A DNA stretch of 32,000 nt from Promethearchaeota archaeon. GTDB lineage: Archaea > Asgardarchaeota > Lokiarchaeia > Sigyniarchaeales > SOKP01. The notes below the pieces were generated by a model that ran no database searches, was not told where the DNA came from, and was given only the letters and a program-made list of their open reading frames with translations. The position numbers and the translations under genes are program-made. Shown piece after piece: positions 1 to 32,000 of this stretch. Location: positions 60,001 through 92,000 of the forward strand of contig JAUWGH010000004.1 in assembly GCA_030606485.1 (NCBI GenBank). Reading direction: 5' to 3'. Within the stretch, counting starts at the first letter, position 1. Each line of letters starts with the position of its first letter.

Positions 1-157
1 TTCCTTTTTTCTCCACTTCTCTAATTTTTTTTTCCACATTTTTATATTGGATATTATTCTTATTATTTTTAAATTATAAGCGAAATATTTTATTCTTTTT
101 TTTAAAAAGTAAAAAATAGAGTCAAAATTAATTAAAAGTTAAAAAGAGTCGAATTTT

Positions 158-2131
158 ATGTCTAAAGAAGAAAAAATGGATTCAATTTTAAAAGAGACAC
201 GGATTTTTAATCCAATCCCAGAATTTATGAAAACTGGACATGTTACTAGTATAGAACAATATAAAACAATGCATAAGGAGTCAATAGAAAATCCTGAAAA
301 GTTCTGGGGTGAGGTTGCAGAAACTTTAGATTGGTTTAAGAAATGGGATAAAGTTTGGGAAAGCACCGATACATTTCCTGGTAAATGGTTTAGTGGTGGA
401 AAACTTAATGTTAGTTATAATTGTATAGATAGACATATTAAAAATGGCAGGGGAGACCAAGTTGCAATAATTTGGGAGGGTGATGATGGAATAGAAAAAA
501 AATTTACGTTCATGGAGCTTCTTAAGCAAGTATCCAAAGTAGCAAATGCTATGAAAGCGGCAGGATTAAAAAAAGGTGATAGAATTGCCATTTGGTTGCC
601 AATGGTTCCTGAACTCGCTATCATTATGCTTGCATGTACTAGAATTGGAGTTATTCATTCTATTGTTTTTGGTGGATTTAGCAAAGAAGCGGTAAAAGAT
701 AGAATAGCAGATAGCGAAGCAAAATTATTATTTACTGTCGACAAAACTAAAAGATCTGGAAAGTTATATCCAATGAAAGAAGGTGCGGCTTTAATTATTG
801 ATCAATGCCCAACAATTGAGAAAGTAATTGTTGTTAAACGAGCTGGTGTAGAAGTTCCATGGGATGATGAAAAGGATATTTGGTATGATGATTTTATTGC
901 AAATCAATCAGAAGAATGTCCTTGTGAAGAAATGGATTCAGAAGACCCAATGTTTATTTTATATACAAGTGGTACGACTGGAAAACCAAAAGGAGTTCTT
1001 CATACAACTGCAGGATATTTGTTATTTACTTCATACTCACACAAAATCGTGTTCAACTATAAGGAAGGTGAAGTATGGTTTTGTACAGCAGATATTGGTT
1101 GGATTACTGGGCATAGTTATATAATCTATGGCCCATTGTGTAACGGAGCAACTACCGTAATGTTCGAAGGCGTACCCACATTTCCAGATGTTGATAGGTT
1201 TTGGGCAATTATAGAGAAGTACAAAGTAAATCAATTCTACACAGCCCCAACCGCTATTCGTTCTCTAATGAGATACGGGGATAAACCTGTTCTTAAACAT
1301 AATATTAACAGCCTAAAGGTCTTAGGAACAGTTGGAGAGCCAATTAATCCAGAAGCATGGCTCTGGTATTATAGGATTATTGGAAAGGAAAGATGCCCTA
1401 TCGTTGATACATATTGGTTAACGGAGAGTGGTGGATTTTTAATAACTCCTATATCTACTGCCACTCCAATGAAGCCAGGATCCTGTACACTTCCATTTTT
1501 TGGAATTAGTCTAAAAATCGTTGATATTGAGGAAGTAGAGGTTGAGGCAAATGAAGGGGGTTATTTAGTAATCCAGCAACCTTGGCCAGGTATGTTAAGA
1601 AATGTATGGGGTGATCCGGAGCGTTTTAAATCAACCTATCTTGAGAGATTTCCAAATAAATTTTTTACTGGTGATGGAGCACGCCGAGATGAAGACGGTT
1701 ATTACTGGATTCTAGGTCGGCTCGACGATGTTATAAAGGTTAGCGGGCATCGAATTGGAACAATGGAAATTGAAAGTGCTATTGTTAGTCATCCTAAAGT
1801 TGCTGAGGCAGCAGTTGCACCAATTCCACATGAGATAAAGGGACAAGCAATTTATGCTTATGTAACTTTAATGGAAGGAATTAAAAAAACAACAAAACTT
1901 AAAAGAGACATAGTTATGCATGTTAGAACAGAAATAGGTCCCGTTTTCCAGCCAGAGGTCATTCAATTCGCTGATACACTACCAAAAACAAGAAGTGGTA
2001 AAATAATGCGAAGGATTTTAAAAGCAATCGCTACAGGCTCGAGTGTTGGAAATATAACTACACTTGCAGATCCAAGTGTTGTTGATGAATTAATTAGAGA
2101 AAAGTTAAGAATGGAAGCAGAAGAACAATGA
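158..2131 (+). CDS. acsA: AMP-forming acetyl-CoA synthetase
   Basis: 657 aa; YTSGTTGKPKG AMP-binding motif, WFCTADIGWITGH, FFTGDGA, and the PKTRSGKIMRR acetylation-site loop. Confidence 0.97.
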   Translation: MSKEEKMDSILKETRIFNPIPEFMKTGHVTSIEQYKTMHKESIENPEKFWGEVAETLDWFKKWDKVWESTDTFPGKWFSGGKLNVSYNCIDRHIKNGRGDQVAIIWEGDDGIEKKFTFMELLKQVSKVANAMKAAGLKKGDRIAIWLPMVPELAIIMLACTRIGVIHSIVFGGFSKEAVKDRIADSEAKLLFTVDKTKRSGKLYPMKEGAALIIDQCPTIEKVIVVKRAGVEVPWDDEKDIWYDDFIANQSEECPCEEMDSEDPMFILYTSGTTGKPKGVLHTTAGYLLFTSYSHKIVFNYKEGEVWFCTADIGWITGHSYIIYGPLCNGATTVMFEGVPTFPDVDRFWAIIEKYKVNQFYTAPTAIRSLMRYGDKPVLKHNINSLKVLGTVGEPINPEAWLWYYRIIGKERCPIVDTYWLTESGGFLITPISTATPMKPGSCTLPFFGISLKIVDIEEVEVEANEGGYLVIQQPWPGMLRNVWGDPERFKSTYLERFPNKFFTGDGARRDEDGYYWILGRLDDVIKVSGHRIGTMEIESAIVSHPKVAEAAVAPIPHEIKGQAIYAYVTLMEGIKKTTKLKRDIVMHVRTEIGPVFQPEVIQFADTLPKTRSGKIMRRILKAIATGSSVGNITTLADPSVVDELIREKLRMEAEEQ

Positions 2132-2241
2132 TTTTTTAATTTTCAGTTTATTTTCTTATTATAATTGCAAATAAGACTTTTTTTTATATCCATAAAAAAG
2201 ATAGAAGGAAAATATATAAAAAAAATTTGAGAATTAAAATT

Positions 2242-2904
2242 TTACAACTTTTTATGACAGAACCACCAGTCGTAGCAGTCATACTTTTTAGGATTTTCTT
2301 CAGCAGTTTTTATATCTGAGGCAGGAGGGATAATCACTTCATCACCCAGCAATTCGTTATTAGGCCAATTTGCTGGCATTGCTACTTTTTCTCTATCTGC
2401 TATTTGTATAGCTTTAACTATTCTAAGAATTTCATCCATGTTTCGGCCAAGTTCTTGCGGATAATAAAGAATAAGTCTAATAATTCCATTAGGATCTACT
2501 AAGAAAACCGCTCTAACGGTATTGGAACCTTTACCGGGATGAATCATACCCAACGTCTGACTAACTTGACCATGATCTGCTATTATTGGAAAAGGGATCT
2601 CAACTTTTAAATTTTCTTTAATCCATTCTGCCCATTTGATATGGGAAAAAACTTGATCGATGGAAAGTCCTATTAATCTACATTTAAGCTCCTGAAATTG
2701 TTTATTTCGTTTTGCAAAAGCTACAAATTCAGTTGTACAGACAGGTGTAAAATCTCCTGGATGGCTGAACAAAATAAACCACCATTTTCCACCTTCATTA
2801 GCGTCATCCGGTAATTTTATCATTCCGTGCGTAGTTTTAACTTCCATTTCTGGAAATTTATCTCCAATTAAAGGTATTCCTATTGATTTTTCAGAACTAC
2901 TCAT
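2242..2904 (-). CDS. Peroxiredoxin, archaeal Prx6-type with C-terminal cysteines
   Basis: [12 protein letters not shown] peroxidatic motif, [27 protein letters not shown]-terminal CYDWWFC. Confidence 0.95.
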
Positions 2905-3130
2905 TATAATTTTTCACCATTTTTTGAATAATAATTCATTTAAAATAATTTATTTAACATTTTTATATATTGTTCTTACAAATTATTTATGAAAATAAAA
3001 TTAATAATAGCTAAAAAGACTTTAAAATAAGGAAAAAATAGAATTATTTATTTTTTATAAATATCTTTTATCTTCTTTTAATTAGGTTCCAAGAAAGATG
3101 AAAAAAAAATTTATTTTAAATTAATATTAT

Positions 3131-3523
3131 TTATTTGAATTTCCATAAACCGTGTAAATTACAGTATTCTCTAGCCCAGAGTCCCTCAGTATCTGCTACT
3201 ACAAATGTTGCTTTAGGTTCATCGCCTGGCTTAAGAAATTTTCTTTTATAGCAATTATCCTTGCAAATTAATTCAATCCATTCAATCCAATGCTCTTCAG
3301 TCATTGGATGAGCCATATTTGCAACAATTCCAATAGAAACAGTCACTTTATTCCCATCAATTTCTATATAAGGAATATGTTTTTCTCCTTTATAATCTGC
3401 AGTTTTAGATTCTATTAATTTCATATCTTGCCCGCAACATACAAGAGTACCACCTCCAGTATGAAGCATTTCAACAATATTACCACAAACTTCACATTTA
3501 TAAATTTCTTTTAATTGAGTCAA
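3131..3523 (-). CDS. dfx: Desulfoferrodoxin (two-iron superoxide reductase)
   Basis: Centre I CEVC...CC; centre II EKH, HPMTEEHWIEW, CNLHG. TTG start. Confidence 0.95.
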   Translation of the reverse strand: MTQLKEIYKCEVCGNIVEMLHTGGGTLVCCGQDMKLIESKTADYKGEKHIPYIEIDGNKVTVSIGIVANMAHPMTEEHWIEWIELICKDNCYKRKFLKPGDEPKATFVVADTEGLWAREYCNLHGLWKFK

Positions 3524-3604
3524 GATTCTCGCGCCTTTTCTTATATGTTTATTTATTGAATATTTTGATTTTAAAAATTATTTTCTAATAAATATTAAAA
3601 AAAT

Positions 3605-4189
3605 TTAAAATTCTTCACATTTTTTTCGGTAGTATGCTCTTGGATGATCACAAGCAGGGCACCTCCAATCTTCTGGTAATTCGTCCATCTCTACTTCATA
3701 ACCGCACTCCATACATACCCAAACAATCTTCTTCCCACGTTTGAAGAATGCATCATCACCGACTAGTTTTATAAGCTTACCATAGCGTTCTGAATGATGT
3801 TTTTCAGCACGAGCAATGGATCTCAATCTGGTAGCAATTTCTGGATATCCTTCCTTTTCTGCAATATCTGCAAATCCTGGATACATTTCCTGCCATTCAT
3901 AATCTTCTCCAGTAATTGCAGATTTTAAGTTTTCCTCGGTCGTTCCATAAGTTGTAGGTCCTGCAGCTTGAATTTCCAAATCATCAAAACTTTCTTCTTT
4001 TTTTAGATCTTGTAACATTCTATAATTCCATGTTGCGTGTTCTTTCTCTTGGTCAGCGGTTTCAATAAAAATTTTTGATATTAATACATATCCTTCTTTT
4101 TTTGCTATTTTAGAAAACATAGTATATCTCATTCTTGCTTGAGATTCACCCATAAAGGCAGCCATTAAATTTTGTACTGTTTTTTTCAT
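3605..4189 (-). CDS. rbr: Rubrerythrin
   Basis: Di-iron ligands GESQA, EKEH, GEDYE, EKHH; C-terminal rubredoxin-like CMECG...CPACDH. Confidence 0.95.
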
Positions 4190-4441
4190 TAGTTTTAACC
4201 CATCAATTTTATATTTGCTTTTAAATATTTCTTAAGAAATTTTAATTTTTAAATAATGATATTTCCGTTAATGTAAATATCTGCAGATTATATTTTAAAA
4301 ATTAAATTAAAAATTAACTTAAGATATAGGAATCTCTCCATCTAAATGTTTAATAATTTATTAAAGTTAAATGTGAAATTCTCATATTTGTTTTTTACCT
4401 CAAATAAAATTCATCAAAAATAAAAAATGAGATTAAAAAAC

Positions 4442-4747
4442 ATGTCCAAAAAAGAAAAAAGAGTGGTCTCACCAAACATATGTGCATGGGCTGATGATGA
4501 ACATAATATTAATCATATCGAAATAACCTTACATGGAGTAGAAAAGGATTAAATCTATTTAAAAATGCATGGAGATAGTTTCTTCATTAAAGAAGAAACA
4601 GAAGAATTATTATATATAGGGTCTTATGCAATATGTTGTCCCGTAAAACCCACAGAAGCAAAACCCAAATACAAAAATGGATTACTGAAAATTGATGTTC
4701 CTTTTAAGGATTTAATGAAAGATGCTATTGAAGTAAAAATCGAATAA
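4442..4747 (+). pseudogene. Hsp20/alpha-crystallin small heat-shock gene interrupted by an in-frame TAA (4550-4552)
   Basis: ATG 4442 reads MSKKEKRVVSPNICAWADDEHNINHIEITLHGVEKD*IYLK and continues in frame into the 4565..4747 ORF (…YKNGLLKIDVPFKD…IEVKIE). Matches the Hsp20 pattern IE(I)xLPGVxKEDIxL…AxYxNGLLxI. Confidence 0.75.
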
Positions 4748-4846
4748 TATATTTTCTTTTTTTATTTTGATTTTTAATAATAATCATTTTCTTTCCATAT
4801 TCGAGGAAATTAACCATTTTATTTTAGCAAATATAAAGAAATAAAA

Positions 4847-5002
4847 TTATTTTTTTTTCATTTTAACCTTATCTATCTGAAGTCCCGTTTCTCTGCTAGA
4901 TGGAAGAGCAGTACCACAATGGTTTTTTTGAGCTTCTTTTAATTTAAAAGTTCTTTCTAATTCCTCTTCTACTTCTTTATCAGTTAATTCTTTATTACTC
5001 AT
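4847..5002 (-). CDS. Small hypothetical protein (51 aa from ATG at 5002)
   Basis: MSNKELTDKEVEEELERTFKLKEAQKNHCGTALPSSRETGLQIDKVKMKKK; higher GC than its AT-rich flanks; co-oriented downstream of ferritin. Confidence 0.55.
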   Translation of the reverse strand: MSNKELTDKEVEEELERTFKLKEAQKNHCGTALPSSRETGLQIDKVKMKKK

Positions 5003-5133
5003 AATAATCAAACAGAAAATAGAAAATAAAAAGATCACGTTTAAGAATTATAAATCTAAATAAAAAAAATAATTAAAAAAAATAAGAAATCTTGAATATA
5101 AATTTTTTAATTTTAATATACATATTTTATTTT

Positions 5134-5622
5134 TTATTCTTCATCTCTGTGTAAATGATGATCCCACAGTGCATCATTTTTTCTCAAAAGAATATATGTA
5201 GCCAATAATTCATTAGATTGAGCCTCTTCTTCGATCTGTTCCTTAATAAACCATTGAAGCATTTCTATCGCTTCATATTCTTTTAATTCCATTGCCTTTT
5301 CTAATATTTTTTTTATTTCTCCTGTAATATATTCTTCATGTTCAATTGTAGCTTTAATGCAATCCTCTACGCCTTCAAAATCGGTTTTAACACCATCTAT
5401 TGTTTGATATTCCACATGACCTCCTGTTTCTATGATATAATTAACAAAACGTTCTGCATGTGTATATTCTTCTTTAGCTTGAGCATCAAACCACTTTGCC
5501 ATATTATGAAGCGATTTTTCCTCAGCCCATGTCGATATCCCTAAATAAATATACGCTGATCCTAATTCCTTCATAATCTGTGCATTCATTATTTCGTTTA
5601 TTTCTTTACTAATTAATACCAA
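5134..5622 (-). CDS. ftn: Ferritin (non-haem)
   Basis: Ferroxidase residues KELGSAYIY, EEYTH, EHEEYI, EQIEEE; TTG start preceded by GGTG. Confidence 0.93.
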   Translation of the reverse strand: MVLISKEINEIMNAQIMKELGSAYIYLGISTWAEEKSLHNMAKWFDAQAKEEYTHAERFVNYIIETGGHVEYQTIDGVKTDFEGVEDCIKATIEHEEYITGEIKKILEKAMELKEYEAIEMLQWFIKEQIEEEAQSNELLATYILLRKNDALWDHHLHRDEE

Positions 5623-5759
5623 TTTAATACACCTTAAATTGATGTTATTTTAATATGTATTAATTATTACTGGTTATTTTTTGTAATTTATTTTATATTA
5701 GTTATGTAGATAGAGAAAGATTTTTTACAAATTTATTATAATTTATAAATTTCTTAGTT

Positions 5760-6116
5760 CTAGATATTTTCTTCAGCTTTTCTTTGCAAATCAATTGGTC
5801 TCCTCTCAGGAACATTTACAAATTCCAAACCCTTTTCATAAAAATTTGAAGCTAAATATAAATTGCAATAACATGCCCCATATTCTATTATATCTGCTGG
5901 GGCATAATCACATGGACAAATTAAATCACGATCTAATTCCCTCTTTCCTGAAGCTAATCTACATGGACAAGATTGATATCCATATCTTAATTTATTATAT
6001 AATAATCCATCTATTAAATCCTTAAAAGTCTCTTTATCCTTATTAAGATTCCAATTATTGGTTTTAGCAACTTGCTTGCAATATTGAATCATCCCATCTT
6101 TAGTTGATAAATTCAT
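5760..6116 (-). CDS. Ferredoxin:thioredoxin reductase catalytic-subunit family protein
   Basis: Three-motif signature CPC…CPC…CYC (SCPCRLASG, DLICPCDY, ACYCNLY). Confidence 0.92.
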   Translation of the reverse strand: MNLSTKDGMIQYCKQVAKTNNWNLNKDKETFKDLIDGLLYNKLRYGYQSCPCRLASGKRELDRDLICPCDYAPADIIEYGACYCNLYLASNFYEKGLEFVNVPERRPIDLQRKAEENI

Positions 6117-6117
6117 T

Positions 6118-6447
6118 TCATACTCCCTCCCTTTTAATTAATTTTTTATATTTTTCTGGATCGTAACCAACGATAGGTTGATCGTCAACGATTAAAAAAG
6201 GAAAAGCAATTCTTTCTTTAAAGGCTTTTCTTAAACAATCTGAAATTTCTTTTTTTGTGTTTTTATCTATTTTATCTACATCGATAAATCTATACTTTAT
6301 ATTATTATCATTCAAATACTTTTTAGTTTTCTTACACCACATGCATGTACTTAAAGTAAATAATGAAATCTTTTGAGAAGTTTTATTTCCATCAACTATA
6401 TTAAATTCTTCTTTACAAAAATCGAACATAACATCAGCATTAGACAT
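6118..6447 (-). CDS. Glutaredoxin / NrdH-redoxin-like protein
   Basis: TLSTCMWCKKTK CxxC, IDVD, cis-Pro motif AFPFLIV, IVGYD; stop lies 1 nt before the FTR start. Confidence 0.9.
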   Translation of the reverse strand: MSNADVMFDFCKEEFNIVDGNKTSQKISLFTLSTCMWCKKTKKYLNDNNIKYRFIDVDKIDKNTKKEISDCLRKAFKERIAFPFLIVDDQPIVGYDPEKYKKLIKREGV

Positions 6448-6542
6448 TTTTTATTTTCTACTCTCATTTTAAAAATTGTTAATAATGATTATTTTTATTT
6501 TATAATCAATAAAATTAAAGTTTTTAATTATTATTTTTTCTT

Positions 6543-6773
6543 GTGGAGGTTTCAAATAACTGTTCAACGAAAACTTTTCATATTATTAACGAGAATAAAT
6601 GCTTAAAGTGTCAAACATTCGAATGTGAAAATGTATGCTTTAGAGGGATCTATAAAGTAATTAATAAGGATTTGGCACCAAAATGTGTTATTGTTAAAGA
6701 GAGAGAATCTTTCTGTGTGAAATGCCACCTTTGTACGACTGCATGTAAACACAAGGCAATTGAAATATTATAA
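6543..6773 (+). CDS. Dicluster-type ferredoxin (start codon uncertain)
   Basis: CLKCQTFECENVC (CxxCxxxxCxxxC) and CVKCHLCTTAC (CxxCxxCxxxC). The GTG start overlaps a GGAGGT SD-like site, so the true start is unclear. Confidence 0.8.
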   Translation: MEVSNNCSTKTFHIINENKCLKCQTFECENVCFRGIYKVINKDLAPKCVIVKERESFCVKCHLCTTACKHKAIEIL

Positions 6774-6868
6774 ACTTCCATTTAAACACATTTAAAATAT
6801 ATAAAAATTTTATTATTATCATTTACACTTTAAATTAATAATAGTAAATTTTGGAGTGAAAAAAGTAA

Positions 6869-7420
6869 ATGTTAAAACAAACTTTTAACGAGAAATTGGG
6901 GATTGATAATGATGATAAAAAGATAATAGAAATGCTCGAAGAGAATCCAGATTTAACGCACAGTTTTATTGCTGAGGAAATAGGTAAAAGCCAGCCTGCC
7001 ATTGGAGCAAGAATTCTAAAATTAGAACGAAAGCATCTTATAACTAAACAAGTTGGATTTAATCTTAGAAAAGTTGATTTAGATGTTGCGATTGTTCAAG
7101 TTTCCACACGAGATGTCGAAGAAGTTATAAAAAAAGTTAAGGATTGCCCATTTATAAATTACATCTTTCGTGTTTCTGGTGAATTTAATCTTATGATCTT
7201 TTTAGCTGCCTCATCTATTTCAATCATTGAGAAAATTGTTGATCTTTGTTTTAGGGGGGATGAGAATGTATTAAACGTAAAAACGAATTTTATCATTTCC
7301 GCAGAAAGAAGTTTCGTTATGCCCATTGATTTTAGGATTGAGAAATTTGATGGAAGTTCTTGCGGACCAAATTGTTATCTAAATAAAAATAGGCCAATAA
7401 TAAAGATTAAAAGAGATTAA
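6869..7420 (+). CDS. Lrp/AsnC-family transcriptional regulator with Cys-containing C-terminal tail
   Basis: IDxxDKKII HTH start, IAEEIGKSQPAIGARILKLE, RAM-domain SGEFNL; tail CGPNC; GGAGTGA SD upstream. Confidence 0.9.
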   Translation: MLKQTFNEKLGIDNDDKKIIEMLEENPDLTHSFIAEEIGKSQPAIGARILKLERKHLITKQVGFNLRKVDLDVAIVQVSTRDVEEVIKKVKDCPFINYIFRVSGEFNLMIFLAASSISIIEKIVDLCFRGDENVLNVKTNFIISAERSFVMPIDFRIEKFDGSSCGPNCYLNKNRPIIKIKRD

Positions 7421-7431
7421 ACCTTTTCAAT

Positions 7432-7965
7432 CTATGCATTAACTTTTTCAATTAGTCTTATACAATCTTCTCCACAACCTTCTTCTTTTGTGGGATTTTG
7501 ATCCTCTGATCTGAAATCCACCGGAAGGATTAAGTCCTTAGCAATGTCAACTACAATTTCCATTTTAACATTTGTTATGTTCTTATTGTTTCTGAAGTGA
7601 TAATTTACCATATTATCTAATTTATTCAAATTCGAGGCAGTGAGAAATAATAGGATATTTTCCTCGCCTGATAACTTAAAACAATTAATTATAAACGGGC
7701 AGACTTTCGCCATTTCAAAAATATCAACGGGATCTTTAGTCCTTAATGTCACCGATGCTAAAAATAGATCAACTTTCTTAAAATTGACACCTCTTTGCAT
7801 CTCCAGAAGTCCTTTTTCCTCCAATTTATGAATACGCATACCTACAGTAGGTTGGGATCTAGAAATTTTCTCTGCTATTTCCATATGTGTCAAAGTGGGG
7901 TTATTCTGCAACAAATCAATTATATTCCTGTCAACTTGGTCGATTCTAAATTTTGATTCAGTCAT
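7432..7965 (-). CDS. Lrp/AsnC-family transcriptional regulator with Cys-containing C-terminal tail (paralogue of 6869..7420)
   Basis: IDQVDRNII, IAEKISRSQPTVGMRIHKLE, SGEENI; tail CGEDC. Confidence 0.9.
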   Translation of the reverse strand: MTESKFRIDQVDRNIIDLLQNNPTLTHMEIAEKISRSQPTVGMRIHKLEEKGLLEMQRGVNFKKVDLFLASVTLRTKDPVDIFEMAKVCPFIINCFKLSGEENILLFLTASNLNKLDNMVNYHFRNNKNITNVKMEIVVDIAKDLILPVDFRSEDQNPTKEEGCGEDCIRLIEKVNA

Positions 7966-8140
7966 TTTATCTTGATCATTTTTTTTTAATTTTAAATTAA
8001 AATTCAGATACTTATAAAATATAAGTTAATGATTTCTAAAAAACTTTTAACATTTTTTTGTTGTATTCTTTAAAAAACTTTTATATTTTGATCATAATGA
8101 TTTTTTTTTTCACAGAGGATATTATCCGTAATTCCTTGAA

Positions 8141-9091
8141 TTATCTACTTGAAATAATGATTACTGCTATTAAAATTAGAATACCTCCGAATAATGGAAC
8201 CAAGATATTCTGCTCAATGCCTAAAACAAAAGAAAAAAGTAGAGTTAAGAAGGGTTCTGCATAAAGAAATGATGCGACCTTTGAGGCTTCAAGTTTTTTC
8301 ATACTTGATGCCCAAAGAATACCTCCAATTACACTTGCAATAATTGCAAGATAAGCAATATTTAAAATAACATAAGGATTCAAAAAGTTTTCAATAAATA
8401 TATCCAGTTCGCCCATAAATATAACAAATAGGAATAATTCAAGAGTTCCAATGTATATTACATAACGCATGATTTGAATGGGTGTTAATTTTTTTGTTAA
8501 TTTCTTCAGAAGGATTGAATAAACAGCCCAAATAATTGGTTGGCTGATACCAAGAATATTTCCAAAAAAGTTTTCAGAAAATAGATTTAAATTATTTAAG
8601 TCGCCACGTGACATTAGTATTAATGTGCCTATTGTTGCTAAGATAAAACCAATAATTTTAAGAGAATCTAATTTTTCATTGAAATAAATTATTGATAATA
8701 TTGTAATGAAGATTGGGGATAATAAACATACTAATAAGGCAGATGTTGAAGGACCAATCAATTCTATTGCATTGTATTGGACAACATAAAAAAGAAAGCC
8801 TCCAAGAAAGCTGCAAGCTAAAATTAAAATATAATATTTTTTACTTGAATTTGAATTTCTTATAATCTCTTCATTATTCTTATAAATCTCCTGATCATTT
8901 TTCATAAAACTATTCTTTTTTTTCCATATTTTTTCAAAAATTGTTATCAACAAGAGAGTAAAAGATGCAATTATGAACCGATAGAAAGCAATCGTAATTG
9001 GGGTTATAAATATCAATAGATTATCGACTATTATAAATGAGAAACTCCAAAATCCTATTATTATCCCTAATAGAACGTATTCTTTTTTCAT
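8141..9091 (-). CDS. EamA/DMT-family membrane transporter
   Basis: About 10 hydrophobic segments in two repeats; LSPIFITILSIIYFNEKL and EPFLTLLFSFVLG motifs. Confidence 0.9.
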   Translation of the reverse strand: MKKEYVLLGIIIGFWSFSFIIVDNLLIFITPITIAFYRFIIASFTLLLITIFEKIWKKKNSFMKNDQEIYKNNEEIIRNSNSSKKYYILILACSFLGGFLFYVVQYNAIELIGPSTSALLVCLLSPIFITILSIIYFNEKLDSLKIIGFILATIGTLILMSRGDLNNLNLFSENFFGNILGISQPIIWAVYSILLKKLTKKLTPIQIMRYVIYIGTLELFLFVIFMGELDIFIENFLNPYVILNIAYLAIIASVIGGILWASSMKKLEASKVASFLYAEPFLTLLFSFVLGIEQNILVPLFGGILILIAVIIISSR

Positions 9092-9195
9092 TGATGATAA
9101 GCAGATATATTAAAATAGTTAATTTAAACAAAGAAGAGTGGTTTAATACTTTTTATCTTGAATAGATATGTAAATGAAAATTCCATATTATGTCG

Positions 9196-9212
9196 ATATT
9201 ACACTGTAATAT
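9196..9212. promoter_or_regulatory. Perfect 8-1-8 palindrome ATATTACA-C-TGTAATAT in the eamA/ftsZ divergent intergenic region; candidate operator
   Basis: Read directly from the sequence, 45 nt upstream of the ftsZ ATG; function inferred only. Confidence 0.35.
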
Positions 9213-9257
9213 TTAGATCTACTCTAAGTGTATATCTAGATAATATAACATAATTTC

Positions 9258-10469
9258 ATGATTTATATGGAATTTCAACAGCCTATTATAAGAAAGGTTG
9301 ATTCCTTTAATTTTGATTCCTATCAAGATAGAAGGTTGAAAGCTTTTTTGAATGCAGGTATTAAAAATGCTTTTCCATCCAAAGAAGGTATTAATATTCC
9401 GAAAAAGGGAGATTCCGATGAATTTTTAGCGGATTTATTAAATATTTTGAATATTAAGACATTGGTGGTAGGAGTGGGAGGAGCTGGCAATAACACGGTA
9501 TCTCGATTGCAAGAGGGAGGTATTATTGGAGCTGAAACATTAAACATAAATACAGACGCTCAAGACTTGTATTATTCACATGCTAATTCAAAATTATTAA
9601 TTGGAAAAGAAATTTCCAAAGGGTTGGGGTCAGGAAATAATCCTGAAATAGGAAAGGAATCTGCTGAATGTGATGTTAAAAGAATTAGAGAATTCATGGA
9701 TGCAGATGTAGTATTTTTAACGTGCGGCTTAGGAGGAGGAACCGGAACTGGTGCTACTCCTATTATTGCAAGAGAAGCAAAAAGAGCAGGTGCCGTCGTT
9801 GTTACTTTCTGCACATTACCGTTTGGTATGGAGGGGGAAAAAAGGAGCTTGCGTGCGAATAGTGCATTAAAAGAATTAGCACAATATTCGGATTCGTTAA
9901 TTCCCATTCCAAACGATCGTCTATTTAAGTTAGACCAAAACATTTCAATGATGACTGGATTTAAGATAATGGATGAAGTTCTTGTCAGAAGTTGCAGATC
10001 TTTGGTTGGTCTTATAAATAATTGTGGAATGGTTAATTTAGATTATGCTGATGTGAAAAATGTTCTTAGAAAAACTGGGAAATATCCATCAGGAATTATT
10101 GGAATTGCTGAATCAGTTGGAGATAAAAATGATCTTATAAATAAAACAAAATTGGCTATTAACAATCCACTTTTAGAGCCGGATACAAAAAAAATTGATC
10201 AGTGCATAGTTTCAATATCTGGAGACCATGATATTCCATTATCAAAAATAGACAGCGTAGTATCCACTGTTTCAAATGAGATTTCCAGAGATGCCGATTT
10301 AAAGTTTGGAGCAATGATTGACCCAACTTTAGGAAATAAAACACAAATTTTATTCCTTGGGAAAGGCCCGATTTCACCCTTATTACTTAAAGCGCTTAAT
10401 TCGGAGGAAGGAAGGAAGGATATTGAAGAAGATATGGGTTATAGAAATGTAATTAATCGCCTTTTTTGA
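9258..10469 (+). CDS. ftsZ: FtsZ-family GTPase, FtsZ1-like N-terminal domain with divergent C-terminal domain
   Basis: GVGGAGNN, NTDAQDL, GLGGGTGTG tubulin signature, PFxxEGxKR, T7 loop VNLDYADV. Confidence 0.93.
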   Translation: MIYMEFQQPIIRKVDSFNFDSYQDRRLKAFLNAGIKNAFPSKEGINIPKKGDSDEFLADLLNILNIKTLVVGVGGAGNNTVSRLQEGGIIGAETLNINTDAQDLYYSHANSKLLIGKEISKGLGSGNNPEIGKESAECDVKRIREFMDADVVFLTCGLGGGTGTGATPIIAREAKRAGAVVVTFCTLPFGMEGEKRSLRANSALKELAQYSDSLIPIPNDRLFKLDQNISMMTGFKIMDEVLVRSCRSLVGLINNCGMVNLDYADVKNVLRKTGKYPSGIIGIAESVGDKNDLINKTKLAINNPLLEPDTKKIDQCIVSISGDHDIPLSKIDSVVSTVSNEISRDADLKFGAMIDPTLGNKTQILFLGKGPISPLLLKALNSEEGRKDIEEDMGYRNVINRLF

Positions 10470-10591
10470 TTAATTACATCCTTTTAATTTTAAGTTGAGG
10501 ATTATTTATTTTAATAATTCATATCATAGGACAAGATATTTTAAAATTATTCATTAAAGCAATTTTATATTAGATATAAAATTATGCTTTC

Positions 10592-11224
10592 TTGATGATA
10601 AATCAACTCGACATCAAAACTATTGTTTTTGATTTAGGTGGTGTATTATTCACATCGGGGACAACATTAGCTATAAAAAAAATTGCAACTAATTATGGAA
10701 TAAATTATAGGAAAGTCGCAGAAATATTTCTTGATAAAACTCATAAATTGGGCTACAAATTAAGGAGCGGAACGATCTCCATGGAAGAGTTCTTAGATAA
10801 TGCAATTGAAAAACTAGAATTAGAAGATAATGATAAAGAACACATAAAAAATATTTGGTTTAATTCTTATATTCCTCATTTTGGAATGCTCGAATTAATA
10901 AAAAATTTGAAGAAAAATTATAGATTAGTAATTTTCAGTGGTAATGTTAAGGCGAGGATAGATTTTCTTAATAAAAGGTATGATTTTCTGAAATATTTTG
11001 ACGATTATGTTTTTAGTTATATTTATCATCATAATAAAAAAGAAATAGAATTTTATAATGAATTGCTAAATCATCTCGATTGTGAGCCAAATCAATCTTT
11101 ATTAATTGATGATAGTAGTAAGGCTGTTAAAACTGCCCGATCTCTTAATCTAAATGCAATAATTTTTTATTATCCTGAGAAGTTAATTAAAGATTTAAAA
11201 AATTTTAATATTAAAATAAATTAA
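10592..11224 (+). CDS. HAD-superfamily hydrolase/phosphatase
   Basis: Motif I FDLGGV, motif II FSGN, motif IV LIDDS. Confidence 0.88.
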   Translation: MMINQLDIKTIVFDLGGVLFTSGTTLAIKKIATNYGINYRKVAEIFLDKTHKLGYKLRSGTISMEEFLDNAIEKLELEDNDKEHIKNIWFNSYIPHFGMLELIKNLKKNYRLVIFSGNVKARIDFLNKRYDFLKYFDDYVFSYIYHHNKKEIEFYNELLNHLDCEPNQSLLIDDSSKAVKTARSLNLNAIIFYYPEKLIKDLKNFNIKIN

Positions 11225-11238
11225 CGAGAGGGAATGCT

Positions 11239-11439
11239 ATTCCGAAGCAATGTAAATGGTATAATTGCTGTCCATTGAAATATTTTTATGAACAGGGCAA
11301 GCTAGAAGAGAGATGGGTTAGGGATTATTGTTGGATAGGTAATAAAAATTGCATAAGATATCAAAAGGAAGAAGCTGGAATACCTCATCTGGATAATATG
11401 TTGCCTGATGGAAGCATTAGAGAGGATTTAAAATATTAA
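11239..11439 (+). CDS. Unannotated 66-aa Cys-rich microprotein, probable ATT start
   Basis: Open frame IPKQCKWYNCCPLKYFYEQGKLEERWVRDYCWIGNKNCIRYQKEEAGIPHLDNMLPDGSIREDLKY*; no in-frame ATG/GTG/TTG upstream of the Cys motif; AGAGGGA 5 nt upstream of ATT; GC higher than in true intergenic DNA. Confidence 0.75.
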   Translation: MPKQCKWYNCCPLKYFYEQGKLEERWVRDYCWIGNKNCIRYQKEEAGIPHLDNMLPDGSIREDLKY

Positions 11440-12108
11440 AGTGCTCCCAACTTTTATTTCTACAAAATTATTGGGAAAATTTCTCCTAATTTTATTAGTT
11501 TTTGATGTGCAATGGCAGGGAGCAATTAAATCGATCCCTTCCAAGGCGTATAACTTATCGAATCCGTGAAAACCACCCAATACAGCGCGGATTTTTCCTA
11601 ACTCCTTTGCATTTTCTATTATATTTTCTAATCCCGGGTGGGCACATCCCGTAATTATCACAATTCCTTTTTCCGACTTTAAAAATAAAGAGATTTCGGG
11701 TATTCCTGTTCCCAATTCTTTTGAGCAGTAAATATTGTCTTCAATCTCAGTTATATCTTTTATTCCATAAACTTTAACATCGGATGGCATTTGATTTGAC
11801 ATATAATTTTTTTTTGAATATGCAAGATAAAGTTCGATTTTAGGATTTATTGTAACAAGACTCATTAAACCCCCAGCATGGTCCATATGCGTATGAGAAA
11901 TAATTACTTTTTTAATACCTTCAACTTTGATATTAAATTTATTAAGATTATGTGCCAATTTGGGAAAACCTGCGCCTGTGTCAAATAGTAGAATATTATT
12001 TGAATAATTATTCATAATAATTGCTCCAAATCCCCATCCGGATTGGAATCCAGGGAGGGCATTATTATCGAAGACTATTTTTACTTCAAAATTATGTTTA
12101 TTTTTCAT
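11428..12108 (-). CDS. Metallo-beta-lactamase-fold hydrolase
   Basis: LFDTG, SHTHMDHAGG (HxHxDH), GCAHPG, GGFH, CHCT. Confidence 0.9.
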   Translation of the reverse strand: MKNKHNFEVKIVFDNNALPGFQSGWGFGAIIMNNYSNNILLFDTGAGFPKLAHNLNKFNIKVEGIKKVIISHTHMDHAGGLMSLVTINPKIELYLAYSKKNYMSNQMPSDVKVYGIKDITEIEDNIYCSKELGTGIPEISLFLKSEKGIVIITGCAHPGLENIIENAKELGKIRAVLGGFHGFDKLYALEGIDLIAPCHCTSKTNKIRRNFPNNFVEIKVGSTLIF

Positions 12109-12198
12109 GAGATTATACCAATATCTTAAAAGAGATATGATTTAAAAAAATTATGGAGCTTTATGATAAGAAAGAGAAGTGAAATGATTACATATAGA

Positions 12199-15117
12199 TT
12201 AAGATTTTTTGATTAAATCAATACAATATTCTAAAATAGCAGTTTCTTTTATTGTTTTATCGGGAATTAATCCTTGTCCGTAATTTATTTTTCCTCCGCC
12301 TTTCCCTCCAAAATTTTGGACACAAGTCTTTATTATTTTGCCCATATTGACATTGGATTTTTGAGAAGCTTCTGATCCTAATAACCCTAATAAAATTATT
12401 CCTTGCTTTTCTTTACTGGTAAAAACTGTAATTGACTCGGAGGCTTTCCTAAAAATTTTAATTGACAAATTCTTCATATCATTCTGGTTAATACCATCGA
12501 ATGAGTAAGTAATGATCTTTAATTCTCCAAATTGTTTTGCTTCCCCAATATATTTATCTATTGCGTTATCCGCAAAAATATTATTTATTTTTTCTAATTT
12601 TTGTTTACTTTCTTCCCATTCGCTGTAGAATTTTTTAACTCTTTCTACGATAAGTTCAATTTGTGAATTTAGAATTTTGGCAACCTCTTCCAAGATATCT
12701 CCTTTTTTTTCTTCAGTGGAAGTTAATACTAGATCCTCTGGATTAATTTGACCTGAAGTAAGAGATTTTCTGGTTGATTTCCATTTTTTTATTAATTCTT
12801 GTACTCTGGCGGGTATTTGCGATGTGGATACATGTAATACATCTTCTAATTCTTGAATTATATTTTTATATGTCAGTTTTAATTGTTTTGTTGCCTCGCC
12901 AGCCGTGAATGTTATTCTGACAATACCATCTTGTATTTTTTGAGATTTTAAAATTTTTATTTCACCTGCTTCTCCTGTTCTATTTAAATGAGTTCCACCA
13001 CACGCTTCGACTTCTAAATCAGGTATTTCAACAATTCTAATCAGTTTACCGGGAACTGCACCACCTTGATAGATGCTCATTCCATATTTTTTTTCTGCTT
13101 CAGAGCGGGGCATAAAGGATAGATTTGTTTTTAAATTCTTTTTAACAATTTCATTTGATAATGCTTCAATTTTTTTAAGATCTTCATCAGAAATTGCATT
13201 AAAATGAGTTACATCGAGATGGGCTTTTTCTTGAGATTTTTTTGCGCCTGCTTGGTTGATATGAGCCCCCAAGACTTCTCTTGTTGCGGCATTTATAATG
13301 TGGGTTGTAGTGTGATGTTGTGCTATTTGTTTTCGCCAATTTTTATCAACGATAATATCAACTATATCACCTTCTTTAAATTTAGGAGGTTTATCCATTA
13401 CGTGAATAACATATTTTCCTTCTTTAATGACGTTAGAGAATTTTTCTCCACTAATTGTCCCAATATCATGTAATTGACCACCAGAAGTTGGGTATGCCAC
13501 AGATTTATCAAGAATCACGTATTTATCTATTATTTTTAATACTTTTGCTTTATTAGAATAATCTTCATAATTATCAAAATAAAGTGATTGGGTTTCAGGT
13601 ATATTACTTAAATCAATATCGAGCTCTTTCTGAGTAGCGTAAACTTGTTCCTTTTTCTCGTGTAATGCAACGACTCTACTATAGAAATCATCGGGAATCC
13701 TAACTTCTACGCCTAATTTTTTTGCCTCTTCCACGACTATATCAGGGTTGATACCATTAGAATCATATAACGTAAGTAGGGTTTTTTCTGAAATTTTTCC
13801 TTTTTTAATTTCATTTTTAACGATTTTACCCGCATTCTTTTTAGTTTGATAATATTTCTCTTTTTCTACATTCAGTATTTGCCTTAACTCATCCAAATGT
13901 TCGCTTACCTCTGGGAATAATTCTCTTAATTCATCAGCATGCCAATCACATACATCTGCAATTTCAATATCCCAATTAAATTGGTCTATAAAAGAAATCG
14001 CTCTTCTAAAAATTACCCTTAAATTATAACCTCCACCTACATTTGAAGGTAATTTTCCATCATTAATTGCAAATAATAAAGTTCTTGCATGTTCTGCGAT
14101 AGAATATAAGCCTGCCATTGGCATAATTTTTTTTTCTAATTCCACAATATCCATATTTAATTCTTGAGCGACTCGTCCCCACGCCTTATCCATATCATCA
14201 ACTTCATCTATATTTAAATACGCAGAATATTGAGAGAATTTATTATATAATTCTAAATCTAATTCAATATTTGTTTTTTCTCTTAATTTTGATAAAACAT
14301 ACGGAAATGTAGCTTCATACATATTTGGAGTGCCTTGTGAGAACCAAGCTACACGCTCCTGGCCAAGACCCATATCTAAAACTTTTAATGGAAGTTCGCG
14401 AGAGCCTTCCAGTGTCTGTTCGAACATAGTATATACTTGATTGAATAATTCAACCCCTCTACTAAAAAATTCAAGACTACAACCGTAGGAACCTCCTCCA
14501 GCCCAACTATCCTCATGAATAGTAAGCTCATGTTTTGAAACCCCTACTCCTTTAGTAATAAAATCATACATGTCAAGAAAATATTCACCTTGTTTCCATT
14601 CTTCTGGTTTCACAAATGTATGCTGTCCAATCATTATGAAGCCACAACAGTGCGAGCCCGTCAAGCCTACATTCTCGATGTCGTTGAATCTCAAGCAAAA
14701 CTGAGGGATAATTAATTTTTTAGCTGGTGGCTCTATTTCACCCGTTATTACATACGGTTGAAATGCAGAAATTGAAGCAATAGTAAATTCAGTAGTCGGA
14801 TTCCATCTTGCAACGCAGGGATACCGATTTATTGGTTTATATCCTCGAGGTTCTAAAATTTCTACAATTTTTTTCCAAACACCGATAAAGGATAGTTTGA
14901 CTTTAGAGGGATTATCTTCAACAACTTGAAAACCTCCTGAACAAGTAGGGCTTCCGCATACTTCTCTATCTTCATGAGTAGTCCAAAAATAAGTTCCACA
15001 TTTGCACAGTTTCCTAATAAAACCCTTATTTCTTAATTCATTAGTAGGAAAATATTTATCTGGATCAGCAGATGCAATTTTTCTGAAGACTTCCTTCTGT
15101 TCCTTGTCAGAGAGCAT
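12199..15117 (-). CDS. alaS: Alanyl-tRNA synthetase, archaeal type
   Basis: N-terminal CKC…FWT…C…C, RYPxVARW, IASIxAFQP, DMGLGQER, YPTSGGQLHD, editing HHTTTH and CGGTH, C-terminal GGKGGG. Confidence 0.97.
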   Translation of the reverse strand: MLSDKEQKEVFRKIASADPDKYFPTNELRNKGFIRKLCKCGTYFWTTHEDREVCGSPTCSGGFQVVEDNPSKVKLSFIGVWKKIVEILEPRGYKPINRYPCVARWNPTTEFTIASISAFQPYVITGEIEPPAKKLIIPQFCLRFNDIENVGLTGSHCCGFIMIGQHTFVKPEEWKQGEYFLDMYDFITKGVGVSKHELTIHEDSWAGGGSYGCSLEFFSRGVELFNQVYTMFEQTLEGSRELPLKVLDMGLGQERVAWFSQGTPNMYEATFPYVLSKLREKTNIELDLELYNKFSQYSAYLNIDEVDDMDKAWGRVAQELNMDIVELEKKIMPMAGLYSIAEHARTLLFAINDGKLPSNVGGGYNLRVIFRRAISFIDQFNWDIEIADVCDWHADELRELFPEVSEHLDELRQILNVEKEKYYQTKKNAGKIVKNEIKKGKISEKTLLTLYDSNGINPDIVVEEAKKLGVEVRIPDDFYSRVVALHEKKEQVYATQKELDIDLSNIPETQSLYFDNYEDYSNKAKVLKIIDKYVILDKSVAYPTSGGQLHDIGTISGEKFSNVIKEGKYVIHVMDKPPKFKEGDIVDIIVDKNWRKQIAQHHTTTHIINAATREVLGAHINQAGAKKSQEKAHLDVTHFNAISDEDLKKIEALSNEIVKKNLKTNLSFMPRSEAEKKYGMSIYQGGAVPGKLIRIVEIPDLEVEACGGTHLNRTGEAGEIKILKSQKIQDGIVRITFTAGEATKQLKLTYKNIIQELEDVLHVSTSQIPARVQELIKKWKSTRKSLTSGQINPEDLVLTSTEEKKGDILEEVAKILNSQIELIVERVKKFYSEWEESKQKLEKINNIFADNAIDKYIGEAKQFGELKIITYSFDGINQNDMKNLSIKIFRKASESITVFTSKEKQGIILLGLLGSEASQKSNVNMGKIIKTCVQNFGGKGGGKINYGQGLIPDKTIKETAILEYCIDLIKKS

Positions 15118-15147
15118 ATTATAATATATTTAAATTTCTAACAATGA

Positions 15148-15153
15148 TATAAA
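15148..15153 (-). promoter_or_regulatory. Candidate TATA box (TTTATA) for alaS
   Basis: About 31 nt upstream of the ATG with no SD, consistent with a leaderless or short-leader transcript. Confidence 0.4.
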
Positions 15154-15203
15154 CTAGCCTATTTTTATATTATTAAGGAATCCTTAATTATTTTTTTATT
15201 ATC

Positions 15204-15242
15204 GAGAAAAAAATAAAAAATATTAAATTGTAAAGGATGTTG
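15204..15242 (+). repeat. Direct repeat copy 1 (39 bp)
   Basis: GAGAAAAAAATAAAAAATATTAAATTGTAAAGGATGTTG; matches 16314-16351 with 2 mismatches and 1 indel. Confidence 0.8.
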
Positions 15243-15431
15243 TAAAGGTTTGTTATTCTTAAAATAAATATTTACTTTCATATCTTTATTTAAAATAATA
15301 AATACTTATTAAAAAGATTTTGAACAATTTATAGAACTAAAGAATAATCTTTTTTAACATAAATGATTTAATTAAGTTTACTTTTAATCTAAAAACAACC
15401 TAATTTAATAAAATAATAAAAGGTATTAAAA

Positions 15432-15965
15432 ATGGGAAAATCATCAGGTGTGGCATTAGCCATTATTAGTTTACTTATTGGAGCAGGAGGATTAGGTATT
15501 GGCGTGTATTGTTACTTAACATTTGGCGAGAGGATTGCCGAGTTAGAGGGTGAGTTAGAAGATAGGTCTATTAAAGGAACATGGTACGCAGAACTTTTGG
15601 AAGATTTTAAGCCAACCGTCACAAATACAAACGAAACGATACCTGGTCTTACCATTAGTTTTCAAGTAAAAGAAGGCGAATCTGTTTATTTTTTATTTAT
15701 ATCTAGAGCAATTATTTATAAATATTCTGTTGAATCTTATTTACGTTTTACTTTCAGCATCGATGGCATAATTTTACATGCGCCCTATACCATAGCGGGG
15801 GGTCGCAATATAGACGAGACTTGGTTATATTTTCCTGTTGCTCTTCAATACTCAACAGATACTTTAGCAGCAGGTAACCATACAGTCTCTGTTATCGCAT
15901 TGCAAAGTTATAGTTTTAATTTTATTCGCCAAAGTACATTTTTAGTTCAAACGTACATTCCATAG
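15432..15965 (+). CDS. Hypothetical N-terminally membrane-anchored protein with beta-rich C-terminal domain
   Basis: Gly-rich TM segment VALAIISLLIGAGGLGIGVYCYL, short heptad-like ERIAELEGELEDR, then alternating hydrophobic beta-strands. Confidence 0.8.
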   Translation: MGKSSGVALAIISLLIGAGGLGIGVYCYLTFGERIAELEGELEDRSIKGTWYAELLEDFKPTVTNTNETIPGLTISFQVKEGESVYFLFISRAIIYKYSVESYLRFTFSIDGIILHAPYTIAGGRNIDETWLYFPVALQYSTDTLAAGNHTVSVIALQSYSFNFIRQSTFLVQTYIP

Positions 15966-15988
15966 AATTGAAGAAATCTTAATTAACC

Positions 15989-15997
15989 TTTTTTTTT
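15989..15997 (+). terminator. Oligo-T archaeal terminator candidate
   Basis: T9 run about 24 nt after the stop of 15432..15965. Confidence 0.4.
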
Positions 15998-16079
15998 ATT
16001 TTATATAAATCCGTTCATTTTTAACTTGCAATCAAAACCAACGTATTTATTATTTTCTTTTAAAAAAATCAATGAATTA

Positions 16080-16310
16080 GGTTATCCCTACATTTTCAAT
16101 ATCATTAAATCTTAAGAAATATTAAAGGAGAAGTAACTTTTTTTTCGGGATATTCTACTCTCCAGAAAAAATATAAGGTTGAAAAGCGGAGATTGAAGCA
16201 ATTTTAAATTCAATCGTTGGATTCCATCTTGCAACACATAGATAACGGTTTATTGGTTTATATCCTCGAGGTTCTAAAATTTCTACGTTTTTTTTCTAAA
16301 TACGGATAAA
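16080..16310 (-). pseudogene. Decayed alaS fragment (codons 77-153), colinear with 14659-14889
   Basis: Translates FIRI*KKNVEILEPRGYKPINRYLCVARWNPTIEFKIASISAFQPYIFSGE*NIPKKKLLLL*YFLRFNDIENVGIT; 56/77 codons encode the same residue as intact alaS; no indels; three stops. Confidence 0.92.
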
Positions 16311-16313
16311 TGA

Positions 16314-16351
16314 GAGAAAAAAATAAAAATTATTAAATTTTAAGGATGTTG
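16314..16351 (+). repeat. Direct repeat copy 2 (38 bp)
   Basis: GAGAAAAAAATAAAAATTATTAAATTTTAAGGATGTTG; begins 3 nt after the alaS relic and ends 35 nt before the ftcD ATG. Confidence 0.8.
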
Positions 16352-16386
16352 AGATACATTAAAGAAATAATTTGGGAGGAATAAAA

Positions 16387-17304
16387 ATGGGAAAAAAAAA
16401 AAAGAAAATTGTTGAGTCAATACCTAATTTTAGTGAAGGGACTGAAAGTGATAAAGTTGAGGCGATAGTTTCTGAAATCAGAAATACTCATGAGACTCGT
16501 ATTGTTGATGTTCAATATGATTCTGATTATAATCGAGCAGTAATAACATTTGTTGGAACTCCAGAAGCAGTGCTTAACGCGAATATTGCTGCTGCTAAAA
16601 AAGCTATTGAATTGATTGATATGAATAAACATAAGGGACAACACCCTCGAATAGGTGCAGTTGATGTTTGTCCGTTTGTACCTGCTCAAAATGTTACTAT
16701 TGAAGAATGTAAAGACTTAGCAATAAAGTTTGCTGAAGCAATGACAAAAGAAGGAGTCCCAGTTTATCTTTATGAAGAATCCGCTACTAAACCAGAGAGG
16801 AGAAATATTGATAATATCCGCATAGGTGAATTTGAGGGTTTGAAAGATACAATAAAAACGAACCCCGAACATAAACCAGATTATGGACCTTCTAAATTCC
16901 ATCCTACTGCTGGAGCAACAATTACAGGTGCCAGATATCCTTTAATTAGTTTTAATATTAATCTTGGAACAACAGATGTTAAAATAGCAAAGAAGGTTGC
17001 AAAACGGATTCATCAACGCTCAGGAGGACTCGTAAATGTTAAAGCAATGGGAACGGAATTAAAAGGAAGAGATTGCGTTCAAGTTGGGATTAGTAACATT
17101 AATTTTAAAAAAACACCAATCTATCGACAGATGGAACTCGTTAAAATCGAAGCAGCGCGATACGGAGTTCCAGTGATCGGTTCAGAATTAGTTGGTGTTC
17201 TCCCCATAGATGCAGTGCTTAACTCGTTGGAGTACTATTTACAACTCGAATCTCCCAAGAAGCTTGAGCAGAAGCATTTATTAGAGTATTATTTTGATTT
17301 TTAA
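16387..17304 (+). CDS. ftcD: Glutamate formiminotransferase (stand-alone FT domain)
   Basis: ESIPNFSEG, DYNRAV, HKGQHPRIGAVDVCPFVP, PVYLYE, TITGARYPLISFN; ATG 16387 follows a GGAGG SD; no cyclodeaminase domain. Confidence 0.93.
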   Translation: MGKKKKKIVESIPNFSEGTESDKVEAIVSEIRNTHETRIVDVQYDSDYNRAVITFVGTPEAVLNANIAAAKKAIELIDMNKHKGQHPRIGAVDVCPFVPAQNVTIEECKDLAIKFAEAMTKEGVPVYLYEESATKPERRNIDNIRIGEFEGLKDTIKTNPEHKPDYGPSKFHPTAGATITGARYPLISFNINLGTTDVKIAKKVAKRIHQRSGGLVNVKAMGTELKGRDCVQVGISNINFKKTPIYRQMELVKIEAARYGVPVIGSELVGVLPIDAVLNSLEYYLQLESPKKLEQKHLLEYYFDF

Positions 17305-17319
17305 CATTAATAAATACAA

Positions 17320-18588
17320 CTAATTCTGTGCAACGATTTTTCCATTTTTAATGACTGTTGAAACGAGATTGATCCCAAATTGGTAACCCAAGAATTGATA
17401 ATTGGGTACATTAAACATTACTAAATCTGCTTTCTTTCCAACCTCAATGCTGCCAATCTTATCTTGCCGCTGTAGGGCGCATGCAGCATTAATTGTTGCA
17501 GCAGTCAGAGCTTCTGCAGGTGAAAGTTTCATATTATAACAAGCTAACACAATTATCATTTGCATTGACTCTGTCCAGCAATTAGGGTTTAGATCAGTTG
17601 CAAGTGCCACAGGAACACCAAATTCAATCATCTTTCTAGCAGGAGCATAATCTTTTAACATTAAACAGAATGGTGTGCCTGGTAATAGAGTAGCAATAAC
17701 TCCCGCTTTTGCCATTGCTTTTAAACCCTCATCATTTGATTTTAGTAAATGTCCTGCTTGAACTGCGTTTATTTTTGCTGCCAATATAGCTCCATTCGTA
17801 TCCACAATTTCATCTATATGAATTTGAGGTTTTATTCCATATCTTTTTGCAGCATTTATTATTTTCTGAGTTTGTTCGGTTGAAAATATCCCCTCTTCAC
17901 AGAATACATCACAGAACTCTGCTAAACCCTCACTAGCAATTTTGGGGATCATTTCTGAAATTATTAAATTAACATAATCATCCGTTCTCCCTTTGTATTC
18001 TGGTGGTATTGCGTGTGCACCTAAAAAGGTTGAAACAACATCTAATGGGTGGTCTTTGTTAAGGATGTTCGCCGCTTTTAATGACTTAATTTCACTATCA
18101 AGTGATAGACCATAGCCAGATTTCGTTTCAACCGTTGTTGTACCATAATTCATCATCCTATCTAAGATTTTTTTGCCGTTTTCAACTAATTTTTCAAGAG
18201 AGGCTCTTCTGGTCTCTCGAACAGTTTTTAGTATTCCACCTCCTGCTTCGAGAATCTCGAGATACGTTTTTCCAGCAAGTTTCATTGATAATTCATTTTC
18301 TCTTGAACCATCAAATATGATATGGGTATGTGGGTCTATAAATCCAGGAGTAACTAACTTGTTAGTGGCGTCGATCTTATTTTTTATTTGATCGTAAGCG
18401 ACTTTAGACATTAGATCTTCGGTAGTTCCAACAAATATGATTTTGTCATCTTTTACTGCTACCGCACCATCAAGAATAATTGCCAACTCTCCCATTTTTT
18501 CACCGATTCTAGGTACACCAAATTTTGAGTCAATAGTAACAAGTTGATTTGCATGGACAATCGCGAGATCTGGTTCATCATTCTTCAT
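17320..18588 (-). CDS. hutI: Imidazolonepropionase
   Basis: PGFIDPHTH, GTTTVETKSGYGL, FLGAHAIP, DVFCEEG, ALATDLNP. Confidence 0.95.
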   Translation of the reverse strand: MKNDEPDLAIVHANQLVTIDSKFGVPRIGEKMGELAIILDGAVAVKDDKIIFVGTTEDLMSKVAYDQIKNKIDATNKLVTPGFIDPHTHIIFDGSRENELSMKLAGKTYLEILEAGGGILKTVRETRRASLEKLVENGKKILDRMMNYGTTTVETKSGYGLSLDSEIKSLKAANILNKDHPLDVVSTFLGAHAIPPEYKGRTDDYVNLIISEMIPKIASEGLAEFCDVFCEEGIFSTEQTQKIINAAKRYGIKPQIHIDEIVDTNGAILAAKINAVQAGHLLKSNDEGLKAMAKAGVIATLLPGTPFCLMLKDYAPARKMIEFGVPVALATDLNPNCWTESMQMIIVLACYNMKLSPAEALTAATINAACALQRQDKIGSIEVGKKADLVMFNVPNYQFLGYQFGINLVSTVIKNGKIVAQN

Positions 18589-18599
18589 AATTGGCAGCC

Positions 18600-20126
18600 C
18601 TATTGATTGTTTATTTTTAATAATTCATTGCTTTTAATAATTTCTATTGCTGCTTCTATAAAATCAGAAAGGATTGTATCTTCTGTTAAATGGGGTATTT
18701 TCTTACGTATATATTCATGGCAAGCTTCTAGTATCTTGCTTGATTTTAGAGGTCTTCTAAAATCAAAAGCTTGCGCTGCGCATAAGAGTTCTATTGCAAG
18801 AATCTTTTCAACATTTTCAATTATTTGAAGCGTTTTTCTAGCACTAATAGCCCCCATACTTACATGATCTTCTTGACCCATAGATGTAGGGATACTATCA
18901 GCACTAGCAGGAAAGCAAAGCGATTTATTTTCACTTGCAAGAGCCGCTGAAGAATATTGAACCATCATAAATCCAGAGTTTAAACCAGATTCCTTAATCA
19001 AATAAGGGGGTAATCCCCATTTTCCTCCCAAAAGAAGATACGTTCGCCGGTCAGAGATGTTTCCAAGTTCAGAAGCTGCTAAACCTGCATAATCTAAAGG
19101 TAATGCAAGTGGTTGTCCATGAAAATTTCCACCGCTAATAGTATCCTCTTCATTAAAAATAATAGGGTTATCGGTAATGGAATTTAATTCACATTCCAAT
19201 TTTTCATTCAAATGCGATAAAGCATCCCTAGATGCACCATGAACTTGTGGCATACACCGAAGAGAATATGGATCTTGAACACGTTCACATTTTTTATGAG
19301 ATTCTACAAATTCGGAATTCTCAAGAAATTTCCTTATTCTCTTAGCCACTATTTTAGCACCTTGATGTGGTCTTAATTCAATTAATCTCTCATCAAAAGG
19401 TTGGGGTGAACCTAAATAGCTTTCAAGACTGAGAGCACCAATTATATCCGCGTGATCTAAGCAATTTTTTAATTTTTCTGATACCTTTATAGCATGAGCT
19501 GCTATAAATTGCGTACCATTAATTAATGCTAAACTTTCTTTTGGGCTAAGTTTTAATGGGGGAATTTGATGTTGATTTAATATTTTCTCAGTTGGAATAA
19601 ATGATTTCCCATCGGTTGATAGATATCCTAAACCAATTAATGGTAAAAATAAATGAGCTAAAGGTGCGAGATCTCCCGACGCCCCAACCGAACCTTGTTC
19701 AGGAACTAATGGTATATAATTTTTCTCAATATGCCAGAGTATTCTCTCAAGTATTTGTAATGATATTCCAGAATAGCCTTTACTTAATACATGCACCTTG
19801 AGAATAAGCATTAATTTTGAGATTTCTTGCTCTATTGGTGAGCCAACACCAACACTATGACTCTTAAGAATATTCTCTTGTAATTTAAAAGTATCTTCTT
19901 TGGAAATTCTAGTTCTACATAAAGAGCCAATTCCAGTGTTAATACTATATACAAGTTTATCACCCTGAGCAATAGATTGAACAATCTCATAACTTTTTAA
20001 TATTTTAGTTTTAACCTCATCTGTTAATATCCCTTTTATCTGGTCCCTTGCCAGTTTCAGCGCTTTTTCAATGGTAAGCTGATCTAAACCATATTTAAAA
20101 TTGTCTTTCATATTCTCCTGTTTCAA
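18600..20126 (-). CDS. hutH: Histidine ammonia-lyase
   Basis: MIO tripeptide ASG in GSVGASGDLAPL, LKSH, LINGTQ, QDPYSLRCMPQVHG, SGGNFHG, QEDHVSMG. Confidence 0.96.
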   Translation of the reverse strand: MKQENMKDNFKYGLDQLTIEKALKLARDQIKGILTDEVKTKILKSYEIVQSIAQGDKLVYSINTGIGSLCRTRISKEDTFKLQENILKSHSVGVGSPIEQEISKLMLILKVHVLSKGYSGISLQILERILWHIEKNYIPLVPEQGSVGASGDLAPLAHLFLPLIGLGYLSTDGKSFIPTEKILNQHQIPPLKLSPKESLALINGTQFIAAHAIKVSEKLKNCLDHADIIGALSLESYLGSPQPFDERLIELRPHQGAKIVAKRIRKFLENSEFVESHKKCERVQDPYSLRCMPQVHGASRDALSHLNEKLECELNSITDNPIIFNEEDTISGGNFHGQPLALPLDYAGLAASELGNISDRRTYLLLGGKWGLPPYLIKESGLNSGFMMVQYSSAALASENKSLCFPASADSIPTSMGQEDHVSMGAISARKTLQIIENVEKILAIELLCAAQAFDFRRPLKSSKILEACHEYIRKKIPHLTEDTILSDFIEAAIEIIKSNELLKINNQ

Positions 20127-20168
20127 AATATTGATATATTTTTTATTGTGTTAATCGAGTAATTTAAT

Positions 20169-22190
20169 TCATTTAACATTTTTTAAATAATTAGTTACAA
20201 CTTCATCAACAAGATCATCTTGGGCTATGAATGGTAAGGTTATATGACCCCGCCCTTCATTTTCAGTGTTCCAATTATAAGCCGTTTCCATGGCATGCGG
20301 ATTTCTAGCCCAACTTCTTCTACCTATTCCACCCATCACGTCCCATTCTAATGCATTCTTTATAGTATTATCCACCTTTTCAGATCCATCTAATACCAGT
20401 CCAAAACCACCATTAAAGCATTTCCCAACACCTACACCCCCTCCATTTGAGAGTACAGCCATAGTCATGCCCCTTAATGCATTTCCAGTAAAACAATGAA
20501 CAGCCATTTCTGCCATAACATTACTTCCATCTTTAATGTTGGATGTTTCTCTGAATGGGGAATCAGTACCGGAAACATCATGATGGTCTCTTCCGAGCAT
20601 TATTGGCCCGATTTCTCCATTTCTTACCAATTCATTAAACTTGAGGGCAATATTAATTCTTTCTTTTGCATCAGCATACAAAATTCTGGCTTTTGTCCCA
20701 ACAACAAGTTTATTTTTTTTCGCATCCTTTATCCAAATATAATTATCCCTATCTTGAGATCGCCTTTCTGGGTCAATGTAGCTCATTGCTGCATGGTCGG
20801 TTTTATCAAGATCCTCATTTTTTCCAGAAAGACATACCCATCTAAAAGGACCATACCCATAATCAAAACATATAGGTCCCATAATATCTTCAACATATGA
20901 TGGAAAAATAAATCCTTCTGAAGTATCAACGCCGTTTTTCACTATATCTCTGACACCAGCATCAAAAACTGCTTTCATAAATGAATTTCCATAATCCCAA
21001 AAGAAAGTTCCCTTATCTCGCATAATTTTTATTAATCTGAATTGTTCTTTTAAAGATTCATCTATTAGTTGTTTTAATTTTGTTGGGTCGGATTTTATTA
21101 ATCTCCTTCCTTCTTCAAAGTTGACTTGATAAGGTGTATAACCACCATTATATACAGCATGACAGGAAGTCTGGTCAGAAGCAAGTTCAACTTTAATCTT
21201 ATTTTCAACCACATATTTCCAAAGATTAACAACATTTCCACAATACCCTATAGATATTGATGTACCTGATTTTTTTGCATCATTAACCCAATTGAAGATC
21301 TCTTCTAGATCATCGGAATATTTTGAAAGCCACCCCTGCTCATGCCTTGTTTCGATTCTTGATTTATCAACTTCTGCTATAACACCTATACCCCCAGCAA
21401 TCTCTACTGCTTTACCTTGAGCTCCTGACATACCTCCAAGACCTGAACTAAGGTATATGACTCCCTTGAGGTCTTTATCGGCAGAGATTCCAAGATAAAG
21501 ACGCCCAGCATTAAGCAAAGTGATATAAGTTCCATGAACTATGCCTTGTGGTCCGATATACATCCAACCTCCGGCGGTCATTTGCCCATAGTTCGCTACT
21601 CCCAATGCTGCAGCCGTTGCAAAATCTTCTGGGTTATCGAACATTCCAACCATTAAACCATTTGTCGAGATCACCCTAGGTGCACTGGGGAAGGTAGGAA
21701 ATAATCCAACCGGATGTCCAGATGCCACGACAAGAGTTTGATTGGAAGTTAATTCTTCAAGATACATTTTCACAAGCCGGTACTGCATCCAATTTTGGTG
21801 AACTTGACCAGATTCTCCATATGTGACAAGTTCATAAGGATAGAGAGCTACATCAAAATCAAGATTGTTATCTATCATTATTTGTAAAGCTTTCCCTTCA
21901 AGTGTTTTGCCTTTATACTCATCAACAGGCTTCGCTTTTATGCTTCCTTCTGGTCTAAATCTATAACCGTAGATTCTACCTCTTGTAACCAGTTCATCCA
22001 TAAATTCAGGGGCAATTTTTTCATGTAGAGAGAATGGTATATATCGTAAAGCATTTTTTAAGGCTAATTTTGTCTGATTTTTATTGAGTCTATAACCACG
22101 AGAGGGTGCTCTTCTAATACCATCAACGAATTCGGGATATTTAGGGAGTGTCTCTGGCAATTTAATTTTCATAGCTTTTGAAAGATCCAT
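20169..22190 (-). CDS. hutU: Urocanate hydratase, long (about 670 aa) form
   Basis: MIDNNLD, PYELVTYG, GQMTAGGWMYIGPQGIVHGT, SGLGGMSGAQ, SDQTSCH, WDYGN, GRDHHDVSGTDSPFRET. Confidence 0.96.
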   Translation of the reverse strand: MDLSKAMKIKLPETLPKYPEFVDGIRRAPSRGYRLNKNQTKLALKNALRYIPFSLHEKIAPEFMDELVTRGRIYGYRFRPEGSIKAKPVDEYKGKTLEGKALQIMIDNNLDFDVALYPYELVTYGESGQVHQNWMQYRLVKMYLEELTSNQTLVVASGHPVGLFPTFPSAPRVISTNGLMVGMFDNPEDFATAAALGVANYGQMTAGGWMYIGPQGIVHGTYITLLNAGRLYLGISADKDLKGVIYLSSGLGGMSGAQGKAVEIAGGIGVIAEVDKSRIETRHEQGWLSKYSDDLEEIFNWVNDAKKSGTSISIGYCGNVVNLWKYVVENKIKVELASDQTSCHAVYNGGYTPYQVNFEEGRRLIKSDPTKLKQLIDESLKEQFRLIKIMRDKGTFFWDYGNSFMKAVFDAGVRDIVKNGVDTSEGFIFPSYVEDIMGPICFDYGYGPFRWVCLSGKNEDLDKTDHAAMSYIDPERRSQDRDNYIWIKDAKKNKLVVGTKARILYADAKERINIALKFNELVRNGEIGPIMLGRDHHDVSGTDSPFRETSNIKDGSNVMAEMAVHCFTGNALRGMTMAVLSNGGGVGVGKCFNGGFGLVLDGSEKVDNTIKNALEWDVMGGIGRRSWARNPHAMETAYNWNTENEGRGHITLPFIAQDDLVDEVVTNYLKNVK

Positions 22191-22320
22191 ATTTTTTAAT
22201 TACCCCATCCAATATTTGAATTTTATTATTTCTTTTTTTTAAAACACTAAAGTGCTAACCAAACGGGAAAAAAGGCGATGAAAAAATTAATAATATATTT
22301 AACATTTAAAAGCAGAAAAA

Positions 22321-23118
22321 ATGTTATATACAGTTGTGAAAGAATTAAATCAGCAAATTATCGAAATCGAGCTGATTGCTAGTCACGCTTGGCCAGCTCA
22401 TGAAGTTCAGTATTTGGGTGGATGGATGCTTCGAGCCAGTTATGGGATTACTCATAGGGCAAATAGTACATTAATTCTTGACGAGCTACCCGAGGGAGAT
22501 ATCGATTCAGCTATTCAAATTATTCGTGAATTCTATATAAGCCGAGGTTTACCACCAAGATTTCAATTAACGAATGCAAGTGTGCCTGCTAATATTGACC
22601 GTAAAATTGCTGATTTGGGTTTTATCTTAGAAATGAAAGTTAATGTGCAAATTTTTTCCCTGGATTCTCTGATCCAAGGTGTGTCTCCATTCCGTGTAGA
22701 AATCCATCTTACTCCTCAACAAAACTGGCTTTCTACATATGCAGCTGTTGGAGATTATGATTCTTTCTCTTTAGGAATTAGGAAATCTATTATGACACGT
22801 GTTGTGCAGAAAAAAGCGTATGTAGTAGCCATCTTTAAAAACAAGGTTGTCGGAGTGGGATTTGGTGTGGCTGAGCGTGGTTGGCTTGGATTATTTGCGA
22901 TAAGCACTCTAACTCAGTTTCGACGTAAAGGAATAGCAACTGCTATAACACGCGCTCTCGCCCAATGGGGGTTATCTAAGGGAGCCACCCGTGCCTATCT
23001 CCTAGTTGAGCAGAAGAATGAACCTGCAAATGACCTTTATAACCACTTAGGTTTTAAGAACCTCTATTGCTATTGGTACAGATTGGAACAAGGCAGCAAT
23101 GAAATTAATTCTAAATAA
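22321..23118 (+). CDS. GNAT-family N-acetyltransferase
   Basis: HAWPA…GWMLRA…RANS N-terminal motif; acetyl-CoA motif FRRKGIA; YLLVEQKNEPANDLYNHLGF. Confidence 0.88.
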   Translation: MLYTVVKELNQQIIEIELIASHAWPAHEVQYLGGWMLRASYGITHRANSTLILDELPEGDIDSAIQIIREFYISRGLPPRFQLTNASVPANIDRKIADLGFILEMKVNVQIFSLDSLIQGVSPFRVEIHLTPQQNWLSTYAAVGDYDSFSLGIRKSIMTRVVQKKAYVVAIFKNKVVGVGFGVAERGWLGLFAISTLTQFRRKGIATAITRALAQWGLSKGATRAYLLVEQKNEPANDLYNHLGFKNLYCYWYRLEQGSNEINSK

Positions 23119-23154
23119 GATACTCTACTTAAGATTAAGAAAATTAATTTATTT

Positions 23155-23577
23155 TTATTTTCCAAGAGAATCTAAAATTATTTTTTTATGATCAAATGCT
23201 AGTTCCATTGACTCAATATTTTTGATGGGAACTAATTCCAAATCCATAGCATCAGTTTTAGCCATGAGTTTTTCGTTCATTGTTAATGGTTCACATAAAT
23301 ATGAAATGGTCACGGTATGACCTCTTGGATCTCGCTTGGGATCAGAATAAACTCCAGTTAATTTTATAATTTTAACATGGATATTTGTCTCTTCAAATGC
23401 TTCCCTTATGCAAGCTTCTTCTGTAGTTTCTCCAACGTCTACAAAGCCACCAGGTAATGCATACTGACCTTGAAAGGGTGGATTTTTTCTTTTAATTAGT
23501 ATAATTTTTTTTTCCGGTATTCTTATGATAGCATCAACCGTTAAAAGGGGTGTAATGGGTTTGGGCAAATTTTTCAC
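23155..23577 (-). CDS. Nudix hydrolase (ADP-ribose pyrophosphatase-like)
   Basis: Nudix box GGFVDVGETTEEACIREAFEETNI; GVYSDPKRDPRGH; LAFDH. GTG start. Confidence 0.92.
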   Translation of the reverse strand: MKNLPKPITPLLTVDAIIRIPEKKIILIKRKNPPFQGQYALPGGFVDVGETTEEACIREAFEETNIHVKIIKLTGVYSDPKRDPRGHTVTISYLCEPLTMNEKLMAKTDAMDLELVPIKNIESMELAFDHKKIILDSLGK

Positions 23578-23725
23578 ATTATATAAGGGTGTATTTACTA
23601 AGATTGTTATAATTTTCAGTATTCGTTTTCCCTAAAAACAATTAATATAATAATAATTGTTGATATCTTAAGGAATTAATAGCATATTAAATATATTTAT
23701 TATCTTTAAAATAATACGATATTTA

Positions 23726-24628
23726 ATGAGTAAAAAAGAAGATGTATCCCCCACAGATCTTGAAGGCGCTGATATATTCTTAAAAAAATTATATGAAGTA
23801 ATCTATAAATTATCATCAATTTCAAAAACTCAGTTTCCGAGATTTAAAAAATTATGGAATAACTATTTCGCTCAAGACGTCATAAAACCTCATATTCCAA
23901 GGCAAATACCATTTGATAAGCAGAAATTTTTAAAAGATGATGATAATAAAGCTAAGACCCTTAGAATCACGGAAAAAGCAGCAGTTGATATTTTTTATTC
24001 AATTCGGTCTATTGTTGAAGTGTTATACAATGAATATTTTCCTAATTCTGAATTATTCATAAAAGATTTTTCGGACGAAGATCAAATTATTTTACCTTAT
24101 ATTTGCGCTAAAGATTTATATGGGAATCTTCTTGAATTTCTAAAGTTAGAGCATGCAATTACACCTTTAAAATATCTGATTATTGGAAAAAATTACTTAC
24201 TTTTAAAATTAAAAGGAATGAGTACTACTGGAATTATCAATAGCTTAAAGAAATCAGATATAAAAATAAAATATCCTGAATTAACCAAAATCTTAAGGGA
24301 AATCGAAAAAGATGGAATTATTGAAATAAAAACAAAGGGTCGAGGTAAATTTTCTACTCTAAATAAAGAACTTAAATTAACTAAAGACGGAGAAAAGAAA
24401 TATAAAAGTTTAATAAAGCCACTTTTAGAGTGGTCTACGCAAATATGGCGAAGTTTTTTCAATATTCGAGAACTTAATATCAAAATACTGCCTGAATATA
24501 AATGGTGTTCATATTTAGAGAAAGTTTTACCACGCTCAGCGACACAAGGGTTTAGTGCAGCCCATTATGTTATAAAGAATTTGGCCAAATATTATGAAAT
24601 GCTTATAAAAGAAGAGAATGAAGATTAA
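23726..24628 (+). CDS. Hypothetical protein with a central winged-helix-like segment
   Basis: 300-aa ORF; segment TGIINSLK…LTKILREIEKDGIIEIK…LKLTKDGEKKY resembles a wHTH and wing. Confidence 0.75.
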   Translation: MSKKEDVSPTDLEGADIFLKKLYEVIYKLSSISKTQFPRFKKLWNNYFAQDVIKPHIPRQIPFDKQKFLKDDDNKAKTLRITEKAAVDIFYSIRSIVEVLYNEYFPNSELFIKDFSDEDQIILPYICAKDLYGNLLEFLKLEHAITPLKYLIIGKNYLLLKLKGMSTTGIINSLKKSDIKIKYPELTKILREIEKDGIIEIKTKGRGKFSTLNKELKLTKDGEKKYKSLIKPLLEWSTQIWRSFFNIRELNIKILPEYKWCSYLEKVLPRSATQGFSAAHYVIKNLAKYYEMLIKEENED

Positions 24629-24731
24629 TTTCATTTTCAGAAAAAAGATTGTTCAGAGTATGTTAAATTTACCTTAAAAAAACTTTCTATATCATTTTAT
24701 GGGGAGCTGCATTAGAAAAAAAGAGATTTTT

Positions 24732-25721
24732 TTAATATTTTTTTGCAGGTTCTAGCTTTAATACCTGAAATATTTGATTTTCAGAAGGATTTGCATCAAA
24801 TTGTTTCATTTTTTTTTGTAATTTTTCACTTAGTATGAAATCCAATAAGAAATTTGGTTTTTCCTCACTTAGAATGATAAGTGAACCACTAGAGCCTCCT
24901 AATTTTGCTCCGATGACATTATTTATATTACAAAAGTTTAATATTTCTTGATCAATTTCTCTTTGTAATATCACATTTTCAGTTGGATTTCCATAACGAC
25001 CGTAAGTTTGTGTTAATTTCTGATTTTCATTCATTAATTTTCCAACTAATTTAAGGTCTTCATTAATAATTGCTTCTTTACCCCTAATAGCGCAATTTCG
25101 AATTTTATTCACTATTTTAATTAGACTAGAATTAGTTGGATAAGCGAGAAAAGGGAATCTATGAATATCTCCACTACTAATATTCTTACTCCTTACACCA
25201 ATATAGAATGGTATATCTTTAATATCAAGGTCTTCAATAATATAATTTCTCCAGTCATCACTTGAAAAATCCATATATTTTGCCCCTCCAAACGTATCTA
25301 CAAAACAATCTTGCGGTCCAGCGGTATTTCCTATAATTTCATGCTCAACAAGTCGAGTATAATGTGCGATGGTTCTTAAATTCAAGTTTAAAGAAAATTT
25401 ATTATTGAGACCCTTAAATAGATTAACAATTATAGCAGTAGAACCTGAAAGACCCCCCTGTACTGGAATATTTGTCTCGATTTTAAAACTGAAATTTTCT
25501 ATGCTAAAGCCTTTTTGGTTTAATAAAATTAAAGAACTACCCAATAGATTATTAAAATTCTCATTTTGCTCATTATTAATTAAAAATAAATTTTTTTCCG
25601 CTTTACTTACCTCTCCTTTTACGAAAAAATCTTTAATGGTTGAGGAAATCACAGCACCATTATAAATATCTGATGGATTTCCCAAAATTCCTATTCGTGC
25701 GTTAGTTTTAATTCTTACCAT
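24732..25721 (-). CDS. GHMP-family kinase, glucuronokinase-like
   Basis: GHMP motif II TNIPVQGGLSGSTA, motif III GAKLGGSSG, GPQD; N-terminus ARIGILGNPSDIYNG. Confidence 0.85.
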   Translation of the reverse strand: MVRIKTNARIGILGNPSDIYNGAVISSTIKDFFVKGEVSKAEKNLFLINNEQNENFNNLLGSSLILLNQKGFSIENFSFKIETNIPVQGGLSGSTAIIVNLFKGLNNKFSLNLNLRTIAHYTRLVEHEIIGNTAGPQDCFVDTFGGAKYMDFSSDDWRNYIIEDLDIKDIPFYIGVRSKNISSGDIHRFPFLAYPTNSSLIKIVNKIRNCAIRGKEAIINEDLKLVGKLMNENQKLTQTYGRYGNPTENVILQREIDQEILNFCNINNVIGAKLGGSSGSLIILSEEKPNFLLDFILSEKLQKKMKQFDANPSENQIFQVLKLEPAKKY

Positions 25722-25722
25722 T

Positions 25723-26634
25723 TTAATTCTGGAATTCCTTTGTTCTTTTTATTTCAATATTGAATCCTTTTAGAATTTGAGATAAATGCGATTTATCTGC
25801 AGAATTTAATCCCTTCCAATCGTAAATAAAATAATCAATTTTTGATTCTATTGTTTTGTCAATCATCTGTTTAATCATTTCCTCCTTAAGTTCTTGAACA
25901 AAATATTTAGGACAAATATGAGCAATTGCTATGTTTGTATTAATTATTAGTTTTTTAAATTTAGGTGAATAGTGGGTTCCACCAAATCCCAGACCGATCA
26001 TTGGGTTTTTTCTTTTCACTATCCAATATTTTTCAATTGTTTTAATAATCGCATTAGCCACTACTTTTCCCGCTTCTTGATCGTTCCATTCAGCCTTTAT
26101 ACTGCCTAATTCCATAAAAACTAATGGAATGGAATGGTTTGTGGGTCCATGATGATTCACTTCCATATCAATGGAAAATTTTCCCTCTTCTAATTCTCTA
26201 CTGGATTCTAGTAGTGAGAGAAATCCAGCTTTTAAAAAAATAGCGCTTGAATATGCAATTTCTTTTGAATTGCCACCAAATAGTGCTTCTTCGCCCCAAT
26301 TTCCAGTTGTATGAATTAATAAAGCCGGTCGAGCTGATTTTGAAGCATGTCTGCTAGCAAAAATTAAGAAATCAGGCTTAAAATCTAACTCTTCCAATTT
26401 AAGATCGTCGAGAAAAATCAAACTCTTATCAGTAAGTCCTAAATAAACTCGATTATTTAAAGAAATTTCCTCTTTGATGAAATCTTTACCAACTTTATTC
26501 AATAGAAAGAGATTATGCCCATACCATTTATTATTTAACTCTTTAAATGTATAATTTTTAGAATTTATTAACTTATTACGGATGTTTATTGATGCGATAT
26601 CCTCCGAACTCGATATAATCAAAAAATTTGGCAT
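25723..26634 (-). CDS. dtdA: D-aminoacyl-tRNA deacylase, archaeal DTD2 type
   Basis: DIASINI, FASRH, HTTGN, EVNHHGPT, FMELGS, GFGGTHY; the likely start is MPNFLII at 26634. Confidence 0.93.
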   Translation of the reverse strand: MPNFLIISSSEDIASINIRNKLINSKNYTFKELNNKWYGHNLFLLNKVGKDFIKEEISLNNRVYLGLTDKSLIFLDDLKLEELDFKPDFLIFASRHASKSARPALLIHTTGNWGEEALFGGNSKEIAYSSAIFLKAGFLSLLESSRELEEGKFSIDMEVNHHGPTNHSIPLVFMELGSIKAEWNDQEAGKVVANAIIKTIEKYWIVKRKNPMIGLGFGGTHYSPKFKKLIINTNIAIAHICPKYFVQELKEEMIKQMIDKTIESKIDYFIYDWKGLNSADKSHLSQILKGFNIEIKRTKEFQN

Positions 26635-26696
26635 TATATTATATAATAATATACACGTTTTAATTAACCTATAACTCAATTAAAGATAGAAAAAAA

Positions 26697-28052
26697 TTAG
26701 ATTTCATTCCTCTTTTTCTTTCTTTTTCGTCTATATACTATAAAAACAGATATACACATAACTATTCCTACAATTGAAAGAACAAGTAATATATATCGTA
26801 TTGGAACATAAACTCCTGAAATATTGTTATTTATTAATAACACATCTGTATCACTCTGAACATCAAAGATAATGAAATTGTTAATAAAATCATTTTTTCT
26901 TATTGTAATGTTTTTAGTGGAATTCGGAATATATTCCGTCTCAAAAAAACAATGCCAATTATCGGCTAAAATACCTGTTTCATGACCAATTAGGGTATTA
27001 TTTTCTATTAATACATTCGAAGTAGAATGTATGGCAACTCCAATTATATTATTTGCAATATAATTATTATAAATATGAATTTGGTTGTTAAAATTATAAT
27101 CCAGCCAAAAAGCACACCCAGTACCAAAATATTTACCGTCATAATTATAGGTATCATAGATAATATTATCATATGCAACTAAACTAGAATTGTCTCTAAT
27201 ATTAATTGCATTATCTTCATTTCTAAAAAATGTGTTGTTAGAAATAGTAACATTAGAGTGATCTGCTTCAATTCCGTTAAATTCGTTATCGTGAATAGTG
27301 TTATTATAGATTTTTACCTCTGTATAAAAGAGATCTATACCATTTGAATCATCACTTCCAAAAATATCATTATTATAAATTTGAGCACTTGTGGAATAAA
27401 TTAAATTTCCTTCCATATCAAGATCGCTTTCGACATTTATTTGTTCGAAGAAGTTATTTCTGATAATGTTATTATGCACACTTACATTATTCGCCTTTAT
27501 ATTCAAGCCATTTCTGTTTGAATTTTGTATTATACTATCTCTCACAATAAAATTATCCGCTCCGATAAATACGCCCTCACTACCTTCGCAATCTTCTCCT
27601 TCAGGGCACCCTGTTTCTTGCATCTCACGATGATGAATTCTAGGACCACTCAATTCCTCGATGGTTGAATTTTGAATAAGACCTCTGCTCCCTTTAAGAT
27701 ACCAAAAATTATATTCGTAATTGTTATTCCAAGCTGTTATTTTACTGTTATAGATATATAATCCGCAATTATCTTCCACGCGAATTAAAAACTCACCATC
27801 ATAACTTGAGTTTATATATAAAATAACGTTAATGAGTGTTAAATTACCTCCCTCTCTGACCGTTAAATTCCCATTTAAGACAATTACTTGATTTGAAGTG
27901 AAATTATTTTGAGTAATTTCCCAATTTTCATAAATCACAGATTGATTTCCTAATACGCGTTTAGTAGAAAAATCTAAAATTGGGTTAAAAAACATTGAAA
28001 ATAAAAATAAAATAATAATTGAAATTACAATTTTTCGAATGGATTTTGTCAT
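26697..28052 (-). CDS. Secreted, C-terminally anchored right-handed beta-helix (NosD/pectin-lyase-like) protein
   Basis: N-terminal basic plus hydrophobic signal; repeated IxNNxIxxNxxxGI units; C-terminal TM followed by RRKRKKKR. Confidence 0.85.
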   Translation of the reverse strand: MTKSIRKIVISIIILFLFSMFFNPILDFSTKRVLGNQSVIYENWEITQNNFTSNQVIVLNGNLTVREGGNLTLINVILYINSSYDGEFLIRVEDNCGLYIYNSKITAWNNNYEYNFWYLKGSRGLIQNSTIEELSGPRIHHREMQETGCPEGEDCEGSEGVFIGADNFIVRDSIIQNSNRNGLNIKANNVSVHNNIIRNNFFEQINVESDLDMEGNLIYSTSAQIYNNDIFGSDDSNGIDLFYTEVKIYNNTIHDNEFNGIEADHSNVTISNNTFFRNEDNAINIRDNSSLVAYDNIIYDTYNYDGKYFGTGCAFWLDYNFNNQIHIYNNYIANNIIGVAIHSTSNVLIENNTLIGHETGILADNWHCFFETEYIPNSTKNITIRKNDFINNFIIFDVQSDTDVLLINNNISGVYVPIRYILLVLSIVGIVMCISVFIVYRRKRKKKRNEI

Positions 28053-28110
28053 ACTAAAAAAAATTTGTTATTATGTTAAAATAATGGATCTCTATAAATT
28101 TAAAATTATT

Positions 28111-29052
28111 TTAAATTCTTCTTGACATTGGCCAGAAAATTTGAAAAATTCTCGCTTTCGCGGATTTTAAATAAAAATATTTAGTTCTACATGCTACCCA
28201 CTTTATTATACATTTATCTATACCCATCTGCTTTATATCCCATAAGCACCATTTTAACAACAACCCTCCAATACCTTTTCCCCGTAAATTTCTTAATACA
28301 CCTGTAGGACCAAAACTCCCTGGATGTTGAGCACTATGGGTTGCAAATCCAACAAGTTTGTAATTATTGATATCTCGCACAATAAATGTCGTTGAAGGAT
28401 CATTCTCAAACGAAATAAGAGTCTCTTCTGGCCATGTGCCTTTACCAAAATGTTTTTTAATAAAAGCTACAGTCTCTTCTTTATCTTTTTGTAATGCTCG
28501 TGATATTTTATATCCATTTATTTCTTTCAAGGGTTCTTCTTTTGGAAAATCACGTTTATCAACTTCTAAATCGGTTCGAAATCGTTCAAAGAAATTTTTT
28601 TTAAAACCCAATTTTCTCAAAAAAAAGTATGCTTCAGTATGTCTTGGGTCGAGACCAGGCAACCAATAACGAGGATTTGAGTCCATAATAGAAACTTTCA
28701 TTCTCCAAACTGAATTTTTTTGTTGTTTTGCCCTCTTAAGAAGCTCGTTCATCATTTTAGTTCCTATTCCTTGATATCTACAATTCTTTTCTACAATGAA
28801 CATCTTAATAATTAATTTATTTCGAGATTTTAGGAGAATACTTCTTCTAAACACGGCAAAAAAAAAAGCTATTGGATTATCTTCTTCATCAACTGCAACT
28901 ATACTTAATTCGGGATTATAATCTTCGTCCATTAGCGTTGCACGCTTAAAAGTATCAAATGAAAAGGAATAAAATAATACATTTTCCTCACACATTTCAA
29001 AAACAGATCTTAAATTGCTTTCAGTGAGAGGAACGATGTTTAATTCTTCCAA
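28111..29052 (-). CDS. Tandem-GNAT N-acetyltransferase
   Basis: Two acetyl-CoA motifs, CRYQGIG and FGPTGV…LRGKGIG; PRYWLPGLDPR. TTG start. Confidence 0.85.
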   Translation of the reverse strand: MEELNIVPLTESNLRSVFEMCEENVLFYSFSFDTFKRATLMDEDYNPELSIVAVDEEDNPIAFFFAVFRRSILLKSRNKLIIKMFIVEKNCRYQGIGTKMMNELLKRAKQQKNSVWRMKVSIMDSNPRYWLPGLDPRHTEAYFFLRKLGFKKNFFERFRTDLEVDKRDFPKEEPLKEINGYKISRALQKDKEETVAFIKKHFGKGTWPEETLISFENDPSTTFIVRDINNYKLVGFATHSAQHPGSFGPTGVLRNLRGKGIGGLLLKWCLWDIKQMGIDKCIIKWVACRTKYFYLKSAKARIFQIFWPMSRRI

Positions 29053-29153
29053 ATGCTTCCAACAATTAGATTTATAATTCTATATAGTTAAATTTGCATT
29101 AATATTAATAAATTTAATTAAAATAAAGGCTAACTCTTATATTAAATATCTAA

Positions 29154-30047
29154 TTAATGGTTTCTGATAAAATCGCGAATTGTTCTATACCCGATTATTT
29201 TTATATCGTGCTTCTTAACACACTCCTTGATACGTGGATCGGTAAATGCTTCATAATCTTGATTTCGCCAACTTGCTGAATCTGGTGTTATAGCTCTTAA
29301 TTCTGGACTCATTTTTGCTGGATGAAATAAAAAGTGTGTCAAACCGAGTTTTATTTCTGCAAAAAGTTTACAATAATACTCAACCTTATCTGGTTGCTCC
29401 CCCCCTGTATCAATAATCATGTGATCTATTAGAAAAACACCACTTGCCTCTAGCTTTGAGAACATATTTAGAATAACATCAGCTTGATCTCCTAGTCCCC
29501 TAGCGATTAATTCTTCTCTAGTTATTCTTGGTAAAAATGCAGGAACATTGAATTCTCGAGCTACCTTTAGGTAAGACGGAATAAATTTGGGATTTAAAAC
29601 AGTTCCCATATGTGAATCTATGTGCGTAATATCTATTCCATTGTCTAAAGCTAATTGAATTTGTGAACGCATTTCAATTTCTGCTGCCTTAACAGTTACA
29701 CTAGCAATCGCCTCCTCCTCCGTACGCCAGAGACATTTTTCTGAATCCAATAATCCTGTCTTTGGATCAACACTACTCAATGCACGCCAGCGATACGGAT
29801 AATATTCACATGTGAGAGTTAAATGAACACCTAGATCATATTTAGGATTATTCCTATAAATTGATGCTACTTTAAAAAACCAAGGGGCAGGGACAAGAAT
29901 AGAGCCACAGCTAGCTATCCCAAAATCTAAACATTCAAAAGACGCTACATTTGAAGCATTAGAAAAACCAATATCATCAATATGGAATATAACAACTTTA
30001 TCAGAGGCTCTAAAACCAAGTTTTTCAATAAGTGTTAAATCCTTCAT
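29154..30047 (-). CDS. ChbG/YdjC/HpnK-family carbohydrate deacetylase
   Basis: HIDDIG, GVHLTLTCE, THIDSHMG, FHP motifs. Confidence 0.88.
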   Translation of the reverse strand: MKDLTLIEKLGFRASDKVVIFHIDDIGFSNASNVASFECLDFGIASCGSILVPAPWFFKVASIYRNNPKYDLGVHLTLTCEYYPYRWRALSSVDPKTGLLDSEKCLWRTEEEAIASVTVKAAEIEMRSQIQLALDNGIDITHIDSHMGTVLNPKFIPSYLKVAREFNVPAFLPRITREELIARGLGDQADVILNMFSKLEASGVFLIDHMIIDTGGEQPDKVEYYCKLFAEIKLGLTHFLFHPAKMSPELRAITPDSASWRNQDYEAFTDPRIKECVKKHDIKIIGYRTIRDFIRNH

Positions 30048-30112
30048 ATTTTAATCTCGCATTTCCTATCAAATAATTTATTAAAAATAGTAGGTCCATC
30101 TGCAATTTGATA

Positions 30113-30763
30113 TTATAATTTAATATCTACAGTTATTTTGGCTAATTGTTTTATTCTTCTTACTCCTTCAACTGCATCATCAGCGAAATCATCAGCACCC
30201 AGTTTTTTGGCAAGTTCCATATTTAATGGCGCTCCTCCAACGATAATTTTAACTTTATCTCTTAAACCAGCTTTTTCAAGTGCTTCATGAACATTTTTAA
30301 TTTCCTCAACTGTCATCGTCAATAAAGTACTAAGACCGATAATTTTTGCCTTAGTTTTTTTTACTGCCTCAACTACTTTCTCTGCAGGAATATCCATGCC
30401 AATATCTATCACTTCGAAATCAGCACTTAAGAGTAAAGATGATAGAATATTTTTTCCTATATCATGATTGTCTCCACGAACAGTAGCCAGAATAATCTTG
30501 ACTTTTTCTTTCCCCCCACCTTCGGCTTGTAATTTTGGTTTAAGGATTTTAAACGCTTCTTTCATTGTCTCACCCGCAAGAACTAATTCAGTAAGATAAT
30601 ATTCCTTTTTTTCATATAATTCTCCAACTTTATCCATGCCTTTGGTTAATGCATCTAAAATACTCATTGCGGTTTTCCCCTCACTCAATGATTCTTTTAC
30701 AGCGTCTGCAATGTCGTCAACCTCAAGCTCAATAATTAATTCGGTTAATTTTTCAAATTCCAT
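30113..30763 (-). CDS. Corrinoid (cobalamin-binding) methyltransferase protein
   Basis: Cap domain (GMDKVGELYE…LTELVLAGETM), DNHDIGKN (DxHxxG), LSTL, IIVGGAP, ADDAVEG. The likely start is ATG 30763 (the ORF track starts at 30775). Confidence 0.92.
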   Translation of the reverse strand: MEFEKLTELIIELEVDDIADAVKESLSEGKTAMSILDALTKGMDKVGELYEKKEYYLTELVLAGETMKEAFKILKPKLQAEGGGKEKVKIILATVRGDNHDIGKNILSSLLLSADFEVIDIGMDIPAEKVVEAVKKTKAKIIGLSTLLTMTVEEIKNVHEALEKAGLRDKVKIIVGGAPLNMELAKKLGADDFADDAVEGVRRIKQLAKITVDIKL

Positions 30764-30939
30764 TTTATTCAACACTTAATTCATTATTTACTACAAAAAG
30801 ATATTATTTATTTATTATTTTAAATTCTAAAAAAGCTTTTCTGAAGTAGTATTAATAAAAGTTAACTGAATGATTTCGCTTGAAAATTTTAAAAAATATT
30901 TAATAAATTTTTAATTCTGTTTTTCTTTTCTTAAGAAAT

Positions 30940-31707
30940 ATGGAAAAAAACAATAATTTCATAAATTCTGAAGTATCGATTGAAACTAAAATAAATCCAA
31001 TAATTATTTTAAAAAATGTTCTAAAGGAGTATGTAATCGGAGATTGGATTGTTAGAGCTGTAGATCATGTAAATCTATCGATTTTTGAATCAGAATTTGT
31101 CACAATTGTAGGCCCTTCAGGAGCGGGTAAAACAAGCCTATTAAATTTAATTGGGGGATTAGATTCAGTAGATGAGGGGGAAATTTATAATTCGGGGATA
31201 AAAATTACTGATATGTCTGAAGAATCCTTAGCACTTTTCAGAATTTTTAATATTGGATTTATCTTTCAGAATTATAATCTCATATCAACTCTAACTGCTG
31301 AGGAAAATGTTATTTTTCCCATGATGTTGGCTGGAATGACCTTAGAAGAAAGAAGGGACAGAGCCTCTAAATTATTGGAAGAGATGAGGCTAGAAGAGAG
31401 AAAAGAACATTTACCATTCCAGTTAAGTGCAGGGGAACAACAAAGGGTTGCAATTGCCCGGGCATTGGGTAATGATCCTCCAATAATCATTGCAGATGAA
31501 CCAACAGCTAATTTAGATATGGAGACTGCAGAATTTATTGCAAAATTATTTAAAAAACTAAAAGAAAGCAAAAAAACTTTAATAGTTGCAACTCATGACA
31601 AGGCTTTAATTAATCATGCAGATAGAATAATAACTTATAAAGACTCGAAAATAATCAAGCAAGATATTATACATGATATTTTAAAAGATAATAAAAACTT
31701 TAAATAA
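30940..31707 (+). CDS. ABC transporter ATP-binding protein (LolD/MacB-like)
   Basis: Walker A GPSGAGKT, Q-loop FQNYNL, signature LSAGEQQRVAIARAL, Walker B ADEPT, H-loop ATHD. Confidence 0.95.
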   Translation: MEKNNNFINSEVSIETKINPIIILKNVLKEYVIGDWIVRAVDHVNLSIFESEFVTIVGPSGAGKTSLLNLIGGLDSVDEGEIYNSGIKITDMSEESLALFRIFNIGFIFQNYNLISTLTAEENVIFPMMLAGMTLEERRDRASKLLEEMRLEERKEHLPFQLSAGEQQRVAIARALGNDPPIIIADEPTANLDMETAEFIAKLFKKLKESKKTLIVATHDKALINHADRIITYKDSKIIKQDIIHDILKDNKNFK

Positions 31708-31727
31708 GCAAAATAGAGGGATATTAA

Positions 31728-32000
31728 ATTTCATTAGATTTTGCGATAAAGGATTTAATAAGAAAAAAAGAAACTACTATCCCAAATTTAGTCATAGTTA
31801 TTTCAGTTTCAGCATTAGTAGTTTATTTCATATATTTTTGGAATTCTTTAGGAGTTAATATATTCTATGAAAATAGGTATTTATTCACAGCAAGCATCCG
31901 TGAAATTTACTATGAATTTAATGTTTTTATTTTAATTTTAGTGTTTATCATAGCCGGCACAGTTATAGTTATTATAATCTCGTCTTTATTTGTGTATAAA
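31728..32000 (+). CDS. FtsX/MacB-type ABC permease, 5' part truncated by the window end, probable ATT start
   Basis: Open frame ISLDFAIKDLIRKKETTIPNLVIVISVSALVVYFIYFW…ILVFIIAGTVIVIIISSLF; in-frame TAA immediately upstream; AGAGGGA 6 nt before ATT; follows the ABC ATPase. Confidence 0.75.
   Translation, partial: MSLDFAIKDLIRKKETTIPNLVIVISVSALVVYFIYFWNSLGVNIFYENRYLFTASIREIYYEFNVFILILVFIIAGTVIVIIISSLFVYK

What the first reader, a model, noticed from the sequence alone, without database searches (positions are those of the whole stretch)
6869..7965. Tail-to-tail pair of Cys-tailed Lrp/AsnC paralogues closing the redox island: candidate thiol/metal-sensing heteromeric regulator
Seen: both proteins share LTH..IAE.I..SQP..G.RI.KLE, a conserved CPFI in the effector domain, SGExN, PxDFR and a C-terminal CGxxC (CGPNC, CGEDC) beyond the normal RAM domain. 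Established: Lrp/AsnC proteins sense amino acids, form octamers and can hetero-oligomerise in archaea; a CGxxC tail is not part of the standard fold. Inference: the pair senses redox state, Zn or Fe-S, and controls the adjacent SOR/rubrerythrin/Prx/ferritin/FTR genes. No PerR/Fur-type regulator is present in this window, so this could be an undescribed oxygen-stress regulatory system in an anaerobic archaeon.
Basis: partly seen in the sequence, partly recalled or inferred. Interest (0 to 1): 0.7.

Follow-up and report, generated by a model that had tools for sequence, protein, structure and literature searches.

The report
Paired metal-site Lrp regulators, Lokiarchaeon
Two neighbouring, related regulator genes of a cold-seep Lokiarchaeon carry an invariant cysteine/histidine set that ordinary Lrp proteins lack, sit beside a small ferredoxin gene, and share a conserved DNA box with the promoters of the iron-sulfur assembly operon and ferritin, which suggests an undescribed archaeal sensor of iron-sulfur status rather than a dedicated oxygen-stress switch.

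Summary
Window 6869-7420(+) ("LrpA") and 7432-7965(-) ("LrpB") are convergent Lrp/AsnC paralogues, 41% identical, each with a CPF cysteine and a C-terminal C-G-x-x-C tail.

Across more than 120 Asgard orthologues, four positions are invariant. They are Cys93, Cys127, Cys165 and Cys169 in LrpA, and Cys89, His123, Cys164 and Cys168 in LrpB.

The pair was found in all 25 sampled genomes of the organism's family. Natural B-A fusion proteins exist, and a dimer model passes its controls. A small 2x[4Fe-4S] ferredoxin gene is the conserved neighbour in 13 of 18 loci. The SOR/rubrerythrin/Prx genes are neighbours only in the organism's own genus.

A new result concerns a 13-bp palindrome, TTATA-N3-TATAA. 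It is the rarest AT palindrome of its class in the genome, with 47 copies. It sits upstream of the ferredoxin gene, LrpB and ferritin. It also sits upstream of the TusA-DsrE-IscS-IscU operon in 22 of 29 family genomes.

My reading is a heteromeric, metal- or Fe-S-binding regulator of Fe-S and iron homeostasis that works like IscR (confidence about 0.45). Metal identity, DNA binding and effector are untested. First readers of this scan noted the same pair in six other genomes.

The parts
6869..7420 (+). LrpA: an Lrp/AsnC-type regulator of 183 aa. Cys93 (CPF), Cys127, Cys165 and Cys169 are invariant in the orthologues.
   Evidence: The fold matches Lrp/AsnC structures. The best solved relative by sequence is P. 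furiosus LrpA, 1i1g, E 5e-10.
7432..7965 (-). LrpB: the paralogue, 177 aa. Cys89 (CPF), Cys164 and Cys168 are invariant. His123 is nearly invariant and aligns with LrpA Cys127.
6543..6773 (+). Small 2x[4Fe-4S] ferredoxin (76 aa, eight conserved Cys). It is the conserved neighbour of the pair.
   Evidence: Pfam Fer4. It lies directly beside one of the Lrp genes in 13 of 18 loci from several genera, at 55-64% identity.
8012..8024 (.). Exact palindrome TTATAAAATATAA, 46 nt upstream of the LrpB start codon. Candidate operator.
   Evidence: The same box is exact upstream of LrpB in 10 of 22 loci.
6493..6512 (.). Two overlapping one-mismatch boxes (TTTTATTTTATAA and TTATAATCAATAA) in the 95-nt intergenic region shared by the ferredoxin gene and the divergent Grx-FTR genes.
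   Evidence: In other genera the ferredoxin box is exact in 9 of 15 loci and within one mismatch in 14 of 15. It ends 30-46 nt, mostly 36-40 nt, before the start codon.
6792..6804 (.). One-mismatch box (TTAAAATATATAA) upstream of LrpA. A metatranscriptome contig covers 6821-7117.
   Evidence: This is weak evidence, since contigs cannot show a transcript start.
5736..5748 (.). Exact palindrome TTATAATTTATAA, 114 nt upstream of the ferritin start codon.
   Evidence: An exact box is also upstream of ferritin orthologues in 3 of 7 other genomes, from three other genera.
5134..5622 (-). Ferritin. It is the only gene of the adjacent island for which a conserved box supports membership of the candidate regulon.

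Best explanation
LrpA and LrpB form a heteromeric Lrp/AsnC-type DNA-binding regulator, built on a B:A dimer and probably assembling into higher oligomers as in the rest of the family.

Its RAM domain and C-terminal tail carry an invariant four-residue metal site: the CPF Cys, a Cys (in A) or His (in B) at the end of helix alpha-2, and the two Cys of the C-G-x-x-C tail. I infer that this site holds a labile Fe-S cluster, with another metal less likely. Its occupancy would take the place of the amino-acid effector of ordinary Lrp proteins.

The regulator would bind the 13-bp palindrome TTATA-W3-TATAA. Through it the pair would control its own genes, the adjacent ferredoxin gene, ferritin and the TusA-DsrE-IscS-IscU Fe-S assembly operon. 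In function this is an archaeal counterpart of bacterial IscR on a different fold.

Shown here: conservation of the ligand set, the pairing and fusions, the ferredoxin linkage, and the conserved box at those promoters. Inferred: metal identity, which protein binds the box, and the direction of regulation. At the ferredoxin promoter the box ends about 38 nt before the start codon. It probably overlaps the BRE/TATA region, which would fit repression.
For: (1) Ligand set. C93, C127, C165 and C169 are invariant in 38 to 122 LrpA-type sequences at 60-65% identity across Loki-, Thor-, Hod- and Odin-labelled MAGs. LrpB keeps C89, C164 and C168 and has a nearly invariant His at the fourth column. In 84 representatives at or below 50% identity, the CP-Cys is present in 80. 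The fourth column is His in 38 and Cys in 22. The tail Cys are present in 68 and 67.

(2) Heteromer. The pair is present in 25 of 25 sampled genomes of the family and is tandem B-then-A in a sister family. Natural fusion proteins of 340-380 aa have a B-like N-half (His or polar residue at the fourth column, C-x3-C tail) and an A-like C-half (Cys). In the complex model the ipSAE is 0.83 against a best control of 0.00. That mark was reached by 58 of 80 solved complexes and 2 of 110 mismatched pairs. The runs agree in at least 89% of contacts, and partner pLDDT is at least 85. Lrp homodimers are solved, so this pass shows likeness to an Lrp dimer and does not show a preference for the heterodimer.

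(3) Sensor and transcription-factor character. Some relatives are fused to a GAF domain. The residues at the base-contacting positions defined for FL11 (PMC2715240) are H31, S41, Q42, P43, A44 (T in LrpB) and G46. All are invariant or near-invariant in both paralogues, so both would read the same half-site.

(4) Box. The form abcdeWWWedcba is the shared site form of archaeal Lrp proteins (PMC2715240). TTATA-N3-TATAA is the rarest of the 32 AT-only palindromes of this class in the genome, with 47 copies. It is also the only one that recurs upstream of the ferredoxin gene (9 of 15), LrpB (10 of 22), TusA (8 of 10) and ferritin (3 of 7). In 335 kb of loci, 19 of 26 copies lie within 150 nt upstream of the ferredoxin or LrpB genes.

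(5) Prediction and test. The genome-wide scan, made after the box was defined, put copies upstream of NifU, TusA (first gene of the isc-like operon), DnaK, ferritin, OsmC, DtxR-like and VIT1 genes. Four of the 33 intergenic copies lie within 13 kb around the pair. The TusA box then proved exact in 22 of 29 family genomes from 13 genera, and within one mismatch in 28 of 29. Its flanks have diverged. The background is 10 of 1024 AT-rich 300-nt windows.
Against: No experiment or structure shows metal binding. The AF2 monomer leaves the tail (166-183) below pLDDT 50. The complex model does not place the tail cysteines with confidence, so the four residues have not been shown to come together. In one subunit the CPF Cys and residue 127 should lie at opposite ends of the RAM domain (my inference), so an inter-subunit or inter-dimer site would be needed.

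A Cys3(Cys/His) set fits a structural zinc site as well as an Fe-S cluster.

The binder of the box is not identified. The genome has two further Lrp paralogues and three DtxR-like genes. The box resembles an archaeal TATA element and also lies upstream of TBP, TFB and unrelated genes.

Presence of LrpA does not correlate significantly with an exact TusA box (20/5 against 2/2, Fisher p = 0.24). The boxes at DnaK, DtxR-like, VIT1 and Grx-FTR are not conserved. At TusA the box lies 165-225 nt from the start codon, far for a core-promoter operator. The class 'iron/Fe-S genes' was defined after seeing the hits.
Confidence: 0.45

Rival explanations
1. The pair is an ordinary Lrp-type regulator with a structural zinc site. 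The Cys/His set only stabilises the C-terminal extension or the oligomer. The effector is a small molecule in the RAM pocket, and the proteins may or may not bind the box.
For: Cys3His and Cys4 sets are typical zinc sites. Many relatives carry an extended tail with C-x2-C...C-x-G-C pairs that looks like a zinc knuckle. Both Pfam RAM-domain hits are retained. The neighbours of single-copy homologues in other Asgard lineages are heterogeneous.
Against: This reading does not explain the tight linkage to a ferredoxin gene. It also does not explain why the box shared with the pair's promoters marks the Fe-S assembly operon and ferritin. The Cys that are universally kept (C1 and C2 of the tail, the CP-Cys and the H/C column) are not the C-x2-C pairs.
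Confidence: 0.2
2. The box is the operator of a different regulator, for example one of the three DtxR-like proteins or another Lrp paralogue. The ferredoxin-LrpB-LrpA module would then be only a member of that iron regulon, with unrelated targets of its own.
For: One DtxR-like gene has an exact box upstream in this genome. Two genomes in which LrpA was not detected keep an exact TusA box. No exact box lies upstream of LrpA itself.
Against: DtxR-family operators are about 19-bp palindromes (my knowledge). The 5-W3-5, 13-bp form is the one shown for archaeal Lrp proteins (PMC2715240). The DtxR-like gene's box is found in none of 10 orthologous promoters. The boxes are most regular at the pair's own promoters. 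The two exceptional genomes are 94% and 78% complete.
Confidence: 0.15
3. This is the first reader's reading: a thiol-, disulfide- or oxidant-sensing switch dedicated to the adjacent SOR/rubrerythrin/Prx/ferritin/FTR oxygen-defence island.
For: The adjacency holds in this genome and in its sister species. A single-copy homologue is divergent from Prx-rubrerythrin in one other Asgard lineage (L031). An exact box lies upstream of ferritin, of an OsmC-like gene, and of Grx-FTR in one sister-family genome (L021). FTR-Grx genes lie 6-9 kb from the pair in two further genera.
Against: SOR, Rbr and Prx are not near the pair in genera g2 to g6 or in most other lineages. Only one-mismatch boxes lie upstream of Prx and Rbr, and such matches occur at chance frequency (15 seen against 10 expected). 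No exact box lies upstream of Grx-FTR in 10 other genomes. A His at the fourth column of LrpB argues for metal ligation, not a disulfide switch.
Confidence: 0.12
4. The pair is not a regulator but an enzyme or scaffold built on the Lrp fold. The model is the heterodimeric siroheme decarboxylase AhbA/AhbB and its fused form NirDL.
For: The same evolutionary pattern is seen: paired paralogues plus fused forms. AhbA/B and NirDL appear among the fold matches (ranks 39-49).
Against: The NCBIfam AhbA model scores 15.9 bits against a cut-off of 140. The DNA-reading residues of the HTH are invariant. GAF fusions are typical of sensor regulators. All of the best fold and sequence matches are DNA-binding Lrp proteins.
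Confidence: 0.03

Closest known systems
Archaeal Lrp/AsnC (FFRP) regulators, e.g. P. furiosus LrpA (1i1g) and Pyrococcus FL11
   Same: They share the N-terminal AsnC-type wHTH, the RAM (beta-alpha-beta-beta-alpha-beta) domain and the predicted dimer interface through the linker and beta2/beta4-5. The candidate site has the family's 13-bp abcdeWWWedcba form.
   Different: The pair has a 35-40-residue C-terminal extension and an invariant Cys3(Cys/His) set that those proteins lack. It occurs as a fixed pair of paralogues or as a fusion. It is only distantly related: E 5e-10 to 1i1g, with the RAM hit at the Pfam threshold.
CopR (PF0739) of Pyrococcus/Thermococcus and CopT/CopR of Sulfolobales: Lrp-type regulators with a C-terminal TRASH metal domain (PMC7830388)
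   Same: An Lrp/AsnC regulator in which a C-terminal Cys-bearing appendage senses a metal instead of an amino acid. CopR is an octamer and binds divergent promoters.
   Different: The TRASH motif is C-x19-22-C-x3-C, whereas here only C-x3-C is present and there is no Cys 19-22 residues before it. No TRASH or YHS Pfam model matches the tail, even at E 10. Here one ligand lies inside the RAM domain. The genomic context is ferredoxin and Fe-S genes, not copA/copZ.
IscR (Rrf2 family, [2Fe-2S] on three Cys and one His) of bacteria
   Same: This is what the pair would work like. The ligand set is Cys3His (LrpB) or Cys4 (LrpA). The candidate regulon comprises the Fe-S assembly operon, an Nfu/NifU-type carrier and a ferredoxin, and the regulator gene is linked to a ferredoxin gene. 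In the own genus DnaK-DnaJ lie directly upstream of the isc-like operon, which recalls iscRSUA-hscBA-fdx. IscR control of nfuA is described in PMC6084964.
   Different: The fold family is different: the Rrf2 model scores 14.3 bits against a cut-off of 30 on LrpB's HTH only. The Cys spacing is different. The regulator is a heteromer of two paralogues. The ferredoxin is a 2x[4Fe-4S] type, not a [2Fe-2S] Fdx. Nothing has been shown biochemically.
AhbA/AhbB and NirDL siroheme decarboxylases
   Same: They have an Lrp-like fold, paired paralogues that form a heterodimer, and fused two-copy forms.
   Different: They are enzymes, not regulators. The AhbA model is not met, and they have no such Cys set.
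Archaeal thiol-based redox regulators (MsvR, SurR, and OxsR of the TrmB family, PMC9426492)
   Same: They are archaeal wHTH regulators whose cysteines report redox state, and they are often placed beside antioxidant genes.
   Different: They belong to different families. They work through disulfide or thiol chemistry and not a four-ligand site with a Cys/His exchange. The MsvR model scores 18.3 bits against a cut-off of 220.

Membership tests
Lrp/AsnC (FFRP) transcription regulators | N-terminal AsnC-type winged helix-turn-helix | tested here: met
   PF13404 scores 33.9 and 39.5 bits against a cut-off of 27. PF13412 scores 34.3 and 39.1 bits against a cut-off of 21.9.
Lrp/AsnC (FFRP) transcription regulators | C-terminal RAM (AsnC_trans_reg) alpha/beta domain | tested here: met
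   PF01037 scores 32.3 and 25.5 bits against a cut-off of 25. The AF2 secondary structure is beta-alpha-beta-beta-alpha-beta. All 38 best Foldseek PDB matches are Lrp/AsnC proteins.
Lrp/AsnC (FFRP) transcription regulators | Dimer through the linker and exchanged beta strands, with higher oligomers | tested here: inconclusive
   The complex model has ipSAE 0.83 against a best control of 0.00. That mark was reached by 58 of 80 solved complexes and 2 of 110 mismatched pairs. The runs agree in at least 89% of contacts, and partner pLDDT is at least 85. The interface is the canonical one. The pass may come from memory of solved Lrp dimers. Octamer formation was not tested.
Lrp/AsnC (FFRP) transcription regulators | Amino-acid or other small-molecule effector in the RAM pocket | not testable with these tools
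   No ligand assay is available here. Invariant Cys/His residues replace part of the usual surface.
Lrp/AsnC (FFRP) transcription regulators | Binding to 13-bp abcdeWWWedcba sites | tested here: inconclusive
   A conserved box of this form lies at the pair's own promoters. Binding itself was not shown.
CopR/CopT-type Lrp regulators with a TRASH domain | C-terminal TRASH motif C-x19-22-C-x3-C | tested here: not met
   There is no Cys 19-22 residues before C165 or C164. No TRASH or YHS model matches the tails at E up to 10.
IscR/Rrf2 Fe-S regulators | Rrf2-type wHTH and dimerisation helix | tested here: not met
   PF02082 scores 14.3 bits against a cut-off of 30, on the HTH of LrpB only.
IscR/Rrf2 Fe-S regulators | [2Fe-2S] cluster on three Cys and one His | not testable with these tools
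   A Cys3His (LrpB) or Cys4 (LrpA) set is conserved. Cluster binding needs spectroscopy.
IscR/Rrf2 Fe-S regulators | Operator at the Fe-S assembly operon | tested here: inconclusive
   The box lies upstream of TusA-DsrE-IscS-IscU in 22 of 29 genomes. The binder is not identified.
AhbA/AhbB siroheme decarboxylase | Match to the AhbA equivalog model | tested here: not met
   NF040708 scores 15.9 bits against a cut-off of 140.

The most novel reading that the evidence does not exclude
This would be the first Fe-S-cluster-sensing transcription factor described in Archaea. It would be an obligate LrpB:LrpA heteromer in which a labile cluster is held between subunits by the CPF Cys, a Cys/His at the end of helix alpha-2 and the C-G-x-x-C tail of the partner. 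It would govern Fe-S biogenesis (TusA-DsrE-IscS-IscU), ferredoxin and ferritin across Lokiarchaeia. It would be a convergent counterpart of IscR in the archaeal lineage nearest to eukaryotes. Single-chain relatives with a richer Cys tail occur in other Asgard groups and in Thermoproteota-labelled metagenome proteins.
Probability: 0.3. Interest if true: 0.85.

Novelty: new variant of a known kind. Interest (0 to 1): 0.7.

Why it matters
I found no paper describing how archaea regulate Fe-S cluster assembly, or any Lrp-type protein with an Fe-S or Cys3(Cys/His) site.

Asgard archaea depend heavily on Fe-S enzymes and ferredoxin, and they live at oxic-anoxic boundaries. A sensor of Fe-S status would therefore be central to their physiology and to ideas about oxygen tolerance on the way to eukaryotes.

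The finding is directly testable. It involves two small soluble proteins, a defined 13-bp box and four promoters. It also shows the Lrp fold being re-used for metal sensing through a route other than the TRASH domain, and with an obligate heteromer.

Tried and rejected
- **Cys geometry.** The AF2 monomer has mean pLDDT 76, but the tail is below 50 and no coordinates were available. The two Zn ions added to the complex job are not scored, and the tail Cys are not among the confident contacts. I derived no geometry from either.
- **Tail domain.** No Pfam model matches the tails of the pair or of four extended-tail homologues, even at E 10.
- **LrpA presence against an exact TusA box.** The counts are 20/5 against 2/2, Fisher p = 0.24, so the test is inconclusive. 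The two genomes without a detected LrpA that keep the box are 94% and 78% complete.
- **Box outside the own family.** I found none upstream of TusA homologues in 5 Asgard genomes with a Cys-Lrp or in 4 without. Orthology of those TusA genes is doubtful.
- **Box conservation at other genes.** It is exact at DnaK in 1 of 12 orthologous promoters, DtxR-like in 0 of 10, VIT1 in 0 of 12 and Grx-FTR in 0 of 10. At NifU it is exact in 1 of 10 and has one mismatch in 5 of 10. I treat the hits at these genes in this genome as lineage-specific or chance.
- **One-mismatch boxes in the window.** There are 15 against 10 expected, which is not significant. The sites near Prx (3048) and Rbr (4288) therefore carry no weight.
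- **Neighbourhoods elsewhere.** Single-copy homologues in other Asgard families, and a Thermoproteota-labelled subfamily, show no recurrent partner.
- **RNA evidence.** Only contigs were available. One metatranscriptome contig covers 6821-7117 with one mismatch. Nothing can be said about operon structure, starts or levels, and uncovered parts prove nothing.
- **Rfam.** No match in the 165-225-nt stretch between the box and TusA.
- **In-frame TGA in the sister species' Grx gene.** It is simply an earlier stop codon, not selenocysteine.
- **Literature.** Four searches found no description of this protein type.
Full report
**What is there.** The window comes from a 3.75-Mb, 13-contig MAG of a Lokiarchaeon from cold-seep sediment. 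At 6869-7420 (+) and 7432-7965 (-) lie two convergent ORFs of 183 and 177 aa, which I call LrpA and LrpB. Their stop codons are 11 nt apart. They are 41% identical.

Both reach Pfam thresholds for the AsnC-type HTH and, only just, for the Lrp/AsnC RAM domain. The best solved relative by sequence is P. furiosus LrpA (1i1g, E 5e-10). The AF2 model has mean pLDDT 76, and all its best structural matches are Lrp/AsnC proteins.

On one side lie Prx, desulfoferrodoxin, rubrerythrin, ferritin, FTR-beta, a Grx-like redoxin and a 76-aa 2x[4Fe-4S] ferredoxin. On the other side lie an EamA transporter and FtsZ.

**The cysteines.** A search with LrpA found 336 homologues. The best 120 are 59-98% identical and are labelled Promethearchaeota/Lokiarchaeota, Thor-, Hod- and Odinarchaeota. 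In them Cys93 (CPF), Cys165 and Cys169 (C-G-x-x-C) are invariant, and Cys127 is present in 121 of 122.

LrpB orthologues keep Cys89, Cys164 and Cys168. They carry a nearly invariant His at the column of LrpA Cys127.

An exhaustive search with LrpB found 1193 relatives. In 84 full-length representatives at or below 50% identity:
- The CP-Cys is present in 80.
- The fourth column is His in 38 and Cys in 22.
- The two tail Cys are present in 68 and 67.
- About a third carry three further tail Cys, in the motif P-C-G-x3-5-C-x2-C-x7-8-C-x-G-C-P.

That richer tail is the rule in single-copy homologues of other Asgard families and in a subfamily of which one member is labelled Thermoproteota. No Pfam model matches any of these tails. 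A conserved Cys3(Cys/His) set with a Cys/His exchange is the signature of a metal or Fe-S site. Sequence alone cannot say which.

**Heteromer.** The pair occurs in 25 of 25 sampled genomes of the organism's family, with the genes convergent. In a sister family it is tandem, LrpB then LrpA. The genome has only two other Lrp-type genes, neither with the Cys set.

The exhaustive search also found natural proteins of 340-380 aa made of two such modules. Their N-halves are LrpB-like (His or polar residue at the fourth column, C-x3-C tail). Their C-halves are LrpA-like (Cys at that column). This matches the tandem gene order and is a Rosetta-stone argument for a B:A dimer.

A complex model of LrpA with LrpB scored ipSAE 0.83 against a best control of 0.00. 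That mark was reached by 58 of 80 solved complexes and 2 of 110 mismatched pairs. The runs agree in at least 89% of contacts, and partner pLDDT is at least 85. The calibration holds only roughly here, because my own alignments and two riding Zn ions were used.

The interface is the canonical Lrp one. Lrp homodimers are solved, so the pass shows likeness to an Lrp dimer and does not show a preference for the heterodimer. In the model, residues 142-158 of one chain run antiparallel along beta2 of the partner, towards the partner's CPF cysteine. This hints at an inter-subunit site. The tail cysteines themselves are not placed with confidence.

**Regulator or enzyme.** Some relatives are fused to a GAF domain. 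The AhbA (siroheme decarboxylase) model is far below threshold.

[quoted passage not shown] These are invariant or nearly so in both paralogues. I therefore take the pair to be a DNA-binding regulator in which both subunits read the same half-site.

**Neighbourhood.** I ran tblastn with the window's genes against 16 loci from the family and its sister family. The SOR, rubrerythrin, Prx and ferritin genes are adjacent to the pair only in the own genus.

The conserved neighbour is the small ferredoxin. It lies directly upstream of LrpB in most genera, upstream of LrpA in the own genus, and beside a third LrpB-like paralogue in one genus. In all it is adjacent in 13 of 18 loci, at 55-64% identity.

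FTR-Grx genes lie 6-9 kb away in two further genera, in a region of general synteny. Single-copy homologues in other Asgard families have heterogeneous neighbours. One of them is divergent from Prx-rubrerythrin. The island adjacency is therefore not the conserved feature.

**A conserved box.** Aligning the upstream regions showed a 13-bp palindrome, TTATA-N3-TATAA.
- Upstream of the ferredoxin gene it is exact in 9 of 15 loci and within one mismatch in 14 of 15. It ends 30-46 nt, mostly 36-40 nt, before the start codon.
- Upstream of LrpB it is exact in 10 of 22 loci, ending 43-69 nt before the start.
- Upstream of LrpA there is only a one-mismatch variant.
- In the 335 kb of these loci, 19 of 26 exact copies lie within 150 nt upstream of the ferredoxin or LrpB genes.

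That count is circular, because the pattern came from these sequences. I therefore made three further tests.

1. *Specificity.* Among all 32 AT-only 5-N3-5 palindromes, this one is the rarest in the genome (47 copies, tied). It is the only one that recurs at these promoters.
2. *Genome scan.* Thirty-three copies are intergenic, and four of them lie within 13 kb around the pair, where about 0.1 would be expected. Genes downstream of the intergenic copies include a NifU-domain carrier, TusA (the first gene of the TusA-DsrE-IscS-IscU operon noted earlier by this scan), DnaK, ferritin, LrpB, an OsmC-like protein, a DtxR-like repressor, a VIT1 iron transporter and POR-gamma. They also include TBP, TFB and unrelated genes.
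3. *Orthologous promoters in other genera.* The results were:
   - TusA: exact in 22 of 29 family genomes from 13 genera and within one mismatch in 28 of 29, at a constant distance and with diverged flanks.
   - Ferritin: exact in 3 of 7.
   - NifU: exact in 1 of 10, with one mismatch in 5 of 10.
   - DtxR-like, VIT1 and Grx-FTR: none exact. DnaK: exact in 1 of 12.
   - Background: 10 of 1024 AT-rich 300-nt windows of the genome hold an exact box.

The robust set is therefore the ferredoxin gene, LrpB, the isc-like operon and ferritin.

The form abcdeWWWedcba is the one shown by SELEX for four archaeal Lrp proteins (PMC2715240). This is why I assign the box to the pair and not to a DtxR-type protein. 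That assignment is an inference. It did not gain support from a presence/absence comparison (Fisher p = 0.24).

**Reading.** The most economical explanation is a heteromeric Lrp-type regulator with a metal or Fe-S site. It would autoregulate and would control the ferredoxin gene, Fe-S assembly and ferritin, so it would work like IscR. It is not a member of the Rrf2 family.

In the own genus the gene order is DnaK-DnaJ-TusA-DsrE-IscS-IscU, then the antioxidant genes, then ferredoxin-LrpA-LrpB, all within 16 kb. This recalls iscRSUA-hscBA-fdx, but the compaction is genus-specific.

The closest described relatives in kind are the CopR-type Lrp regulators, whose C-terminal TRASH domain senses copper (PMC7830388). 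The TRASH motif is not present here.

Conservation does not support it.

Expression evidence is weak. One metatranscriptome contig matches 6821-7117 with a single mismatch.

**Prior notes of this scan.** First readers noted the same convergent Cys-tailed pair in six other genomes, several of them beside a ferredoxin gene. None of those notes carries a follow-up verdict. I treated them as leads only.

**Verdict.** This is a new variant of a known kind, namely an Lrp/AsnC regulator with a new, conserved metal-ligand set and an obligate paralogue pair. It comes with a testable link to Fe-S homeostasis, for which I found no described archaeal regulator.

Noticed in passing
window 4427-4747 (+): An Hsp20-like reading frame is interrupted by a single in-frame TAA at 4550-4552, which splits it into ORFs of 41 and 60 aa. 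It is probably a decayed small heat-shock gene between rubrerythrin and ferritin.
   Followed up: partly
outside the window: G000 C2:52287-58353 (about 1.6-7.7 kb before the window start): On the minus strand the order is box (58353), DnaK, DnaJ, box (55141), TusA, DsrE, IscS-like, IscU fusion. An Hsp70/J-protein pair directly upstream of an isc-like operon recalls bacterial hscBA. The adjacency, and the DnaK box, are confined to the own genus.
   Followed up: partly
window 25723-26679 (-), with a box at 26634-26646: The archaeal D-aminoacyl-tRNA deacylase ORF has about 100 extra N-terminal residues before the Pfam domain. An exact TTATA-N3-TATAA box lies just inside its annotated 5' end. In two other genomes this gene lies about 2 kb from the Lrp pair (L005, L007).
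   Followed up: no
proteins P0124-P0128, P0131, P0137, P0139, P0159; and P0177, P0184, P0189: Metagenomic relatives occur as tandem two-module fusions in the order B-like then A-like. Others occur as single modules fused to a C-terminal GAF domain.
   Followed up: partly
L025 and L026 (JGI metagenome contigs): Extended-tail homologues (one member of the subfamily is labelled Thermoproteota) are single-copy. In two long contigs they lie beside a fusion protein of about 950 aa combining an ADP-forming acyl-CoA synthetase with a GNAT domain. In L026 a stand-alone RAM protein, thioredoxin, OsmC and rubredoxin are also nearby.
   Followed up: no
upstream of LrpA in L016, L017, L019, L020, L023 and others (88-144 nt before the start): A different conserved palindrome, TTTAT-AAA-ATAAA, lies upstream of LrpA in 6 of 20 loci. 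It overlaps the one-mismatch box TTATAAAATAAAA. It may be a weaker or half-shifted site.
   Followed up: partly
G000 C8:359834 and C5:287855: Exact boxes also lie upstream of the TBP gene and of a TFB gene. This may mean that the box doubles as a core-promoter element.
   Followed up: no
L113-L122, L154-L171 and G000 C2:54965-55140: The TusA box lies 165-225 nt from the start codon. Part of the stretch in between is conserved among some genera, and it has no Rfam match. It could be a long leader, a small unannotated gene or an RNA.
   Followed up: partly
G161 contig C326:4031-5143: In this genome of another genus, an LrpA-like gene cut off by the contig end is divergent from ferritin. Two exact boxes lie in the shared intergenic region.
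   Followed up: no
several family genomes (G008 C61, G049 C20, G071 C3, G040 C51): TusA-isc, Grx-FTR and the Lrp pair lie on one contig within 10-40 kb in several genera. In the own genus the same genes are compacted into about 16 kb together with SOR, Rbr, Prx and ferritin.
   Followed up: partly

What the first reader, a model, noticed from the sequence alone, without database searches (positions are those of the whole stretch)
14659..16351. Hidden second alaS allele and direct repeats bracket a cargo gene: footprint of a gene-restoring integration or allele swap
Seen: 16080-16310 is an indel-free copy of alaS codons 77-153 (14659-14889) with three stops. Of 56 codons keeping the same amino acid, 21 differ synonymously, about equal to the 21 amino-acid-changing codons. 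Simple neutral decay of a fresh duplicate would give far fewer synonymous than replacement changes. Right after the relic sits a 38-bp copy of the noncoding 15204-15242 segment, with about 314 nt (codons 1-76 and the promoter) missing. The layout is alaS5'-X-[membrane gene]-alaS5'relic-X'-ftcD. Inference: a circle carrying a foreign alaS 5' end, X and cargo recombined into alaS near codon 153, restored the essential gene as a chimera and displaced the resident 5' end. Alternatively, X is an att-like core. No integrase is present, so this may be a trans-mobilised or recombination-driven cargo route using an essential aaRS gene as its landing pad.
Basis: partly seen in the sequence, partly recalled or inferred. 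Interest (0 to 1): 0.78.

Follow-up and report, generated by a model that had tools for sequence, protein, structure and literature searches.

The report
Old gene insertion beside alaS, with stump
In an Asgard (Loki-type) archaeon, a surface-protein gene taken from another genus was inserted next to the essential alanyl-tRNA synthetase gene and left a dead copy of that gene's front end, and other genera carry the same scar at the same place.

Summary
Window 16080-16310 is a stop-ridden copy of alaS codons 77-153 with no net indel: 174/231 nt identical, 35 identical, 21 synonymous and 21 replacement or stop codons, dN/dS 0.14. It is followed by X', a second copy of the 38-nt segment X.

It is a real insertion. 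Same-genus genome G001 has the empty alaS-X-ftcD site. Contigs from at least four independent metagenome studies cover every junction. A lineage about 9% diverged has the same layout.

The cargo, 15302-16042, is a single-gene cassette encoding a membrane-anchored TNF/C1q-like protein. It is 84-86% identical to a peptidase-ORF-moeA locus of another genus, so it arrived by horizontal transfer.

The relic has decayed neutrally since that lineage split. No integrase, tRNA gene or precise att core is present.

The layout native upstream, alaS 5' relic, cargo, intact alaS recurs in three other genomes of two genera. Their relics end at codons 145, 152 and 161. In one of them (G059) the relic is the resident allele and the working 5' end is foreign.

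Best reading: integrase-free, homology-anchored insertion that restored alaS. For this genome, an in-situ duplication followed by allele turnover is not excluded.

The parts
12199..15117 (-). Intact alaS (alanyl-tRNA synthetase, 972 aa)
   Evidence: ORF; Pfam tRNA-synt_2c 1.5e-78, tRNA_SAD and DHHA1; 91-92% nt identity to alaS of G001 and L087.
14659..14889 (-). alaS codons 77-153, the segment duplicated in the relic
14634..14755 (-). Divergent patch of the working alaS (about codons 121-165). It is shared by the insert-bearing lineages G000 and L087 and is 72-80% identical to empty-site G001, against a gene mean of 91%.
   Evidence: Sliding-window identities.
14828..14865 (.). 38-nt stretch identical to 16249-16286 in the relic
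   Evidence: Logan contigs (k=31) break here in all four runs.
15118..15203 (-). 86 nt upstream of alaS (presumed alaS promoter), absent from the relic copy
   Evidence: The promoter role is inferred.
15204..15242 (.). X, the outer end of the duplicated segment. G001 and G003 have a single copy that abuts the ftcD leader.
15243..15301 (.). 59-nt filler of unknown origin between X and the cassette
   Evidence: No match outside this locus; 98% conserved in L087.
15292..15305 (.). Left arm of a 14-nt perfect inverted repeat that hugs the cassette (partner at 16043-16056)
   Evidence: 1 of 5000 random sequence pairs of local base composition reached 14 nt (0.0002). It is not a genome-wide repeat.
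15302..16042 (+). Single-gene cassette acquired horizontally. It is 84-86% identical to a peptidase S9 - ORF173 - moeA locus of genus g2 (L090, L092, G118).
   Evidence: The flanks of that locus have no DNA match in G000, G001, G002 or G003.
15432..15965 (+). ORF177 cargo protein: N-terminal membrane helix, helical stalk, and a TNF/C1q-like jelly-roll domain
   Evidence: No Pfam, PHROG, NCBIfam or PADLOC hit. AlphaFold pLDDT 89. Foldseek matches the BC2L-C N-terminal lectin and the TNF-like lectin PLTL with target-normalised TM 0.66-0.75. Intact in all lineages; dN/dS 0.47 against L087.
16043..16079 (.). 37-nt filler. Its first 14 nt are the right arm of the inverted repeat.
16080..16313 (-). 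alaS relic (codons 153 down to 77) with three stops, decaying neutrally
   Evidence: Since the split from L087, its changes are spread evenly over codon positions.
16314..16351 (.). X', the second copy of X, in the native position next to ftcD (probable ftcD promoter region)
   Evidence: The promoter role is inferred from its position 36-73 nt upstream of the ftcD ATG.
16387..17304 (+). ftcD (glutamate formiminotransferase), first gene of the native flank. The ORF listing starts it at TTG 16372; other assemblies call ATG 16387.

Best explanation
This is an old, fixed scar of an integrase-free insertion that kept alaS working.

Shown:
- A stretch of about 1.07 kb (15243-16313) lies between alaS and ftcD and is absent from a same-genus genome.
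- It holds a 741-bp single-gene cassette taken from another genus, two short fillers, and a dead copy of alaS codons 77-153 that abuts a second copy of X.
- The event predates a lineage split of about 9% nucleotide divergence, and the relic has drifted neutrally since.
- The same native upstream - alaS 5' relic - cargo - intact alaS layout arose in other genera, with relic ends at codons 145, 152 and 161.
- In G059 the relic is the resident allele and the working 5' end is foreign.

Inferred mechanism:
- Incoming DNA carried the cargo together with an alaS 5' end and its promoter.
- It recombined by homology inside alaS just 3' of codon 153-165.
- Its other end was joined illegitimately, by microhomology with fillers, to the resident gene at codon 153.
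- This left the resident codons 1-153, their promoter and X' as a stump beside ftcD.
- A later 314-bp deletion removed the stump's start codon and promoter but spared X', which ftcD needs as its own promoter.

Whether the incoming DNA was linear or a circle is open.
For: - Empty site: window 12000-15242 and 16314-18998 are contiguous in G001 through one copy of X, with an intact 976-aa alaS reading frame.
- The layout is real and widespread: contigs of runs from four studies cover every junction, and there are seven further contigs.
- Age: L087-L089, 91% identical over 14400-16700, have the same relic, the same gap, X and X'.
- Branch test: since the split, relic changes fall 3/5/3 and 7/4/3 over codon positions, which is neutral. 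The functional branches fall 1/0/10 and 0/0/10. The ancestral relic against the ancestral functional copy falls 10/9/26, so part of that divergence arose between selected alleles.
- Foreign DNA was involved: the cassette is 84-86% identical to a genus-g2 locus whose flanks have no DNA match in this genus.
- The working alaS of both insert-bearing lineages shares a divergent patch at codons 121-165, next to the relic's end.
- Recurrence: G059, G148 and G106. Empty sites exist for G148 in G149, G146, G147 and G150, and for G059 in G090 and G102.
- G059: the relic plus its upstream DNA is 87-90% identical to G090's native alaS 5' region, while the working codons 1-100 are only 57-81% identical to the relic, G090 or G102.
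- ileS control: none of the 150 best matches listed in the same 135 genomes carries a stop; 192 weaker matches were not listed.
- No recombinase, tRNA gene or Rfam family is present.
Against: - In this genome the working codons 1-120, the 86-nt upstream and X are 93-97% identical to the empty-site genomes, so they are not visibly foreign.
- At the 18 sites where G000 and L087 agree and differ from G001, the ancestral relic sides 6:6:6 with G001, with G000/L087 or with neither.
- Relic codons 77-122 look like this genus (84-93%), and no donor lineage could be named for codons 123-153.
- alaS alleles in the genus are heavily mosaic (75-99% per 100 nt). L087's codons 1-60 were replaced after the insertion. 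Later allele turnover could therefore also create the synonymous divergence.
- The fillers, the 14-nt inverted repeat and the non-contiguous local copies (S2', X') also fit a template-switching event.
- The relic ends differ by up to 16 codons, so there is no single fixed site.
Confidence: 0.5

Rival explanations
1. In-situ complex rearrangement. One replication or repair accident (template switching, or joining of two differently broken chromosome copies) captured the foreign cassette and copied local alaS codons 77-153 and X beside it. The two alaS copies were identical at first. The synonymous differences arose later, when homologous recombination with congeners replaced parts of the working allele.
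For: - Both duplicated pieces are local, and relic codons 77-122 look like this genus.
- There are short fillers and a 14-nt inverted repeat at the cassette borders.
- The junction of relic and X' lies in a GAG/AG microhomology (read).
- alaS is strongly mosaic, and a 5' allele replacement after the insertion is documented in L087.
- The relic is equidistant from the G000 and G001 alleles.
- A similar gene - cargo - 5' stump layout exists at a GH106 rhamnosidase gene in the same genome.
Against: - It does not explain G059, where the working codons 1-60 are only 57-69% identical to the relic. That is too far apart for later homologous replacement, and the upstream DNA is also different.
- It does not explain why four independent relics end within 16 codons of one another.
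- The ancestral relic already differed from the working allele mainly at third positions.
Confidence: 0.3
2. Remnant of a site-specific integrative element. X and X' are the att core repeats left by a tyrosine or serine recombinase that acted in trans or was later lost, and the alaS fragment is passenger DNA.
For: A 38-nt direct repeat brackets the insert exactly as judged against the empty site. Empty sites exist.
Against: - No recombinase lies in or near the insert, nor in the G059 or G148 cargo, according to Pfam, PHROGs, NCBIfam and PADLOC.
- X is only the outer end of a longer interrupted duplication that also includes codons 77-153.
- No short repeat like X was noticed at the cargo ends of G059 or G148, though this was not specifically searched.
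- The cargo is an ordinary chromosomal gene with its intergenic flanks.
- There is no tRNA gene.
Confidence: 0.07
3. Assembly artefact: the relic and the insert are a chimera made by a metagenome assembler.
For: The genome is a metagenome assembly of 13 contigs. The related G003 contig may itself be chimeric at the 38-nt repeat.
Against: Independent contigs from runs of four studies cover each junction. Seven contigs from other assemblies, L087-L089 and L140 show the same order.
Confidence: 0.01

Closest known systems
Genomic islands and prophages that integrate into the end of a conserved gene and carry a replacement end (tRNA or tmRNA 3' ends; dusA 5' end with DusA-specific integrases; SSV-type elements in archaea). 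Cited from my own knowledge.
   Same: Cargo lies between an intact gene and a displaced fragment of the same gene. Empty sites exist in relatives. The target is a conserved housekeeping gene, and the site is used repeatedly.
   Different: No integrase and no exact att core. The relic ends vary (codons 145-161). The duplicated stretch is 230-480 nt of diverged sequence, not a short identical core. The cargo is an ordinary cellular gene.
Campbell-type single-crossover integration of a circle that carries a gene fragment (insertion-duplication), as known from laboratory genetics. Cited from my own knowledge.
   Same: The product order is truncated copy - insert - complete copy, and the gene stays functional if the fragment includes the promoter and 5' end.
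   Different: No circle was seen. The divergent patch in the working gene extends past the relic's end. The relic has an internal 314-nt gap. The junctions carry fillers.
Homology-facilitated illegitimate recombination (one homologous anchor plus a microhomology join), described in naturally transformable bacteria such as Acinetobacter and Streptococcus pneumoniae. Cited from my own knowledge.
   Same: Foreign DNA is gained next to a homologous anchor, one junction is illegitimate with microhomology or filler, and no dedicated recombinase is needed.
   Different: As far as I know it has not been described in Asgard archaea. Here it would have to recur at one region of one gene. The mechanism is inferred, not observed.
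Microhomology-mediated template switching (FoSTeS/MMBIR) complex rearrangements. Cited from my own knowledge.
   Same: Several short, non-contiguous templated pieces (X', codons 77-153, a 14-nt inverted copy) are joined with fillers.
   Different: The main inserted piece comes from another genus, and the G059 case shows a truly foreign 5' end.

Membership tests
Site-specific integrative element (recombinase-borne island) | A tyrosine or serine recombinase gene in or beside the insert | tested here: not met
   Pfam on all ORFs from 9258 to 20126. Pfam, PADLOC, PHROGs and NCBIfam on the G148 and G059 cargo. None found.
Site-specific integrative element (recombinase-borne island) | Short, identical att core repeats that are the only duplicated sequence at the two ends | tested here: not met
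   X and X' match at 36 of 38 positions with one gap, and they are the outer part of a longer interrupted duplication that includes alaS codons 77-153.
Site-specific integrative element (recombinase-borne island) | Empty site in relatives | tested here: met
   G001 has alaS-X-ftcD with one X. The G003 contig also joins X to ftcD.
Site-specific integrative element (recombinase-borne island) | Excised circular form or precise excision junction | tested here: inconclusive
   Only contigs could be laid, not raw reads, and none joined across the insert. That is no proof of absence.
Homology-driven gene-restoring insertion (Campbell-type or anchor plus illegitimate join) | A truncated and a complete copy of the same gene segment in direct orientation flank the insert, and the complete copy keeps its promoter | tested here: met
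   G059, G148 and G106 show the same.
Homology-driven gene-restoring insertion (Campbell-type or anchor plus illegitimate join) | The truncated copy is the resident allele and the 5' end of the working copy is of outside origin | tested here: inconclusive
   Met in G059. Unresolved in this genome: site patterns split 6:6:6 and codons 1-120 are not visibly foreign. Only the patch at codons 121-165 is distinctive.
Class II alanyl-tRNA synthetase gene (for the relic's parent) | Match to the AlaRS catalytic, editing-domain and DHHA1 families | tested here: met
   Pfam PF01411 1.5e-78, PF07973 and PF02272. The relic segment matches at tblastn E=1e-33.
TNF/C1q-like jelly-roll lectin fold (for the cargo protein) | Structural match of a confident model to solved TNF-like or C1q-like domains | tested here: met
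   Model pLDDT 89.3. Foldseek probability 1.0, target-normalised TM 0.66-0.75 to BC2L-C N-terminal domain and PLTL. Sugar binding and trimer formation were not tested.

The most novel reading that the evidence does not exclude
The alaS region around codons 145-161 is a recurrent break or recombination hotspot in these Asgard archaea and serves as an integrase-free landing pad for cargo genes. Once formed, the relic and the working gene act as built-in homology arms. These arms would let the whole cassette move into any related genome by ordinary homologous recombination. The hotspot may be set by a site-specific nuclease or by the gene's conservation profile.
Probability: 0.25. Interest if true: 0.7.

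Novelty: new variant of a known kind. Interest (0 to 1): 0.5.

Why it matters
Gene gain in Asgard archaea is mostly inferred from gene trees, and few insertion scars have been worked out base by base. This one shows a dated, horizontally acquired single gene. Its junctions, empty site and neutral relic can all be read, and no recombinase is in sight. If the recurrence at one region of alaS holds up in a wider survey, it would point to a route for cassette gain and spread that depends on homology and not on mobile-element enzymes. That would bear on how these genomes collect accessory genes. If it does not hold up, the locus remains a well-documented but ordinary structural variant.

Tried and rejected
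- **Donor of the relic.** The reconstructed ancestral relic was compared with about 50 working alaS alleles of 13 genera. Codons 123-153 are 65-75% identical to all of them, so no donor could be named.
- **Four-taxon site patterns** for X plus codons 1-99 (G000, L087, G001, G003) gave almost no informative sites.
- **Most conserved block as a crossover point.** The nucleotide conservation profile of codons 1-400 puts the best windows at codons 216-260. Codons 151-160 are rather variable. The idea is not supported.
- **RNA genes.** No tRNA gene and no Rfam family anywhere in the window.
- **Cargo annotation.** PADLOC, PHROGs and NCBIfam gave nothing for ORF177 or the G148 cargo. The G059 radical-SAM cargo weakly resembles viperin models. 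The G148 540-aa protein looks like a HEAT/ARM solenoid.
- **TFIIB-like pieces.** Both lie just upstream of alaS in G059 and G148, but they show no mutual similarity at E<1e-3, so a common origin was dropped.
- **14-nt inverted repeat as a transposon end.** It occurs only four times in the genome. Rejected.
- **Laid contigs.** No contig joined across the insert and no circle junction was seen. These were contigs only, so this says nothing either way. Loose ends at 15228, 15304 and 16056 and a back-joint 15330>14550 could not be identified in any held sequence or in the JGI metagenome contigs.
- **Second metagenome scan** with ORF177 found only one more copy of the same layout and one genus-g2 context.
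- **Earlier notes of this scan** near the window did not bear on the finding.
- **G003.** Its contig joins ftcD-X-codons 1-99 of working type to codons 100-130 of relic type (93% to the ancestral relic, 72-75% to working alleles). I cannot tell whether this is a true recombinant or an assembly chimera at the 38-nt repeat.

Full report
**What is there**

The window is AT-rich (31% G+C). Its proteins have close relatives labelled Promethearchaeota, the Asgard/Loki-type archaea. DNA runs that hold the stretch are mostly from cold-seep, marine-sediment and subsurface metagenomes.

alaS is the 972-aa ORF at 12199-15117 on the minus strand. ftcD and the hut genes follow on the other side.

At a constant offset of 1421 nt, 16080-16310 repeats alaS codons 77-153.
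- 174/231 nt are identical.
- 35 codons are identical, 21 synonymous, 18 replacement, and 3 are stops.
- Differences by codon position are 13/11/33, and NG86 dN/dS is 0.146/1.08.
- A 38-nt stretch is identical in both copies (14828-14865 = 16249-16286).
- The relic runs directly into X' (16314-16351), a copy of X (15204-15242). The 314 nt that separate these two pieces in the working gene are missing.

**It is a real insertion**

In the same-genus genome G001, window 12000-15242 and 16314-18998 are contiguous and overlap by a single X. G001 has an intact 976-aa alaS reading frame on a 272-kb contig. A small G003 contig also joins X to ftcD.

The unique part of the insert has no match in G001-G004.

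The layout is not an assembly product.
- Runs from at least four independent studies hold most of the stretch.
- Their contigs cover the alaS-X-insert, insert-relic and relic-X'-ftcD junctions. They break only at the 38-nt repeat, as k=31 contigs should.
- Seven contigs from other assemblies carry the identical ORF177 in the same context.

**Age and mode of evolution**

A lineage 91% identical over 14400-16700 (L087-L089, with ORF177 88% identical in protein) has the same relic with the same 314-nt gap, and both X copies.

I used the two relics, and the relic-like part of G003, to reconstruct the relic at that split.
- Later changes fall evenly on codon positions (3/5/3 and 7/4/3). The working copies changed almost only at third positions (1/0/10 and 0/0/10).
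- The relic therefore drifts neutrally. It already carried two stops at the split.
- The ancestral relic differs from the ancestral working allele at 10/9/26 positions. About two thirds of that looks like decay. The rest is a third-position excess about as large as the difference between living congeners.

It does not say when or how the second allele arose.

**The cargo**

Window 15302-16042 (ORF177 with 130 nt upstream and 77 nt downstream) is 84-86% identical to a locus in genus g2. There a 173-aa orthologue sits between a peptidase S9 gene and moeA (L090, L092, G118). The flanks of that locus have no DNA match in G000, G001, G002 or G003.

Close homologues are very patchy: 5 of 161 genomes of the class. 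The cassette was therefore acquired horizontally as an ordinary chromosomal gene with its intergenic flanks.

It is bordered by fillers of 59 and 37 nt and by a 14-nt perfect inverted repeat (15292-15305 and 16043-16056). Only 1 of 5000 random sequence pairs of local base composition reached 14 nt (0.0002), and the repeat is not a repeat family.

ORF177 has no family in Pfam, PHROGs, NCBIfam or PADLOC. A confident model (pLDDT 89) shows a membrane helix, a helical stalk and a jelly roll that matches TNF-like lectins, with target-normalised TM 0.66-0.75. The gene stays intact across lineages in which the neighbouring relic gained stops. Its dN/dS is 0.47, against 0.12-0.13 for alaS and ftcD. 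It is probably a functional, fast-evolving surface protein.

**The same scar elsewhere**

A search of 135 genomes of the family found further stop-bearing or truncated alaS 5' copies next to alaS.
- **G059 (genus g11):** native GNAT/PNPOx flank - relic of codons 1-145 - radical-SAM gene - TFIIB-like fragment - alaS.
- **G148 (genus g3):** alaS - about 10 kb of cargo (a 1635-aa ORF, a PLD-like nuclease, a solenoid protein) - relic of codons 1-161 - native MoOx/PNPOx/FtsZ flank. Empty sites exist in four congeners.
- **G106 (genus g11):** a 60-nt relic that ends at about codon 152 lies 76 nt upstream of alaS.

The four relics end at codons 145, 152, 153 and 161. These are close together but not the same site.

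An equivalent search with the ileS HIGH-motif region listed no stop-bearing copies among the 150 best matches; 192 weaker matches were not listed.

In G059 the relic plus its upstream DNA is 87-90% identical to the native alaS 5' region of G090. The working gene's first 100 codons are only 57-81% identical to the relic, G090 or G102. There the working 5' end came from outside and the resident one was displaced.

**What this means for the window**

The layout, the foreign cassette, the third-position excess and the G059 precedent favour this model: incoming DNA carried the cargo plus an alaS 5' end with its promoter, and it recombined inside alaS.

A further hint comes from the two insert-bearing lineages. 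They share a working-gene patch at codons 121-165 that is only 72-80% identical to G001, against 91% for the whole gene. The patch passes the relic's end. That fits a homologous crossover 3' of codon 153 combined with an illegitimate join at codon 153 better than a single crossover within a 1-153 fragment.

The 314-nt gap removes the stump's start codon and the 86-nt alaS promoter region. It stops exactly at X', which lies 36-73 nt upstream of the ftcD start and is probably the ftcD promoter. I infer that selection silenced the stump while keeping ftcD expressed.

**What speaks against it**

- The working codons 1-120, the upstream DNA and X are 93-97% identical to the empty-site genomes.
- At the 18 sites that separate the G000/L087 allele from G001, the ancestral relic sides 6:6:6.
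- No donor could be named.
- alaS alleles in the genus are a mosaic, and L087's first 60 codons were replaced after the insertion.

An in-situ duplication during capture of the cassette, followed by allele turnover, therefore remains possible. I put it at about 0.3. The fillers and the inverted repeat fit that model as well.

A recombinase-borne element with X as its att core is unlikely. No recombinase is present here or in the other cargoes. X is only the outer end of a longer duplication. There is no tRNA gene.

**G003**

Its 3.9-kb contig reads ftcD - X - upstream - codons 1-99 of working type, then codons 100-130 of relic type. That last part is 93% identical to the ancestral relic and 72-75% to working alleles, and it breaks residues that are invariant in 30 AlaRS sequences. 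The contig then ends. This is either a recombinant in which an empty-type allele crossed into the relic at the 38-nt repeat, or an assembly chimera. Contigs cannot tell.

**Verdict**

The circle, the crossover at codon 153, the foreign origin of this genome's working 5' end, and X as an att core are not shown.

It is a new variant of known processes (gene-end-restoring integration, homology-anchored illegitimate recombination). It is of moderate interest, mainly because of the recurrence across genera and the clean, datable example of gene gain in Asgard archaea.

Noticed in passing
L130:268-4958 (G000 contig C8:300267-304958): The same architecture at a non-essential gene. A GH106 rhamnosidase gene (minus strand) is followed by a divergent AAT-like acyltransferase gene and then by a 161-nt copy (77% identical) of the rhamnosidase codons 6-59, lying in a 63-aa ORF beside the next native gene.
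   Followed up: partly
L079:1514-3394 and L080:3596-6274 (G066, complete genome): AlaRS residues 1-242 are fused in frame to a thiolase at the old alaS locus beside the GNAT gene. A divergent 892-aa AlaRS (62% identical) that lacks the N-terminal zinc-ribbon extension lies 1.3 Mb away. This looks like gene replacement that left a 5' stump.
   Followed up: partly
window 15292-15305 and 16043-16056: A 14-nt perfect inverted repeat sits exactly at the borders of the acquired cassette. It is absent from the cassette's native locus in genus g2 and is not a repeat family in the genome. Its origin is unexplained.
   Followed up: partly
L076:1-160 (G148 contig C68 start): A repeat of about 160 nt, 98-100% identical, occurs at the ends of about 35 contigs of G148. 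It is probably an insertion sequence or MITE that breaks the assembly.
   Followed up: no
L019 (G015:C121:1980-2162) and G018:C126:3-185: Open frames of 77-82 aa with second matches (55-63% identical) to AlaRS residues 3-62, the zinc-ribbon extension. In G015 the frame lies 1.8 kb upstream of alaS. They may be small paralogues or further stumps.
   Followed up: no
L126:3637-4707 (G057): The radical-SAM gene that is cargo in G059 (90% identical) lies directly upstream of alaS in G057 with no relic. G059 also has a 94% identical second copy on another contig (L128).
   Followed up: partly
window 11428-12108: The metallo-beta-lactamase-fold gene downstream of alaS carries a precomputed hit to PF23023 (Anti-Pycsar Apyc1) in other assemblies of the same locus.
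   Followed up: no
G099:C24:14397-14588 and G099:C146:81127-81204: In the ileS control search, one genome has an ileS 5' fragment in a 96-aa frame in the middle of one contig, while the main gene on another contig matches only from residue 52 of the query. This may be a split or a rearranged ileS.
   Followed up: no
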